64,000 nt of DNA from assembly GCA_965243135.1 (NCBI GenBank), contig OZ251539.1, positions 1,696,001-1,760,000 on the forward strand, written 5' to 3'. Source of the DNA: Alphaproteobacteria bacterium. GTDB taxonomy: Bacteria > Pseudomonadota > Alphaproteobacteria > MPNO01 > UBA830. Every line of letters starts with the position of its first letter. Positions within the stretch are counted from its first letter, which is position 1. The notes beneath the pieces were generated by a model, which saw nothing but the letters and a program-made list of their open reading frames with translations, did not search any database and was not told the origin of the DNA. The translations under genes were made by a program, and so were the position numbers. Shown here piece by piece: positions 1 through 64,000 of this stretch.

Positions 1-369
1 CGCGGTCAACCGTTCGTCCAGTTCGCGCAACCGCTTTATGGACGCCGTGATCGTCTTCCAGTTGGTCAGCATGCCGCCGAGCCAGCGATGGTTGACGTAG
101 TATTGACCGCAGCGCTTCGCGGCGTCGGCAACGAGTTCGCTCGCCTGGCGCTTGGTGCCGACGAACAGAACGCGGCCGCCTTGGGCGGTCACCTCGCGAA
201 CCGTGCCCAGCGCGGCATGCAGCAGAGGCACCGTCTGCCGCAGGTCGATGATGTGGATCCCGTTGCGTACCCCGAAAATGTAGGACTCCATCTTGGGGTT
301 CCAGCGGCGAGTCTGATGTCCGAAGTGAACGCCGGCTTCCAGCAGCTGACGCATCGTGAATTCAGGCAT
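1..369 (-). CDS. rpsB: 30S ribosomal protein S2 (5' part, runs off window)
   Basis: Manual translation from ATG at 369: [27 protein letters not shown]...IHIIDL...[10 protein letters not shown], the S2 signature; RBS GGAGAAGGA upstream. Confidence 0.97.
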
Positions 370-371
370 GT

Positions 372-500
372 TTCCTTCTCCGGTTAGCCTCCGCGGGAAA
401 GGCCGGGAACGAAGGCGGGCAGCCTTTCCGCTTCCGGCACCGGATCGAGTTAACGGCCGCAAAAACGACCGACCCCGCGACCCCGCGTGCAGATTGACGG
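372..500 (-). promoter_or_regulatory. rpsB 5' leader (putative S2 autoregulatory RNA structure)
   Basis: Minus strand CACGCGGGG...CCCGCGGAGGCTAACCGGAG can pair and resembles the leader seen before alphaproteobacterial rpsB. Confidence 0.5.
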
Positions 501-542
501 GAGACTACATAGCGTCGGACGTTCCGCTTCGCAAGCGAAACG

Positions 543-3500
543 TCAGCCTTCCAGAACCTGCGCGACGCCGGGGACGTCTCCGACGGCCCTCCTGAAGTCG
601 CCCGTCAGGGCGATGCGGCGAGGAAGGCTCAGCTCCACCTGCTGCCGGTCTCCGATATCCAGGATCAGGGCGACTTCGCCCGCGCCGTTTTCCCCCGCGT
701 CCACGACCCGCTTGATGCCGTCGATGGCGACAGGATCCGCGACGACGATCTTGATCCCGCTCGCGGCGTTCGCGAGCGCGGCCTCCAACGGTTCGATGGC
801 GGACGCCGAAAGCCGGGCGCCGTCGCCGTCGGAACGGACATCGAGTTCGATGAGCAGTCGCTTGCCCGGTTCGAGCAACTCGCGGCACTGGGCGAGAAGC
901 TCGGAGAAAACCACCACTTCGTAGGTGCCCGAAGCGGCGTCCGAAAGCTGGAGGAAGGCGAAGCGGTTGCCCTTCGCCGTCGTCCGATCCTGCCTGGCGA
1001 TGACGACGCCGGCCGCCTTCGGCGACATGCCGGCCATGTCCGAACGGATTTCGTTCGCCGGAACGACCCCCATGCGCCTCAGCAGTTGGGCGTCCGCGTC
1101 GAGCGGATGCGCCGAAAGATAGGATCCGACAGCGTCGAACTCATGATTGAGCCGTTCCATCGAGGGCCAGTCGACGACCTCGGGAAGGCGCAGCCGGGCG
1201 TCGCCGCCGGCTTCCAGCCCGCCGAAAAGATTCGTCTGGCCGCTGGTTCGCTCCTCGGCGGCGCTATTCGCGAGTTGCATCACGCTGTCCGTGCCCTCGA
1301 ACAGCCGCCTGCGGTTCGCGTCAAGGCTGTCGAACGCTCCGGCGCGCGCGAGGTTCTCGAACTGCCGCTTGTTCGCGCCGGACGCGCCGACCCGAGTGGC
1401 GAAATCCTCCATGCTCTTGAATTCTCCGTTCGCGCCGCGTTCGGCGACGATGTCGTCCATGGCCTGCCGCCCGACGTTCTTGATGGCGGCGAGCGCGTAC
1501 CGGATGGCAGGTTTTTCACCGCCGGTCCTTTCCACGGCGAATCTGGCGCGCGACCGGTTTATGTCGGGCGGCAGAAGGGCGATGCCGACCCGATCCAACT
1601 CCAGGCGAAAAACGTTCAGCTTGTCGGTGTTGCCCAGATCGAAGGTCATGGAGGCGGCGAAGAATTCGACGGGATAGTTCGCCTTGAGGTAGGCTGTCTG
1701 GTGCGCGATCAGCGCGTAGGCGGCGGCATGGGACTTGTTGAATCCGTAGCCGGCGAACTTGTCGACCTGTTCGAAGATTCGCGCCGCCTGCCCCCTGTCC
1801 GCTCCGCGTTTCGCGGCGCCTTCGATGAAGGTCTCGCGCTGCGCGTCCATCTCCGCCTTGATTTTTTTGCCCATGGCGCGGCGCAGCAGGTCGGCCCTGC
1901 CCAGCGAATAGCCGGACAGAACCTGGGCGATCTTCATCACCTGTTCCTGATAGATCATGACCCCGAAGGTCTCTTCGAGGATGGGCTTCAGGTCCGGATG
2001 AAGATAGTCCGGCTCCTCCAGGCCGTGCTTGCAGGCGATGTACCGCGGGATGTTGTCCATCGGTCCGGGCCGATAGAGCGAAACCAGCGCTACGATGTCG
2101 TCGAACGAATCGGGCCGGAGCTGGCGCAGCACGTCGCGCATGCCCGCGCTTTCCAACTGGAAGACGCCGACCGTGTCGCCGCGACCGAGCATCTCGTAGG
2201 TTTTCTCGTCGTCCAGCGGCAGCCTCAAAAGATCGGCGTCGGGCATGCCGATCAGCTCGCACGCCTGCTTCAGCACCGTAAGCGTCTTCAGTCCCAGAAA
2301 GTCGAACTTCACCAGGCCCGCGGCTTCCGCGTACTTCATGGAAAACTGGGTCACGGGCATGTCGGATCGGGGGTCGCGGTACAGCGGAACCAGCTGCCTC
2401 AGGGGGCGGTCGCCGATGATGAGGCCGGCGGCATGGGTCGAGGCGTGCCGATACAGGCCTTCGAGCTTGAGGGAGATGTCGACAAGCTGCGCGACGGTTT
2501 CGTCGTCCCTGCGCATCTGCTGGAGTTCCGGCTCGCCGTCGATCGCCTCCTGAAGCGTCGGCGGATGCGCGGGGTTGTACGGCACGAGCTTCGAAATCTT
2601 GTCGACCTGGCCGTAGGGCATGCCGAGCACCCGCCCGACGTCGCGCAGCACGGCGCGAGCCTGGAGCTTTCCGAAGGTAATGATCTGCGCGACGAGTTCC
2701 TGCCCGTATTTTTCCTGCACGTAGCCGATCACCTCGTCCCTGCGGTCCTGGCAGAAATCGATGTCGAAGTCTGGCATCGACACGCGCTCGGGGTTGAGAA
2801 AGCGTTCGAAAAGCAGACCGAAGCGGAGAGGATCGAGGTCGGTGATGGTGAGCGCCCAGGCGACGACCGAGCCGGCTCCCGAACCGCGCCCCGGGCCCAC
2901 GGGTATTCCCTGCCCCTTCGCCCACTGGATAAAATCCGCGACGATCAGGAAATATCCCGAGAACCCCATTTCGACGATGACGCCGAGTTCGAACTCGATC
3001 CGTTCGCGGTACGGTCGGGCCGCAGCCTCGCGCGCGTCCGGGTCCATGCCGGACGCGAACACTTCGGCCTCCAGCCGCTCCTCCAGCCCTGACCGCGCGG
3101 AATCCCGCAGCTCTTCGGCCTCGTCCTTTTCTCCCCGGAACGGAGGCAGGATGGGATGGCGTTCCGGCGGCGCGTAGGCGCAGCGGCGGGCGATGATCAC
3201 GGTATTGTCGACGGCTTCCGGGAGGTCGCGGAACAGCTCGCGCATTTCCGCCGCCGAACGGAAGCAATGATTCTCGGTGAGGCGGCGGCGATTTTCTTCC
3301 GCCAGCAGGACGCCCTCGGAGATGCACAGCAGCGCGTCGTGAGCTTCGTGCATGTCGGGGCCGGAAAAATAGCAATCGTTGGTCGCCGCGAGCGGCAGGT
3401 CAAGATCGTAGGCGAGCCGCAGCAACTGGGGTTCGATTCGCTTCTCCAGCTCGAGTCCGTGGCGTTGCAGCTCGACATAGAAGCGGCCGGGAAACATTTC

Positions 3501-3971
3501 CGAAAGGCGGCGGCACAGGGACTCCGCCGCCGGTCCCTGCCCTTCCGCGAGGAGACGGCCAAGCGGCCCGTCCGGTCCGCCCGACAGGCAGAGCAGCCCG
3601 TCCGAGCGCTCCGCGAGTTTCTCCAGAGTCGTGCGGGTTTCTCCGTCGGCGGCGAAATAGGCGTCCGACGAGATCTCGAGCAAGTTGCGGTAGCCCGTTT
3701 CGTTCTGAACGAGCAGCACCAGCCGGTCGCGAGGCAGTTGAGCGCCGTCTTCGTCCGGGGCGACGTCCATCTGGCATCCGATGATGGGCTGGATCCCGGC
3801 TGCGGCCGCGGCCATGGCGAATTCCATGGCGGCGAAGAGATTGTTGGTGTCGGTCACGGCGACGGCCGGCATGCCGTGCTTGCCGCACAGCGCAGCCAGG
3901 TCGCCCAGCTTGATGGCACCCTCCGACAGGGAGTAGGAGGAATGCACCCTGAGATGTATGAAATCGGCCAT
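543..3971 (-). CDS. dnaE: DNA polymerase III alpha subunit
   Basis: PHP domain HLRVHSSYS, GPGRGSGAGS, MPDFDIDF, FNKSHAAAY, C-terminal OB fold. Confidence 0.98.
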   Translation of the reverse strand: MADFIHLRVHSSYSLSEGAIKLGDLAALCGKHGMPAVAVTDTNNLFAAMEFAMAAAAAGIQPIIGCQMDVAPDEDGAQLPRDRLVLLVQNETGYRNLLEISSDAYFAADGETRTTLEKLAERSDGLLCLSGGPDGPLGRLLAEGQGPAAESLCRRLSEMFPGRFYVELQRHGLELEKRIEPQLLRLAYDLDLPLAATNDCYFSGPDMHEAHDALLCISEGVLLAEENRRRLTENHCFRSAAEMRELFRDLPEAVDNTVIIARRCAYAPPERHPILPPFRGEKDEAEELRDSARSGLEERLEAEVFASGMDPDAREAAARPYRERIEFELGVIVEMGFSGYFLIVADFIQWAKGQGIPVGPGRGSGAGSVVAWALTITDLDPLRFGLLFERFLNPERVSMPDFDIDFCQDRRDEVIGYVQEKYGQELVAQIITFGKLQARAVLRDVGRVLGMPYGQVDKISKLVPYNPAHPPTLQEAIDGEPELQQMRRDDETVAQLVDISLKLEGLYRHASTHAAGLIIGDRPLRQLVPLYRDPRSDMPVTQFSMKYAEAAGLVKFDFLGLKTLTVLKQACELIGMPDADLLRLPLDDEKTYEMLGRGDTVGVFQLESAGMRDVLRQLRPDSFDDIVALVSLYRPGPMDNIPRYIACKHGLEEPDYLHPDLKPILEETFGVMIYQEQVMKIAQVLSGYSLGRADLLRRAMGKKIKAEMDAQRETFIEGAAKRGADRGQAARIFEQVDKFAGYGFNKSHAAAYALIAHQTAYLKANYPVEFFAASMTFDLGNTDKLNVFRLELDRVGIALLPPDINRSRARFAVERTGGEKPAIRYALAAIKNVGRQAMDDIVAERGANGEFKSMEDFATRVGASGANKRQFENLARAGAFDSLDANRRRLFEGTDSVMQLANSAAEERTSGQTNLFGGLEAGGDARLRLPEVVDWPSMERLNHEFDAVGSYLSAHPLDADAQLLRRMGVVPANEIRSDMAGMSPKAAGVVIARQDRTTAKGNRFAFLQLSDAASGTYEVVVFSELLAQCRELLEPGKRLLIELDVRSDGDGARLSASAIEPLEAALANAASGIKIVVADPVAIDGIKRVVDAGENGAGEVALILDIGDRQQVELSLPRRIALTGDFRRAVGDVPGVAQVLEG

Positions 3972-4440
3972 GCCGGCAGTGTAGAACGAATCGGTCGCGG
4001 AAACCCGGCCTGCGAGCGCGCGGTTCGGCTTTCCTGGAAAATTCTATTGACGCGGGGCCCGCATCCGCTCGTTCGCGCCGCGTCGGTCAGGTGCCGCATC
4101 GCAAGACGTCCGCGTCGCGCCGTTTTTCGCCGTCGACGCCCGCCTGCGGTTCGCTCTGCCGTCAGGGCCGGTCCACCCGCTCGTTCGCCTCAGGCCGGCA
4201 GCGCGTCTCCGTGCCGTCCGCGCGGAGCGGCGGCCGCCCGTCCGGCGCGGCGACCGGTTTCGACCGCCGGCGTAATCGCATCGGCTTTGCGCGTCCTTGA
4301 AAACGAGCGTTCGCCGCGTATTGTCAACGATCGAGCGCTCCGGCAGGTTCCGGCGGCATCGCGACCGGTTCGCGGACTTAGCCGGCCTTTTGGGCGGGCG
4401 GATCCGTCTCCTGTCGAACCATTGTCACAGGAGAACGGGG

Positions 4441-5055
4441 ATGAATGGAGCAGGAAGAAGCAGGGTCGATCTGGAGGGGCTGGACGCTCCCGAGACGAAA
4501 GCGTTGAAGAATATCCAGCCTCCCGGCGACGTTCCGTTCAGGGTCGGCAAGATCGGTCACGCCGTGTTGATGGTCCAGGACATCGAAGCCTCCGTCCGGT
4601 TCTACACGCAGGTGCTCGGGTTCAAGGTTTCCGACGCTTACCCGGACAGCATGACCGGGGGCCGAATGGCTTTCTTGCGGTTCAACGACGATCATCACGG
4701 AGTGGGTCTGATCGGCCGGGGAAAAGAGGCTTCCCGGCATCGGGAACTTGACCATATGGCGTTCGAGGTTTCGACGATCGACGAGGTGTTCCGAGCGCGA
4801 GACCATCTCGAAAGGCACGGCGTACAGGTGGATTTTCAGGGGCGGCGGCGGGCGGGCTGCCAGGTCGCCGTCGAGTTTCGGGATCCCGACGGGCATAGCC
4901 TCGAAATCTTCTGGGGGCTCGATCAAGTGGCATGGGAAGGAGATGCGCGCCCGCCCGAAGAATGGTCCCCTCAGCCTTCGCTGGAACAAGCGGTCGATCA
5001 CGCTCCGCCGGGTCAGGACACGACTCTTGGCGATCAAACCCTGCGCAGAACGTAG
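4441..5055 (+). CDS. VOC/glyoxalase-family protein (extradiol dioxygenase-like)
   Basis: GHAVL..FYTQVLGF, DHHGVGL, DHMAFEV, FRDPDGHSLE motifs; start at 4441 chosen for the upstream AGGAG...GGGG; exact start uncertain. Confidence 0.8.
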   Translation: MNGAGRSRVDLEGLDAPETKALKNIQPPGDVPFRVGKIGHAVLMVQDIEASVRFYTQVLGFKVSDAYPDSMTGGRMAFLRFNDDHHGVGLIGRGKEASRHRELDHMAFEVSTIDEVFRARDHLERHGVQVDFQGRRRAGCQVAVEFRDPDGHSLEIFWGLDQVAWEGDARPPEEWSPQPSLEQAVDHAPPGQDTTLGDQTLRRT

Positions 5056-5078
5056 CTTGGCGGCCCGTTTTCGCGCAT

Positions 5079-5774
5079 TCAGCGAAGCAATATCTCCGTC
5101 AGTTCGTCCGGCATTTCGATCATCGCGTCGTGCAGACACGGCAACGCGAACGAGCGCCATCCGGGATGGTCGGCGTAGAGTTCGTGAAATTGCCGGAACG
5201 GCGAGGGTTCGTGCCTTTCGCAGAGAATGTAGTCCCTTCGGGCGACTTCGGCCTCCCTGCCCGATAGGGTTACGCCGTTCCCGAAACACGTCGCCGGATG
5301 CGGCGTGCAGCGGGACTTGAGCCATTCGATCCTTTCCGGATCGGATGTCCAACGATGAAATCCGGTCGGGTCGACGTGGCCGTCCGGTCGCCGGGCGGCC
5401 GCCACTTCCGCCGCGCGCGCCGGGGTCGACAGCGCGTTCGCCGGCGCGCCGCTGACGACCGGCACGAAAGCGTCGAGGTAAACGAGGCGGCCGATTCGTT
5501 CCGGGACGGCGGAGGCGACGCCCGTGATCACCATGCCGCCGTAGGAGTGTCCGACCAGAACGACGTCGTTCAGATTGCGCCAGCGGATCAGGTTTTCCAC
5601 GTCCTTGACGTGGGTGTCGGGTCCCGTCACGCAATCGATCAAGTGACTCCTCTCCCCCAGTCCGGTCAAGGTCGGCGCGAACGTCGCGCGGCCGCGGTTT
5701 CGGAGGCGGTCCGCCACTTCGTCCCAACACCAGCCGCCGTGCCATCCGCCGTGAACCAGGACGAACGCCGCCAT
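5079..5774 (-). CDS. alpha/beta hydrolase (esterase, SABP2/AB_hydrolase_6-like)
   Basis: MAAFVLVHGGWHGGWCW, GHSYGG nucleophile elbow, C-terminal HDAM; start overlaps the stop of the TRAP permease. Confidence 0.9.
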   Translation of the reverse strand: MAAFVLVHGGWHGGWCWDEVADRLRNRGRATFAPTLTGLGERSHLIDCVTGPDTHVKDVENLIRWRNLNDVVLVGHSYGGMVITGVASAVPERIGRLVYLDAFVPVVSGAPANALSTPARAAEVAAARRPDGHVDPTGFHRWTSDPERIEWLKSRCTPHPATCFGNGVTLSGREAEVARRDYILCERHEPSPFRQFHELYADHPGWRSFALPCLHDAMIEMPDELTEILLR

Positions 5775-8095
5775 CAGGCCCTTCCCTTTCGCGCCCAATG
5801 CCATGCCAGGAACGCCGCGGCCGCGGCGATCGCGGGAACGTGCGCCATGCCGTCCCCGGCGATCACGAGGGCCGCCAGGACCAGTCTGACGGCGCATTCC
5901 CAAGCGGCGAGCCGATGCCGGTCGAAACGGGCGAGCGCGCTCGCCATGAGGTAGAGCGCGAGGACGAGGCGGGCGCCCAGAAAACCCAATCCGCCGAAGT
6001 CGATTTTCCCCGTGTAGCCTTCGAGGTAACCGCCGGCGCCGTCGGCGGGATCCAGCACCGCCGCGTCGATCAGGAGTAGTTCCGGATAGAAGGCGAAGAC
6101 GAACGGAATCACGAACATCACGATCCCCGATCGCACCGCGGAAAATCCGGTGGCCATCGGGTCGGCCTTGGTTATCGAAGCGGCGGCGAAGGCCGCGATC
6201 GCGACAGGCGGCGTTATGGCCGACGCCACGGCGAAGTAGAAGATGAACATGTGGGCGGTGAAGCTTGCGATTCCCAGCCCGACGAGCATCGGACCCATCA
6301 GGAGCGCGACGTTTATGTAAGCCGGGACGGTCGGCATTCCCATTCCCAGCAGAACCGCCATCGCCATCGTGACGAGCAGCGCGGAAAAGAGAAAAACGCT
6401 CGTGCTTCCGGCCTCCAGCTGGAAGCCTCGAAGCCAGATCAACAGGTCGCGCGCGATGAAGTCCGAGAGGCCGGTGAAGTTCAGGCAGAAGTCGATGACG
6501 GAAACCGCGAGAAACATCAGGTAAAGGGTCGAAACGAGAATCCCCGCGTCTCCCAAGGCTCTGGCGAGCTTTATCGGCGCCGCCCGGACTTCGCGGTCGA
6601 GAAACAGCAAGCCCATCAGGAAAAACATGGCCCACCAGCCCGCCGAACCGGCGTCGCCGGCCGAATTCTGCAGCAGCTGAAACGCCCACGGCATGTCTTG
6701 CACCCGGCAAACGCCGTCGATCCGGACTCCGTCCAACCCGAACAGCCAACCGAGCGCGCCGCAGCCGATCGCCTCCTTGGGGGTCAGCAGCAGAAGCAGA
6801 ATCAGCAATATGGGTCCGAAGATCATCAGCAGGTGCAATCTGTCGTCCCGCGTCAGCCGCATGTCGTCGGTCGCCTCGCCGACCGCTTCGATGCCCTGGC
6901 TGCGCGCCTGGAACGCCGCCGTCAGGAACAGGCACCCGAAATAAGCGATCGCCGGTATGGACGCGGCGATGATCACTTCGCGATACGGGACGAGAGTGAG
7001 CGCGGACAGCACGAAAGCCGCGACCCCCATCACGGGCGGCATGACCTGCCCGCCGGACGAGGCCGCCGCCTCGACGCCGCCCGCGAAAGTCCTGTTGAAA
7101 CCGCGCCGGATCATCATTGGAATCGTCAGCACGCCGGTGGACATCACGTTCACGATGGGACCGCCGGAGATCGTTCCGAACATGGCGGAAGACACGATCG
7201 CGGCGTGGGCCGGTCCGCCCCGCATGCGCCGCGTCCACAGGAACGCGATCTTGATGAGCGCCTGCCCGCCCGCGGAAATTCCGAACAGGCTGCCCAGTAC
7301 GATATAGGGGAAGACCGTGTTCATGAGGATGTCCATGAACCGGCCGAGAAGGCCCTGGCCATTGCTGACGAGGATGTCGTGAACTTTGGGCCTGCCGTCG
7401 ATCAGCTGGCGGGGTTCGCCGCCCAGCTTGGTCATCAGGTACTTGTTGATGTCGTCGGCGCCGTAGACGTACCAGACCAGCACGGTGAGCATCGTGTAGG
7501 CGGCGATGGCGATGGCCACCCCGACGAGCGGAAGCCCCCAGACCTTGACGTTGTACGCCAGGAAAACCGTGATCGCGACGCCCACGACCGCGAACAACCA
7601 TACTCCGAGCGTGTTCACGCACTGGGGATCTTCCACGCTGTTCGGAACGGGCAGTCCGAAGGATCTCGCGAATTCCTGTTCTTCCTTGAGAGACCTTGCG
7701 ATCAATTCCGCTCTCTCTCCCGTCAGCTGATCGACCAGGCAGACCGCTTCGATTTCCACGAGGTAAGTCATGCCGATCGCCAGCGCCATCGCGACGAGAG
7801 CGACGTCCATCGCCATGCTCGCGGCCTGGGTCGCGGCCGACCGGTTCCGGAACGACCGGAAAAAAGAGTGCTTGAGGGCCACGACCGTCATCATGATCAC
7901 GAACGCGGCCGGATGCAGATACTCGTACGAGAACTTCCGGATGGCGAACGTCGGATCGCCCGCCGCGTCGCGAACCCAATTGTCGAGACCCGGGAGAGCC
8001 GGGACGTTGTTCACGATCCCTATCGCCACGAGAAACAGCCCGAGCGCCAGGGCAGCGACTTCGCCGGTCGCCAGCTTCGGGTTCGGTAGCGACAT
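5774..8095 (-). CDS. TAXI-TRAP transporter fused 4TM/12TM permease
   Basis: GGPAHAAIVSS, EAAASSGGQVMPPVMG, GMGMPTVPAY, SAITPPVA motifs; many TM helices. Confidence 0.93.
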   Translation of the reverse strand: MSLPNPKLATGEVAALALGLFLVAIGIVNNVPALPGLDNWVRDAAGDPTFAIRKFSYEYLHPAAFVIMMTVVALKHSFFRSFRNRSAATQAASMAMDVALVAMALAIGMTYLVEIEAVCLVDQLTGERAELIARSLKEEQEFARSFGLPVPNSVEDPQCVNTLGVWLFAVVGVAITVFLAYNVKVWGLPLVGVAIAIAAYTMLTVLVWYVYGADDINKYLMTKLGGEPRQLIDGRPKVHDILVSNGQGLLGRFMDILMNTVFPYIVLGSLFGISAGGQALIKIAFLWTRRMRGGPAHAAIVSSAMFGTISGGPIVNVMSTGVLTIPMMIRRGFNRTFAGGVEAAASSGGQVMPPVMGVAAFVLSALTLVPYREVIIAASIPAIAYFGCLFLTAAFQARSQGIEAVGEATDDMRLTRDDRLHLLMIFGPILLILLLLLTPKEAIGCGALGWLFGLDGVRIDGVCRVQDMPWAFQLLQNSAGDAGSAGWWAMFFLMGLLFLDREVRAAPIKLARALGDAGILVSTLYLMFLAVSVIDFCLNFTGLSDFIARDLLIWLRGFQLEAGSTSVFLFSALLVTMAMAVLLGMGMPTVPAYINVALLMGPMLVGLGIASFTAHMFIFYFAVASAITPPVAIAAFAAASITKADPMATGFSAVRSGIVMFVIPFVFAFYPELLLIDAAVLDPADGAGGYLEGYTGKIDFGGLGFLGARLVLALYLMASALARFDRHRLAAWECAVRLVLAALVIAGDGMAHVPAIAAAAAFLAWHWARKGRA

Positions 8096-8105
8096 CTATC
8101 GCATG

Positions 8106-8141
8106 GAAAAAGAGCGCCCGGGGGATGAATCCCCCGGGCTC
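8106..8141 (-). terminator. Hairpin plus U-tract between the TAXI receptor and permease genes
   Basis: Minus strand GCCCGGGGGA-TTCA-TCCCCCGGGC followed by GCTCTTTTT. Confidence 0.65.
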
Positions 8142-8145
8142 GGCA

Positions 8146-9192
8146 TCATGGTTTGGCGCAATCGGGGATCTTGGAGCCGGCTTCCTCCCATGCCGCGATG
8201 GCGCCGGGATGGTATTTGAGCGGCATTGCGCCGCAGAATCCCGACTTGACCGCGTCCAACACGCCGAGATTGACGTTGACCATGAACGGCGCCTTGGCCT
8301 TCAGCCGATCCAACGACGCGATGTAGGTCGCGGTCAACGCCTTGGCCAGATCGAAGTCCATGTTCTTGTTGACGATTTCCGCCCCAGTGATGTTCACGCC
8401 GCGAAAGACCCCGTCCTCGGAGTATAGCCGGACGTCGTCGCCGTACCCCATCTTGCTCCCCGCCAACGTGACGGGCGCATTCCCGGGGGCTTTGGCCCAC
8501 TTCTGAAAGGGCGCGCTTTCGAAGGCCGCCTTCGGCACCGAGATCACGTTGACCTTGCCCGCGGAAAGCGCGGCGACGATTCGGTCCGACGGAAACGTGG
8601 CGGGCAACAGGTTCATGTCGCCGGTGCCGTCCATGATGGTCTTGTTGGCCTGAGGCCAGTTGACCTGGATGCCCTTGTAGCCTTCGCCTTCCTTCAGACC
8701 GGTGACGAGTTGCAGCATCTGGCGAGCGCCCACCAGCGCGCCTCCGCGGGGCGGGCCGTTGTAGATCGTCTTTCCCTTGAGTTGGTCCCAAGAGGTGATG
8801 TCCCGGGTCTGAAATCCGAAAAGCGTGTAGGAGCCGAAATTGTAGGGATAAAGCGCCCGAAGGTTTTCGACCATTTCGGCGCCGGCCTTGCCCTGCTTGG
8901 CGTACGGACCCCGGCCCACTTTCAGGAGGAACGGCAGAACGAGCGGAGCGACGCCGACGTCGGTCTTGCCTTGAGCCACGTTCATGACCGTGTTCGTAAG
9001 CGTCTGGCCCGCCTGGACCTGGAGATTGGCGACGCCGGCCTCGCCGGCCACTTCCGCCAGATGCGTCACGGAAAGGTGCGGCGCGCCTCCGGGAGAAGCC
9101 GTTTCGGCGGAAAGGTTTATTTGGGCCGAGGCTTGGGTCGCCAAAACGGCCGCAGCCAGCAGCGCAGCGCCTGTCGCTGGAATCGTTCGCAT
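8146..9192 (-). CDS. TAXI-family TRAP solute-binding protein
   Basis: Signal peptide MRTIPATGAALLAAAVLATQASA, NLRALYPY, C-terminal YHPGA typical of TAXI receptors; directly upstream of the permease. Confidence 0.88.
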   Translation of the reverse strand: MRTIPATGAALLAAAVLATQASAQINLSAETASPGGAPHLSVTHLAEVAGEAGVANLQVQAGQTLTNTVMNVAQGKTDVGVAPLVLPFLLKVGRGPYAKQGKAGAEMVENLRALYPYNFGSYTLFGFQTRDITSWDQLKGKTIYNGPPRGGALVGARQMLQLVTGLKEGEGYKGIQVNWPQANKTIMDGTGDMNLLPATFPSDRIVAALSAGKVNVISVPKAAFESAPFQKWAKAPGNAPVTLAGSKMGYGDDVRLYSEDGVFRGVNITGAEIVNKNMDFDLAKALTATYIASLDRLKAKAPFMVNVNLGVLDAVKSGFCGAMPLKYHPGAIAAWEEAGSKIPDCAKP

Positions 9193-9589
9193 GCTCGTTC
9201 CTTTCTGTTGTCCGGGACCGGTGGACTCGGGAAGCCCTGCGTTTCGCCGCGACCGGTCGCGTGCCGTCATAACTGCCTGTTCGAGCGGGTTTCGTCGAGT
9301 CATATTTTCGGATCGCTTCGTGACGCGCGCGGCGCCGTTGCCGGCATTGCGTCGCAGGATGGCGGGCACCTCCAGACCGGGCATGGATAAAATCTATTAT
9401 TTCAAATGGTTATTTCGTGCAGCGAAACCGATTCGCGAGCGTTTTCCGAATCGCAAAATCCGCCGCCTTCGCGGCGGAGGCCGGCGACCGTCCGCGCTCC
9501 GGAGGGGCCGCGAAGATCCGCGGCCGGACAGCTGCCGTTCGGCTCGCGCCCTTCGGCAGGACCCTGCCGGCAAAGCCGACCGACCGCGG

Positions 9590-10495
9590 CTATGCGTTGG
9601 CTCCCATCGGTTCGTCGCGACCGACGACCCGGGTCGCCGGACCTGCGATCAGCGGGTCCGGACCGCATACCAGCTCGGTATTCTTGTCGGGATAAGGAAG
9701 CCTCGACAGGAAATGCTGCATGCAGGCGATACGAGCGCGTTTCTTGTCGTCGGACTTGATGACCGTCCATGGCGCGTCGGCGGTGTCGGTATAGAAGAAC
9801 ATCGCTTCTTTCGCTTGCGTGTACCCGTCCCACTTGTCGAGCGAAGCGAGGTCGATCGGCGAAATCTTCCACTGCTTCAGGGGGTCGGTCTTGCGCCGGT
9901 CGAAACGCCGCGCTTGTTCGTCCTGCGAGACCGAAAACCAGAATTTGAAGAGAAGGATGCCGCTGTTGACCAACATCCGCTCCAATTCGGGACATTGGCG
10001 CATGAACTCAAGGTATTCGGCCCCAGTGCAAAATCCCATGACCCGCTCCACGCCGGCGCGGTTGTACCACGAACGGTCGAAAAGGATTATTTCTCCGGCG
10101 GTCGGAAGGTGCGCGATATAGCGTTGGAAATACCAACAACCGCGCTCCTGTTCGGTCGGCTTCTCGAGCGCGACGACCTTCGCGCCGCGCGGATTGAGAT
10201 GCTCCATGAACCGCTTGATCGTTCCGCCCTTGCCTGCCGCATCGCGCCCTTCGAACAGAATGACGACCCTTGCGCCGGATTCCCTGACCCAGCGTTGCGC
10301 CTTCAGCAGTTCCACCTGAAGCTCGGCCTTGCGCTTCTCGTAAGCGGAGCGCGGCATCTTGTCCTGGTAGGGATAGACGCCTTCCTTGAAGACGCGTTCC
10401 AGGGCTTCCGGATCGTCGGCGCGCGCCGCGAAGGCTTCGCCCCCGGCTGAAACGCTCTCGTCGACGCCGTTCCGCGGGTTCGCCTCGTCGGTCAT
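9590..10495 (-). CDS. ppk2: Polyphosphate kinase 2
   Basis: FEGRDAAGKGG, FDRSWYNRAGVERVMGF, DPLKQWK, SDDKKRAR. Confidence 0.96.
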   Translation of the reverse strand: MTDEANPRNGVDESVSAGGEAFAARADDPEALERVFKEGVYPYQDKMPRSAYEKRKAELQVELLKAQRWVRESGARVVILFEGRDAAGKGGTIKRFMEHLNPRGAKVVALEKPTEQERGCWYFQRYIAHLPTAGEIILFDRSWYNRAGVERVMGFCTGAEYLEFMRQCPELERMLVNSGILLFKFWFSVSQDEQARRFDRRKTDPLKQWKISPIDLASLDKWDGYTQAKEAMFFYTDTADAPWTVIKSDDKKRARIACMQHFLSRLPYPDKNTELVCGPDPLIAGPATRVVGRDEPMGANA

Positions 10496-10576
10496 GGAGT
10501 GTCTCCTTCGATGGGCCGGAAGCGGGTTGCACGTTTCATGCCGCGCCGGCCCCGCGAACGGCGGCGCGGCGGAGAC

Positions 10577-10615
10577 GAGCGGCCGGCCCGGTGACGCCCC
10601 GGGCCGGCCGGCGCG
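10577..10615 (-). terminator. GC-rich hairpin downstream of dctP
   Basis: CGGCCGGCCCGG...CCGGGCCGGCCG inverted repeat just after the stop codon; no clear U-tract. Confidence 0.45.
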
Positions 10616-10616
10616 T

Positions 10617-11645
10617 TCAGCTGCCGCCGTCCTTGTACATCTTGGACTTGAGGATCTCGAAATCGACGCTGAATTTGCGTTTGGCGGCGTCGGCCCAGTT
10701 GGCAGAGAGAATCGTGTTGATGAACGCTTGGCCGTACTCGCCCTCCAAGGTGTAATCCTTGACGCCTTCCTTGAAGACCTTCTCGTTGTCTATCCGGGCG
10801 TATTCCTTGAGGAGCGCGCCGCTTTCGTTCTCGTATTTCAGACCGGCCGCGAGAAGCTGCTCCTGGGCTTTCTTCGGCAGCTTTTCGAACTTGTCCTTGT
10901 TCATCGTGGCCATCGTGGTGGAACGGAAGAAGCCCGGACCGACGCGGAACTTGATGAACCGTTGCCAGCCGCGCACCGTGACGCCGCCCTCCGGCCAGGC
11001 GAGGCCGTCCACGACGCCGCGTTCAAGAGCGGTGTAGACCTCCGCAGGCGAGATATTCTTGGTCGTCGCTCCCATCGCCTTGAAGAACGGCGTGTAGAGC
11101 GGCGTCGTGCGCATCTTCAGGCCCTTGAGATCGAGTCCGGTAACCTTGCTGGGCTTGGGCTCGTCCTTGAGCCAGATGAAAAACTGGTTGTATCCGTAGA
11201 AGTTGCCCCAACCGAGAAGAATGGCGTTCAACTTCTCGGCCCAGACCTTCGCAAGGAGGTCGTAGCCGCCGTTCTCGCGCCATTCCCGCGGCGAGACGTT
11301 GGAAATGCCGGTCAACCGAGCCTCGGGCACGACATTCGCGTAATAGGTGGTCGGCGACATGATGATGTCGATCAGTCCGCGCGCCATCGCCGGACCCTGC
11401 TTGCGGTTGGGCGTGACTTCGGGGCCGCCGATGTATTTCAGCTTGACGAGGCTTTCGTCCTTTTTCATCTCGGCGACGAACGTATCGAAGAAAGCCGTGC
11501 TCTGATCGTGCGTCTCCTGCAGGGCCGTGGATACCTTGAGTTCCTGCGCGGCATGGCTGTCGGCCCAGGCTGGCAATGCGAGCGCCGTCGACGCGGCCGC
11601 CCCCGCGACGCAGGCCGCGGCCAGTTTTCCAAACGACATCTTCAT
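10617..11645 (-). CDS. TRAP transporter substrate-binding protein (DctP family), orphan
   Basis: Signal peptide; DLKGLKMR, EVYTALERGVVDG motifs. Confidence 0.9.
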   Translation of the reverse strand: MKMSFGKLAAACVAGAAASTALALPAWADSHAAQELKVSTALQETHDQSTAFFDTFVAEMKKDESLVKLKYIGGPEVTPNRKQGPAMARGLIDIIMSPTTYYANVVPEARLTGISNVSPREWRENGGYDLLAKVWAEKLNAILLGWGNFYGYNQFFIWLKDEPKPSKVTGLDLKGLKMRTTPLYTPFFKAMGATTKNISPAEVYTALERGVVDGLAWPEGGVTVRGWQRFIKFRVGPGFFRSTTMATMNKDKFEKLPKKAQEQLLAAGLKYENESGALLKEYARIDNEKVFKEGVKDYTLEGEYGQAFINTILSANWADAAKRKFSVDFEILKSKMYKDGGS

Positions 11646-11812
11646 GGTTTAGTCTCTCCCTTGGTTGCTGCCCTTCCCGCTCGGTCGAACCGGAAAAGCT
11701 CGTCGCGGGTTTTCCGCTCGGGGCGCATTGTAGCAGCGCCGGGTCGTTCCGGTAAGCCTTCGGGAGCGCGGCGGGAATCCGTTCCGAACGGCGTCGCCGG
11801 CTGGGGAATTCG

Positions 11813-13054
11813 ATGCCTGCAAACGCTCCGCGCGCCATGCACGAAGAAGACAGTCCGCGCGGCTGGGTGATCGTCGGCGCGTTGTTCCTCATGCTGGGAT
11901 TCGTTATCGCAGCCCGCAACAGCATCGGGCTGATGATGCCGTTTTGGAAGGAGGATCCCGGCTGGTCCTACAAGTTCGTCGCGACCGTCGGCGGCGTAAT
12001 GATGGCGACCATGGCGGTCGCCGCTCCGGCGGCGGGCGCGATCGTCGATCGCTGGGGGTCGCGCGCCGTCTATGCGGCCGGCATGTCCGTCGTCGGCCTG
12101 GTCTATATCCTTTGTTCGCTCATGACCGAGGAATGGCAGCTCGTCGCGCTGTTCGGCATCGTTGGCGGCGTCGCGTTCGCGGCGATGTCGCCGTCGCTCG
12201 TCTCCACCACCGTCGCTCACCACTTCCGGACGCGTCTGGGACTTGCCACCAGCATCGCCACGTCGGGGAGCACGGGCGGTCAGTTCGCGCTGATGCCGTT
12301 GCTAGCCTTCCTGGTGACCGCGATCACCTGGCGCAACGCGTTCGCGGCAGTAGGCGTCGCGGTGCTCGTCGTCGGGCTCGTCGTCTACCTCCTGATCGGC
12401 CGGGAGCCGCCTCGGCCCGTTCCCTCCCGGGGCCGGCAATCCTCCATTTGGGTTACGCTGCGCATGCTTTCAAGGCGTCCCGTGTTCTGGCTCCTCGGGG
12501 GCGGGTTCTTCGTTTGCGGCTTCACGACAGCCGGCACAGTCAAGATCCACCTCATTCCCTACGCCGTGGCCTGCGGATTTCCGCCCATGCAAAGCGCGAC
12601 CGCCTACGGCGTGCTGTCGTTGTTCAGCCTGATCGGAATGATCGTCTACGGCGCGCTTTCCGACCGGTTTCACAGGCCGGCGCTGCTGGCGAGCTGCTAC
12701 TTCATGCGCGCGTTGACCCTGATCCTTTTACTCCACATCGCGGGCAGCGCCCCCCTGCTCTACGTCTTCGCCGTACTATTCGGCGTCTTCGATTACGCGA
12801 CCTTTCCGATCGTCGCCAGCCTCGTCGCGACCCACATCGGCCGGGCGGTAATGGGCGTCACCATGGGTTTGATTTTCTCGCTTCATTCGCTCGGCGGCGC
12901 GCTCGGCTCGTTCATCGGAGGCTATCTGTTCGACCTGTTCGCCCGCTACGACTGGGTATGGGTGGTTTCGGTGGCGCTTGCGCTGCTGGCGGCGCTTCTC
13001 ACCATCTTCATCAGGGAAAACCGCGAAGCAGCCCACGCCCCGGCTCTCGCTTGA
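11813..13054 (+). CDS. MFS transporter (OFA/MCT-like)
   Basis: GAIVDRWGSR and GALSDRFHR motif-A copies; about 12 TM helices. Confidence 0.9.
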   Translation: MPANAPRAMHEEDSPRGWVIVGALFLMLGFVIAARNSIGLMMPFWKEDPGWSYKFVATVGGVMMATMAVAAPAAGAIVDRWGSRAVYAAGMSVVGLVYILCSLMTEEWQLVALFGIVGGVAFAAMSPSLVSTTVAHHFRTRLGLATSIATSGSTGGQFALMPLLAFLVTAITWRNAFAAVGVAVLVVGLVVYLLIGREPPRPVPSRGRQSSIWVTLRMLSRRPVFWLLGGGFFVCGFTTAGTVKIHLIPYAVACGFPPMQSATAYGVLSLFSLIGMIVYGALSDRFHRPALLASCYFMRALTLILLLHIAGSAPLLYVFAVLFGVFDYATFPIVASLVATHIGRAVMGVTMGLIFSLHSLGGALGSFIGGYLFDLFARYDWVWVVSVALALLAALLTIFIRENREAAHAPALA

Positions 13055-13949
13055 GCTGGCGAGACACGCGGCGCGGGCGCCTCGTTTGACTATAGATTTC
13101 GAATTTGCGGAGCGGCGGGATGTAGGGCCCGGAAAATGGAAGGCTGGAACGCTGCCGAACATATTTTGCGCATTCGTGAACAGCCACTTCTTTGAGAAAG
13201 ACAATGCGGATGAGGAAAAGGCGAGCCGGTTTTGCGCCGACGCTTTTCTGATATCGAGCTCTCTTGAGCTGAGTTTCGAATTGTCCTCCCTTTGTCGATT
13301 CTGAAACGCAATGTTCCGCCCTGGACCGAAGCCGACGCGGCTTGGCGCAAGCCGGACAATGATCCGTTGTGGACGGAAGGGAACATGCCCCATGTTTCGC
13401 CCCCGGGAACCGGCAGTCGCAACATACTGCTTATTTACAGTCCCGTTATTCTCTTCGATCAGTGACGGTCGCAGTTTCTTCAAGAAGAGGGACGATCTCG
13501 ATTTCAGCGTTCCGGCCTAAGGTGTTTTGGTTCTTGGCTTACACGACGCTTAGCAAACGAACGGATTGCCCTAGCGTGAACGTGGTTCGGAAGTACTGTC
13601 TGAACAGCGGTCGGATTTCGTTCGTAGGGCAAGATTCCGCATCGCGGCACTTGTGGAACGTGCCCACTCCTACGGACATTCGTTTGGTGTGGTCAATGTG
13701 GTCGATGTCGATGCCTTTCCAAGAAATTCGAAAAATTGCTAAGTGTCTCTACTTCGTGGTTGCAGCGACCTAGCTAATTGCTACGTCAACTTGGACGGCT
13801 TTCGGAGGCAGAAAAAGCCTATAGATGATAGCTTATTGATAATAAGGGTTTTGAAATAGGCTCGGACCTGCGGTCGAAATGCGAGCGAACGCAAGCCTCA
13901 ACACAGGCGATGTGAAGCTGCTTCTCTCAAACCGAGGAGAAACCGCCAA

Positions 13950-14311
13950 CGGTCGGAAAGTGACGAAGTGTGTGCGCATTTCAAACAGATATCTATGGGA
14001 TGAATTGAGCCTTGCATATCTTGATCCGAGAACGAAAAGTTATGCGCGGGCGAAGGCATGATTACGGCCGAAAGCCGGATGCGGGACTTCCGTATGTCCG
14101 GCTTAGCGAGTAGGGATAGCGCTTCATCAAAATAAAATTTTAGTTTTTTCGCGCAGTATTCGCCTACGAGGATCCCAACTCAGCTTATGGCCTCATCCAA
14201 AGACTGCATTGTGATGAAGCACTAGAAACGTGGGCGTAGGATTGGGCCTGGAGCGAAAGCGACGGAACATCCACCGGACCCTACCGCTAACGCGCCAGTC
14301 CTCGACTCTAC
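13950..14311 (+). mobile_element. Group II intron 3' remnant (RT/maturase C-terminus, domain V, domain VI)
   Basis: Peptide ...VRISNRYLWDELSLAYLDPRTKSYARAKA* resembles intron-encoded protein C-termini; then DV-like GAAAGCCGGATGCGGGACTTCCGTATGTCCGGCTT; DVI ends CGCGCCAGTCCTCGACTCTAC. Confidence 0.8.
14119..14222. mobile_element. MITE (~104 bp) with 15-bp terminal inverted repeats and TA target duplication
   Basis: Left GCGCTTCATCAAAAT versus right-end reverse complement GTGCTTCATCACAAT (13/15), flanked by TA at 14117-14118 and 14223-14224. Confidence 0.7.
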
Positions 14312-14413
14312 TCCACGTCCGACAATCCGAATCCATTTGTGTTGTAATTCGACAACATCAGCGCGGATGCCGCCGAGGACCTCCAGCCCATCGGCATTTG
14401 AGAAGTCATCCTG

Positions 14414-14977
14414 TCAGTTTGGATCTTTATTGGAACATGCATGCCAGCATCTTTCCTCACAATCGTGCCAGCAGTTTTGCTCGCCCGTCCGATCCATCCT
14501 TTCCCTGAACGTTTCCTTGTATAAGAGCTTTGTTTTTTCGAAGGCCCTTTTCAGGTTTGCGGCATCCTCTTCTCCTCTCATGCCAAAATAAGGGAAGTGA
14601 TGAAAATATCCCCCAAAAATGTTATCACTATCACGGCAATAAGCACGTGTATCCAAGATGTGATAATGCCACATTGTGTCCATGATTTTGTTTGGGACAA
14701 TTGAGTGATCTGGGTAAGGAAATCTGCGGCACAAAGTAAGATATCTCTTGTACTCTATCTCTCCATCATCACATTGTTCTTTTGTCCAACTAACACCTTC
14801 CTCAACTTCCATCATCTTCGTTTTCACCATTTCAAGATCGATTTCAGCAATATCAGCATCGATGCGTTTGGATAGAAGAAATTCTATTCTTGGCATACTG
14901 ATCTTGTTCGTCATGAACACCGGATTGGGCAAGGAATTTCGGGTTTCCGTTCCGATTTTTTGAGTTAGTCCCGTCAT
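14414..14977 (-). CDS. GRDP/DUF1399-like ('glycine-rich domain-containing') protein with Cys-rich C-terminal tail
   Basis: EYKRYL, IVPNKIMDTMWHYHILDTRAY, YFHHFPYFG motifs; tail CWHDCEERCWHAC; RBS AGGAG. Confidence 0.75.
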   Translation of the reverse strand: MTGLTQKIGTETRNSLPNPVFMTNKISMPRIEFLLSKRIDADIAEIDLEMVKTKMMEVEEGVSWTKEQCDDGEIEYKRYLTLCRRFPYPDHSIVPNKIMDTMWHYHILDTRAYCRDSDNIFGGYFHHFPYFGMRGEEDAANLKRAFEKTKLLYKETFRERMDRTGEQNCWHDCEERCWHACSNKDPN

Positions 14978-14989
14978 GGTTCATTCTCC

Positions 14990-15634
14990 TTAGTTAGACA
15001 GGTTGCTAGATGGGTAACGAGTGATCCAATAGCGCTTCAAAAAACGCTTCGGATCAGAAAACGCGTGACGACCATGCAATATTCTTCCGTTATCGACTAC
15101 CAACACATCGTCTGTAAGCATTTTAAACTCTGCAATCTTACATTCAGGCAAATTTTCATGAAACCGTGTGACCGATTCCTTTTGTAAAGGCGACAAATTA
15201 TGTTCCCGAACTAACCAGAAACTATAATAGATTTTAACCACTCCGTTCGCTATCTTTACCAGCGGGTGGTTCCCCTCATCATTTGCAAATACTTTATGTT
15301 CAAATAGATATATACTGGACAAGGCTTGCCGTTGTATTGGCGACAATTTTAGATACGCTGCTCGGGCATCTGCAAGGACAGTTTCACCACCTTCTTTTGA
15401 CGATCTAATGCAGATCCAAGCGACGTAATCTGCCTTCGGATGATCTGTATGGAAGCCTAGTGCCCGATTAGAGGTAACCAGATTCTCATTTTTCAAGTTT
15501 ACTTTCACATCAGTGATGTAGATTATTTCGCCCAATTGATTTGCAATGATATCCAATCCTTCCTGTCCCACACGCTCAAGAAGTGCGTACCCCATTTCAT
15601 GTAATTGTGCCATTGTACCATTTATCTTCATCAA
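14990..15634 (-). CDS. TauD/TfdA-family Fe(II)/2-oxoglutarate dioxygenase
   Basis: HxD (FHTDH), GGETVLAD, DNGRILHGR and the distal R-x-L-x-R motif. Confidence 0.85.
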   Translation of the reverse strand: MMKINGTMAQLHEMGYALLERVGQEGLDIIANQLGEIIYITDVKVNLKNENLVTSNRALGFHTDHPKADYVAWICIRSSKEGGETVLADARAAYLKLSPIQRQALSSIYLFEHKVFANDEGNHPLVKIANGVVKIYYSFWLVREHNLSPLQKESVTRFHENLPECKIAEFKMLTDDVLVVDNGRILHGRHAFSDPKRFLKRYWITRYPSSNLSN

Positions 15635-15685
15635 TTTCTCGTTAGCTCAGTTAATGTCCGTTCGTGAAGTGACAGCCTATTCGTC

Positions 15686-15707
15686 GAGGGGTCGCTTTCG
15701 ACCCCTT
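15686..15707. terminator. Hairpin upstream of the dioxygenase gene
   Basis: GGGGTCG-CTTT-CGACCCC inverted repeat. Confidence 0.35.
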
Positions 15708-16449
15708 CAAAGATCTGGCGGCGTCTTGGATCGGGAGAGGGCGTTCGTTCCGGGCATCGGATTTGTTCGGTCCCCCCATGCACGGCTCCTCCGTCGGGCA
15801 GGCCCGGCAACGGAAGGTTTCGAGCGGTATTCCGCACGGAAGGTCTCGGGCGGATCGGACGCGATGCGCAGGGATCGGTGTCGATCGCCGGGCAGTCGTC
15901 GTTCGAACGGAGCGAGGAGTAGGCGAGAGCGGTGCCCCGGGATCGGCTCCCATCAATCGTCAGGGTCGGGTTACGACAGTGTGCTCCGAGGTCACCGAGC
16001 CTGTCCGGTAGCGCGCTCTTCCGAGTCGCGATGCCGGAGCCGGAGACAGCGAGCGATGAACTCGTTCCGGCGAGGGTCGACAGCGACGAGTTCGGACATC
16101 GGCAAGACGTTGGGGTGGGCAGGAAAGGCTGTTGGTCGGTCGCGGACGCGCTGACCTCATGCACACCCACCCTTGACGACAGCCGTTCAAAATCGCTCAA
16201 CACTGTCCGCATAGAATCACTTTCGACCCGTGTAGATGGAAAAATAGCACAACCGCTTCGTGGAAGTAACAATTATTTGGCGGGAACCTTGGTACGGTCC
16301 CTCCTGGAAACGCGACTACGACCGTCGCCCTACATGGAGCGGATTTACAGCTCCGCCAACAACGCTTAGGATAGGAACGTTCGTTCCGGCAGGGAACGAT
16401 GCCCGCGACAGAGTCGCCGAACTCGCCCACCGAGCAGGGATCCCGGGAC

Positions 16450-18792
16450 ATGGAGCACAAAGGCGTCGGCGGCAGCGTTCCGCGAAAGGAGGACGACCGG
16501 TTCCTTAACGGCGCCGGCCAGTACATCCCCGATCTCAAATTCCCAGGCATGTGGCATGCCGCCTTTTGCAGGAGTCAGCTCGCGCATGCGCGGCTGGTCC
16601 GGGTAGCGCCGCCGAAAGAGGCGCAGAAGCAGGTCTTCACGGTCAAGGACTTGGACGGCGTCAAGCCCATTCGGTCGACGGCCGCGCTTCCGGGTTTCCA
16701 GGGAGCGGATTTTGCGGTTCTCGCGGGAGAAAAGGCGCGTTACGTCGGCGAGCAGATCGCGATGGCGGTCGCCCCCACCCGCGCCGAAGCGGAAGACATC
16801 GCGGAGGCCATCGAGGTCGAATACGACGAATTGCCGGCAATCGTCACGACCGAGGACGCGCTTTCGCCCGACATGCCGCTCGTTCACGAACATTGGAACA
16901 GTAACGTGGTCTGCGAGACGGTGTTCGAAAACGGCGACATGGACGCCGCCAAGGCGGCGGCGGATCACGTAATCACCCGGCGCTTCGACATGGCGCGGCA
17001 AACGCCGATGCCCATGGAGGGACGAGGCGTCTGCGCGCAGCCCGACCGACGCACGGACGAGTTGATGGTGTGGATGTCGAACCAGTTGCCGCATCCCATG
17101 CAGCGAGGGTTGGCGAAGTTTCTCGGACTCGACATCAACCGCGTGCGCGTGATCTGCCCCGACGTCGGAGGCGGCTTCGGCCTCAAGACCTATCTCGACG
17201 GCGAAAGCGTCGCCGTCGCATGGGCCGCCCTGCATCTCGGGCGCCCGATCAAGTGGGTGCAGGACCGATTCGAACACCTCGTCACCGACGCCGACTGCCG
17301 AGAGCACGAAGTGTCAATCAGCATGTATGTCGATAGCGAGGGTCGCATTCTCGGGATCGAAGGCGAGTACCTCGTCGATGCCGGCGCGTACTCGCCGTGG
17401 CCGTGGCCGGTCGGCGTCGAGGCCGCCACCGGCATCGGAAACCTCCAGGGGCCCTACGACGTGCCGGCGTTTCGAGGGCGCTCGATCACGATCTGCACCA
17501 ACAAGCCTGCCAGCCAGCCGTTCAGGGGAGTCGCTCGCCCGGGCGTCTGCTTCTCCGGCGAACTGACGCTGGACGCCGCCGCGCGCAAGGTCGGCCGGGA
17601 ACCGTGGGACGTGAGACTGGACAATCTCGTGAAGCCCGAGCAGATGCCCTACGAAACCGTGACGCGCAAGCGCCTCGACAGCGGCGACTATCCTGAAGCC
17701 ATGCGGCGTTGCATGGCCGCGATCGACGTCGATGCCGTCCGTCGGCGCCAGAAGTCGAAGGAGCCGGACGGCCGCAGGATCGGCGTCGGCTTCGCGGCGT
17801 TTTACGAGCAGACCGCCTACGGCACGGGCCCGCAGGGCTATTCCGCCTGGGGCATCGAACTCGTGCCGGGCATGGAGATGGCCAGCGTAAAGCTGACGGC
17901 GGACGGGGGGATCTGGGCGTCCGTCGGCATCCACTCCCACGGCCAAGGCCTCGAAACGACGCTGGCGCAGGTCGTGACGTCGGTGCTCGGCGTCGACCCT
18001 GATCGGGTGGCTATCCGCTACGGAGACACCGCGACGGCGTATGCCGGCACCGGCACCTACGCATCGCGCAGCATCGTCGTCGCCGGCGGCGCCGTCGCCC
18101 AGACCTGCCGGGAACTCATCCCCCGCCTCGAGCGCATCGGCGCGCACCTGCTTCAGTGCGAAGAATCCGAGGCGAGAGTCGAGGGCGGGCGGGTTTTCGG
18201 GCCAGGCGGCTCCGTTGGATTCGACGCCATTGCCGAGGCCTTCTACCATCATCCGGAAGATCTTCCGGACGACGCTGATCGCAACGGGCTTACCGCCACG
18301 ACGGGTTACAACGACGAAGTGCACGGCGGCGTATTCGGTTTCGGCGCGCACGGCGCGGTCGTCGCCGTCGACACGGAGACGGGACAGGTCGAAATTCTCG
18401 ACTACGCGATCGTCGGAGACTGCGGCACGATGGTCAATCCGGCGATCGTAAAGGGTCAGGTCATCGGCGGTTACGCCCAAGGCATCGGCAATGCGCTGTA
18501 CGAGGAATCGAGATACGACCCGAACGGCCAGCCCCTTTCGGTGACGCTCGCCGACTACCACGTTCCCGCCGCTCCGATGATTCCGGACTGCAAGTACGAA
18601 CACATGGAGACTCCGTCTCCATACACGACCTTCGGCGTGAAGGGCGTCGGCGAATCCGGCGCCATCGGCCCGCTCGGCGCCGTCGGCAACGCGATCAACG
18701 ACGCGCTTGCCGACCTCGGCGCGGAGGTGAACGAGACGCCGATCACGCCGCGTCGGCTCTGCGCGGCGATCGCCGGGGGAGCGCGCCCATGA
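16450..18792 (+). CDS. Xanthine dehydrogenase/CoxL-family molybdopterin-binding subunit
   Basis: RKEDDRFLNGAGQY, DVGGGFGLK, HGQGLETT, GTYASRS, KGVGESG; active-site loop QPFRGVARP; start may be 16399. Confidence 0.93.
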   Translation: MEHKGVGGSVPRKEDDRFLNGAGQYIPDLKFPGMWHAAFCRSQLAHARLVRVAPPKEAQKQVFTVKDLDGVKPIRSTAALPGFQGADFAVLAGEKARYVGEQIAMAVAPTRAEAEDIAEAIEVEYDELPAIVTTEDALSPDMPLVHEHWNSNVVCETVFENGDMDAAKAAADHVITRRFDMARQTPMPMEGRGVCAQPDRRTDELMVWMSNQLPHPMQRGLAKFLGLDINRVRVICPDVGGGFGLKTYLDGESVAVAWAALHLGRPIKWVQDRFEHLVTDADCREHEVSISMYVDSEGRILGIEGEYLVDAGAYSPWPWPVGVEAATGIGNLQGPYDVPAFRGRSITICTNKPASQPFRGVARPGVCFSGELTLDAAARKVGREPWDVRLDNLVKPEQMPYETVTRKRLDSGDYPEAMRRCMAAIDVDAVRRRQKSKEPDGRRIGVGFAAFYEQTAYGTGPQGYSAWGIELVPGMEMASVKLTADGGIWASVGIHSHGQGLETTLAQVVTSVLGVDPDRVAIRYGDTATAYAGTGTYASRSIVVAGGAVAQTCRELIPRLERIGAHLLQCEESEARVEGGRVFGPGGSVGFDAIAEAFYHHPEDLPDDADRNGLTATTGYNDEVHGGVFGFGAHGAVVAVDTETGQVEILDYAIVGDCGTMVNPAIVKGQVIGGYAQGIGNALYEESRYDPNGQPLSVTLADYHVPAAPMIPDCKYEHMETPSPYTTFGVKGVGESGAIGPLGAVGNAINDALADLGAEVNETPITPRRLCAAIAGGARP

Positions 18793-19634
18793 AGCCCGCG
18801 CCGTTCGAGTTCGCCCGTGCGCGAAATCTGGACGAGGCGGTTCGCCTTCTCGGCGCGAGCGCCGGGGAAGCGCGCCCCTACGCCGGCGGACAATCGCTCG
18901 GTCCGATGTTGAATTTCAGGCTCGCGCGGCCGCGGCTGCTTGTCGATATATCGAAAATCGACGCGCTCGGAGCGGTCGAGGCGGACGAAGGAGGCGTGAC
19001 CGTCGGGGCGACGACCGTGCATGCCGATTTCGAAGACGGCGTCGTGCCGGACGTCGCCAACGGCCTGTTGCGCCGGGCGGCTTCGGGCATAGCGTATCGC
19101 GCGGTGCGCAATCGGGGGACCCTGGGCGGCAGCCTCGCCCATGCCGACCCGGCAGCCGACTGGCCGCCGGTCATGATCGCGCTCGACGCGTCGATCCGGT
19201 TCCGCAACGCCGCCGGAGACCACGAAACGACCGCTTCGGAATTCGTCACGGGCAACTTGACGACGGTGCTGGAACAGGGCGACGTCATCCGGTCGATCCG
19301 GATTCCGCGCCTGTCGCCCGGCGGGCGCTGGGGGCACTGCAAGATCTGCGTGAAGCCGGGAGATTTCGCGGAATCGCTCTGCGTCGTCGTTTTGGATCCG
19401 CCTCGGCATCGCGTCGTGCTCGCCGGTCCCGCAACCCCTCCCCTCCGTCTTGCCGGCGTCGAGGAGCTGATCGTCGGCGCCGAAGGCTGGTCGTCCGCGC
19501 TTGCGGAAAGCCTCAAGGCGAAAGCCGGCGAGGAAGTCCGGCGAAGCGGGTTCGTCGAAAAGGACGACCATTATGCTGTCAATCTTCACGGGACCGCCGT
19601 CGCGCGCGCGGCGCGGGAGGCCATGAACCGATGA
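18789..19634 (+). CDS. Mo-hydroxylase FAD-binding subunit (CoxM-like)
   Basis: MKPAPF, AGGQSL, VRNRGTLGGSLAHADPAAD. Confidence 0.93.
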   Translation: MKPAPFEFARARNLDEAVRLLGASAGEARPYAGGQSLGPMLNFRLARPRLLVDISKIDALGAVEADEGGVTVGATTVHADFEDGVVPDVANGLLRRAASGIAYRAVRNRGTLGGSLAHADPAADWPPVMIALDASIRFRNAAGDHETTASEFVTGNLTTVLEQGDVIRSIRIPRLSPGGRWGHCKICVKPGDFAESLCVVVLDPPRHRVVLAGPATPPLRLAGVEELIVGAEGWSSALAESLKAKAGEEVRRSGFVEKDDHYAVNLHGTAVARAAREAMNR

Positions 19635-20098
19635 TTCGGACCTCGTTCACGATCAACGGCCGGCATCTGTCCGCCGAGGTGGAGCCGCGCCTGTCCCTCG
19701 CCGACTTCCTTCGGGATCGCGAGGATCTGACCGGAACTCACACCGCTTGCGAACACGGCGTTTGCGGCGCGTGCACGCTGTTGATCGACGGCAAGCCCGC
19801 CCGTTCCTGCATAACGCTGGCCGCCGCGGTCGACGGAAGCGAGATAAGGACCGTCGAAGGCTACGACGGCGATGCGGAGATGGCCGCCATCCGCAAGGCC
19901 TTCAAGGAAGCGCATGCGGTTCAGTGCGGATACTGCACGCCTGGCATGCTTGCCACCGCCTACGACATCGTAAACCGGTTGCCCGATGCCGATCGCGATC
20001 GCATCAAGCGCGAACTGGCGGGCAATCTTTGTCGTTGCACCGGCTACCTTCAGATCGTCGACGCAATCCAGCTGGCGCTTCGCGAAATTCACGGCTGA
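19631..20098 (+). CDS. Mo-hydroxylase [2Fe-2S] subunit (CoxS-like)
   Basis: CEHGVCGAC, QCGYCTPG, NLCRCTGY. Confidence 0.95.
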   Translation: MIRTSFTINGRHLSAEVEPRLSLADFLRDREDLTGTHTACEHGVCGACTLLIDGKPARSCITLAAAVDGSEIRTVEGYDGDAEMAAIRKAFKEAHAVQCGYCTPGMLATAYDIVNRLPDADRDRIKRELAGNLCRCTGYLQIVDAIQLALREIHG

Positions 20099-20109
20099 CA
20101 GCCCCGCGA

Positions 20110-20138
20110 CGCCCGCCGCCGAAATCGGCGGCGGGCGC
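20110..20138 (+). terminator. Hairpin after the Mo-hydroxylase operon
   Basis: CGCCCGCCGCCGA-AA-TCGGCGGCGGGCG perfect stem. Confidence 0.6.
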
Positions 20139-20693
20139 TACCGAACCGACGGCAACCTCGTTTTTTCGCAGCCCGGAGCGGCGCTTCGAAAGTTAATTTT
20201 TCAGGTCATAATTGGTATACAGCCATTTGAATTCGATGATTTTCTGTCCGGTTCGAAGATCTCGTTCCGTATGCGGACTGGCTTGGTTTGAATTATGCAC
20301 GCTTCCCTTGCGCAGAGTTGTTCGACGACGCGAAGGAACGGTGCGGTTCCGAGAACGATAAAAATCGGCATTACATCAAAAAATTAGGGACAATCTCTGC
20401 GCCCGCTGGTCATCGCGTGCCCTACGCGAATCGACCCTTCGAATTTCGTAAACGAAGGTCTCGCGCGAACGGGCGAGCGCGCCGTCGCAGTCGCAGGCGG
20501 CCCCGGTCGCGCACGATTCCGGTCGTTTTTCTCGCGCGCCGGCCAATGGGCCGGCGGTCTCGAAGCGAGTCTCCTCGAGCGTTCCGGAGCCTCGCTGGAA
20601 CGCATCCGCCCGGACGCGCAAGGGCGCGCTGGAAAGTGGCGGAGGAAGCGCTTACGCTGTATAATATTGGACGCCGCAAGCTGGGAAAGATAA

Positions 20694-21419
20694 ATGCCGC
20701 TCTGGAGCAAGCGCATCGGCGGAATCAGTCCGACCGTCATGGAGGTCGTGACGTGGGATTACTATCGCATGGCGCCCGCGGAGATTGGTTTCGTCGGCAT
20801 CACCTCGAACATCGATTTCTGGGACGACAAAAACTTTGACCGGGCGCTCGATTCGCTCTCGCGGGCGGCCGACTATCTCGCGGCGCGGGCGGTCGACTTC
20901 ATCGTTCACTTCGGGACGCCGCTCGTGGTCAGCCGCGGACCTGGCTACGATGCCGAAGTCATCGGAATGATCGAAAAAGGCACGGGCGTTCCGGCGACGA
21001 CCTCGATCCGCTCGGCCATCGACGCGCTCGGTTTTCTCGGCGTGGAGCGGATAGCCGTCGCGTCGCCTTATCCGAGCGAAATCAACGACAGGGTTGAAAG
21101 CTATCTGACGGCCGCAGGTTTCTCCGTCGCCGCCTGCGCCACCATGGATGTCCGCTTTCGCGGGCTGCACGACACCGATCCGTCGTCGATCCGCGATTTC
21201 GCGATTCGCACGCTGGAGGACGCGGCCGACGCCGACGCGCTCTATATCCCCTGCCCGCAATGGCCGGCCGCCGACGCCGTCGTCGCCATCGAGGAGGAAA
21301 CGGGCAAGACGGTGGTCGCGAGCGACCCTGCCGACTTCTTCGCGGCGTTCCGCGGGGTCGGCATGACCCGGCCGATTTCCGGCTTCGGCCGCTTGTTGGA
21401 CCGCCTGGGCGCGGCGTAA
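20694..21419 (+). CDS. Asp/Glu racemase superfamily protein (arylmalonate decarboxylase/maleate isomerase-like)
   Basis: VHFGTP, GVPATTS, IAVASPY, ALYIPCPQW, IEEETGKTVVAS. Confidence 0.82.
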   Translation: MPLWSKRIGGISPTVMEVVTWDYYRMAPAEIGFVGITSNIDFWDDKNFDRALDSLSRAADYLAARAVDFIVHFGTPLVVSRGPGYDAEVIGMIEKGTGVPATTSIRSAIDALGFLGVERIAVASPYPSEINDRVESYLTAAGFSVAACATMDVRFRGLHDTDPSSIRDFAIRTLEDAADADALYIPCPQWPAADAVVAIEEETGKTVVASDPADFFAAFRGVGMTRPISGFGRLLDRLGAA

Positions 21420-21441
21420 GGCCGACCACCCCGAAGGGAAA

Positions 21442-21518
<77 letters not shown>

Positions 21519-21524
21519 ACCGGC

Positions 21525-21920
21525 TCAGGCAAGGCTATTCTTCAACATATCGCGCAAGTTTTCAAGCTCGTCGAGCGCGTTTTTTACGGCTTCGCGTTTT
21601 TCGTCGGAAAGGCTCGCGGCCGCTGCCGCCCTGCTGCGAACGTCGGCTTCGTCGTCCTCCAGAAGCTTCTGAACGCCGCGAATCGTGTATCCTTCGGTGT
21701 AAAGCAGTTCTCGAATGCCGCGCAACAGTTCGATGTCCTCCGGCCGGTAGTACCGCCGTCCGCCGTTCTGCTTCACCGGCTTGATATGCAGAAACTTTTT
21801 TTCCCAGAACCTCAATACGTGAGGCTCAAGATCAAGCTCCGCCGCCGCCTCGCTGATGGTCCGGAACGCTGTCGGAGACTTGTCGGCGCGCCGCTTTCCG
21901 GACGTCTCCGGCATCGTCAT
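21525..21920 (-). CDS. MerR-family transcriptional regulator (conserved ihfA neighbour)
   Basis: [33 protein letters not shown]. Confidence 0.92.
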
Positions 21921-21947
21921 CGCCCCCTGCCCGCATCTGGCCGATCC

Positions 21948-22262
21948 TCATTCCTCGGACGGGGGCTCGGCGGCATCGTTGACTCTTTTCTTCAGCACGG
22001 TGGAGGGGCGAAACTTGAGAACCCGGCGCGGCCTGATGACCGCTCCTTCGCCCGTCCTCGGGTTGCGGCCCATTCGCTCCCCCTTTTCGCGGACGGAAAA
22101 GGTTCCGAACGAGGAAATTTTCACGCTCTCCCCGTCGACCAGGGCGTCCGCGATTTCCTCGAGCATGTCCTCGACGAGCCTGTTCGACCAATTTCGCGAC
22201 AATCCGAGTTCCTGATACACCGCTTCGCTCAGATCGGCCCGCGTAACCGTTTTTTCCTCCAT
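21948..22262 (-). CDS. ihfA: Integration host factor alpha subunit
   Basis: [27 protein letters not shown]; located after fabH. Confidence 0.93.
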
Positions 22263-22367
22263 GACGCTCCCCTGCTTCATGACCTCGGAAGGATACGCCC
22301 ACAAGGTAATTCGGTCAACGAGATACCGGCTGCGGCAAGGTCTCCCGCGAAAGCGGTCGCCCGGCGG

Positions 22368-23342
22368 TCACCATCGCAAAACGCTGGCGCCCCACGTGAA
22401 ACCGCCGCCCATCGCTTCGAGCACGACCACGTCGCCTTTTTCGATCCGGCCGTCGGACACCGCTTCGTTCAGAGCCAGCGGCACCGACGCGGCCGAAGTG
22501 TTGGCGTGGCGATCGATGGTCACGACGATATTCTCTTCCGCCAGTTTCAGCCTGCGCGCCGTCGAAGCGATGATGCGCCTGTTCGCCTGGTGCGGAACCA
22601 GCCAGTCGACGTCTTCGTGGCCGAGTCCGGCCGCGGTCAGGGCCTCGTCGATGACGTCCGACAGATTCTTGACCGCGTGCCGGAAGACTTCCCGGCCGTC
22701 CATTCTCAGATGGCCGACGGTCCGGGTCGAGGACGGGCCGCCGTCCACATACAGAAGATCGTGCAATCGCCCGTCCGAATGCAGGCAGTTCGACAGAACG
22801 CCCCGGTCGGCCGAGTCGCCCTTGCCTTCCGAGGCGCTGAACACCAGCGCCCCGGCTCCGTCTCCGAAAAGGACGCAGGTGGACCGGTCGGTCCAGTCGA
22901 GTATGCGGGAGAACGTTTCCGCGCCGATCACCAGCACGTTGCCGGCCTGCCCGAGGCGTATGAAGTTGTCCGCGAGGTTCACGGCGTAGACGAAGCCCGA
23001 GCATACGGCGTGCACGTCGAAGGCGGCGCCCCGGCTCATCCCGAGCGCGGCCTGCACGACCGTGGCGGTGGACGGAAAGGTTTCGTCCGGAGTGGCCGTG
23101 GCGAGGACGATCAGATCGATGTCGTCGGCTGCGAGTCCGGCGCCGTCGATCGCCGCCTGCGCCGCCGCGACCGCCAGATCGGAGGTCTTCTCGCCCTCTC
23201 CGGCCAGGTGCCGACGATGAATGCCCGTCCGCTGCACGATCCATTCATGCGAGGTGTCTACGCGCTGCGCAAGCTCGTGGTTGGTGACGACGCGAGCGGG
23301 CAAATGGGCGCCGCACCCCGTGACGACCGCGCGCAACGCCAT
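22368..23342 (-). CDS. fabH: Beta-ketoacyl-ACP synthase III
   Basis: [36 protein letters not shown]. Confidence 0.96.
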
Positions 23343-24382
23343 CAAGAGACGGCCGCCGCGGCGGGCGTCGACCGAAAACCGCCGGACGCCTTCAGCCCCT
23401 CGGTGATCTTTTGGTTGAAGCCGTTCGCCGCCATGTCCACCGCGACTCCGATCGCGTTGGCGAAGCCGAAGGCGTCGGTTCCGCCGTGGCTCTTGACCGC
23501 GATGCCGGTCAGTCCGAGGAACATGGCGCCGTTGTATCGCCGCGGGTCCAGGCGCGCGCGCATCTTGCGCACGCCCCGGCGAGCGAGCAGATATCCGATG
23601 CGGGCGGCGAAGGAACTGCGGAACGCCTCTCCCACGAACCGCGTGATCAGTTGCGCCGCCCCTTCGGTGGTCTTGAGGGCTATGTTGCCCGTGAAGCCGT
23701 CCGATACGATCACGTCCGTCGTTCCCGCCGCGATGTCGTTGCCTTCCACGAAACCTTGGAAATTCAGCGTCAGATCGCGCAGGCAGGCGGCGGCCTCCTG
23801 GATTTCCGCGTGCCCCTTGATTTCCTCCGAGCCCACGTTCAACAGGGCGCAGGAGGGATTTACGGTTCCCAGAACGGTGCGCGCGAAGACGTCGCCCATG
23901 ATGCAGAACTGAACGAGATTCCCGGCGTCGCATTCGAGGTTCGCGCCGAGATCGAGCATCACGCTCTCGCCGCGCAGCGTCGGAAAGATCCCCGCGATCG
24001 CCGGCCTGTCGATCCCCGGCATTGTCCGCAGCGCGAGTTTCGCCATTGCCATCAGAGCGCCGGTGTTGCCTGCCGACACGATGCCGGCCGCCTGACCGTC
24101 GCGGACCGCGTTGATCGCCAGCTGCATGCTCGATGCGCGTCCCTTGCGCAGCGCGACGGAAACCTTCGTGTCGTTGCCGACGACGTCGTCGGTGTGGGTG
24201 ACCTCGGTGATCTGCGCGAGCTTTTTCCGGCGCCGGAGCAACCGCCCGATCTGCTGCTCGTCGCCGAACATGAGATAGCGGACTCCCGGAAAGCGCCGCC
24301 GTGCGAGCTCGGCGCCGCTGATCACGATTCGCGGCGCGTTGTCGCCGCCCATGGCGTCGAGGGCGATCGTCAGGGAATCCAC
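23342..24382 (-). CDS. plsX: Phosphate acyltransferase
   Basis: [34 protein letters not shown]. Confidence 0.96.
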
Positions 24383-24409
24383 AGGGTTTCTCCGCGCGCC
24401 ACGAACGTC

Positions 24410-24592
24410 TCAGGGACCGGCAGCGTCCGTAACTTCCTCGCCGTCGTAGTAGCCGCAGGCCGCGCAAACGTGGTGCGGACGCTTGAACTCGCCGCAGGCC
24501 GGGCACTCCGAGTAAGCGTTGCTCGGAAGCGCATGGTGCGCCCTGCGCATGTTCCGTCGCGACTTCGACACCTTTTTCTTCGGTACAGCCAT
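24410..24592 (-). CDS. rpmF: 50S ribosomal protein L32
   Basis: [19 protein letters not shown], CxxC...CxxC. Confidence 0.97.
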
Positions 24593-24669
24593 AACCGTGT
24601 CATTTCGAACGTTCAGGGAAAGCCCGGAGACTGATATGCCATACCGCCGCCGGAAGCAACCTGAGGATA

Positions 24670-25170
24670 CTATAACTTCGGCTTGAGTTTCGCCAGCACG
24701 TCGAACGGACTTTCGCGCGGAGCCTCGCGGTCGGCGGATTCCGGCCGTTCGGCGTCCGGCAGCCGGGGATAGGGGTCGAGCGCGAGCGAAAGCTCTTCCG
24801 CGACCAGTTCCCCGATGTCGAGGACGTCGCCCGTCAGGGGCTCCGCATCGTCGAGGCCGACGGTCTCGTCCGGCCTTTCGCGCGTGAACGCGAGCTCCAG
24901 ACGCTCTTCCAGACGCGATTCGACCGGCGCCAGCGTCACCACGCAGGACTGCACGACGTTCGCCCGCAGGTCGCCGTCGACGCGAAGCGTTTCGCCGCGC
25001 CAGACCACCCGGAGCCGGGCCTCGAGCCTGCTCATCGACACGAGGTCGAATCGAGCCGCGAGCGCCGCGCGTTCGTCTTCTCCGGCGGACAGATCGTAGA
25101 TGCGGCCGCCGTTCGGCAGATCGGCCAGATCGACGATTCGGGAAAACTCGGGCGCGGGCCGGTCAATCAT
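24670..25170 (-). CDS. YceD/DUF177 family protein
   Basis: [29 protein letters not shown]; upstream of rpmF. Confidence 0.9.
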
Positions 25171-25708
25171 CGGCAACGCGCTGGAACCGCAATTTCGCGG
25201 ACAGGATGTCGTCGGCCCGCAGGCCGGAAAGATGCGCGTCCTGCTTCCGGACGTAGCGGGCCAGCGCTTCCGCGCGATCCCGCTCCGGAGCGGCGGTGCC
25301 GAACGCGTTTCGCGCCAGCGCGTCCGTCAGGGCGCCGCCGCCCTTGGCGAGGGCGTCGTCGTAGGAAGCGATTCGGCCATAGAACGCCTGAACCATCGTC
25401 TTGACCCGCTTCCCCACCCCCATGTCGCCGGCGCCCATTTCCCGAAGCGCGACGTCCATGTCGTCGAACATCGCGTCGAACAGCGCCTGGGCGAAACCGG
25501 GCGCCCGTCCGCCTTCCCCCTTGAGGCGGCGCAGCACTAGATGAACATGCAGGGCGACCATTTCGAAACGGCCGTCGACGGTGTCGGGCACGCCGAAATC
25601 CCGATAGAATTCGGGCGTTCGCGCCTGTTCCACGATCTTCGCGTAGACGGACCGGGCGCTCCCGCCGGACGACCGCCCTAACAGGGCCGAAACGAAGCCG
25701 ATTGACAT
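25163..25708 (-). CDS. Ubiquinol-cytochrome c chaperone (Cbp3-like)
   Basis: VPDTVDGRFEM, MDVALREMGAGDMGVGKR, AFYGR. Confidence 0.9.
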   Translation of the reverse strand: MSIGFVSALLGRSSGGSARSVYAKIVEQARTPEFYRDFGVPDTVDGRFEMVALHVHLVLRRLKGEGGRAPGFAQALFDAMFDDMDVALREMGAGDMGVGKRVKTMVQAFYGRIASYDDALAKGGGALTDALARNAFGTAAPERDRAEALARYVRKQDAHLSGLRADDILSAKLRFQRVADD

Positions 25709-25762
25709 GATCGACGCGGGGAGTCAATTTCCGGCATCGGAATTCCGGCGGCGGGAAGCGGC

Positions 25763-26245
25763 ATGAAGACTTCGACACGATGGGCGCGGCAATGGCCGCT
25801 GATAGCGATCGCGGCGGCGCTCGGCGCCTGCTCTCCCACACTCGACATCCACGGCAACATTCCGAAACCGGAGATCGTGGAAGGGATTGCCGTCGGCGAA
25901 ACCACCAGAGACCAGGTTTCCGGGATGCTCGGCACGCCGTCGGCCGTCGCCACGTTCGACCAGGACGCCTGGTATTACGTCGGCAAGCGCACCAGCCGCG
26001 TCGCTTTCCTCGAGCCCGAGATACTGGAGCGCCAGGTGCTGGTGATTCGCTTCGACGAGAACGGCGTCGTCAGGCAGGTCGAAAAGCTCGACAAGGAAGA
26101 CGGGCGCGCCGTGGCCATCGTCGCCCGCGCGACGCCGACGCGCGGGCGCGAACTCACGATCATCGAGCAACTGATCGGCAACATCGGGCGCTTCGGCGGC
26201 GGCGGGACCGGAGCCGGGCCCGGCTCCGCGCCGGGCGGAGGTTGA
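25763..26245 (+). CDS. bamE: Outer membrane assembly lipoprotein BamE
   Basis: Lipobox LGAC, LGTPS, WYYV, QLIGNIGRF. Confidence 0.9.
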   Translation: MKTSTRWARQWPLIAIAAALGACSPTLDIHGNIPKPEIVEGIAVGETTRDQVSGMLGTPSAVATFDQDAWYYVGKRTSRVAFLEPEILERQVLVIRFDENGVVRQVEKLDKEDGRAVAIVARATPTRGRELTIIEQLIGNIGRFGGGGTGAGPGSAPGGG

Positions 26246-26261
26246 CGACGGCGGCACGTTC

Positions 26262-28370
<2,109 letters not shown>

Positions 28371-28476
28371 TGGCTGGATTCCTCGTTTGTCGGGGAGAAC
28401 TGCGGAGGGCGGGTTTCCCTTCCCGCGTGAAGCGCGCGAAAAATGCCAGAAGACTCGGGATCGGGCAAGCGGGCGA

Positions 28477-29670
28477 TCAGGCCGTCTGCCGCGCCGCCCT
28501 CCATGCCGCGAGGCGAAGCCAAAGCGTCGCCGCGAGCACGACGATCACCAAAGGCGCCATGACGAGATTAACGGCTTCCCATCCGACCGTGTGCTGCACA
28601 GCGCCCGCCGCTACGGCGCCGACCGAGATCGTTCCCCAGATGATGAAATCGTTCAATCCCTGCACCTTCGCCTTCTCCTCGGGCGTGTAGGTTTCGGTGA
28701 CCAGCGCCGTGCCGCCGGTGAACAGGAAGTTCCAGCCGACGCCGAGCAGCAGCAGAGCCGACACGAAGTTGAGGAACTCCACGCCGGCGAGATTTATCGC
28801 GATGCACGCGAGGGTCAGAAGCGCGCCGGCGATCAGCACGTTGTGGACGCCGTAGCTCGAGATCAAATGGCCGGTGAAGAAGGCCGGCGCGTACATGCCG
28901 AGAACGTGGACCTGGATGACGTACGACGAATCCGAGAACGTGAAGCCGCAAACGCTCATGGCGATGGGCGTCACCGTCATCAGGAACGACATGACCAGAT
29001 AGCCGAACGTCGCGGCGCAGACCGCGATGAGGAACTTGGGCTGCCGCGCGATCTCCCAAAGCGGCCTGCCGCCGCTCTTGCGCCGCTGTCCCTCCGGGCG
29101 CGGGATGTCGATGAAGCTGACGACGCAGGCCACCAGCAGATAGACGGCGATCAGCGAGAGGTAGACGCCCGCGAACTGCGCCGGAAGCAGTTCCGCAGTG
29201 TTGCGGGCGAGCATCGGGCCGAGGAAGGCCGCCGCGACGCTGCCCGCCAGGACGTAGGATATGGCCTTGCTGCGAAACGCCTCGGTCGCGGTGTCGGCGG
29301 CCGCGAACCGGAAATAATGGGAGAAGCCGTTGAAGCTGCCCGTGAGCATCGACGCGATGCAGAACAGCGCGAAATCCCCTCTGACGATCGCCCAGGCGCC
29401 GACTGCGCCGCCCGCGGCTCCAATGACGGAACCGGTCACGAAGCCGGTTCTGCGGCCGACGCGCCCCATGTAGAGCGACGCGGGAATCGTGGTCAGGGCC
29501 ATCGCCACGAATTGCAAGGCGAGCGGCAACGTCACCAGAGCCTTGTCCTCGACGAGAAGAATGCCGCCGATGATCGGGGCCGTGGCGATGATCGCCGACG
29601 TCGAGGTCATGAAGAGCGCCTGACAGACGGCGAGGAGCAGGACGTTCCTGCGAACGGAAGAAGCGATCAT
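28477..29670 (-). CDS. MFS transporter
   Basis: [28 protein letters not shown]; multi-TM. Confidence 0.88.
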
Positions 29671-29881
29671 GATGCCGCAACATACGCCACGCCGTGCGGA
29701 CGGAAAACCCGCCGTGCGGAAAGCCGGCGCATTCGATCACGCGGGGTTCCCGTCCGCTCCTTCGACGGAGACCCCTTTCCCATTCCGGTAAACGACGCCG
29801 GCGAATCGCGTAGGCCTGACGAAATTCAGCGTAGAAATCTGGAAATTCGACATAGAGTTGGCGCGGGACGCTCCTGCGGAC

Positions 29882-30184
29882 TTAGCAATGGGAAGTCGAA
29901 AAGGCCGTGTACTCGCCTTCCTTGAGGTCGGACTTGGAGATGAAGTGAACCTGCGGCCAACCAGGGGAGTCTTCCGCCTCCCATATTTTGTCGACGAGAT
30001 CCGAGATCACGGCCAGTATGCCCTCGCCGCCCAATTGCTCGACCTCGCCATCGTAGATGATCCTTACGTCCACCAAAGGTTCGTCGTAATGGTCGAAACC
30101 AGGCTTGACGCTGATTCTAACAATGTCGCTGAAGCGGGCCTTGAAAGCCGTCTCAGCAATCTCGCGGACTTCTTGGTTGTTCAT
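29882..30184 (-). CDS. Small acidic hypothetical protein (100 aa), partner of the upstream HEPN-like gene
   Basis: MNNQEVREIA...DHYDEPLVDVRIIYDG...WPQVHFIS; RBS GGAGG; ATG overlaps the upstream stop. Confidence 0.7.
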   Translation of the reverse strand: MNNQEVREIAETAFKARFSDIVRISVKPGFDHYDEPLVDVRIIYDGEVEQLGGEGILAVISDLVDKIWEAEDSPGWPQVHFISKSDLKEGEYTAFSTSHC

Positions 30185-30660
30185 GTCGGACCTCCTGCCC
30201 GTTGCCGGAACAGTACGTGCGCTGCGAAACCGCGTCTGGCAGCAATGTCCGCCTGCTCGAAATGGCGGATGGCCAATTCCGCGGAAGCGATGTGCCCCAG
30301 AACGTCGGACTTCTGGTATGCGTCCGTATCCAGTGCGTAGTCCGCCTGCTGCCGCTCGGTCTGCAACATGACGAACGCTTTGGCGAAGTTGCGGATTTCC
30401 GTGGGAAACTCCTGCATTGCCTTCCCTTGCAGGCATGCGTTTCTGGCCCTGCCGTGCTCCAATGCGCGGTACGCCCGGTGCCACGCCGGGGTGCGTGCGG
30501 CCCCGATGAACAGGTCGGCCGCCGACGCAGCCAAGGTATGGAACATCGCGTGCAGTACTGACGGCGCGGCGCAGCCGCGCCTGCGTGGGTGCCGCGTCAA
30601 CGGTTTCCGCAAGGGCGCGTGCGGCTTCCGTCGGGTGAATTCGCGAGGTGGAATCTCCAA
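30181..30660 (-). pseudogene. HEPN-like domain protein, frameshifted
   Basis: Frame A ...EAARALAE..PTQARLRRAVSTA joins frame B AMFHTLA...RALEHG...RQQADY near 30550, where the usual YY is missing. Confidence 0.7.
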
Positions 30661-30770
30661 GGGCTGGTTTCTGGCTGTTCCGCATTTTGCCGCGCACTGC
30701 TGCCGTTTCAACATATCCCGCGCCGCCCGGAAGGAAAACATGCGTGCTCCCGGGCAGAAAGCCGTCGCGT

Positions 30771-31736
30771 TCAGAAGTGTCGGTAGCCAGCGCGCTCGAT
30801 TGCGAGAGGGCTCCCGTCGGCATCTTCGACGGAGACACCTTCTCCGTTCTGGTGGACGACTCCGATCCGACGAATTGCGACGTCGGCATGCCGCGCCGCG
30901 GCGGCCGCTGCCTCTTCGCGATCTGGCGGAATGCAGAAAACCAGTTCGTAATCGTCGCCGCCCGCGAGCAGGGCCGCAAGGTCGGCCTCTCCGTTCCTGA
31001 TGAGTTCGAGGGCATGGGCCGACAGCGGGACGGACGCGGCGCCGACGGTCGCTGCGACGCCGGAGGCGGCGCAGATGTGGCCGAGATCGGCGATCAGGCC
31101 ATCCGAAACGTCGGCCATCGCCGACGCGACCCCACGAAGGCTCCTGCCGAGCGCGACGCGCGGTTCCGGCAGCTGAAAACGCTTCGCCAACTCCGTTTGT
31201 CCTCGGCGGAGCGCCTCCAGGCCAAGGGTCGCGTCGCCGATCGTGCCCGAAACCATGACGAGATCGCCGGCCGCCGCCCCGCTTCTCGTCACCGCCGCTC
31301 CGGAAGGAACATGTCCCATCGCGGTGGCGGACATCGTCAGGGAACCCGGGGTTCGAGTCAGGTCGCCCCCCAGCAGGACGACGCCGAACCGTTCCTGATC
31401 GCTTCGCAGGCCGCCGGCAAAGCCCTCCAGCCACGAGCCGTCGATGCCGTCCGGCAACGTCAGGTTGAGAAAATAGGCGTCGGGCGTCGCTCCCATGGCC
31501 GCCAGATCGGACAGGTTGACCCTGAGAAGCCGCCGGGCCAGCGTGTCGGGCGTTTCGTCCGCCAGAAAATGAACGCCGGAGACCATCGTGTCGGTGGTGA
31601 CGACCGTATCCTGCCGTTGCCGCTGAGGCAGAACCGCGGCGTCGTCGGCGAACGCCAGAGACCGCGGATCGTTCCTGCCGAGAGGCGCGAGAATTTCCGC
31701 GATTATCGCGAACTCGTCCCGCGTTTCACTCTTCAC
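30771..31736 (-). CDS. thiL: Thiamine-monophosphate kinase
   Basis: DDAAV, GVHF, NLSDLAAMGA, DVSDGL, GGDDYEL. Confidence 0.95.
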   Translation of the reverse strand: MKSETRDEFAIIAEILAPLGRNDPRSLAFADDAAVLPQRQRQDTVVTTDTMVSGVHFLADETPDTLARRLLRVNLSDLAAMGATPDAYFLNLTLPDGIDGSWLEGFAGGLRSDQERFGVVLLGGDLTRTPGSLTMSATAMGHVPSGAAVTRSGAAAGDLVMVSGTIGDATLGLEALRRGQTELAKRFQLPEPRVALGRSLRGVASAMADVSDGLIADLGHICAASGVAATVGAASVPLSAHALELIRNGEADLAALLAGGDDYELVFCIPPDREEAAAAAARHADVAIRRIGVVHQNGEGVSVEDADGSPLAIERAGYRHF

Positions 31737-32220
31737 GGGCTTCCGCCGCTTCGAACTCCCCCGGCCGCATTCCTTGCGCGAGGCGATCGAGCACGCCGTT
31801 CACCATTCCGGGTTCGGGGCCGTCGAAAAACGCATGCGCGACATCCACGTATTCGTTGATGATCACCCGCGCCGGCGTCTCCGGCCGTTCGCCGAGTTCG
31901 TGGACGGCGGCGCGCAGAATCGCCCGCAAGACGTAAGCGAGCCGCTCCGGAGTCCAGCCGCCCGCGAGCGACGGGCGCAGAACGTCGTCGAGTTCGCGTT
32001 CGTGCGCCGCGACCCCCCGGACGAGTTCGACGAACAGGTCGACGTCCGGGGCGACGTCGTTTCCGGTGTCGAAGCTTCCGCCAAGCCGGTGCTGCCGGAA
32101 CTCTTCCTCCACGCGACCTGGAGCGGCGCCCGAATGGTCGATCTGATACAACGCCTGGACGGCCGCCAGGCGCGCGGCGCTGCGACGCGCGACCTTGCCT
32201 CGTGCGCGCCTTCCCGTCAT
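31726..32220 (-). CDS. nusB: Transcription antitermination factor NusB
   Basis: ARLAAVQALYQ, VIINEYVDVA, VNGVLD. Confidence 0.95.
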   Translation of the reverse strand: MTGRRARGKVARRSAARLAAVQALYQIDHSGAAPGRVEEEFRQHRLGGSFDTGNDVAPDVDLFVELVRGVAAHERELDDVLRPSLAGGWTPERLAYVLRAILRAAVHELGERPETPARVIINEYVDVAHAFFDGPEPGMVNGVLDRLAQGMRPGEFEAAEAREE

Positions 32221-32226
32221 TGAAAT

Positions 32227-32745
32227 TCAGCCATTGGGAAATTTAGCCGTCAGCCGACGCTTGATCTCGATCATGGCAAGGCATGCGCGAGCCGCGGCCC
32301 CTGCCCTGTCGTGCCGGTCGCGGCTGGCCCGGGCCAGCGCCTGCTCCTTGTTCTCCGCGGTGATGACGCCGTAGCCCAGCGCGACGCCGTAGCGCAGGAC
32401 GAGATCGTTGAGGCCGCGCGCGGACTCCTGGCATACGTAATCGTAGTGAGTGGTTTCGCCGCGGATGACGCAGCCCAGCGCGATATAGCCGTGGTATCCA
32501 TCCAACAGCCCCACTTGGGTGTCGTTGCTCGCTTTAGCGTAGTCGTCCTGGTAGTCGATCGCGTACAGGTTCTCTTGGGCGCCGATCGCCATCCGGATCG
32601 CGCCCGGAAGTTCGAACGCGCCGGGCACCCGGAAACATTCGTAGGTCGCGCCTGCATCGTCGAGTTCCGCTTTCACGCTTTCCATCATCAGATCCGCGAT
32701 GTCTTCGTAGAACCGCGCCTCGACGATCATTATGCGGGATGTCAC
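32227..32745 (-). CDS. ribH: 6,7-dimethyl-8-ribityllumazine synthase
   Basis: ARFY, VPGAFELP, LGCVIRGETTHYDYV. Confidence 0.94.
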   Translation of the reverse strand: MTSRIMIVEARFYEDIADLMMESVKAELDDAGATYECFRVPGAFELPGAIRMAIGAQENLYAIDYQDDYAKASNDTQVGLLDGYHGYIALGCVIRGETTHYDYVCQESARGLNDLVLRYGVALGYGVITAENKEQALARASRDRHDRAGAAARACLAMIEIKRRLTAKFPNG

Positions 32746-32749
32746 GATG

Positions 32750-33955
32750 CTATTCCTCCAGCGGCTCGATCGGTCGGCGATCGGCGACGGCCAGGCCGAA
32801 GCCCTCGATTCCCTTGATCGCGCGCGCCCGATTGGTTAGCAGAATCATGCGTTTCACCCCGAGGTCGTTGAGAATCTGGGCGCCGACCCCGAAGTCCCTC
32901 AACGCCGGAGGGGCCGTCTCCCGCCCGTCGTCCGTCTGCACGGAGATCTCGCTGGTGGCGGACAGGGGATCGGACGGAACCCTGTGGCGCGCCCTGACCT
33001 GGTTCGAAAGTTTCTCGGCCCAGGGCTCCCGAATGATCACGATCACGCCGCAGCCCGCCGCCCCTATCGTCCGTATGGCGGATTCCAGCTCGTGGTGCCG
33101 CTGGTTGGTGGTGTCGTGGATCATGTCGTCGAGGATGTTGACGGCGTGCATGCGGACGAGGACCGGATCCTCGGTCGCGATGTCTCCCTTCACGAGGGCG
33201 AGATGCTCGGCCCCCGACACCCGGTTCCGGTAGACGATCAGGCGAAAATCGCCTCCGTGCCTGCGCGAGATGCGGGTCGTCAGCGAGCGTTCGACGATCG
33301 AGTCGTGCCGCAGCCGGTAGGCGATCAGGTCGGCGATGGTCGCGATCTTCAGCCCGTGAAACTGGGCGAAGCCGATCAGGTCGGGTAGCCGCGCCATCGT
33401 TCCGTCTTCGTTCATGATCTCGCAAATGACGCCGGACGGATTGAGTCCGGCGATCCGCGCGAGGTCCACGGCCGCTTCGGTGTGGCCGGTCCGCACGAGC
33501 ACGCCGCCGTCCCTGGCGCGCAACGGAAAGACGTGGCCCGGCGTGACGATGTCGTCGCGCCCGTGCATCGGATCGATCGCGACCGCTATCGTGCGGGCGC
33601 GGTCGGACGCGGAAATCCCGGTCGTCACGCCCTCCCTGGCTTCGATCGAGGTGGTGAAGGCCGTTTCGAACTGCGACCGGTTGTCGGTGGACATGAGGGA
33701 CAAGCCGAGTCGATCGATGCGCTCGGCGGTCATCGCGAGGCATACGAGGCCGCGGCCGTGCTTCGCCATGAAGTTGATCGCGTCCGGCGTCGCCATCTGG
33801 GCCGCAATGACGAGGTCGCCCTCGTTTTCCCGATCTTCGTCGTCCACGACGACGATCATGCGGCCGTTGCGTATGTCTTCGATCGCCTCGGGAACGGGCG
33901 ACAGGAACTCCCGAGATTCCTCGAAAGCTTCGGCGGACGCCTTGCCGCTCGCCAT
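32750..33955 (-). CDS. ribB: DHBP synthase fused to a degenerate GTP cyclohydrolase II domain (RibBX type)
   Basis: DDEDRENEGD, TTGISASDR, RTGHTEA; the C-terminal domain lacks the Zn-binding Cys residues. Confidence 0.93.
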   Translation of the reverse strand: MASGKASAEAFEESREFLSPVPEAIEDIRNGRMIVVVDDEDRENEGDLVIAAQMATPDAINFMAKHGRGLVCLAMTAERIDRLGLSLMSTDNRSQFETAFTTSIEAREGVTTGISASDRARTIAVAIDPMHGRDDIVTPGHVFPLRARDGGVLVRTGHTEAAVDLARIAGLNPSGVICEIMNEDGTMARLPDLIGFAQFHGLKIATIADLIAYRLRHDSIVERSLTTRISRRHGGDFRLIVYRNRVSGAEHLALVKGDIATEDPVLVRMHAVNILDDMIHDTTNQRHHELESAIRTIGAAGCGVIVIIREPWAEKLSNQVRARHRVPSDPLSATSEISVQTDDGRETAPPALRDFGVGAQILNDLGVKRMILLTNRARAIKGIEGFGLAVADRRPIEPLEE

Positions 33956-34542
33956 CAGTCTTTCGCCAGCAGCCGCGCGACGTAGCGCGCGATCGTGTCG
34001 ATTTCCAGGTTCACCCGGTCTCCGGCCCGCCGCTCGCCGAAGGTCGTCGCGGCTCGCGTATGTCCGATGACGTTGACGCCGAACCGGTTGCCGTCGACCT
34101 CGTTCACGGTCAGCGACACGCCGTCGAGCGCGATGGAGCCTTTCGGCGCGATGTACTTCGCCAGGCTTTCCGGCGCGTCGAACAGGAAGCGGACGCTATC
34201 GCCCTCGGGCAGCGTATCGACGACCGACGCGACCGCGTCGACGTGCCCGGAAACGATATGACCGCCGAGTTCCTCGCCGACGCGCATGGCGCGCTCGAGA
34301 TTGACCCGCGTGCCGGCCCGCCATTCGCCGAGCGTGGTCCGGGCGAGGGTCTCGGCGGACGCTTCGACCGCGAACCAGCCGGACGCCTTGGCGACGACGG
34401 TCAGGCACGGTCCCGAGCACGCGACGGAGGCGCCGAGCTCGATGGCGTCCGTGTCGTAGGCGGTCTCGATCTCGATTCGCGTGTCGCCATGCCTTTCGAT
34501 CGAGCGCACCGCGCCGAGATCCGTGACGATGCCCGTAAACAT
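33955..34542 (-). CDS. ribE: Riboflavin synthase alpha chain
   Basis: MFTGIV, GGHIVSGHVD, KGSIALDGVSLTVN. Confidence 0.95.
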   Translation of the reverse strand: MFTGIVTDLGAVRSIERHGDTRIEIETAYDTDAIELGASVACSGPCLTVVAKASGWFAVEASAETLARTTLGEWRAGTRVNLERAMRVGEELGGHIVSGHVDAVASVVDTLPEGDSVRFLFDAPESLAKYIAPKGSIALDGVSLTVNEVDGNRFGVNVIGHTRAATTFGERRAGDRVNLEIDTIARYVARLLAKD

Positions 34543-34545
34543 CCG

Positions 34546-35631
34546 CTATCGGCTCCGCTCGTAGGTTTCGATCAGGTCCCGGCCGGCCGGCCGGACGGAT
34601 ACTCTGACGAACGCGGGCGGATCGTCAAGCATGCGGGCGCCGAACGCCGCGACCGCCGGAACGCCGTCGCCGCCGATCACCGACGGCGCCCTGAACCAGA
34701 CCAGCCGGTCGACCAGATCCCGCCGCAGGAGCGCCGCCGCGGCCCGGCCGCCTCCCTCCACCATCAAGCGGTTGACCCCCCGCTCCGCGATCAGCCGCAG
34801 CGCCGCTTCGGGATCGAGCGCGCCTTCGGCGTCCGCTGGAACCTCGAGCCGTTCGCCGACCGCCAATTCTTCCGTTGCGGCGCCGGGAGCGACAAGGTGC
34901 CAGACCGGCGCTTCATGCGCCGTCGCCGCGAGTTTCGGCGTCAGGCGTCCGCCGAGAACGATCCGGATCGGCGTTCTGTTTCGCAGTCCGGGCAATCGGC
35001 AGGTCAGTTCCGGGTCGTCCGCGGCCGCCGTCCGCCCGCCGACGAGAACGGCGTCGTTGCGCGCGCGCAACGCATGGGCTTCGGCGCGCGCCTGCGGCCC
35101 CGTAATCCATTTGCTGACGCCTGCGGAGTCGGCGATCCTGCCGTCGAGCGTCGTCGCGAGCTTGAGGGTGACCAGCGGCCGGCCGGCGCGAAGCCGTTTG
35201 AGAAATCCGGCGGCCGCGTTCTCCGCCGCCTGCAGGCGGACGCCGGCGGCGACTTCGATTCCGGCTTCCCGGAGTTTCGCGACGCCGCGGCCGGCGACGC
35301 GCGGGTCGGGATCGGACGCGCCGATCACGACACGCGCCACGCCGGCCGCGATCAAGGCGTCCGCGCAAGGCGGCGTCATCCCGTGATGGGAGCATGGTTC
35401 AAGCGTGACGTACGCGGTCGCTCCCCGCGCCTTTCCTCCGGCGCGCGCCAGCGCCTCGGTCTCGGCATGAGGCCGGCCTCCCGGCTGGGTCCAGCCGCGG
35501 CCGACCACGATTCCCTCGCGCGCCAGGACGCACCCCACGGGAGGGTTGGGCGAAACGTTGCCGCGCCCGCGCCGGGCAAGCGCGAGCGCCACGTCCATGA
35601 AGCGTTCGTCACTCGTCCCGTTCGTTGTCAT
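34546..35631 (-). CDS. ribD: Riboflavin deaminase/reductase
   Basis: PNPPVGC, HAE, TLEPCSH..TPPC, VEGG. Confidence 0.96.
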
Positions 35632-36073
35632 GGAGGCTTTCCACGAAGTCCTCGAAATCGCGCGCTTCGCGGAAGTTCCGGTAGACGGAGGCGAACCGGA
35701 TGTAGGCGACCTGATCGAGATGCGACAGCGCTTCCATCACGAGTTCGCCCACCTGATTCGAGTTTATTTCCGGTCCGCCCTCGGTTTCGATGCGCCGGAT
35801 GATGCTGCTGATCGCGCGCTCGATCCGCTCCGGATCGACCGGTCTCTTTCGCAGCGCGATGTTCATCGACCTCGTCAACTTGTCGCGGTCGAGCGGCTCG
35901 CGCCTGCGATTCGACTTTATGACCATGATTTCGCGCAGCTGGATGCGCTCGAAGGTCGTGAAGCGCATGCCGCAGGAAATGCAGGCCCTGCGCCGGCGGA
36001 TGGCGGTGTTGTCCTCCGTCGGGCGCGAATCCTTCACTTGCGTTTCGTCGGAACCGCAGAACGGGCATTTCAT
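35609..36073 (-). CDS. nrdR: Transcriptional repressor NrdR
   Basis: MKCPFC...[22 protein letters not shown]. Confidence 0.97.
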
Positions 36074-36085
36074 CTCTTCGTCTCC

Positions 36086-37351
36086 TTATGCGTAGATCGG
36101 AAAACGCGCGCACAGCTCTTCGACTCGCTTCCTCGCCGCCTCGACGGCGGACGCCCCGCCGTCCAGCACGTCGGCGATCAACGCGCCGACCTCGCGGAAC
36201 TCGTCGGGGCCGAAGCCGCGGGTCGTCGCGGCGGGCGATCCGAGCCGGATCCCCGACGTGACGGTCGGCTTTTCCGGATCGAACGGAACGGCGTTCTTGT
36301 TGCAGGTCATTCCCGCCGCTTCGAGAGCGGCCTCGGCATCCTTTCCGGTGAGTTTCCTCGACCGCAGGTCGACGAGCGCCATGTGCGTGTCCGTCCCGCC
36401 GGACACGATGTCGAAGCTCCGTTCCGCAAGGGAGGCGGCGAGCGCCGCCGCGTTCTCGACGACGGCCGCCGCGTAGGTTCGGAACTCGGGACGGAGCGCC
36501 TCCCCGAAAGCCGCCGCCTTGGCGGCGACGACGTGCATCAAGGGTCCGCCCTGGGTGCCTGGAAAGATCGCCGAGTTCACCTTTTTGGCGATGCCTTCGT
36601 CGTTGGTGAGGATCATGCCGCCGCGAGGGCCGCGCAAGGTCTTGTGGGTCGTCGTGGTCACGACGTGGGCGTGCGGAAACGGATCGGGATGCGCGCCGCC
36701 GGCCACGAGGCCGGCGAAATGGGCCATGTCGACGACCAGCAGCGCGCCGACCGAATCGGCGATCTCCCGGAAGCGCGGGAAGTCGAGGATGCGGGGATAG
36801 GCGGAGCCGCCGGCGATCAGGAGCTTCGGTCGACGGCGGGCGGCCAGGCGCTCCACTTCGTCGAAATCGACCAGGGCGTCTTCCTTCCGCACGCCGTATT
36901 GCGCCGCGTCGAACCACTTCCCCGAAAGGTTGAACGGAGCGCCGTGAGACAGGTGCCCTCCCGCCGCGAGCGACAGGCCGAGGATGGAGTCGCCCGGCTT
37001 CAGCAGGCCGAACATGACGGCGGCGTTGGCTTGGGCTCCCGAATGCGGCTGCACGTTCGCGAACTCGCATCCGAACAGGCGCCTGGCGCGCGCGATCGCG
37101 AGCTCTTCGGCGATGTCCGCGAACTCGCAGCCGCCGTAATAGCGCCGGCCCGGATAACCTTCGGCGTACTTGTTGGTCAGAACGGATCCGGCGGCTTCCA
37201 GCACGGCGCGGGACACGACGTTTTCGGAAGCGATCAGCTCGATCTGGTCCCGTTGCCGCGACAATTCGCCGCGGAGAGCTAGGTCGAGTTCCGGATCGGA
37301 TTCGGCGATCGACGCGGCGAAGAAGCCGTCGTGAGTCATGGCGGGAGTCAT
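36086..37351 (-). CDS. glyA: Serine hydroxymethyltransferase
   Basis: [36 protein letters not shown]; start could be 37339. Confidence 0.97.
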
Positions 37352-37353
37352 GG

Positions 37354-37788
37354 TCAGCCGAGTTTCGCGACCCGGCGCGCGTGCCGCCCGCCTTCGAACG
37401 CAGTGGAAAGGAACAGCCTCACCATGCTGCGCGCCGCCTCCTCGGAGGTCTTCCGTCCGCCCAGGCAGATCACGTTGGCGTCGTTGTGGCGCCGCGCCAG
37501 CGCCGCGGTCTCCTCGTCGTAGCAGAGGGCGGCGCGGATGCCGGGATGGCGATTGGCGGCGATCGAAACGCCGATGCCCGTGCCGCAGACGAGGACTCCC
37601 CGCCGGGTTCGCCCGTCCGCGATGGCGTCCACGAGCTTCGCGGCGAAATCGGGGTAATCGACCGGATCCTCGCCGTCGGCGCCGAGATCGACGGCGATCC
37701 GGCCGCCGGCGCGAATCTCTTCGATCACCGCCCGCTTCAGGGCGTAGCCGCCATGGTCGACCGCGACCGCAATCGTTTCGCTGGACAT
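37354..37788 (-). CDS. rpiB: Ribose-5-phosphate isomerase B
   Basis: [32 protein letters not shown]. Confidence 0.96.
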
Positions 37789-38118
37789 GAAATCTCTTCC
37801 TGTTTCGCGTTTCATTACCACATGTCGTGGTTGCGCGCCACCGATCCGGCGATTCGTGGACGGCAGACGTCCGTTGACCGTGAAGCGCGATTCGCCGGCA
37901 ACCGCGGCGGCGGAACCGGCGGCGCCGCGACGGCCGCCGGTTTTTCGGGCGCGAATCGAAAGCCTCCGGTTGGCCCGGCGAACGCAGGCGGCGGCGACCG
38001 CTTCGTCGAACGCGGCCTCCCGGCGCCGAATCGCGGCCGCGCCTTCTTTCGCCCCTGATGCGGAAAAACGTCGTCCGCCGTGATAACCTTGCCGCCGCAA
38101 CCAACCTGGAGAAAAGAC

Positions 38119-39096
38119 ATGAAGCGATCGCTCGCCGCAGCGCTGTCGGCATTCGCGATGGCCGGCGCCGTCCAGGCCGCGGAATTCGCGCCGGCCATCG
38201 TTTACGACACGGGCAGCAAATTCGACAAGTCGTTCAACGAAGCCGCCTGGAACGGCGCCGAGCGCTTCAAGGCCGACACCGGCATCCAGTACCGCGAGTT
38301 TCAGGTTCCCAACCCCTCGACGCGCGAGCAGGCGATCCGCAACATGGCGCGGCGGGGCGCGACGGTCGTGGTGGCGATGGGCTTCGCCCAGGCCCCCGCA
38401 GTCGAGGTCGTCGCGAAGGAATTTCCGGACGCGAAATTCACGCTCGTCGACATGGTGGTCGATTTGCCGAACGTGCAGTCGGTCATCTTCAAGGAGCACG
38501 AAGGGTCCTTCCTCGTCGGCATGGCGGCGGCCATCGCGTCGAAGACCGGCAAGATCGGCTTCGTCGGCGGCATGGACATCCCGCTCATCCGGAAGTTCGC
38601 GCTCGGTTACGTCGAGGGCGCGCGGCACGTCTCCCCGTCCATCGAGATTTTCCGGAACATGACCGGGACAACGCCCGCCGCGTGGAACGATCCGACAAGG
38701 GGCGGCGAACTCGCCCGCAGCCAGTTCGACCGCGGCGCGGACGTCGTCTACGCCGCGGCGGGCGCCACCGGCATCGGCGTCTACCAGGCGGCGAAGGACG
38801 CGGGCAAGCTCGCGATCGGGGTGGACAGCAACCAGAACTACCTCCATCCCGGGACCATGCTGACTTCGATGGTCAAACGCGTGGATCAAGCGGTCTACGA
38901 TGCCTTCAAGAGCGCTCGCGACGGCACCTGGTCCGGCGGCGTCAAGGTGCTGGGGCTCGCCGAAAACGGCGTCGGCTGGGCTCTCGACGAACACAATCGA
39001 AGCCTCGTTTCCGCCGAAATGGAAAGGGCGATCGAGCGGGCGCGGAACGACATCATCGCCGGAAAGATCGCGGTGACGGACTATACCGCGAAGTAG
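38119..39096 (+). CDS. BMP-family ABC transporter substrate-binding protein (nucleoside/purine)
   Basis: [34 protein letters not shown]. Confidence 0.93.
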
Positions 39097-39123
39097 CGGC
39101 GTTCCGCCGGAAACCCCTCCCGC

Positions 39124-40683
39124 ATGAGCGCGCCGGCGCCCGCGGCTCCGCCGCCGGCGCTCGAGGTGACCGGCATACACAAGCGGTTCGGATCGGTATG
39201 GGCCAACGTCGGCGTCTCGATGTCGGTCCCGCGAGGCACGATCCACGGCATCGTCGGAGAAAACGGCGCCGGCAAATCCACGCTGATGAGCGTCGTATAC
39301 GGATATTACCGCCCCGACGCGGGCGAGATCAGGATCCGCGGCGAGAAGGCGGAGATCAGATCGCCCGCCGAGGCGATCGCGCTCGGGGTCGGCATGGTGC
39401 ATCAACATTTCATGCTGGTGGACACCTTCACGGTTCTGGAGAACGTCGCGCTGGGCGTCGAGGACGGCCCGTTTCTGGGGCGAACGCTGGCGAAGGCCAG
39501 GCGCGCCCTCGAACGGCTGGCGCGGGATTACGGGATCGAGGCGGACCCGGACGCCGTCGTCGGCGACCTGCCCGTCGGCGTGAGGCAGCGCGTCGAGATA
39601 TTGAAGGCGCTGTACCGCAACGCCGAGATCCTCGTTCTCGACGAGCCCACCGGCGTGCTCACCCCCCAGGAAGCGGACGATCTCTTTCGGATCCTGCGGG
39701 CGCTTCGCGACCAGGGCAAGACGATCGTCCTGATCACCCACAAGCTGCGGGAAATCATGACGCTGACCGACCGCGTCACGGTAATGTGCGCGGGATGCGT
39801 GGTCGGACACGTCGACACCGCGGAAACCGACCGTGAACGCCTCGCCGCCATGATGATCGGCCGCCCGGTTCTGCTGCGCGTCGAGAAAGGCCCCGCGTCG
39901 CCGGGCGAAGTCGCGCTCCGGGTCGAGCGTTTGTCGGTTCGCGACCGGAACGGCGCGCTCCGCGTGAAAGACGCCAGTTTCGCGGTTCGCGCCGGCGAAA
40001 TCGTCGGAGTCGCGGGCGTGGCCGGAAACGGCCAGTCCGAACTTCTCGAGGCGATCGCGGGCACGCTGCCCGCGGAAGGCGGCGAAATCGCGATCCGCGG
40101 CGTTCCGGCCGCCGCGCGCGCGGCGCGCGCCGAGACGGCGAAGGAAAGGCGCGGAGCCGGGCTCGCCCACGTCCCCGAAGACCGCCAGCGGACCGGGCTG
40201 GTCACGGCTTTCGACGCCTCGGAAAGCGGCGTTCTCGGCTATCACGGCGACCGGCGCTACAACCGCGGCGCCTGGATGAGCCGGCGCAGCGTCGTCGCCG
40301 ACGTGGAACGGAGCATGGCCGACTTCGACGTTCGCCCGCCCCTGCCCCGCCTGCTCACGGCGAATTTCTCCGGCGGCAACCAGCAGAAACTGGTCATCGG
40401 CCGCGAATTCGGACGCGACCCGCCCCTGCTTCTGGTGGGACAGCCGACCCGCGGCGTCGACATCGGCGCCATCGAATTCATCCACCGCCGGCTCGTGGAG
40501 ATGCGCGACAGGGGAAAGGGGATCCTGCTCGTGTCGGTGGAGCTCGAAGAGATCATGGCGTTGTCGGACCGGATTCTCGTGATGTTCGACGGCGAGATCG
40601 TCGGCGAGGTTCCGGCCGGCGCGGCCGACGAGCGCGTTCTCGGCCTGATGATGGCGGGCGCTCGCGCCCCCGGGGCCGCATGA
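39124..40683 (+). CDS. ABC transporter ATPase (double domain, CUT2/nucleoside)
   Basis: GENGAGKST, LDEPT, SGGNQQK, QPTRGVD. Confidence 0.95.
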   Translation: MSAPAPAAPPPALEVTGIHKRFGSVWANVGVSMSVPRGTIHGIVGENGAGKSTLMSVVYGYYRPDAGEIRIRGEKAEIRSPAEAIALGVGMVHQHFMLVDTFTVLENVALGVEDGPFLGRTLAKARRALERLARDYGIEADPDAVVGDLPVGVRQRVEILKALYRNAEILVLDEPTGVLTPQEADDLFRILRALRDQGKTIVLITHKLREIMTLTDRVTVMCAGCVVGHVDTAETDRERLAAMMIGRPVLLRVEKGPASPGEVALRVERLSVRDRNGALRVKDASFAVRAGEIVGVAGVAGNGQSELLEAIAGTLPAEGGEIAIRGVPAAARAARAETAKERRGAGLAHVPEDRQRTGLVTAFDASESGVLGYHGDRRYNRGAWMSRRSVVADVERSMADFDVRPPLPRLLTANFSGGNQQKLVIGREFGRDPPLLLVGQPTRGVDIGAIEFIHRRLVEMRDRGKGILLVSVELEEIMALSDRILVMFDGEIVGEVPAGAADERVLGLMMAGARAPGAA

Positions 40684-41777
40684 GCGATTTCGGCAGGCCC
40701 GCCGCGGCGCCGGGGTGGGTCGCACATGGCCTGATTCCGCTGATCAACCTCGCTCTCGCCCTCGCCGTTTCGGGCGCGATCGTCATGTTGATCGGCGAGG
40801 ATCCGCTCAAGGCGCTCGGACTTCTGATCCACGGCGCGGTGGGTTACCCGGAAGCGATCGCCTACACGCTCTACTACGCCACGAACTTCGTGTTCACCGG
40901 CCTCGCCGTCGCCATCGCCTTCCAATGCGGACTGTTCAACATCGGGGGCGAAGGCCAGGCCTATGTCGGCGGCCTGGGCGCCGGTCTGGTCGCGCTTTCG
41001 TTCGATCATCTGCCGGCTCCGGCCGCGATACCCCTCGCCGTCGCGGCCGCGGCCGCGTTCGGCGCTCTATGGGGCTTCGTTCCCGGCTGGCTGCAAGCGA
41101 AACGCGGCAGCCACATCGTGATCACGACGATCATGTTCAATTTTCTCGCCGCGGCGTTGATGACCTATCTGATGGTGGAGGTTCTCATCAAGCCGGGGCA
41201 GCAAGCGGCCGTAAGCCGCATGTTCGAACCCGGCGCGCGCCTGCCCTTCATGCACGACGTCCTCGCCCGATTCGGAATCCACATCGGCCAATCGTCGCTG
41301 AACCTGAGCGTGGTCCTCGCGATCGTCTGTCTCGGCGCGTTCTGGCTTTTCGTCTGGCGCACGCGCTGGGGCTACGAGATCCGCGCCGTCGGCCACAGCG
41401 AGTCCGCGGCGGTCTACGGCGGCATTTCCCCGGCGCGGGCGATCATGGCGTCCATGGCGATCTCCGGCGGACTGGCGGGTTTGGTCGGGGTGAACGAGAT
41501 ACTCGGCGTTCATCATCGATTGCTGCTGGAGTTCACGGTGGGCTACGGTTTCGTGGGCATCGCGGTCGCGCTGATGGGGCGGAACCACCCGCTGGGAATC
41601 CTGTTCGCGGCCCTTCTCTTCGGCATGCTGTATCAGGGCGGATCCGAACTCGCCTTCGACATGCCCAGCGTCAGCCGCGAAATGGTGGTCGTCCTGCAAG
41701 GCCTGGTGATCCTGTTTTCAGGCGCGCTCGAGCACATGTTCCGCCCGCGCATCGAGCGCGCGTTCCGGAAGCGTTAG
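40680..41777 (+). CDS. ABC permease (nucleoside type)
   Basis: GLFNIGGEGQ, GIAVALMGRNHP. Confidence 0.93.
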   Translation: MSDFGRPAAAPGWVAHGLIPLINLALALAVSGAIVMLIGEDPLKALGLLIHGAVGYPEAIAYTLYYATNFVFTGLAVAIAFQCGLFNIGGEGQAYVGGLGAGLVALSFDHLPAPAAIPLAVAAAAAFGALWGFVPGWLQAKRGSHIVITTIMFNFLAAALMTYLMVEVLIKPGQQAAVSRMFEPGARLPFMHDVLARFGIHIGQSSLNLSVVLAIVCLGAFWLFVWRTRWGYEIRAVGHSESAAVYGGISPARAIMASMAISGGLAGLVGVNEILGVHHRLLLEFTVGYGFVGIAVALMGRNHPLGILFAALLFGMLYQGGSELAFDMPSVSREMVVVLQGLVILFSGALEHMFRPRIERAFRKR

Positions 41778-41780
41778 GCC

Positions 41781-42752
41781 ATGGAAGCGTTAATCTGGGC
41801 CGTTCTCGTTCTCGACGCGACGCTGCGCGTTTCGACGCCTCTCATACTCGCGGCCTTCGCCGGGATGTTCGCCGAGCGTTCGGGAGTCGTCGACATCGGC
41901 CTCGAGGGCAAGATGCTGGGCGCGGCGTTCGCCGCCGCCGCCGCGGCCTACGTTACCGGTTCGCCGTGGCTCGGCCTTCTGGCCGGCGTCGCCGCCTCGG
42001 TCGCCCTGGCCATGGTCCATGCGTTCGCCTGCGTGACGCATCACGGCAACCAGGTGGTCTCCGGCATGGCGATCAACATCATGGTGGCCGGCCTCGGGCC
42101 GGTGCTCGCGCTCGCCTGGTTCGGCCTGGGCGGGAGAACCCCGATTCTGAGCGACGGCGCGCGTTTCCGGCCGGTGCATTTTCCCTTCGCCGACCGGCTG
42201 CACGACGTTCCGTTTCTGGGCCAGATCTATTCGGAAATCGCCAGCGGCCACAACCTGATCGTCTATGTCGCGCTCGCCTCGGTTCCGTTCGCGGGTTGGC
42301 TCATCTACCGGACCCGGTTCGGGCTCCGGCTGCGGGCGGTCGGCGAAGCGCCGGACGCGGTCGCCACCGCGGGCATCTCCGTCGCGGGGCTGCGGTACCG
42401 GGCGATGGCGATATGCGGCGTGCTCTGCGGCATCGCCGGAACCTCCCTGTCGATCGCGCAGAACGCCCTGTTCGTGCGCGACATGACCGCCGGCATGGGA
42501 TATCTGGCGCTCGCCGCCCTGATTTTCGGCAAATGGCGTCCGGTTCCGACATTGCTTGCCTGCTTTCTCTTCGCTTTCGCCGACGCGGTGCAGGCGCGCC
42601 TTCAGGGAGTCGACGTCCCGGGACTCGGGGTCGTTCCGGTGCAGGCCATACAGGCGCTGCCCTATCTTCTGACCGTCCTCTTGCTTGCGGGCTTCGTCGG
42701 CAAGGCGGTGCCGCCCGCGGCGAGCGGCGTCCCCTACGTCAGGGAGCGCTGA
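41781..42752 (+). CDS. ABC permease (nucleoside type)
   Basis: ERSGVVDIGLEG, GYLALAALIFGKW, LPYLLT. Confidence 0.93.
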   Translation: MEALIWAVLVLDATLRVSTPLILAAFAGMFAERSGVVDIGLEGKMLGAAFAAAAAAYVTGSPWLGLLAGVAASVALAMVHAFACVTHHGNQVVSGMAINIMVAGLGPVLALAWFGLGGRTPILSDGARFRPVHFPFADRLHDVPFLGQIYSEIASGHNLIVYVALASVPFAGWLIYRTRFGLRLRAVGEAPDAVATAGISVAGLRYRAMAICGVLCGIAGTSLSIAQNALFVRDMTAGMGYLALAALIFGKWRPVPTLLACFLFAFADAVQARLQGVDVPGLGVVPVQAIQALPYLLTVLLLAGFVGKAVPPAASGVPYVRER

Positions 42753-42862
42753 CCCGGCGCCTCCCTGCGGCGGCGCGGGCGCGCGACGAAGCGGTCGCCT
42801 GCCGGCCTCCGCCCCTCGCGCCGCTTGTCAATCCGGCCCGGCGGGATTAAGCATGGGACGCG

Positions 42863-43315
42863 ATGACGGCGTTTCCCGACAGCCCGCTTCCTCGAGGCGT
42901 ATTCACCGTCCGCCGCGTTATCCGCTTCTCGGATTGCGACCCTGCGGGCATCGTCTTCTACGCCGCGTTTTTCCGCATGTTCAACGACGTGTTCGAAGAC
43001 TGGATGGTCCGGGGCCTCGGCGTGAATTTCGCGGGCCAATTCCTCGAGAAGCAGCGCATGTTTCCGTTGATGCGCGTCGAAGCCGACTTCCGGGCGGCGC
43101 GGAGGATGGGCCAGTCGATCGACCTGTCGCTGATCCTCACCAAACTGGGCAGGTCGTCGATCCACTACGACATCGTCGGGCACGACGACGGCCTCGACAT
43201 ACTGCGGGGCGCCTTCGTGAATTGCGTCGCGTCCAAGAAGACGATGGCGTCGATCGAAATTCCGCCGCCGATCCGGTCGAAGATGGAAGCCTATCTGAGC
43301 CTCTGCAGCGGTTGA
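42863..43315 (+). CDS. Hotdog-fold acyl-CoA thioesterase (4HBT-like)
   Basis: IRFSDCDPAGIVFY. Confidence 0.88.
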   Translation: MTAFPDSPLPRGVFTVRRVIRFSDCDPAGIVFYAAFFRMFNDVFEDWMVRGLGVNFAGQFLEKQRMFPLMRVEADFRAARRMGQSIDLSLILTKLGRSSIHYDIVGHDDGLDILRGAFVNCVASKKTMASIEIPPPIRSKMEAYLSLCSG

Positions 43316-43887
43316 GCTTCGCAAGTCCGGGCGAAATCCGCGCAGAGCCGGTCGAGTTCCGGCGCGCCGAACACGTCGCCCGATATCGCGCACCGGCAAC
43401 CGACCGTGCTGGTGGCGCTGCAAAGCTCCGGCCTGAAGTGGACGCATTCGGAACAGGCGCCGAACTCCGGCATCCCCTGCTGGAGTTGCACGGTGTGGAC
43501 CAGGCGCTCCATGTCGTCTTCGAGCGACGCGCGCAGATCTCCCGAACAGGCCGAAAGCGCTTCCGCGAAAGCGACCAGCGGATCGTTCTCCATCATGGCG
43601 CGGCCCGCCGCGGTGATCGTGAGGCGCACCGCCCTGCGGTCTTCCGCGCCGCGCCGCCGTTCGACGAGGCCTTTGGCTTCCAGCGCCTTCAGCGTCTGGG
43701 ACACCGTGCCCCTGGTGCTGCCCATGAATTCGGCCAGCGCGCCCGGCGAACAACTGTTGCGATTGGCGCGCGCGATGTAGCGCAGCGCTTCCCATTGAGC
43801 AGGGTTCAGCCCGTCGGCGAACTGGAGCGAGTGCGCGATCCGGCGCAGCCGGCCGACAAGCTCCACGATCCTCCCGCGCTCAGGCAT
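43291..43887 (-). CDS. MarR-family regulator with Cys-rich C-terminal extension
   Basis: GLNPAQWEALRY, TVSQTLKALE.KGLV, DRR..LT..G; tail CSECVHF...C.....CRC...LC. Confidence 0.87.
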   Translation of the reverse strand: MPERGRIVELVGRLRRIAHSLQFADGLNPAQWEALRYIARANRNSCSPGALAEFMGSTRGTVSQTLKALEAKGLVERRRGAEDRRAVRLTITAAGRAMMENDPLVAFAEALSACSGDLRASLEDDMERLVHTVQLQQGMPEFGACSECVHFRPELCSATSTVGCRCAISGDVFGAPELDRLCADFARTCEAQPLQRLR

Positions 43888-43959
43888 CGGTCACGACGCT
43901 ATTCGCAGGCGCATGCCGCCCCTTTCCGATGCGCGGCCGCCGGCCGCCTTCGGATGCGT

Positions 43960-43988
43960 AAAATAGGGGCGGCGGCGACAAAAGACAA
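43960..43988 (-). promoter_or_regulatory. Putative sigma70 promoter of marR
   Basis: Minus strand TTGTCT-N17-TATTTT. Confidence 0.45.
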
Positions 43989-44046
43989 TATCGAGTCGAA
44001 AATTTCCTTGCAACGTCCGCCGGGACATCTTATTTTCGAGTCGAAA
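43989..44046 (+). promoter_or_regulatory. RpoH-type promoter flanked by two palindromic operator-like boxes
   Basis: CTTGCA-N16-CTTATTT (44007-44035); boxes TATCGAGTCGAAA (43989-44001) and TTTCGAGTCGAAA (44034-44046). Confidence 0.6.
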
Positions 44047-44080
44047 CCTTTTGGTTGCCGCTAATAGAAAGGAACACGTC

Positions 44081-44950
44081 ATGTCGGCGGCGAACTTTCC
44101 GGACCGGAACGACAGGCTCTACATTTCGGCCGCGATGAACGCGCCGATGCTCGAACGCGAGCAGGAATCGAACCTCGCCCGGCGCTGGCGCGACAGCAAG
44201 GATGCGCAGGCGCTCGACGAGATCATTACGGCGCATATCCGCCTGGTGGTGAAACTCGCGTCCAGGCTGAGAGGATACGGCTTGCCGATCGGCGACCTGA
44301 TCCAGGAAGGAAACACGGGTCTGATGGAGGCGGCGAACCGCTTCGATCCCGACCGCAACGTGCGGTTCTCGACTTACGCGACGTGGTGGGTCCTCGCCGC
44401 GATGCAGGAATACATCGTGCGCAACTCCTCGATCGTTCGCATCGGCACCACGCCGGCGCAGAAGAGCCTGTTCTTCAACCTGCGCAAGCTCCGGGCGCGC
44501 CTGACCAACAATACGGACAGCCAGATGACCGGCGAGGAGCGCCGGCGGATCGCGACGGAGCTCGGGGTTCCCCTCGCCGCCGTGGAGCGCATGGAGGCTC
44601 ATCTGGCCCGTCCCGACCAGTCGCTCAACGCCACGATCGGCGAAGGGGAGTCGGACGAACTGCTCGATTTCCTGGCCGACGAGGCCGCGACGCCGGACAT
44701 GATCGTCGAAGACATCGTCGACGGCGAGACGAGAGCGCGTTGGGTCAAGGACGCGATGGAGCATCTGACCGACCGGGAAAAGGAGGTCATCTCGCGGCGC
44801 TTCCTCGCCGACAGGAAGGTCACCCTGTCGGAGATCGGCGAAACCTTCGGCGTCACCAAGGAGCGCATCCGCCAGATCGAAGGCAAGGCGCTGTCCAAGA
44901 TGCGCCGCGCCTTGCAGGACCGGCTCACGAACGAGACGTTCCTCAACTGA
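44081..44950 (+). CDS. rpoH2: RNA polymerase sigma-32 factor, RpoH2 type
   Basis: DLIQEGN.GLMEAA.RFDP, RFSTYATWW, RpoH box QKSLFFNLR, KERIRQIE. Confidence 0.85.
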   Translation: MSAANFPDRNDRLYISAAMNAPMLEREQESNLARRWRDSKDAQALDEIITAHIRLVVKLASRLRGYGLPIGDLIQEGNTGLMEAANRFDPDRNVRFSTYATWWVLAAMQEYIVRNSSIVRIGTTPAQKSLFFNLRKLRARLTNNTDSQMTGEERRRIATELGVPLAAVERMEAHLARPDQSLNATIGEGESDELLDFLADEAATPDMIVEDIVDGETRARWVKDAMEHLTDREKEVISRRFLADRKVTLSEIGETFGVTKERIRQIEGKALSKMRRALQDRLTNETFLN

Positions 44951-45123
44951 CGCGGCGCGCCGCCCTTCCCGCCTCGAATGCTTCGGGCGGGAAAGGCGCC
45001 CCGGCGCGACGGGAGCGAACGCGCCGGCGGACGCTTTCAGGAAATCGGCGATGCGGGTATGCTGCACGCAAGCGATTCCCGGCGCGCCGGGCACAGCAAG
45101 TTCAGCCGAAAGAACGGGGGCGC

Positions 45124-46725
45124 ATGACTCGACCCAATTTTCTTTTGTTCGTCACCGACGAGCAGAGGGCCGACCATCTCGGATGCTACGGCAACCCGAT
45201 CGTGAGAACGCGGCACATCGACTCCCTTGCGAAGCGCGGGCTCGCGTTCGACCGGTTCTACGTGGCCTCTCCGATCTGCATGCCGAATCGTTCGACGCTG
45301 ATGACCGGAAGGATGCCGAGCGTCAACGGCGTATACACGAACGGACTTCCGCTTCCGCTCGAGACGGTGACCTTCGTCGATCTGTTGCGCGCGGCCGGTT
45401 ACAGGACCGCGCTGGTCGGCAAGTGCCATCTCCAGAACATGACCGCGACGGCGGTGGACGAATCGACCTTTCCCGTCCGCGGCGCGGGCGAGCCGCCGCC
45501 CGCCGCCTTGCGCGAGGCGCAGGCGCGGCGAATCGCGGGGCCGGAATACGAGCGCGAACGATCCGATCTGTGGGTCGCGAATCCCAGGCGCGATATCGAG
45601 ACGCCGCATTACGGTTTCGATCACGTGCGGTTCGCCAATCTCCATGGCGACCTGGTCGAGGGACATTACACGGGCTGGCTGGCGGAACGGCATTCCGCTC
45701 CGGATTCCTTGCGCGGGCCGGCCAACGCCTTGCCGGGGCACGGATACGCCGCGCCTCAGGCGTGGCGCACGCGCATGCCGGAGGAACTCTACCCAACCTC
45801 CTACGTCGCCGACGAGACCATCTCGTATCTCGAGGATCACGCCCGCGACGGCGGCGGCCGGCCCTTCTTCGTCCAGTGCTCCTTTCCGGATCCGCATCAT
45901 CCGTTCACGCCGCCGGGCAAGTATTGGGATATGTACGATCCGGACAGCATCCCCGTTCCGCCCTCGCATGGCGCGCGGCATGTCGAGCCGCCGCCGTTCA
46001 TGCTGCGGCTTCAGGAGGAATTCGCCGTCGGCGCGGCCAAGCGGGATCACGTTCAGCCGTTCGCCTGCACCGCCCGCGAGGCCAGGGAAATCATCGCCCT
46101 GACTTACGGAATGATCACGATGATCGACGACGCCGTCGGCCGGATTCTCTCCGCGCTTTCGGCGCTGGGTCTCGACGGCGACACCGTCGTCGCGTTCACT
46201 TCGGACCACGGCGACCTGATGGGCGATCACGGGCTCATGCTGAAACACTGTTTCCATCAAGAAGGGCTCATCCGCGCGCCTTTCGTCTGGGCTGATCCCG
46301 CCGACCCGGCGGCGGCGCGCGCCGACCTTCTGTCGGGCACCATCGATATCGCCTCGACCGTCCTGGCCCGCGCCGGACTCGCCCCTTATCACGGCATACA
46401 GGGCTTCGACGTCGTCACGGCGGCGCGGGAGGGCCGGGAACTTCCTCGCCGCGGCATGATGATCGAGGAGGACGATCTGCCGATCAACGCGAACGTGGAA
46501 GCCTACACGCGGGTCAGGAGCTTCGTCACCGGGCGATGGCGCCTGACGTTCTGGCCCGACGACGATTTCTGCGAACTCTACGATCGCCGCGCCGACCCGC
46601 TGGAACTGGTCAACCTGTGGAACGACCCCGCCTCCCGGGACGACAAGGCCGCTTTGCTGGAAGAAATGGCGCTGGAACGCATCGCGCTGGAGGAGTGGGC
46701 GCCGCGTTCCAAATTCTGCGCCTGA
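45124..46725 (+). CDS. Sulfatase (Cys-type, formylglycine-dependent family)
   Basis: PNFLLFVTDEQR, CMPNR (CxPxR) + LMTGR, GKCHL, FPDPHHPF, TSDHG. Confidence 0.92.
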   Translation: MTRPNFLLFVTDEQRADHLGCYGNPIVRTRHIDSLAKRGLAFDRFYVASPICMPNRSTLMTGRMPSVNGVYTNGLPLPLETVTFVDLLRAAGYRTALVGKCHLQNMTATAVDESTFPVRGAGEPPPAALREAQARRIAGPEYERERSDLWVANPRRDIETPHYGFDHVRFANLHGDLVEGHYTGWLAERHSAPDSLRGPANALPGHGYAAPQAWRTRMPEELYPTSYVADETISYLEDHARDGGGRPFFVQCSFPDPHHPFTPPGKYWDMYDPDSIPVPPSHGARHVEPPPFMLRLQEEFAVGAAKRDHVQPFACTAREAREIIALTYGMITMIDDAVGRILSALSALGLDGDTVVAFTSDHGDLMGDHGLMLKHCFHQEGLIRAPFVWADPADPAAARADLLSGTIDIASTVLARAGLAPYHGIQGFDVVTAAREGRELPRRGMMIEEDDLPINANVEAYTRVRSFVTGRWRLTFWPDDDFCELYDRRADPLELVNLWNDPASRDDKAALLEEMALERIALEEWAPRSKFCA

Positions 46726-46785
46726 CGGAACGCGCGCCGGCGGTTCCCGAAACGCGACGCGAGACGAGCGCGCGGGCTTCCTTGA

Positions 46786-49700
<2,915 letters not shown>

Positions 49701-49753
49701 TCCCTTTTCGCCTCCTGCGCTTCCGGACGACGGGCAAGCGAATCGCTCGCCCG

Positions 49754-50797
49754 TCAGGGATGAACGGGCAGCTGCCCCAGCCCGGCGGTCTCCGGCAGGC
49801 CGAACATGAGGTTCATATTCTGGACCGCCTGTCCCGCCGCCCCTTTCACCAGGTTGTCGAGAACGGAAAGAACGATGGCGCGGCCTGGCAGCCGGTCGGC
49901 GAAGACGCCCAGCATCGCCATGTTCGATCCTCGCACGTGCCGGGTCGCGGGCGAAACGCCTTCGGGAACGACGCGCACGAAAGGCTCTCCGCCGTACCGC
50001 GACCGCAGAAGTTCGCGGAGCGACGCCGCGGTCGCGCCGCCGGCAAGCGCGACGTGGATGGTCGACAGGATGCCCCGGTTCATCGGCACGAGATGCGGCG
50101 TGAAGCCGACCGTAACCGGACCGTTGGCCGCCCGGCTCAGTTCCTGTTCGATTTCGGGCGCGTGACGGTGGCTGGCGACGCCGTACGCGTGGATGCCCTC
50201 GGACACTTCGGCGAAAAGGCTCGCCTCCTTCGCCACCCGCCCGGCGCCGCTCACCCCGGACTTGGAATCGATGATGATCCCGCGTTCGACGTCGAGCGCC
50301 CCGGCCTCCAACATCGGCGCGAGCGGCAGGATCGCGGACGTGGGATAGCATCCGGGACACGCCACCAGCCGCGCGGCGGCGATCTCTTCGCGCGCTAGTT
50401 CGGTCAAACCGTAGACGGCGTCCCTCTGGAGTCCGACCGCGCGATGCTCGTGCCCGTACCACTCGGCGTAGGTTCCCGCGTCGCGCAACCGGAAGTCCGC
50501 GGACAGGTCGATGATCTTGAGATGCTGCGGCAGAGCGGCGACCGTTTCCTGAGTCGTTCCGTGCGGAAGGCAGCAAAACACCGCGTCGATGCCGGACCAG
50601 TCCTGATCCTCGATGCGCGTCAGTTTCGGCAGGTTCCGGCCGGCGAACTGCGGAAAGACGTCGGCGATTTCGCCGCCCGCGCGCCGGTCGGCGGTCGCCG
50701 CCGCGACCTCCGCTTCCGGATGCGGAAGCAGAAGCCTCAGGACCTCCGAACCAGTGTATCCGCTAGCGCCGAGAACGCCGACCCGAACGGCGGGCAT
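49754..50797 (-). CDS. argC: N-acetyl-gamma-glutamyl-phosphate reductase
   Basis: GASGYTG, DLSADFRL, PGCYPT, SGVSGAG, DNLVKGAAGQA. Confidence 0.96.
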   Translation of the reverse strand: MPAVRVGVLGASGYTGSEVLRLLLPHPEAEVAAATADRRAGGEIADVFPQFAGRNLPKLTRIEDQDWSGIDAVFCCLPHGTTQETVAALPQHLKIIDLSADFRLRDAGTYAEWYGHEHRAVGLQRDAVYGLTELAREEIAAARLVACPGCYPTSAILPLAPMLEAGALDVERGIIIDSKSGVSGAGRVAKEASLFAEVSEGIHAYGVASHRHAPEIEQELSRAANGPVTVGFTPHLVPMNRGILSTIHVALAGGATAASLRELLRSRYGGEPFVRVVPEGVSPATRHVRGSNMAMLGVFADRLPGRAIVLSVLDNLVKGAAGQAVQNMNLMFGLPETAGLGQLPVHP

Positions 50798-50840
50798 CGT
50801 GCTTACCTCTCTCAGGGATGCGGGAAAGCGCCCGCGGCCG

Positions 50841-51362
50841 TCACCGCTTCGAGAACTGGAAGCTGCGCCTGGCCTTGCGCTTGCCGTATTTCTTGCGCTC
50901 GACGATCCGGGAATCGCGGGTCAGAAAGCCGCCCTTCTTGAGGGCCGGGCGCAGCCCGGGCTCGATCAGGGACAGAGCCTTCGAAATCCCGTGGCGCACG
51001 GCGCCCGCCTGTCCCGAGAGGCCGCCCCCCCTGACGGAGCACCATACGTCGTACTGATCTCTGCGATCGACGGCTTCGAACGGCTGGCCGATGATCATCT
51101 GCAACACCGGACGGGCGAAATAGTTCGGCCCCTCCTTCCCGTTGACCAAAACGACGCCGCGGCCGCGCCTGACCCAGACCCGCGCCACAGCGTTCTTGCG
51201 CTTGCCGGTGGCGTATGCGCGACCCATGGCGTCGAGCTGCGGTTCGTTGACTTCCGGAGCGGGAGGCGGCTGGGCCGTCGCCGCGAGGCGCGCTTCGTCC
51301 GCCGCCATCGCCTCCTTGAACACGTCGCCGAGCTTGGCGCTTCCGGTGTCGTTGTCGGCCAT
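50841..51362 (-). CDS. rpsI: 30S ribosomal protein S9
   Basis: [33 protein letters not shown]. Confidence 0.98.
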
Positions 51363-51363
51363 G

Positions 51364-51828
51364 TCAGAAAGTCCTCTTGTTCTTCCGGTTCAGCGCGCCG
51401 AAGTCGAGCGTTTCGGGCTTCTGCGCCTCATGGGGGTGATCCGGTCCGGCATAGACGCGAAGCTTGGTCAGCTGCCTGCGGCCCAGTTTGGTCTTGGGCA
51501 GCATGCGCTCAACCGCCTTCATGACGATCCGCTCCGATTTTCCGTCGGCCATAAGTTTTCCGGGCGTGACGCTCCTGATTCCGCCGGGATAACCGGTATG
51601 GCGGTAATAGACCTTGTCGGTCAGCTTGTTTCCGGTGAGAGCCACCTTGTCCGCGTTGACGACGATGACGCCGTCGCCGCAGTCCATGTGCGGGGTGAAG
51701 GTCGGCTTGTGCTTGCCGCGAAGAATTCTGGCGCAGTGCGCCGCGAGGCGGCCGAGCACCACGTTCTCCGCGTCGATCAGGATCCAGCCTGCGTGGAGAT
51801 CCGCAGCCTTGGCGGAATAGGTTTTCAT
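51364..51828 (-). CDS. rplM: 50S ribosomal protein L13
   Basis: [34 protein letters not shown]. Confidence 0.98.
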
Positions 51829-52036
51829 TGCACGTCGTCCAAACGGGGCGGGAAAGCGAGGGGGAATATGTCAGGATTTTTCGGCCTGTCAATGCGTTCC
51901 GGCGCGAAACAGGCTGGCGACGGGCGGCGATCGGCGATTTTTCGTTCGGCCGACGCTTCGGGCTGCCGATTCGGGGTATGAAAAAAGCCTGATTGATGCG
52001 ACCATCGGCGGGACGGCAACGGAAAGGAAGCATGGC

Positions 52037-52813
52037 ATGGACGGCATTCTCCAGCGCGCCGACGCGGCCGGCGTCGCGACGCTGACCCTCAATCGTCCGC
52101 AGGCGCGGAACGCCCTTTCGATCGCGCTGATGGCCGCCCTCCAGGCCGAATTCGACGCGATCGCCGCCGACCCCTCCGTGCGGGTCGTCGTCGTCGCCGC
52201 GCGCGGACCCGCCTTCTGCGCCGGGCACGACCTTCGCGAAATCCGCAGCAATCCCGGACGCGACGCCTACGAGGAGCTCTTCTCCCGATGCTCCGACCTC
52301 ATGCTCGCCATAACGCGCCTGCCCCAACCCGTAATCGCGCAGGTGCACGCGATCGCGACGGCGGCGGGATGCCAGCTGGTCGCGAGCTGCGACCTTGCGA
52401 TCGCCGCGGCCGGCGCCCGCTTCGCGACGCCGGGCGTGAACATCGGACTGTTCTGTTCGACTCCCATGGTGGCGGTGAGCCGCAACGTGCCGCGCAAGCG
52501 AATGATGGAGATGCTTCTGACGGGCGAAACGATCGACGCCGAAACGGCGGTCGAACTGGGCCTTGTCAATAAGGTGGTCGAAGACTCGCAGCTCGTCGGC
52601 GAGGTCGCCCGATGGAGCAGCGGAATCGCGTCGAAATCGCCGCTCACCCTCAAGATCGGCAAACAGGCGTTTTACCGCCAGCTCGACCTGCCTCTGGAGG
52701 AAGCCTATCGCTACGCCGGCAAGGCGATGGTCGAGAACATGCTCGCCCGCGACGCCGGGGAAGGCATCGACGCCTTTCTGCAGAAGCGCGCGCCCGTTTG
52801 GCAGGGCGAGTAG
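52037..52813 (+). CDS. Enoyl-CoA hydratase/isomerase family (ECHDC3-like)
   Basis: FCAGHDL, ATAAGCQLVASCD, PGVNIGLFCSTP. Confidence 0.92.
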   Translation: MDGILQRADAAGVATLTLNRPQARNALSIALMAALQAEFDAIAADPSVRVVVVAARGPAFCAGHDLREIRSNPGRDAYEELFSRCSDLMLAITRLPQPVIAQVHAIATAAGCQLVASCDLAIAAAGARFATPGVNIGLFCSTPMVAVSRNVPRKRMMEMLLTGETIDAETAVELGLVNKVVEDSQLVGEVARWSSGIASKSPLTLKIGKQAFYRQLDLPLEEAYRYAGKAMVENMLARDAGEGIDAFLQKRAPVWQGE

Positions 52814-53002
52814 CCGATGCCGGTTATCGGCGCGACGGCGGAGATCGCGCGACGACGCCCGCCGCGCGCGAGCGGAATTTCGTTGGTTCGCCTTCGTCGG
52901 CGACGCGTTCGAAGCCGCGGCGCCGACGTTCGCCAAGCGCCGTTTCGGCAAGGCGGCGCGCGCCGGAAATGCGAGCGCCATGGAGAGATTTGAGGCCAAA
53001 CG

Positions 53003-53500
53003 ATGATTCCCTATTCCGACGCGCTGCTTCGGCGCATCCTGGCGGAAACCCGAACGATCGCCATGGTGGGGGCGTCCGGGAACTGGGTCCGGCCGAGCAA
53101 TTTCGCCATGAAGTATCTGCAGGAAAAGGGATACCGGGTCGTTCCGGTCAATCCCGGCAGCGCGGGCCTGGAGATCAACGGAGAGACGTGTCGCCGCTCG
53201 CTGGACGAGGTTCCCGACGCCTTCGACATGGTCGACATATTCCGAAGGTCCGAAGAGGCGGGAGCCATCGTGGACGAGGCGATTCGCCTGAAGGACGAGA
53301 AGGGCATAAGGACGATCTGGATGCAGCTCGGCGTCGCGGACGAGGCCGCCGCCGCGCGGGCCGAAGCCGCCGGTTTCGCCGTCGTCATGGACAGGTGTCC
53401 CAAGATCGAGTTCGGACGCTTGCACCACGAACTGTCATGGTCCGGCATCAATTCCGGGCTTATTTCCTCGAAGCGCCCGAAACTGCGGCGGGCGGGCTGA
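53003..53500 (+). CDS. CoA-binding protein (YccU-like)
   Basis: IAMVGAS...RPS, VPVNP, DMVDIFR, WMQLG, MDRCPKIE. Confidence 0.92.
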   Translation: MIPYSDALLRRILAETRTIAMVGASGNWVRPSNFAMKYLQEKGYRVVPVNPGSAGLEINGETCRRSLDEVPDAFDMVDIFRRSEEAGAIVDEAIRLKDEKGIRTIWMQLGVADEAAAARAEAAGFAVVMDRCPKIEFGRLHHELSWSGINSGLISSKRPKLRRAG

Positions 53501-53504
53501 CCGG

Positions 53505-54827
53505 ATGGGAAACTCGGAGAAACGTCCGCCGCCGATCAGCGGGGAGCGCGCCGCGAGCGCGTACGGATTCGAGACCCGCGCCGTGCATGCAGGCGCGGCT
53601 CCCGATGCGGTCACCGGCGCCCGCAACACGCCCATTCACCATTCCACGTCCTACGTGTTCGACGATGTCGATCACGCGGCCTCGCTGTTCAACCTGCAAA
53701 CCTTCGGCTTCATTTATTCGCGAATCGGCAATCCCACGGTCGCCGTGCTCGAGGAGCGCATCGCCAGTCTCGAGAACGGGCGCGCGGCCTGCGCTGCCGG
53801 TTCCGGCCATGCCGCGCAATTCCTTGCGTTCTTCGCCTTCATGGAGCCGGGCGACCATTTCGTCGCGTCCCGCTACCTTTACGGAGGATCGATTACCCAG
53901 TTCGGAGTTAGCTTCAGGAAACTGGGCTGGCATTGCAGCTTTGCGGATCCGCTGGAACCGGAGTCCTTCCGCAGGGCGCTCCGCCCCGATTCGAAGGCGA
54001 TTTTCATCGAATCCGTCTCCAACCCGTCCTGCGTGATCGGCGATATCCGGGCCATCGCGGAGGTCGCGCGGGAGGCCGGGCTTCCCCTGATCGTCGACAA
54101 CACGATGGCGACTCCCTACCTGTTCAATCCTTTCGATCACGGCGCCGACATCGTGATTCATTCGACCACGAAGTTTTTGAACGGCCACGGCAACTCCATG
54201 GGAGGCGCGATCGTCGAATCGGGCGGATTCGACTGGGGACAGAACGGCAAGTTTCCGTCCATGACGAAGCCGGACGAGGCGTACCACGGCCTGACCTTTT
54301 ACGAGACGTTCGGGGATTTCGGTTTCACGATGCGCGTTCGCGCGGTGGCGCTGCGGGATTTCGGAGCCGCGCTGTCTCCGACCAACGCGTTCCTGACCAT
54401 CACCGGAATCGAGACCCTGCCCTTGCGCATGGAGCGTCACGTGGCGAACGCGGAAGCGGTGGCGGCGTTTCTTGAGAACCATCCCGCCGTCGCGTGGGTG
54501 TCCTATGCCGGTCTCGAATCGAGCCCGTCTTTCGGAATGAAAAAAATTTATTTTCCAAAGGGTTGCGGATCCGTTTTCACCTTCGGCGTCAAGGGAGGTT
54601 TCGATGCCGGCAAACGGCTCGTCGAAAGCTGCAACCTGCTGTCGCATCTCGCCAACGTAGGCGACACGCGAAGCCTCATCCTGCATCCCGCCTCGACCAC
54701 CCATCGTCAGCTCACGGAAGAACAACAGGTCGCCGCGGGCGCAGGTCCGGAAGTGGTGAGGCTCTCGGTCGGCCTCGAAACGGTGGACGACATTCTCCGG
54801 GATCTCGACGAAGCGCTGACGCGGTAG
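53505..54827 (+). CDS. Second MetY-family PLP enzyme (O-acetylhomoserine aminocarboxypropyltransferase-like)
   Basis: FETRAVHAG, YSRIGNPT, HSTTKFLNGHG, LANVGDTRSL, HPASTTH. Confidence 0.92.
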   Translation: MGNSEKRPPPISGERAASAYGFETRAVHAGAAPDAVTGARNTPIHHSTSYVFDDVDHAASLFNLQTFGFIYSRIGNPTVAVLEERIASLENGRAACAAGSGHAAQFLAFFAFMEPGDHFVASRYLYGGSITQFGVSFRKLGWHCSFADPLEPESFRRALRPDSKAIFIESVSNPSCVIGDIRAIAEVAREAGLPLIVDNTMATPYLFNPFDHGADIVIHSTTKFLNGHGNSMGGAIVESGGFDWGQNGKFPSMTKPDEAYHGLTFYETFGDFGFTMRVRAVALRDFGAALSPTNAFLTITGIETLPLRMERHVANAEAVAAFLENHPAVAWVSYAGLESSPSFGMKKIYFPKGCGSVFTFGVKGGFDAGKRLVESCNLLSHLANVGDTRSLILHPASTTHRQLTEEQQVAAGAGPEVVRLSVGLETVDDILRDLDEALTR

Positions 54828-54953
54828 ACGGGACAAGCCGGGACGTTTCTACCCGGCCATTCCGCGTCGGCAGCGTCGTCGCGGTTCGCCGCCATGCCTC
54901 TTTCCGCAAGTTCGCGGACCCGGTTCCCGGCGAACCCCCGGTGCGCTCCAACT

Positions 54954-56177
54954 CTATGTCGCGGCCTGCGGCGTCCGCTCCCGTCCGCCGGGAAGAAGCA
55001 TGGCGAAGCAAACGATCGTCCCCGCGATCATGGCCATCGCAAGGAACATCCAGCGAAAATCGCCGGTTGCGTCGAAAATGCGCCCGGCCGCCGGAATCGC
55101 AAGGGAGCTCACCCCCAGCGCAAGCACGAACTTGACGCCGAAGGCGGTCGCGTGCCATCGCGAGGGACAATAGTGCGCGACCAGGCTGTTCTCCGCCGGC
55201 AGGGAGGCCGTGATCGCGAACATGACGAGCGCCGCGAGCGCGACGAACGGCAGTCCCGCGATTTCAGCGGCTGCAACGGCAAGGGGAACCATCACGACGA
55301 AGACGCCGGGATAAACCAGCGTCAGTCGGAAGCGGTCCGCCAGCCAGCCGCCGGCCAGTTGACCGAAGGCGCCCGTCACGAGGGCCAAGGACACCAGAAC
55401 GCCCGCTCCGGCGAGGCCTGCCCATTCCAGCGCCACCGGCGCGCGGACGGCAAACGCCTTCGGCAACGTGATCGTATGCGCCTGCGCGAGAAAGCCGACG
55501 CAGAGCGCCGTCGCCGCGAGAAGCGCCAACCCGCGAAGCGCGCGCGGCGAAGGAGGCGCTCCGGCCGTCTTTTTGTCGCGGCCGGGATTCTTCATGCCGC
55601 TTTGCACTAGCAGGAAGGCGACGCCGGTGGCCGTGCAGACGATTCCGGGCACCAGAAACGCGGCGCGCCATCCCATGACCGCGGTAAGGCCGCCAGCGAC
55701 GAGCGAAGCGGAAGCTATGCCGGCCGAACCGAAAACGCCGTTGATGCCGAGCGCCCTGCCCCGCGCTTTCGCATTCGTGACGATCCATGCGGTGCCCACG
55801 GGGTGATAGATGGCGGAGAACAACCCGATCGCGGCGAGCGCGATCTGGATGCCGACAGGCCCCGACGCGAGGCCCGCGGCTATCGCGGACAGCCCCGTCC
55901 CCAGGAAGAAGATCGTCAACATGCCCGGGACGCTCCAACGATCTCCGAACCAGCCCGCAGGCAGGGCGGCGACGCCGTAAAGCACGAATCCCGCGAAAGA
56001 CAAGGAAATCAATTCGCCGTAAGACCTGTCGAAAGCCGTTTCGAGGGCGATGACGACGGTCGGGTAGATCAGCATGAACAAGTGGCTGTAGAAGTGCGCC
56101 ACGTTGGCGAACATCAGCGAGACGGAACGGGTCACGGGCGGCGTTTTCCAGGCGTTCTTGCGGGATTCTTGCGACAT
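54954..56177 (-). CDS. MFS transporter (Fsr-like)
   Basis: GWFGDRW, SAIYHPVG, GRALGING, GWLADRF. Confidence 0.88.
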   Translation of the reverse strand: MSQESRKNAWKTPPVTRSVSLMFANVAHFYSHLFMLIYPTVVIALETAFDRSYGELISLSFAGFVLYGVAALPAGWFGDRWSVPGMLTIFFLGTGLSAIAAGLASGPVGIQIALAAIGLFSAIYHPVGTAWIVTNAKARGRALGINGVFGSAGIASASLVAGGLTAVMGWRAAFLVPGIVCTATGVAFLLVQSGMKNPGRDKKTAGAPPSPRALRGLALLAATALCVGFLAQAHTITLPKAFAVRAPVALEWAGLAGAGVLVSLALVTGAFGQLAGGWLADRFRLTLVYPGVFVVMVPLAVAAAEIAGLPFVALAALVMFAITASLPAENSLVAHYCPSRWHATAFGVKFVLALGVSSLAIPAAGRIFDATGDFRWMFLAMAMIAGTIVCFAMLLPGGRERTPQAAT

Positions 56178-56260
56178 AAGCCGGGCCGGCGACGTTGCCC
56201 GCAGGACGACATGAAGAATTTCGTAGATATCGTCGTCATATTTCGTGTATATTCGACGAC

Positions 56261-57409
56261 ATGATTTACTCTCGTCTGCTGCGTCCGCCCGGGCAAAGCT
56301 TTTTTCTGCTGGGCCTGCGCGGCGCCGGAAAGAGCACATGGGCACGGTCCGCGTTTCCGGATGCGTTCCACATGGACCTTCTGAACGAGCGACTATATCA
56401 GGATCTGCTTGCGGACCCGTCGCTTTTTTTTCAGTCGGTGCAGCATCTCGCGGCCGGCGAATGGGTCGTGGTCGACGAAATTCAGAGGCTGCCGTCGCTG
56501 CTGAACGAGGTCCATCGGCTGATCGAAACCCGTCGACTGCGCTTTGCGCTGCTCGGTTCGAGCGCGCGCAAACTCAAGGCGGCCGGCACGAATCTGCTCG
56601 CGGGACGCGCGCTCATGAAGACGATGTTTCCGCTCACCGCGAACGAACTGGGTTCGGAGTTCGACCTCGACGGGGTGCTTCGTTACGGATCGTTGCCGCT
56701 CGTCCGCGCCAGCGCCGCGCCGCGCGAAGTTCTCGAAACCTACGCGTTGCTGTACTTGAGGGAAGAAGTTCGCGCCGAGGCGCTGGTCCGGAATCTTCCC
56801 GGTTTCGCGCGCTTTCTCTCCATCGCCGCTCTGTTCAACGGACAGGCCGTAAACGTCGCCGGAATCGCAAGGGATGCCCGCGCCGCCCGCACCACGGTGG
56901 AGGGATATCTCGGGATTTTGGAGGACACGCTGCTGGTTCATCGCCTGCCGGCGTACGGTGCCGGCCTGCGCGCGCGGGAACGCCAACAGCCGAAACTCTA
57001 CTGGGTCGATCCCGGCGTCGTCCGCGCGGTCAAGCGGCAGCTCGGAGAACTTTCGGCGGAAGAGCGCGGTCCCCTTCTCGAATGCTGGGCCGCCACGACG
57101 TTGCGCGCGCACGCGGAAGCCGAACGGCTTTACGACGAGATGTCGTACTGGTCGCCGCACCAAAGCGCGGTGGAGGTCGATTTCCTGTTGCGCCGCGACC
57201 GGGAGTTCCTGGCGATCGAGGTAAAGGCGACCGACCGCTACCATACCGGCTTGCTGAAGGGGTTGCGCGCGATCGAAGCCCTGTCCGGATTGGCAAGGCG
57301 CGTGCTCGTCTACACCGGCTCCCGCTCCTTCCGCTCCGCCGACGGAATCGAAATCTGGCCGGCGCGCCGCTTCGCCGCCGCCGTCGCCGAAGGGGATCTG
57401 TGGCCTTGA
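56261..57409 (+). CDS. AAA+ ATPase (AAA_14) with DUF4143/PD-(D/E)xK-like C-terminus
   Basis: Walker A GLRGAGKST, Walker B VVVDEIQ, GSS, LAGRA, PKLYWVDPG, EVDF..IEVK. Confidence 0.9.
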   Translation: MIYSRLLRPPGQSFFLLGLRGAGKSTWARSAFPDAFHMDLLNERLYQDLLADPSLFFQSVQHLAAGEWVVVDEIQRLPSLLNEVHRLIETRRLRFALLGSSARKLKAAGTNLLAGRALMKTMFPLTANELGSEFDLDGVLRYGSLPLVRASAAPREVLETYALLYLREEVRAEALVRNLPGFARFLSIAALFNGQAVNVAGIARDARAARTTVEGYLGILEDTLLVHRLPAYGAGLRARERQQPKLYWVDPGVVRAVKRQLGELSAEERGPLLECWAATTLRAHAEAERLYDEMSYWSPHQSAVEVDFLLRRDREFLAIEVKATDRYHTGLLKGLRAIEALSGLARRVLVYTGSRSFRSADGIEIWPARRFAAAVAEGDLWP

Positions 57410-57473
57410 AGCGGACATGTCGCGCCGCCCGGGCTCGGCGGAGTTTACGGGGCCTGCGAAGCGGGCGCGCGGC

Positions 57474-57800
57474 TCATGCAGTCTCGGCCGCAATCCACTC
57501 CAGAAACCCGGGATTCCCGCCGACGACCGGCAAGGCCACGACGCACGGACAGTCGAAACCGTGCAGGGCGACGATCCTTTCGGTCGCCGAATCGACGAGT
57601 TCCGCGCGCGTCTTGACGATCAGCACGGTCTCCCTGCCCTCCTGCACGCTTCCTTCCCATGCGTAGAACGACGTCATCGGATCGAGGACGTTCGCGCAGG
57701 CCGCCAGCCGCTCTTCGACCAATGCGCGCCCGATCGATCTGGCTTCGTCCGGACCGTCCGTCGTCACGTAGAGCAGCCTGACCTCGCCAGCCTCCGTCAT
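57474..57800 (-). CDS. cutA: Divalent-cation tolerance protein CutA
   Basis: LVEERLAACAN, SFYAWEG, E..LIVKT, LHGFDCPC. Confidence 0.93.
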   Translation of the reverse strand: MTEAGEVRLLYVTTDGPDEARSIGRALVEERLAACANVLDPMTSFYAWEGSVQEGRETVLIVKTRAELVDSATERIVALHGFDCPCVVALPVVGGNPGFLEWIAAETA

Positions 57801-57863
57801 GTTCCTGTCCTTTCGAGAAAAACGCCGCCCGGCTGCGCGGCTTCCGGCCGGAAATCGCGACTA

Positions 57864-57892
57864 TTGACAGAATGCCGCAGCGCGCGCATAAT
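57864..57892 (+). promoter_or_regulatory. Sigma70 promoter of the diiron gene pair
   Basis: TTGACA-N17-CATAAT, 36 bp before ATG 57929. Confidence 0.65.
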
Positions 57893-57928
57893 ACCGTCCA
57901 CGATTCGCGAAACGAAGGGGACTGCATT

Positions 57929-58753
57929 ATGCCCTTCAGCGACGGCTTGCTGCGGCTCGTCGAAAGATCCGCTCCTCTTTGGGCAGGAGAAGCGGAGGTC
58001 GTGCGCGCCTACTGGGATTCGCCGGTCCGGAACGCGGAGACGGATCTTTTGTGGATTCGCCGCCAGTGCTCCAAGGAATTCAACGGCAGCGGCATCGGCG
58101 AATACAGGAACATGGGCGTGTTCATGGGGCCGCTTCTCGAACTCAAGGAGGTGTTTCCGAGGATCGATACCGGCGAACCCGACAGCGTGCCGCGTCGCTA
58201 CGCCCTCGAACTGATGGAGACGATGTTCGACGAGTACAAGCATTTCTGCCTGTTCGCCGACGTTTACGACCGGATCAAACCCGAAGGAGCCCCGACCATG
58301 AATCCGCACGAGCTCGAAACCTGGGAGGAGGACGTGGCCCTCACCCGGTTGCGCCACCGGCATATCGAGGAGCACGGCAAGCTCGGAGTGCGCGCCTGCC
58401 GCTTCACGGAAGGCGGTTACTGCACCCTGTTTCGCGAGGGGATGCGCCTGAAGGGACGCGGCGGGGCGGACGATCTTATCGCGGATGCATGCGCCGAAAT
58501 CTACGAGGACGAATTCGGCCACATGCTCGAAGGCGTAGCGGGCCTCGACCGGGAGGGTTGGACGGGGGCCGATTTCGCGCTGATGGAGCGCCTGGTGATC
58601 GACCAGCTCCGGCACCGCGTAAGGATGCGCAACGCCGAATTCTCCTTCCCGCTGCCGGAGCAACGGGTGAACGCGATCTTCGACGGCGATATCGAACCCG
58701 AACCGTTCGATTTCGCGTCCGCCGAAACCAGGCTGTCGGCTCATGCCGCTTAG
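57929..58753 (+). CDS. Uncharacterised ferritin-like (diiron carboxylate) protein, paralog A
   Basis: Spaced motifs KE...DEYKH...TEGG...EDEFGH (E, ExxH, E, ExxH); RBS GAAGGGG. Confidence 0.7.
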   Translation: MPFSDGLLRLVERSAPLWAGEAEVVRAYWDSPVRNAETDLLWIRRQCSKEFNGSGIGEYRNMGVFMGPLLELKEVFPRIDTGEPDSVPRRYALELMETMFDEYKHFCLFADVYDRIKPEGAPTMNPHELETWEEDVALTRLRHRHIEEHGKLGVRACRFTEGGYCTLFREGMRLKGRGGADDLIADACAEIYEDEFGHMLEGVAGLDREGWTGADFALMERLVIDQLRHRVRMRNAEFSFPLPEQRVNAIFDGDIEPEPFDFASAETRLSAHAA

Positions 58754-59567
58754 CGAACAGTTGCGCGGCGTCATCGCCGCCGCGGCCCCGTTTTTCGCCG
58801 GCGAGGCGGAAGTGGTCCGCACCTACTGGGATTGGCCCGGCCGCTCGATAGAGACGGATCTGTACTGGCTCGAACTTCAGTGCTTCAAGGAGTTCAAGGG
58901 ATCCGGGGTCGGGGAAAAGGACAACATGGGCGTCATCATGGGACCGCTCGCCGAGGTGCAGGAAGCGATACCGAAGATGGACCGCGGCGTCAGCCGCCAT
59001 CGCATCCTCCATCTTCTGGAAGACCTGCACGAGGAATTCAGCCATCTCTGCGCGTTCGCCGACGCGTACGACGCCATTCGACCGGGGGGAACGCAGCCGT
59101 TCGATCCGCATCGCTGCGACGGCTGGAGGGAGGACCGGGAACTGACCGAACTGCGCTATCTGGCTATCGAAGTGCATGGCGAGTTGGGCGCGCGCGCTTC
59201 CAAGTTCACCGAGGGCGGCTATTGCGCGCTGTTCCGCGAGGGCATGCGCCTGAAAGACCGCGACGGGCCCCACGCGCGGGCGAACGCGGCGATCGCCGCC
59301 GCGTGCGAACTGGTTTACGATGACGAGTTCGAACACATGCTCCAGGGAGTCGTCGGGCTCGACGACATGGGATTCAACTCCGTCGACTGGGAAATCGTGA
59401 AAAGGGTCGTTACCAACCTGCTCGAAGCGCGCCTCTATATGCGCAACGGACAGTTCTCCTACCCGCTTTCGGGGGACCGCATCGAGGAGATCCGCCGCGG
59501 AAAGATCGAACCCGAGTCGTTCGATTTCGAGGCGGCGGAAAAAAGATTGGCGCAGGGCGCCGCGTAA
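58743..59567 (+). CDS. Uncharacterised ferritin-like (diiron carboxylate) protein, paralog B
   Basis: KE...EEFSH...TEGG...DDEFEH; collinear with paralog A; 11-bp overlap with it. Confidence 0.7.
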   Translation: MPLSEQLRGVIAAAAPFFAGEAEVVRTYWDWPGRSIETDLYWLELQCFKEFKGSGVGEKDNMGVIMGPLAEVQEAIPKMDRGVSRHRILHLLEDLHEEFSHLCAFADAYDAIRPGGTQPFDPHRCDGWREDRELTELRYLAIEVHGELGARASKFTEGGYCALFREGMRLKDRDGPHARANAAIAAACELVYDDEFEHMLQGVVGLDDMGFNSVDWEIVKRVVTNLLEARLYMRNGQFSYPLSGDRIEEIRRGKIEPESFDFEAAEKRLAQGAA

Positions 59568-59614
59568 GCGTCTGTCGCCGCGGGGCCTCCGGGAAGCGCG
59601 CCGGCCGCGCCGCT

Positions 59615-60412
59615 TCACCGATAGAAGGGATTGGCGCCCGCACCGTGGTCCGTCAGATCGACGACGCCCTGGATGGCCGGAACCTCCGTCATGATCGCGT
59701 TGCGAACGCCCTGCTGCAGCGTGGCCGCGGACGCGGAACATCCTTGGCATCCCCCTTCCATGCGCACGTAAGCGACGCGATCGACGACGTTGACGAGGTC
59801 GATCCGCCCGCCGTGCGCCGCGACGGCCGGGTTTATGCTTTCGTCGAGCAGACGAGAGACCGCTTCGGCTTCGGGACCGGGCGGATCCGTGAACACCCGA
59901 TCCGGCACGCGGGGCGCGTCCCCGATCCATTCCACTCTGGACACTTCCGGCACGTGATGCCTGACGATGCTGGCCACCATGGATTGCTTTCTCGGCCCGC
60001 CGCCGCCGATTAGCTCCAGCGTCAGGGAGCCGTCTTCGAAGCCCTTGAACAGGATTTCGCCGCCGTAGGCGCCGATCGCCGGCCGTATGCGGTCGTCGAC
60101 GAGATCCAGGATCTTCATGACGACGGGTTCGGCCAGAACGGGTTCGCCCGACGCGTAATGCTCCATGATCGCGCCGAGGACGGACGGCTTCAGAATGTAC
60201 CATTCCTTGCCGGGGTCGCGGCGAGCCATGAGATCGTCGAGTCCCAGGGACACCGCCGCGATTCCGTCGATTTTCAACAGGCGCCGCGCAAGGGGCGAAG
60301 TCGCCGCGGCTCGGGCTTCGTCCACGCGCGCGCTGCCCGGCGGGAGGACGGCTTCGCCGGGCATGAAAAGCATCGACAGCGGATCTTCCTGGCTGCGGGT
60401 CTGGATGAACAT
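59615..60412 (-). CDS. Nfu/NifU-family Fe-S carrier (Nfu_N + degenerate NifU + NifU)
   Basis: MFIQT..SPLA..KP..LGAIMEH; RIRPA..GG without CxxC; INPAVAAHGG..GGCQGC..TDH..G.NPFY. Confidence 0.87.
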   Translation of the reverse strand: MFIQTRSQEDPLSMLFMPGEAVLPPGSARVDEARAAATSPLARRLLKIDGIAAVSLGLDDLMARRDPGKEWYILKPSVLGAIMEHYASGEPVLAEPVVMKILDLVDDRIRPAIGAYGGEILFKGFEDGSLTLELIGGGGPRKQSMVASIVRHHVPEVSRVEWIGDAPRVPDRVFTDPPGPEAEAVSRLLDESINPAVAAHGGRIDLVNVVDRVAYVRMEGGCQGCSASAATLQQGVRNAIMTEVPAIQGVVDLTDHGAGANPFYR

Positions 60413-60416
60413 GCCT

Positions 60417-61637
60417 CTATGCCCCGCCGTAACGCCGCTCGACGTAGTCTTCGACGAGCTGCTGGAATTCCTGCGCGATTCTCGCGCCGCGCAGGGTCGC
60501 CTTCTTTTCGCCGTCGATGAAAACCGGCGCCGCCGGCGCCTCTCCCGTGCCGGGCAAGCTTATCCCGATATCGGCGTGCCTCGATTCCCCCGGGCCGTTC
60601 ACGATGCAACCCATTACGGCGACGTTCAGATTCTCCGCGCCGGGATACTTGTCGCGCCATTCCGGCATGCGGCTGCGGACGAAACGCTGGATGTCGCGCG
60701 CAAGTTCCTGGAACACGATGGACGTCGTTCTGCCGCATCCCGGACAGGAGGCGACCAGCGGCACGAACGCGCGCAGTCCCATCGTCTGGAGCAGTTCCTG
60801 CGCGACCAGGACCTCCCGCGTGCGGTCTCCGTCCGGTTCCGGCGTCAGCGATACGCGGATGGTGTCGCCGATGCCCTCCTGCAGAAGGATTCCCATCCCC
60901 GCCGCGGAGGCGACCACCCCCTTGGTGCCCATTCCAGCCTCGGTCAGTCCGAGATGCAAGGCGTAGTCGCACCTCGCCGCCAGATCTCGATAGACGGCGA
61001 TCAGATCCTGCACCGCGGAAACCTTCGCCGAGATCACGATGCGCTCCCGGGACATGCCCAGTTCCTCCGCCCTCGCGCCCGACAGGAGAGCCGACTGCAC
61101 CATCGCGTCGCGCGTAATCCGGGCCGCGTCCTTCGGACGGCTCGATCTCGCGTTCTCGTCCATCAGCCGGGTCAGCAGGTCCTGGTCGAGGGATCCCCAG
61201 TTGACCCCTATGCGAACCGGCTTGCGGTGTCGGTTGGCGATTTCGATCATGGTCGCGAACCGGGCGTCCCGTTTCCGGCCGAAACCGACGTTTCCCGGGT
61301 TTATCCGGTATTTGGCCAGCGCTTCGGCGCAGGCCGGATTCTCGGACAGCAGCTTGTGGCCGATGTAATGAAAATCGCCGACGAGCGGAACGTCGACGCC
61401 CGTCCGCGCCAGACGGTCGCGGATATGCGGAACCGCCTTCGCCGCCTCGTCGCGGTCCACCGTAATGCGGACCAGTTCGGAACCGGCCCGGGCCAGCGCG
61501 GCGACCTGCGCCGTCGTCGCTTCGACGTTCGCCGTATCGGTGTCGGTCATGGATTGAACCACGATCGGCGCGCCGCCCCCGATCAGCGCGTCGCCGACCC
61601 GAACGGCGACGCTCTTGCGCCGGGGCATCCCGTTCAT
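60417..61637 (-). CDS. ispG: HMBPP synthase (flavodoxin/ferredoxin-dependent)
   Basis: [45 protein letters not shown]. Confidence 0.97.
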
Positions 61638-61646
61638 TTCCGGTCT

Positions 61647-62297
61647 CTAGCCCGCCGCGCGCCGGGGCTCGCGCACCGCGGGCCGCTCGGCGCCGAAAGC
61701 TTCGAGCAGGTCGTCGTATTCCGTGAACACCGGAAATTGCGGAAATTCCCGGGCCACGTTGAGAGGCGGACGAAACAGAAACCCGGAATCCGCTTCGCCG
61801 AGCATTCCGGTGTCGTTATACGAATCTCCGGCGGCGTCGACGACGTAGTTCAATCGCCGAAACGCCTGCACCGCCAGACGCTTGTGATCCGCGAGGCGCA
61901 GCCTGTAATCGCGGATCCGGCCGGAGGCGTCGACTTCGAGGCGGTGACAGAAGAGCGTCGGCCAGCCCAGTTTCTCCATCAGCGGTCCCGAAAACTCGTA
62001 GAACGTGTCCGAAAGGATGACGAGCTGGTGGCGCGCCCGCACCGCGTCGAGGAATCGGCGGGCGCCGGGCAGCGGTTCGAAGCCGTCGATGACGGGCCTC
62101 AGCGCTTCCATCCCCAACCCGTGCCGGTCGAGGATGCCAAGGCGCTCCTTCATGAGCGCATCGTAGTCGGGCTCGTCCCGGGTCGTGCGCCAGAGATCGT
62201 CGATTCCGGTGCGCTTGGCGAGTTCGATCCATATTTCGGGGGTGAGCACACCCTCCATGTCCAAGCAGATGAGTTTCACGACCCCGAACCGAACCAT
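61647..62297 (-). CDS. thrH: Phosphoserine phosphatase/homoserine phosphotransferase (HAD)
   Basis: CLDMEGVL.PEIW, TTRDEPDYD.LM, LSDTFYEF, AAGDSYND; start may be GTG 62279. Confidence 0.9.
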   Translation of the reverse strand: MVRFGVVKLICLDMEGVLTPEIWIELAKRTGIDDLWRTTRDEPDYDALMKERLGILDRHGLGMEALRPVIDGFEPLPGARRFLDAVRARHQLVILSDTFYEFSGPLMEKLGWPTLFCHRLEVDASGRIRDYRLRLADHKRLAVQAFRRLNYVVDAAGDSYNDTGMLGEADSGFLFRPPLNVAREFPQFPVFTEYDDLLEAFGAERPAVREPRRAAG

Positions 62298-62502
62298 TAG
62301 CGCGCGCAATATAGCATCAGCAGGCCGCCGCGGCAATCTTGCCGCGGTCTTCCTGTCAGTAACAGATGATATGTCCGGTCCATGTACCCTGTCCGAATTT
62401 AGAACGCTTCCAAACCAAGAAGGCGGCGGACGGAACAGCGACAGGGACCTGTCATCTGTCCGCGGTTAACTCCCTGAACCGATTGGTTTAGTTGAACGGG
62501 CC

Positions 62503-62800
62503 ATGCCAATTGGCCTACACCAGTTTTCGCCGGATTCGGTTGCATGGGTGCGGAAAGCTGTCGATTCGGGAGAGCGCTGCCGTACGTCACTGGCGCATGG
62601 GCTCCGCGAGCCGGCGGGGGCGACAGCCCGGGTCGCTGTCGCGCGGACGCGCGCCGCGCTTGCCGGGTTCCCGGCCGCCGGCAAGCCTTGCGCGAGAAAC
62701 GGAGAAAAGGTCGCTCGTCGAGTTTCGCGCCGCGGCGTTGTCGCCGGCCCCCCGTTCGACGCCGAAGCGGAAGGCGCGCCGTGCGACCGCGACAGTCGCT
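62503..62800 (+). pseudogene. Eroded N-terminal fragment of a putative IS4/DUF4338-type transposase
   Basis: MPIGLHQFSPDSVAWVRKAVDSGERCRTSLAHGL recalls the N-termini of DUF4338-fused IS4 transposases; similarity decays afterwards (from memory, not searched). Confidence 0.4.
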
Positions 62801-62832
62801 CGACTTCGAGGTCTCGCCGGCGAGGAAGGGCG

Positions 62833-63402
62833 TCAGTCGCCCTTCGTTCCCGCCCCGTCGTCCGTCGGCGTCGTTCGTTCGGCGACGGTCTCCGGCGCGG
62901 CGGTCCGGCGGATCAGCGCCTTGAGCGCCGTCATGCTCTCCTCGTGGCGGCGTTCTTCGGCTTCGCGCTGCTGCTGCATGGCTGCGCTCTGCTGCTGCGT
63001 GGCCGTGCGCTGCTGTTCCATCGCTTCCTCGTGGCGGCGTTCTTCGGCTTCGCGCTGTTGCTGCATGGCTGCGCTCTGCTGCTGCATAGCCGCGCGCTGC
63101 TGTTCCATCGCTTCCTCGTGGCGGCGTTCTTCGGCTTCGCGCTGTTGCTGCATGGCTGCGCTCTGCTGCTGCATAGCCGCGCGCTGCTGTTCCATCGCTT
63201 CCTCGTGGCGGCGTTCTTCGGCTTCGCGCTGCTGCTGCATGGCTGCGCTCTGCTGCTGCGTAGCCGCGCGCTGTTGTTGCCCGCGTTCGTCGCTGGCGCG
63301 GACCATCGCACGGATGCCATACCAGATGCCGACGGCCGCGACGGCGGCCGCGAGCGCGTTGACGGAAGCGACGGCGAGGTTAGCGATCGCGAAGGCACTC
63401 AT
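62833..63402 (-). CDS. Membrane-anchored coiled-coil repeat protein (hypothetical)
   Basis: RBS GGAAAGGA; hydrophobic N-terminal helix; four 29-aa Q/E/R-rich repeats; ends ESMTALKALIRRTA. Confidence 0.8.
   Translation of the reverse strand: MSAFAIANLAVASVNALAAAVAAVGIWYGIRAMVRASDERGQQQRAATQQQSAAMQQQREAEERRHEEAMEQQRAAMQQQSAAMQQQREAEERRHEEAMEQQRAAMQQQSAAMQQQREAEERRHEEAMEQQRTATQQQSAAMQQQREAEERRHEESMTALKALIRRTAAPETVAERTTPTDDGAGTKGD
62941..63280. repeat. Tandem 87-bp repeat, about 4 copies (coding VNTR)
   Basis: CTCGTGGCGGCGTTCTTCGGCTTCGCGCTG recurs at 62941, 63028, 63115 and 63202. Confidence 0.95.
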
Positions 63403-63599
63403 GAGCGTCCTTTCCGGAGACGGGAGACAGTATCCGCGGCGCCGATGCGATCGTCAAGGGAGACGTTTGCGCCAGGGCGGGAACGGGGCGGCGGCGTTCA
63501 TTGCCCGTCCTCGGGGCGGCGCGCAGGACGGCCCGCAAGCGGCGAAACGCCTGAACTCCAGGCGCGGTTCCGTCGAACGGGAGCGTCGTCCGGTCGAGC

Positions 63600-63801
63600 G
63601 AGGCGGACCTGTCGAACCTCCAGGCTTCGGCCATGGGCGGAAAGTCTGAGGAAACATGCAACCAGCGTGGGCCCGCCTGGAGGCGGAACGGGCAGGTCAC
63701 CCCGCGACCGAACGCTTACCCGCGAGTTCACTGGTTGCCTTCAGGGGCAAGCCATGGTGCTGCGGGACTGTATCATGCTGAAAGAAAACAGTATTTTCTG
63801 A
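63600..63801 (+). pseudogene. Possible eroded C-terminal fragment of the same transposase
   Basis: Frame-broken bits (..SVG-RLGG..; ..PATERL..) resemble the IS4 C-terminal 'GRLAGF..QPLPGTEKL' segment; weak. Confidence 0.25.
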
Positions 63802-64000
63802 TCCGATTACTCTCAGACGTGAGAGGAAACGAAAACGCCTTCCTTCCGGGCGTGGATCGGACGTCCTCGATTATTTTGCACCTGAAACTGCCGGTTATCG
63901 TGACTGCTCACAGGAGATTCCGAGTTAAATCCGGGAGGCTGACAGGACAGGGACCGAGGAAATTCAAAGAAGTATACGGTCGTATCCGTCAGGGGATACT

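Follow-up and report, generated by a model that had tools for sequence, protein, structure and literature searches.

MNIO systems (methanobactins, bufferins, chryseobasins) employ non-haem metal enzymes that oxidatively transform cysteines of ribosomal peptides. The cited papers report that the products made by MNIO (DUF692) enzymes from Cys peptides often bind copper (PMC12452194), that the multi-core peptides on which plant burpitide cyclases act may be fused to the enzyme or split from it (PMC12186524), that one cyclopeptide alkaloid pathway employs, besides the cyclase, a SAM methyltransferase and an Fe/2OG enzyme (PMC12871766), and that in the borosins, of which split and fused bacterial forms are described, the enzyme modifies its own C-terminal core (PMC10549244, PMC11395268). 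The plant GRDPs, which the papers listed treat by phenotype only, have a low-complexity tail behind a conserved domain (PMC4299439), a layout that the protein described below would share.

The locus compared here with these systems lies in an alphaproteobacterial genome (contig OZ251539.1), within a stretch of 64,000 nucleotides which is referred to as the window.

Genomic setting of the gene pair

The original prediction, made from the letters of the window, had described a foreign cassette of two co-oriented genes, 12 bp apart with an AGGAG ribosome-binding site, encoding a TauD-like Fe/2OG oxygenase and a GRDP/DUF1399-like protein. Direct reading of the sequence confirmed this arrangement (Table 1). 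The AGGAG overlaps the oxygenase stop codon, and the letters ahead of the partner ATG are TAAGGAGAATGAACC; the oxygenase ORF opens either with TTG at 15634 (214 aa) or with ATG one codon further in, at 15631 (213 aa). Both genes are more AT-rich than the host, as had been claimed, with a GC content of 0.40–0.43 over positions 14400–15599 (approximately 41%) against 0.60–0.70 in the host genes on either side and 62–69% for the host.

Table 1. Positions in the window of the gene pair and of its features
Feature	Position	Strand	Evidence
Compositionally atypical island	13055..16398	.	GC profile; the two cassette genes are its sole recognisable genes
Two-gene cassette	14414..15634	-	Both ORFs intact, co-oriented
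Compact TauD/BBOX-like Fe(II)/2-oxoglutarate oxygenase gene	14990..15634	-	PF02668, invariant residues, nearest PDB sequences
Oxygenase HxD...H iron triad	H61 15449-15451, D63 15443-15445, H186 15074-15076	-	44-homologue alignment
Intergenic spacer, 12 nt, with AGGAG ribosome-binding site	14978..14989	-	Direct sequence reading
Partner gene, 187 aa, UCP032817-like (PF27765), distantly GRDP/DUF1399-like	14414..14977	-	Precomputed PF27765; PF07173 sub-threshold
His-rich all-helical core (predicted), residues ~21-160	14498..14917	-	AlphaFold model; invariant residues
C-terminal tail C169-W-H-D-C173-E-E-R-C177-W-H-A-C181, spacing CX3CX3CX3C	14435..14473	-	80-locus comparison

The island is bordered by an MFS transporter gene on one side and a molybdopterin dehydrogenase gene on the other. 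Its flanking ORFs had no Pfam match, no boundary-marking repeats were found at its ends, and plasmid DNA searched with the whole island gave no match. The tRNA and Rfam scan around it returned only a tRNA at 21442–21518, far from the cassette, and a scan for promoters (sigma-70 consensus only) and terminators recognised none within it. The island flanks had no similarity to those of related loci, the shared part being the two genes only; this and the GC contrast uphold the view of a foreign, self-contained cassette, and judged by its sequence the pair is evidently a horizontally acquired, self-contained two-gene unit.

The oxygenase

The oxygenase matches PF02668 (TauD) above the Pfam gathering score (E 8.9e-17; 62.3 bits, cutoff 27), the alignment spanning profile positions 85–267 of 267, in agreement with the family named in the original prediction. 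In an alignment of 44 homologues, H61, D63, H186, R188, R196 and R200 are invariant, so that the HxD...H triad and the distal Arg noted earlier are intact; H186 aligns with the distal His of BBOX, and one of the three invariant arginines would be the 2OG-binding residue.

The nearest PDB sequences are TtnM (7n7v), BBOX and TmpA. In the predicted model of a natural fusion of the two proteins, P0222, the oxygenase half matched TmpA (6npb, E 1.8e-13) and BBOX1 (E 2.6e-13), and through this model the oxygenase is predicted to adopt the double-stranded beta-helix fold of solved TauD members. All of the solved relatives closest by sequence or fold (TmpA, BBOX1, KDO1, AsnO, clavaminate synthase, OrfP, CarC, AtsK, TtnM and IsnB) use small-molecule substrates; in NCBIfam and the PDB, its best relatives are amino-acid hydroxylases, gamma-butyrobetaine dioxygenase and TmpA. 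Assignment to a specific TauD-family equivalog (TmpA, BBOX, VioC, GntD or CAS) was rejected, the best score being 45.7 bits against an NCBIfam cutoff of 400. The protein shares with TmpA, BBOX and clavaminate-synthase-like enzymes true PF02668 membership and an intact triad and Arg, but is only ~213 aa long, lacks the N-terminal part of these ~380-aa enzymes and is unique in its obligate pairing or fusion with PF27765.

The partner protein and its His-rich core

The GRDP/DUF1399 identity proposed for the partner did not hold at the gathering score: its match to PF07173 (E 0.0029, 18.8 bits) falls below the cutoff of 22.7 and covers only profile positions 99–143 of 143. The precomputed family of the window protein (P0001), and of every homologue listed, is PF27765 ('UCP032817-like'), and some homologues bear PF07173 and PF27765 together. 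A protein search with the partner returned 2934 proteins at E ≤ 1e-3, and a profile search with its family 10,959 clusters (50% identity) at E ≤ 1e-3, 976 of them at E ≤ 1e-30. In a search of openly available articles, no account of UCP032817, PF27765, PIRSF032817 or IPR016997 was found, in line with the earlier claim of an undescribed system. Searches oriented to RiPPs gave nothing on the PF27765 family, those for GRDP-like/PF07173 unrelated papers only, and the DUF1399 papers listed concern plants, fungi and other unrelated topics and address no bacterial function.

The motifs WHYHILD (H104, H106, D109), HHFPYFG (H126, H127) and CWHDC-EER-CWHAC are present as first described. AlphaFold models the core as all-helical, with a block-mean pLDDT of 88–98 over residues 21–160, except residues 131–140 at 80. 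Foldseek found no fold match for the partner model in the PDB (best E 1.0, TM ≤ 0.21), a profile search of PDB sequences no relative, and a search of the ESM Atlas its own family only, the exclusion of which left no second one; the modelled core thus appears to represent a new fold. Pfam, NCBIfam and PDB fold searches gave the partner no signature of an HD domain or of any other known hydrolase or oxygenase. A C-P cleavage pair of the PhnY/PhnZ or TmpA/TmpB type was considered for the two genes and rejected, the partner having neither an HD nor another Pfam or NCBIfam domain of this kind and no fold match.

Even among distant subfamilies, K54, W64, Y76, R78, D100, W103, H104, H106, D109, T110, Y113, D116, H126, H127 and D138 are invariant. 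Since invariant His and Asp residues are among them, we read the domain as catalytic; it would be a metal-dependent enzyme, with H104, H106, D109, H126 and H127 as candidate ligands. The invariant polar residues recur in subfamilies that bear different tails, which fits a conserved chemistry acting on variable substrates.

Linkage of the two genes across phyla

The original prediction treated the two genes as a single system, and their co-occurrence bears this out. Across 80 loci, which come from at least eight phyla, an oxygenase homologue adjoins the partner in 79, directly upstream and on the same strand in 77; at the exceptional locus an ORF of ~340 aa, transposase-like by eye, ends 10 bp before the partner gene. 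Cultured bacteria that carry the pair include Marivirga sericea DSM 4125, Winogradskyella sediminis DSM 28134, Gaetbulibacter saemankumensis DSM 17032 and Raineya orbicola. The two are fused in frame in 6 of the 80 loci, and fusions of PF02668 with PF27765 make up 43 of the 63 long homologues, the tail forming their extreme C-terminus; one type of natural fusion is ~390 aa long. Pairwise identities of the oxygenases correlate with those of the partners (r = 0.83, 3081 pairs). The pair recurs as a conserved module and is no isolated case, and these comparisons support a functional link between its members.

Beyond these two, no gene recurs from phylum to phylum: the most frequent cluster of the 567 neighbouring ORFs is present at 11 of the 80 loci, all in Bacteroidota. 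The neighbourhood surveys (25 scanned loci; 567 ORFs) likewise found no conserved protease or exporter, and no conserved transporter or catabolic gene.

The cysteine tail

The conservation of CWHxC, on which the original proposal depended, is pronounced: every one of the 80 loci has the CX3CX3CX3C tail, with CWHDC as its first motif. Of 81 sequences, 53 have C-WH-x-C as the second motif, 16 have C-WN-x-C and 11 have C-HN-x-C (one unparsed); this motif changes state 12 times on a FastTree tree, and the pattern of the branch is CWHDC-x2-R-C[W/H][H/N]xC. Besides the cysteines, the W-H-D between them is also invariant. Both CX3C motifs occur in 119 of the 120 matches listed, from 2934 at E ≤ 1e-3. 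Variation in copy number, which had also been envisaged, is absent from the oxygenase-linked branch, where there are always exactly two motifs. A nearly invariant tail of two motifs is more readily understood as one fixed bicyclic core, as a cofactor bound to the protein or as a metal site than as a 'repeated core'.

In the AlphaFold model of the partner alone the tail has a pLDDT of ~47–55. The model of the fusion P0222 (pTM 0.56) gives ~43–50 and does not place the tail in the oxygenase site, and the predicted complex of oxygenase and partner scored 0.00 and was read neither way. A segment that is invariant in sequence yet modelled with low confidence fits a flexible, substrate-like element. 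The more specific proposal that the oxygenase acts on the tail gained no support: the tail is undocked in the AlphaFold models, and the closest solved relatives of the enzyme act on small molecules.

Four evenly spaced cysteines plus His also resemble a metal site. No Fe-S Pfam family matched the partner, and the spacing is unlike the canonical CX2CX2CX3C of ferredoxins.

Tails in the wider family

Among 144 further representatives of PF27765, at least three tandem tail motifs are present in 60: 48 carry at least three tandem [W/Y/F]-C motifs (median 7, maximum 13), 6 other repeated Cys motifs and 6 Ala-aromatic-Ser repeats. A further 64 have non-repeat tails with at least two Cys, and one has a tail of the CX3CX3CX3C type. 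Across the family, the His-rich core is followed by a variable Cys tail, often 3–13 tandem Ala-[Trp/Tyr/Phe]-Cys, with AWCS- and AYCS-repeat types among the multi-repeat relatives, or is accompanied by a separate small peptide gene. The relatives P0281 and P0282 have CPxAC-like repeats, which the core of chryseobasin resembles.

In records of Halomonas and P. savastanoi a split version is found, in which the translated small ORF, for a Gly/His/Cys/Trp peptide, ends in GGGHCQGGGSW or GGGGHCQGGGGW and is followed directly by a gene for the core alone and one of ~440 aa. The latter is read as a membrane protein (a weak MatE match in one record, none in the other), and this arrangement of three genes recurs on the 1448A plasmid. 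The type of tail goes with the partner gene: the CX3CX3CX3C tail co-occurs with the oxygenase, and seven of eight plasmid contexts inspected around relatives with other tails contain no TauD gene. The Azospirillum plasmid context has a distant TauD and a methyltransferase in an operon.

The tail architecture of the family resembles, by analogy of layout, that of enzyme-fused (or split) multi-core RiPP precursors. The original interpretation as a whole is partly supported: judging from these sequences, its idea of a fused core peptide is strengthened by the relatives with tandem Cys motifs or an adjacent small peptide gene, while repetition of the core does not apply to the oxygenase-linked branch, in which the tail is fixed at two motifs.

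Comparison with described systems

BURP proteins have a metal-dependent enzyme domain fused to, or split from, short core motifs that can occur in many tandem copies, a layout to which the putative enzyme domain and tail here would correspond; the Fe/2OG enzyme and methyltransferase of one pathway find a parallel in the TauD partner of this locus and in the operon of methyltransferase and TauD in Azospirillum. Unlike burpitides, the cassette is bacterial, its core is predicted to be all-helical, the recurring residue is Cys (aromatic-Cys) instead of Tyr/Trp side-chain crosslink motifs, and the tail of the oxygenase-linked branch is fixed, not multi-core. A BURP domain proper was looked for and rejected, with no Pfam match in the cassette proteins and no PDB fold match. 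In borosins of the OphMA type an enzyme acts on the core peptide at its own C-terminus, as the partner here may do, and bacteria have both split and fused variants; the borosin enzyme is a SAM methyltransferase, whereas the partner here is a His-rich domain, and backbone methylation is without support.

From MNIO systems the locus differs in fold and in having no DUF692 or associated partner domains in the window proteins or in the neighbours at 25 of the 80 loci, and we do not claim that it belongs to them. The likeness to plant GRDP1 and GRDP2 (DUF1399, PF07173) is a weak local similarity around WHxHxLD; plant GRDPs are not known to have a Cys tail or an oxygenase partner.

Possible functions

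We favour a modified conserved peptide or a protein-bound cofactor as the product of the pair, and assign a probability of roughly 45% to the cassette being a horizontally mobile, self-sufficient two-component peptide-modification module. The partner would combine a His-rich helical enzyme domain with its own C-terminal substrate-like tail, and the TauD-type Fe/2OG oxygenase would be a dedicated second enzyme in the oxygenase-linked branch. The His-rich domain may modify the tail cysteines, and the oxygenase may hydroxylate or otherwise oxidise a tail residue (Trp, His or Asp). Candidate products are a peptide-derived cofactor, a metallophore and a protein-bound redox or metal centre; since the tail is almost invariant across phyla, a conserved functional entity is more likely than a variable antibiotic. 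Several observations count against peptide modification: the branch tail does not vary as RiPP cores typically do, the neighbourhood has no conserved protease or exporter, the closest solved relatives of the oxygenase act on small molecules, and the model of the natural fusion does not place the tail in the oxygenase site.

A two-step oxidation of a small molecule, which we consider rather doubtful, would have the oxygenase hydroxylate a free amine or amino-acid-like metabolite, with the His-rich protein as second metalloenzyme or as electron or metal partner and the tail as an element that permanently binds Fe-S, Zn or Cu(I) or serves in redox, not as a substrate; PhnY/PhnZ and TmpA/TmpB offer functional analogies. 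The best relatives of the oxygenase are in keeping with this, as is the invariance of the tail across phyla, which is expected of ligands. One cluster of relatives in the ESM Atlas is, moreover, automatically named '4Fe-4S ferredoxin-type domain-containing protein', and many carriers are, by their sequence-record labels, symbionts of sponges and ascidians, hosts rich in betaines and taurine. A metal-binding tail is harder to reconcile with the invariance of W-H-D beyond the cysteines, with a spacing that differs from that of canonical ferredoxins and with the low AlphaFold confidence; relatives of the core with up to 13 tandem Cys motifs, or with Ser for Cys, are likewise hard to read as metal sites. 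The small-molecule explanation is also weakened by the failure to find a conserved transporter or catabolic gene nearby, and by a partner without an HD-domain or known hydrolase or oxygenase signature.

The mobility of the pair and its place in variable islands could instead reflect a part in defence against competitors or phages, or in attack on them, as a conflict module (anti-phage defence or a toxin/immunity pair) using an oxygenase, which we regard as improbable. Many neighbours at 25 loci (six neighbours each) are defence or mobile-element genes (DndB, AbiEii, AAA_13, NOV_C, a 1102-aa reverse transcriptase, HNH_2, resolvase, IS605/IS240, Fic, Phd, MoxR-vWA and NucS), an enrichment that is an impression from these loci alone. 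The GC of the pair is more than 0.05 below that of its flanks in 18 of 69 loci (above in 7), and the Azospirillum relative adjoins Vsr, DUF2357/PD-(D/E)XK and a UvrA-like ATPase. Set against this, PADLOC-DB 2.0 gave the oxygenase only PDC-S05 (E 0.045, 11 bits) and the partner nothing, PHROGs gave no meaningful match, and 50,697 phage records yielded one weak match. A conflict role would be compatible with peptide modification if the modified peptide were the weapon. Decaying foreign DNA, with chance ORFs or pseudogenes in an AT-rich insert, deserves hardly any credence. In its favour, the two genes are alone in the island, where neither a promoter nor a terminator was recognised; against it, the promoter scan covered the sigma-70 consensus only, gene spacing and ribosome-binding site are intact, and both ORFs are full length against 44 and 49 aligned homologues and keep every invariant residue, conservation that already contradicts decay.

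Returning to peptide modification, we tentatively extend it to the whole family, with the odds against us: PF27765/UCP032817 may be a superfamily of bacterial metalloenzymes, very large and so far unrecognised, whose members have a new fold and modify peptides, acting on their own or separately encoded aromatic-Cys cores as a bacterial counterpart of the burpitide cyclases. Its TauD-linked branch would make one strictly conserved, doubly modified Cys/Trp/His cofactor or metallophore peptide and would have spread as a two-gene mobile cassette. If so, a domain that thousands of bacterial protein clusters share with plant GRDPs would acquire a role, the modification of fused Cys peptides, and the glycine-rich tails of plant GRDPs a rationale; the family would constitute a RiPP-like class of its own, bringing new Cys/aromatic chemistry and a two-gene system that is minimal and easily expressed. 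Were the tail a metal site, the pair would still be an uncharacterised, widely transferred two-component oxygenase system. The oxygenase-linked branch is the simplest entry point, as it comprises two genes, natural single-polypeptide fusions and cultured, non-pathogenic carriers.

The oxygenase and partner genes form a conserved module

The two AT-rich, co-oriented genes had originally been described as a foreign cassette with a 12-bp gap and an AGGAG motif, and this description was accurate: both ORFs were confirmed, the spacer is 12 nt long, the AGGAG overlaps the oxygenase stop codon on direct reading of the sequence, and the GC content of the pair is 0.40–0.43 against 0.60–0.70 in the surrounding host genes. 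The pair lies in a compositionally atypical stretch, where a Pfam scan of all flanking ORFs gave no match. No terminal repeats were found around this stretch, the tRNA and Rfam search placed no feature near it, and it resembled neither plasmids nor the flanks of related loci. A second, smaller GC dip (0.54–0.57) is located elsewhere in the window, approx. 1 kb from its sole tRNA gene.

Coordinates of the genes, of compositional features of the window and of related loci (L, genome or plasmid locus)
Feature	Location	Strand	Remarks
Oxygenase ORF	window 14990..15634	-	214 aa from TTG, or 213 aa from ATG at 15631; intact
Partner ORF	window 14414..14977	-	187 aa; intact
Compositionally atypical stretch	window 13055–16398		GC profile; between MFS transporter and molybdopterin-dehydrogenase genes
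Second GC dip	window 20000–20600
tRNA-Pro(GGG)	window 21442–21518	-
Three-gene unit (42–44-aa ORF, stand-alone core, ~440-aa gene)	L081 4650–6631; L082 4643–6631; L089 3503–5595		Halomonas and Pseudomonas plasmids
Operon with methyltransferase and TauD genes	L085 3842–8279		Azospirillum plasmid
Signalling gene and multi-repeat core gene	L084 596–4621; L086 535–4549		Variovorax and Cupriavidus plasmids
ORF of ~340 aa before partner gene	L024 3–1031		contig edge
Kinase and regulator genes upstream of pair	about 5700–7240		L017, L021, L022, L025 and 6–7 more Bacteroidota loci

A protein search returned 2934 partner homologues of similar length (E<=1e-3). Of 545 candidate stretches in contigs from one genome per species, 500 encode a relative; 80 loci were retained. 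That the two genes belong together, as first proposed, is borne out by these neighbourhoods: an oxygenase homologue adjoins the partner in 79 of the 80 loci (tblastn), being directly upstream on the same strand in 77, downstream on the same strand in L002 and convergent in L007. The sole locus without an adjacent oxygenase is L024, where an ORF, judged by eye to be an ISL3-like transposase, stops 10 bp before the partner gene. In-frame fusions were found in six loci, and 43 of 63 longer homologues combine PF02668 and PF27765 in one protein of ~390 aa, with the oxygenase always N-terminal and the tail always at the extreme C-terminus. The two proteins have correlated pairwise identities (r = 0.83, 3081 pairs), the partner core being better conserved than the oxygenase (mean identity 0.61 vs 0.42). 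The oxygenase and its partner are a conserved module.

Most loci belong to Bacteroidota (49 of 80) and Pseudomonadota (14), followed by Spirochaetota and Verrucomicrobiota (four each), Cyanobacteriota (three) and Calditrichota, Myxococcota and Chloroflexota (one each), with three of unassigned phylum. Among genomes, the window's nearest relatives are MAGs of Gammaproteobacteria and one of Alphaproteobacteria, and names such as Spongiihabitans suggest that several of these are sponge symbionts. In 18 of 69 loci the GC content of the pair is more than 0.05 below that of the flanks, and in 7 it is above, which fits repeated horizontal transfer. Among 567 neighbouring ORFs of the 80 loci there was no third gene common to several phyla; the commonest cluster, a LytS-type histidine kinase with a response regulator (10–11 loci, all Bacteroidota), lies immediately upstream of the pair, and in six loci an ORF of ~100 aa with the motif F/YKTEHFLxRQW follows the pair.

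Oxygenase and partner core

The oxygenase is a true member of PF02668 (Pfam, E 8.9e-17; 62.3 bits, cutoff 27), aligned over profile positions 85–267 of 267 only, and it scored far under every NCBIfam equivalog cutoff. Its HxD...H triad and distal arginine, reported originally as intact, are confirmed: residues H61, D63, H186, R188, R196 and R200 are invariant in 44 aligned homologues, as is the FYYSFWL block. The solved proteins closest to it in sequence are TtnM (7n7v), gamma-butyrobetaine dioxygenase and TmpA, and the oxygenase half of a natural fusion, as modelled, superposes on TmpA, BBOX1, KDO1, AsnO, clavaminate synthase, OrfP, CarC, AtsK, TtnM and IsnB. All of these solved enzymes act on small molecules.

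The GRDP/DUF1399-like label given to the partner survives as weak local similarity and not as a family assignment, since its PF07173 match is sub-threshold (18.8 bits vs 22.7) and restricted to the last third of the profile, and its precomputed family is PF27765 (atlas name 'UCP032817-like'). AlphaFold, with a 49-sequence alignment, predicted a confident all-helical core (block-mean pLDDT 88–98 over residues 21–160, with one block at 80) and a tail of low confidence (about 47–55). No relative of the model was found in the PDB by Foldseek (best E 1.0, TM at most 0.21), nor by a profile search of PDB sequences. Core residues K54, W64, Y76, R78, D100, W103, H104, H106, D109, T110, Y113, D116, H126, H127 and D138 do not vary between subfamilies, distant members included. 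In the main text of openly accessible papers, we found none on UCP032817, PF27765, PIRSF032817 or IPR016997, and RiPP-oriented full-text searches within the same scope listed nothing on the family; searches for DUF1399 and GRDP retrieved papers on plants, fungi or other unrelated subjects only. The core domain probably has a new fold.

Tails within and beyond the oxygenase-linked branch

In the oxygenase-linked branch, both CX3C motifs are present in 119 of the 120 homologues listed, and all 80 loci encode a CX3CX3CX3C tail with CWHDC exactly as its first motif. The second motif is C-WH-x-C in 53 of 81 sequences, C-WN-x-C in 16 and C-HN-x-C in 11 (one unparsed); on a quick FastTree tree the motif switches between these states about 12 times. 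Conservation or copy-number variation of CWHxC had originally been suggested as a check; the first motif is conserved, and copy number is constant throughout the branch. In two homologous proteins, P0220 and P0221, there are two tandem core domains, each with its own Cys tail, the first of the CWHDC...CWHxC type and the second basic and of the CxxACxxxC type.

Distant family members share the core and have wholly different tails, such as A-Y-C-S-V-A (about 17 copies), A-L-C-G-V (about 13), A-W-C-S-x-E/D (about 17), A-M-K-C-P-Q-A-C-P-N-P-G (four), Gly/Cys-rich ends, AWCSLEA (three units, Variovorax plasmid gene) and PAYCAR (five units, Cupriavidus gene). When 1.84 billion representatives were searched with the profile, matches comprised 10,959 clusters at E<=1e-3, the weakest of which may be driven by low complexity as the profile took in some tail columns, 4514 at E<=1e-10 and 976 at E<=1e-30. 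Among the best 150 of the 10,959, the HHxPYxG core motif occurs in 141 of 144 new representatives and was not found in three. By our own heuristic, applied from 40 residues past this motif, 48 of the 144 carry at least three [W/Y/F]-Cys motifs in tandem (median 7, up to 13), 6 carry other repeated Cys motifs and 6 Ala-aromatic-Ser repeats without Cys; 64 have non-repeat tails with at least two Cys, one has the window's CX3CX3CX3C type, 12 have other tails or fewer than two Cys, and four have no tail. An RPxL-like motif near the C-terminus is found in 62 representatives and is absent from the window protein. In the large family to which P0272, P0274, P0275, P0279, P0281, P0282 and P0288–P0431 belong, the His-rich core precedes tandem repeats of Ala-[W/Y/F]-Cys-x, whose copy number reaches 13 or more, and Ser replaces Cys in a minority.

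In a Halomonas and a P. savastanoi plasmid (L081, L082), a small ORF, ending on translation in GGGHCQGGGSW / GGGGHCQGGGGW, immediately precedes a stand-alone core gene and a gene of ~440 aa, which we read as a membrane protein (weak MatE match in L081, none in L082). This three-gene arrangement is also present in the 1448A plasmid, while additional plasmid records from Pseudomonas contain the core gene by itself. The three-gene unit looks like a precursor, an enzyme and an exporter. In an Azospirillum plasmid, the core protein ends in another kind of Cys tail, and its gene is followed by those of a SAM methyltransferase, a distantly related TauD and a UvrA-like ATPase.

Possible function of the module

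A conserved His/Asp-rich domain, hypervariable short Cys motifs present once or up to more than a dozen times, and split forms with the peptide encoded separately beside a membrane protein are, by analogy, the architecture of enzyme-fused multi-core RiPP precursors; borosins and MNIO systems offer further analogies. The closest analogues that we could document are plant BURP peptide cyclases, which act on multi-core substrates and exist both fused and split (PMC12186524); one burpitide pathway has an added Fe/2OG enzyme and SAM methyltransferase (PMC12871766). Because of the family-wide tail architecture and these burpitide-type analogues we favour, with a probability of about 0.45, an enzyme-plus-substrate-tail reading: the His-rich domain would be a metal-dependent peptide-modifying enzyme acting on the tail in cis or between subunits, and the TauD-type oxygenase would add a tailoring step in the oxygenase-linked branch only. 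Strict tail invariance across phyla argues against a variable antibiotic and for one conserved product, which may be a cofactor derived from a peptide, a metallophore or a protein-bound centre. Precursors of PQQ and mycofactocin are similarly conserved.

Several observations speak against peptide modification. A metal or redox site would equally show the fixed copy number and invariance of the tail, every relative of the oxygenase is a small-molecule enzyme, the surroundings of the pair have no conserved protease or exporter, and AlphaFold leaves the tail undocked both in the partner alone and in the natural fusion (pTM 0.56). The main alternative is a small-molecule oxygenase system of two components, in which the tail would bind metal; it appears somewhat unlikely to us. 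A role of the pair in conflict or defence is improbable; it is suggested solely by the neighbours, which include DndB, AbiEii, NOV_C, a reverse transcriptase, HNH, Fic, Phd, insertion sequences and a resolvase, listed without a background control. PADLOC gave no match. Such a role would be compatible with a peptide product too.

Among the plasmid-borne relatives, the Azospirillum operon adjoins Vsr and DUF2357/PD-(D/E)XK genes. The multi-repeat core genes of the Variovorax and Cupriavidus plasmids lie directly downstream of a large signalling gene, annotated as EAL domain-containing in Cupriavidus and read as GGDEF/EAL from sequence alone in Variovorax, and the homologue P0274 looks like an out-of-frame read-through of a signalling gene of this kind.
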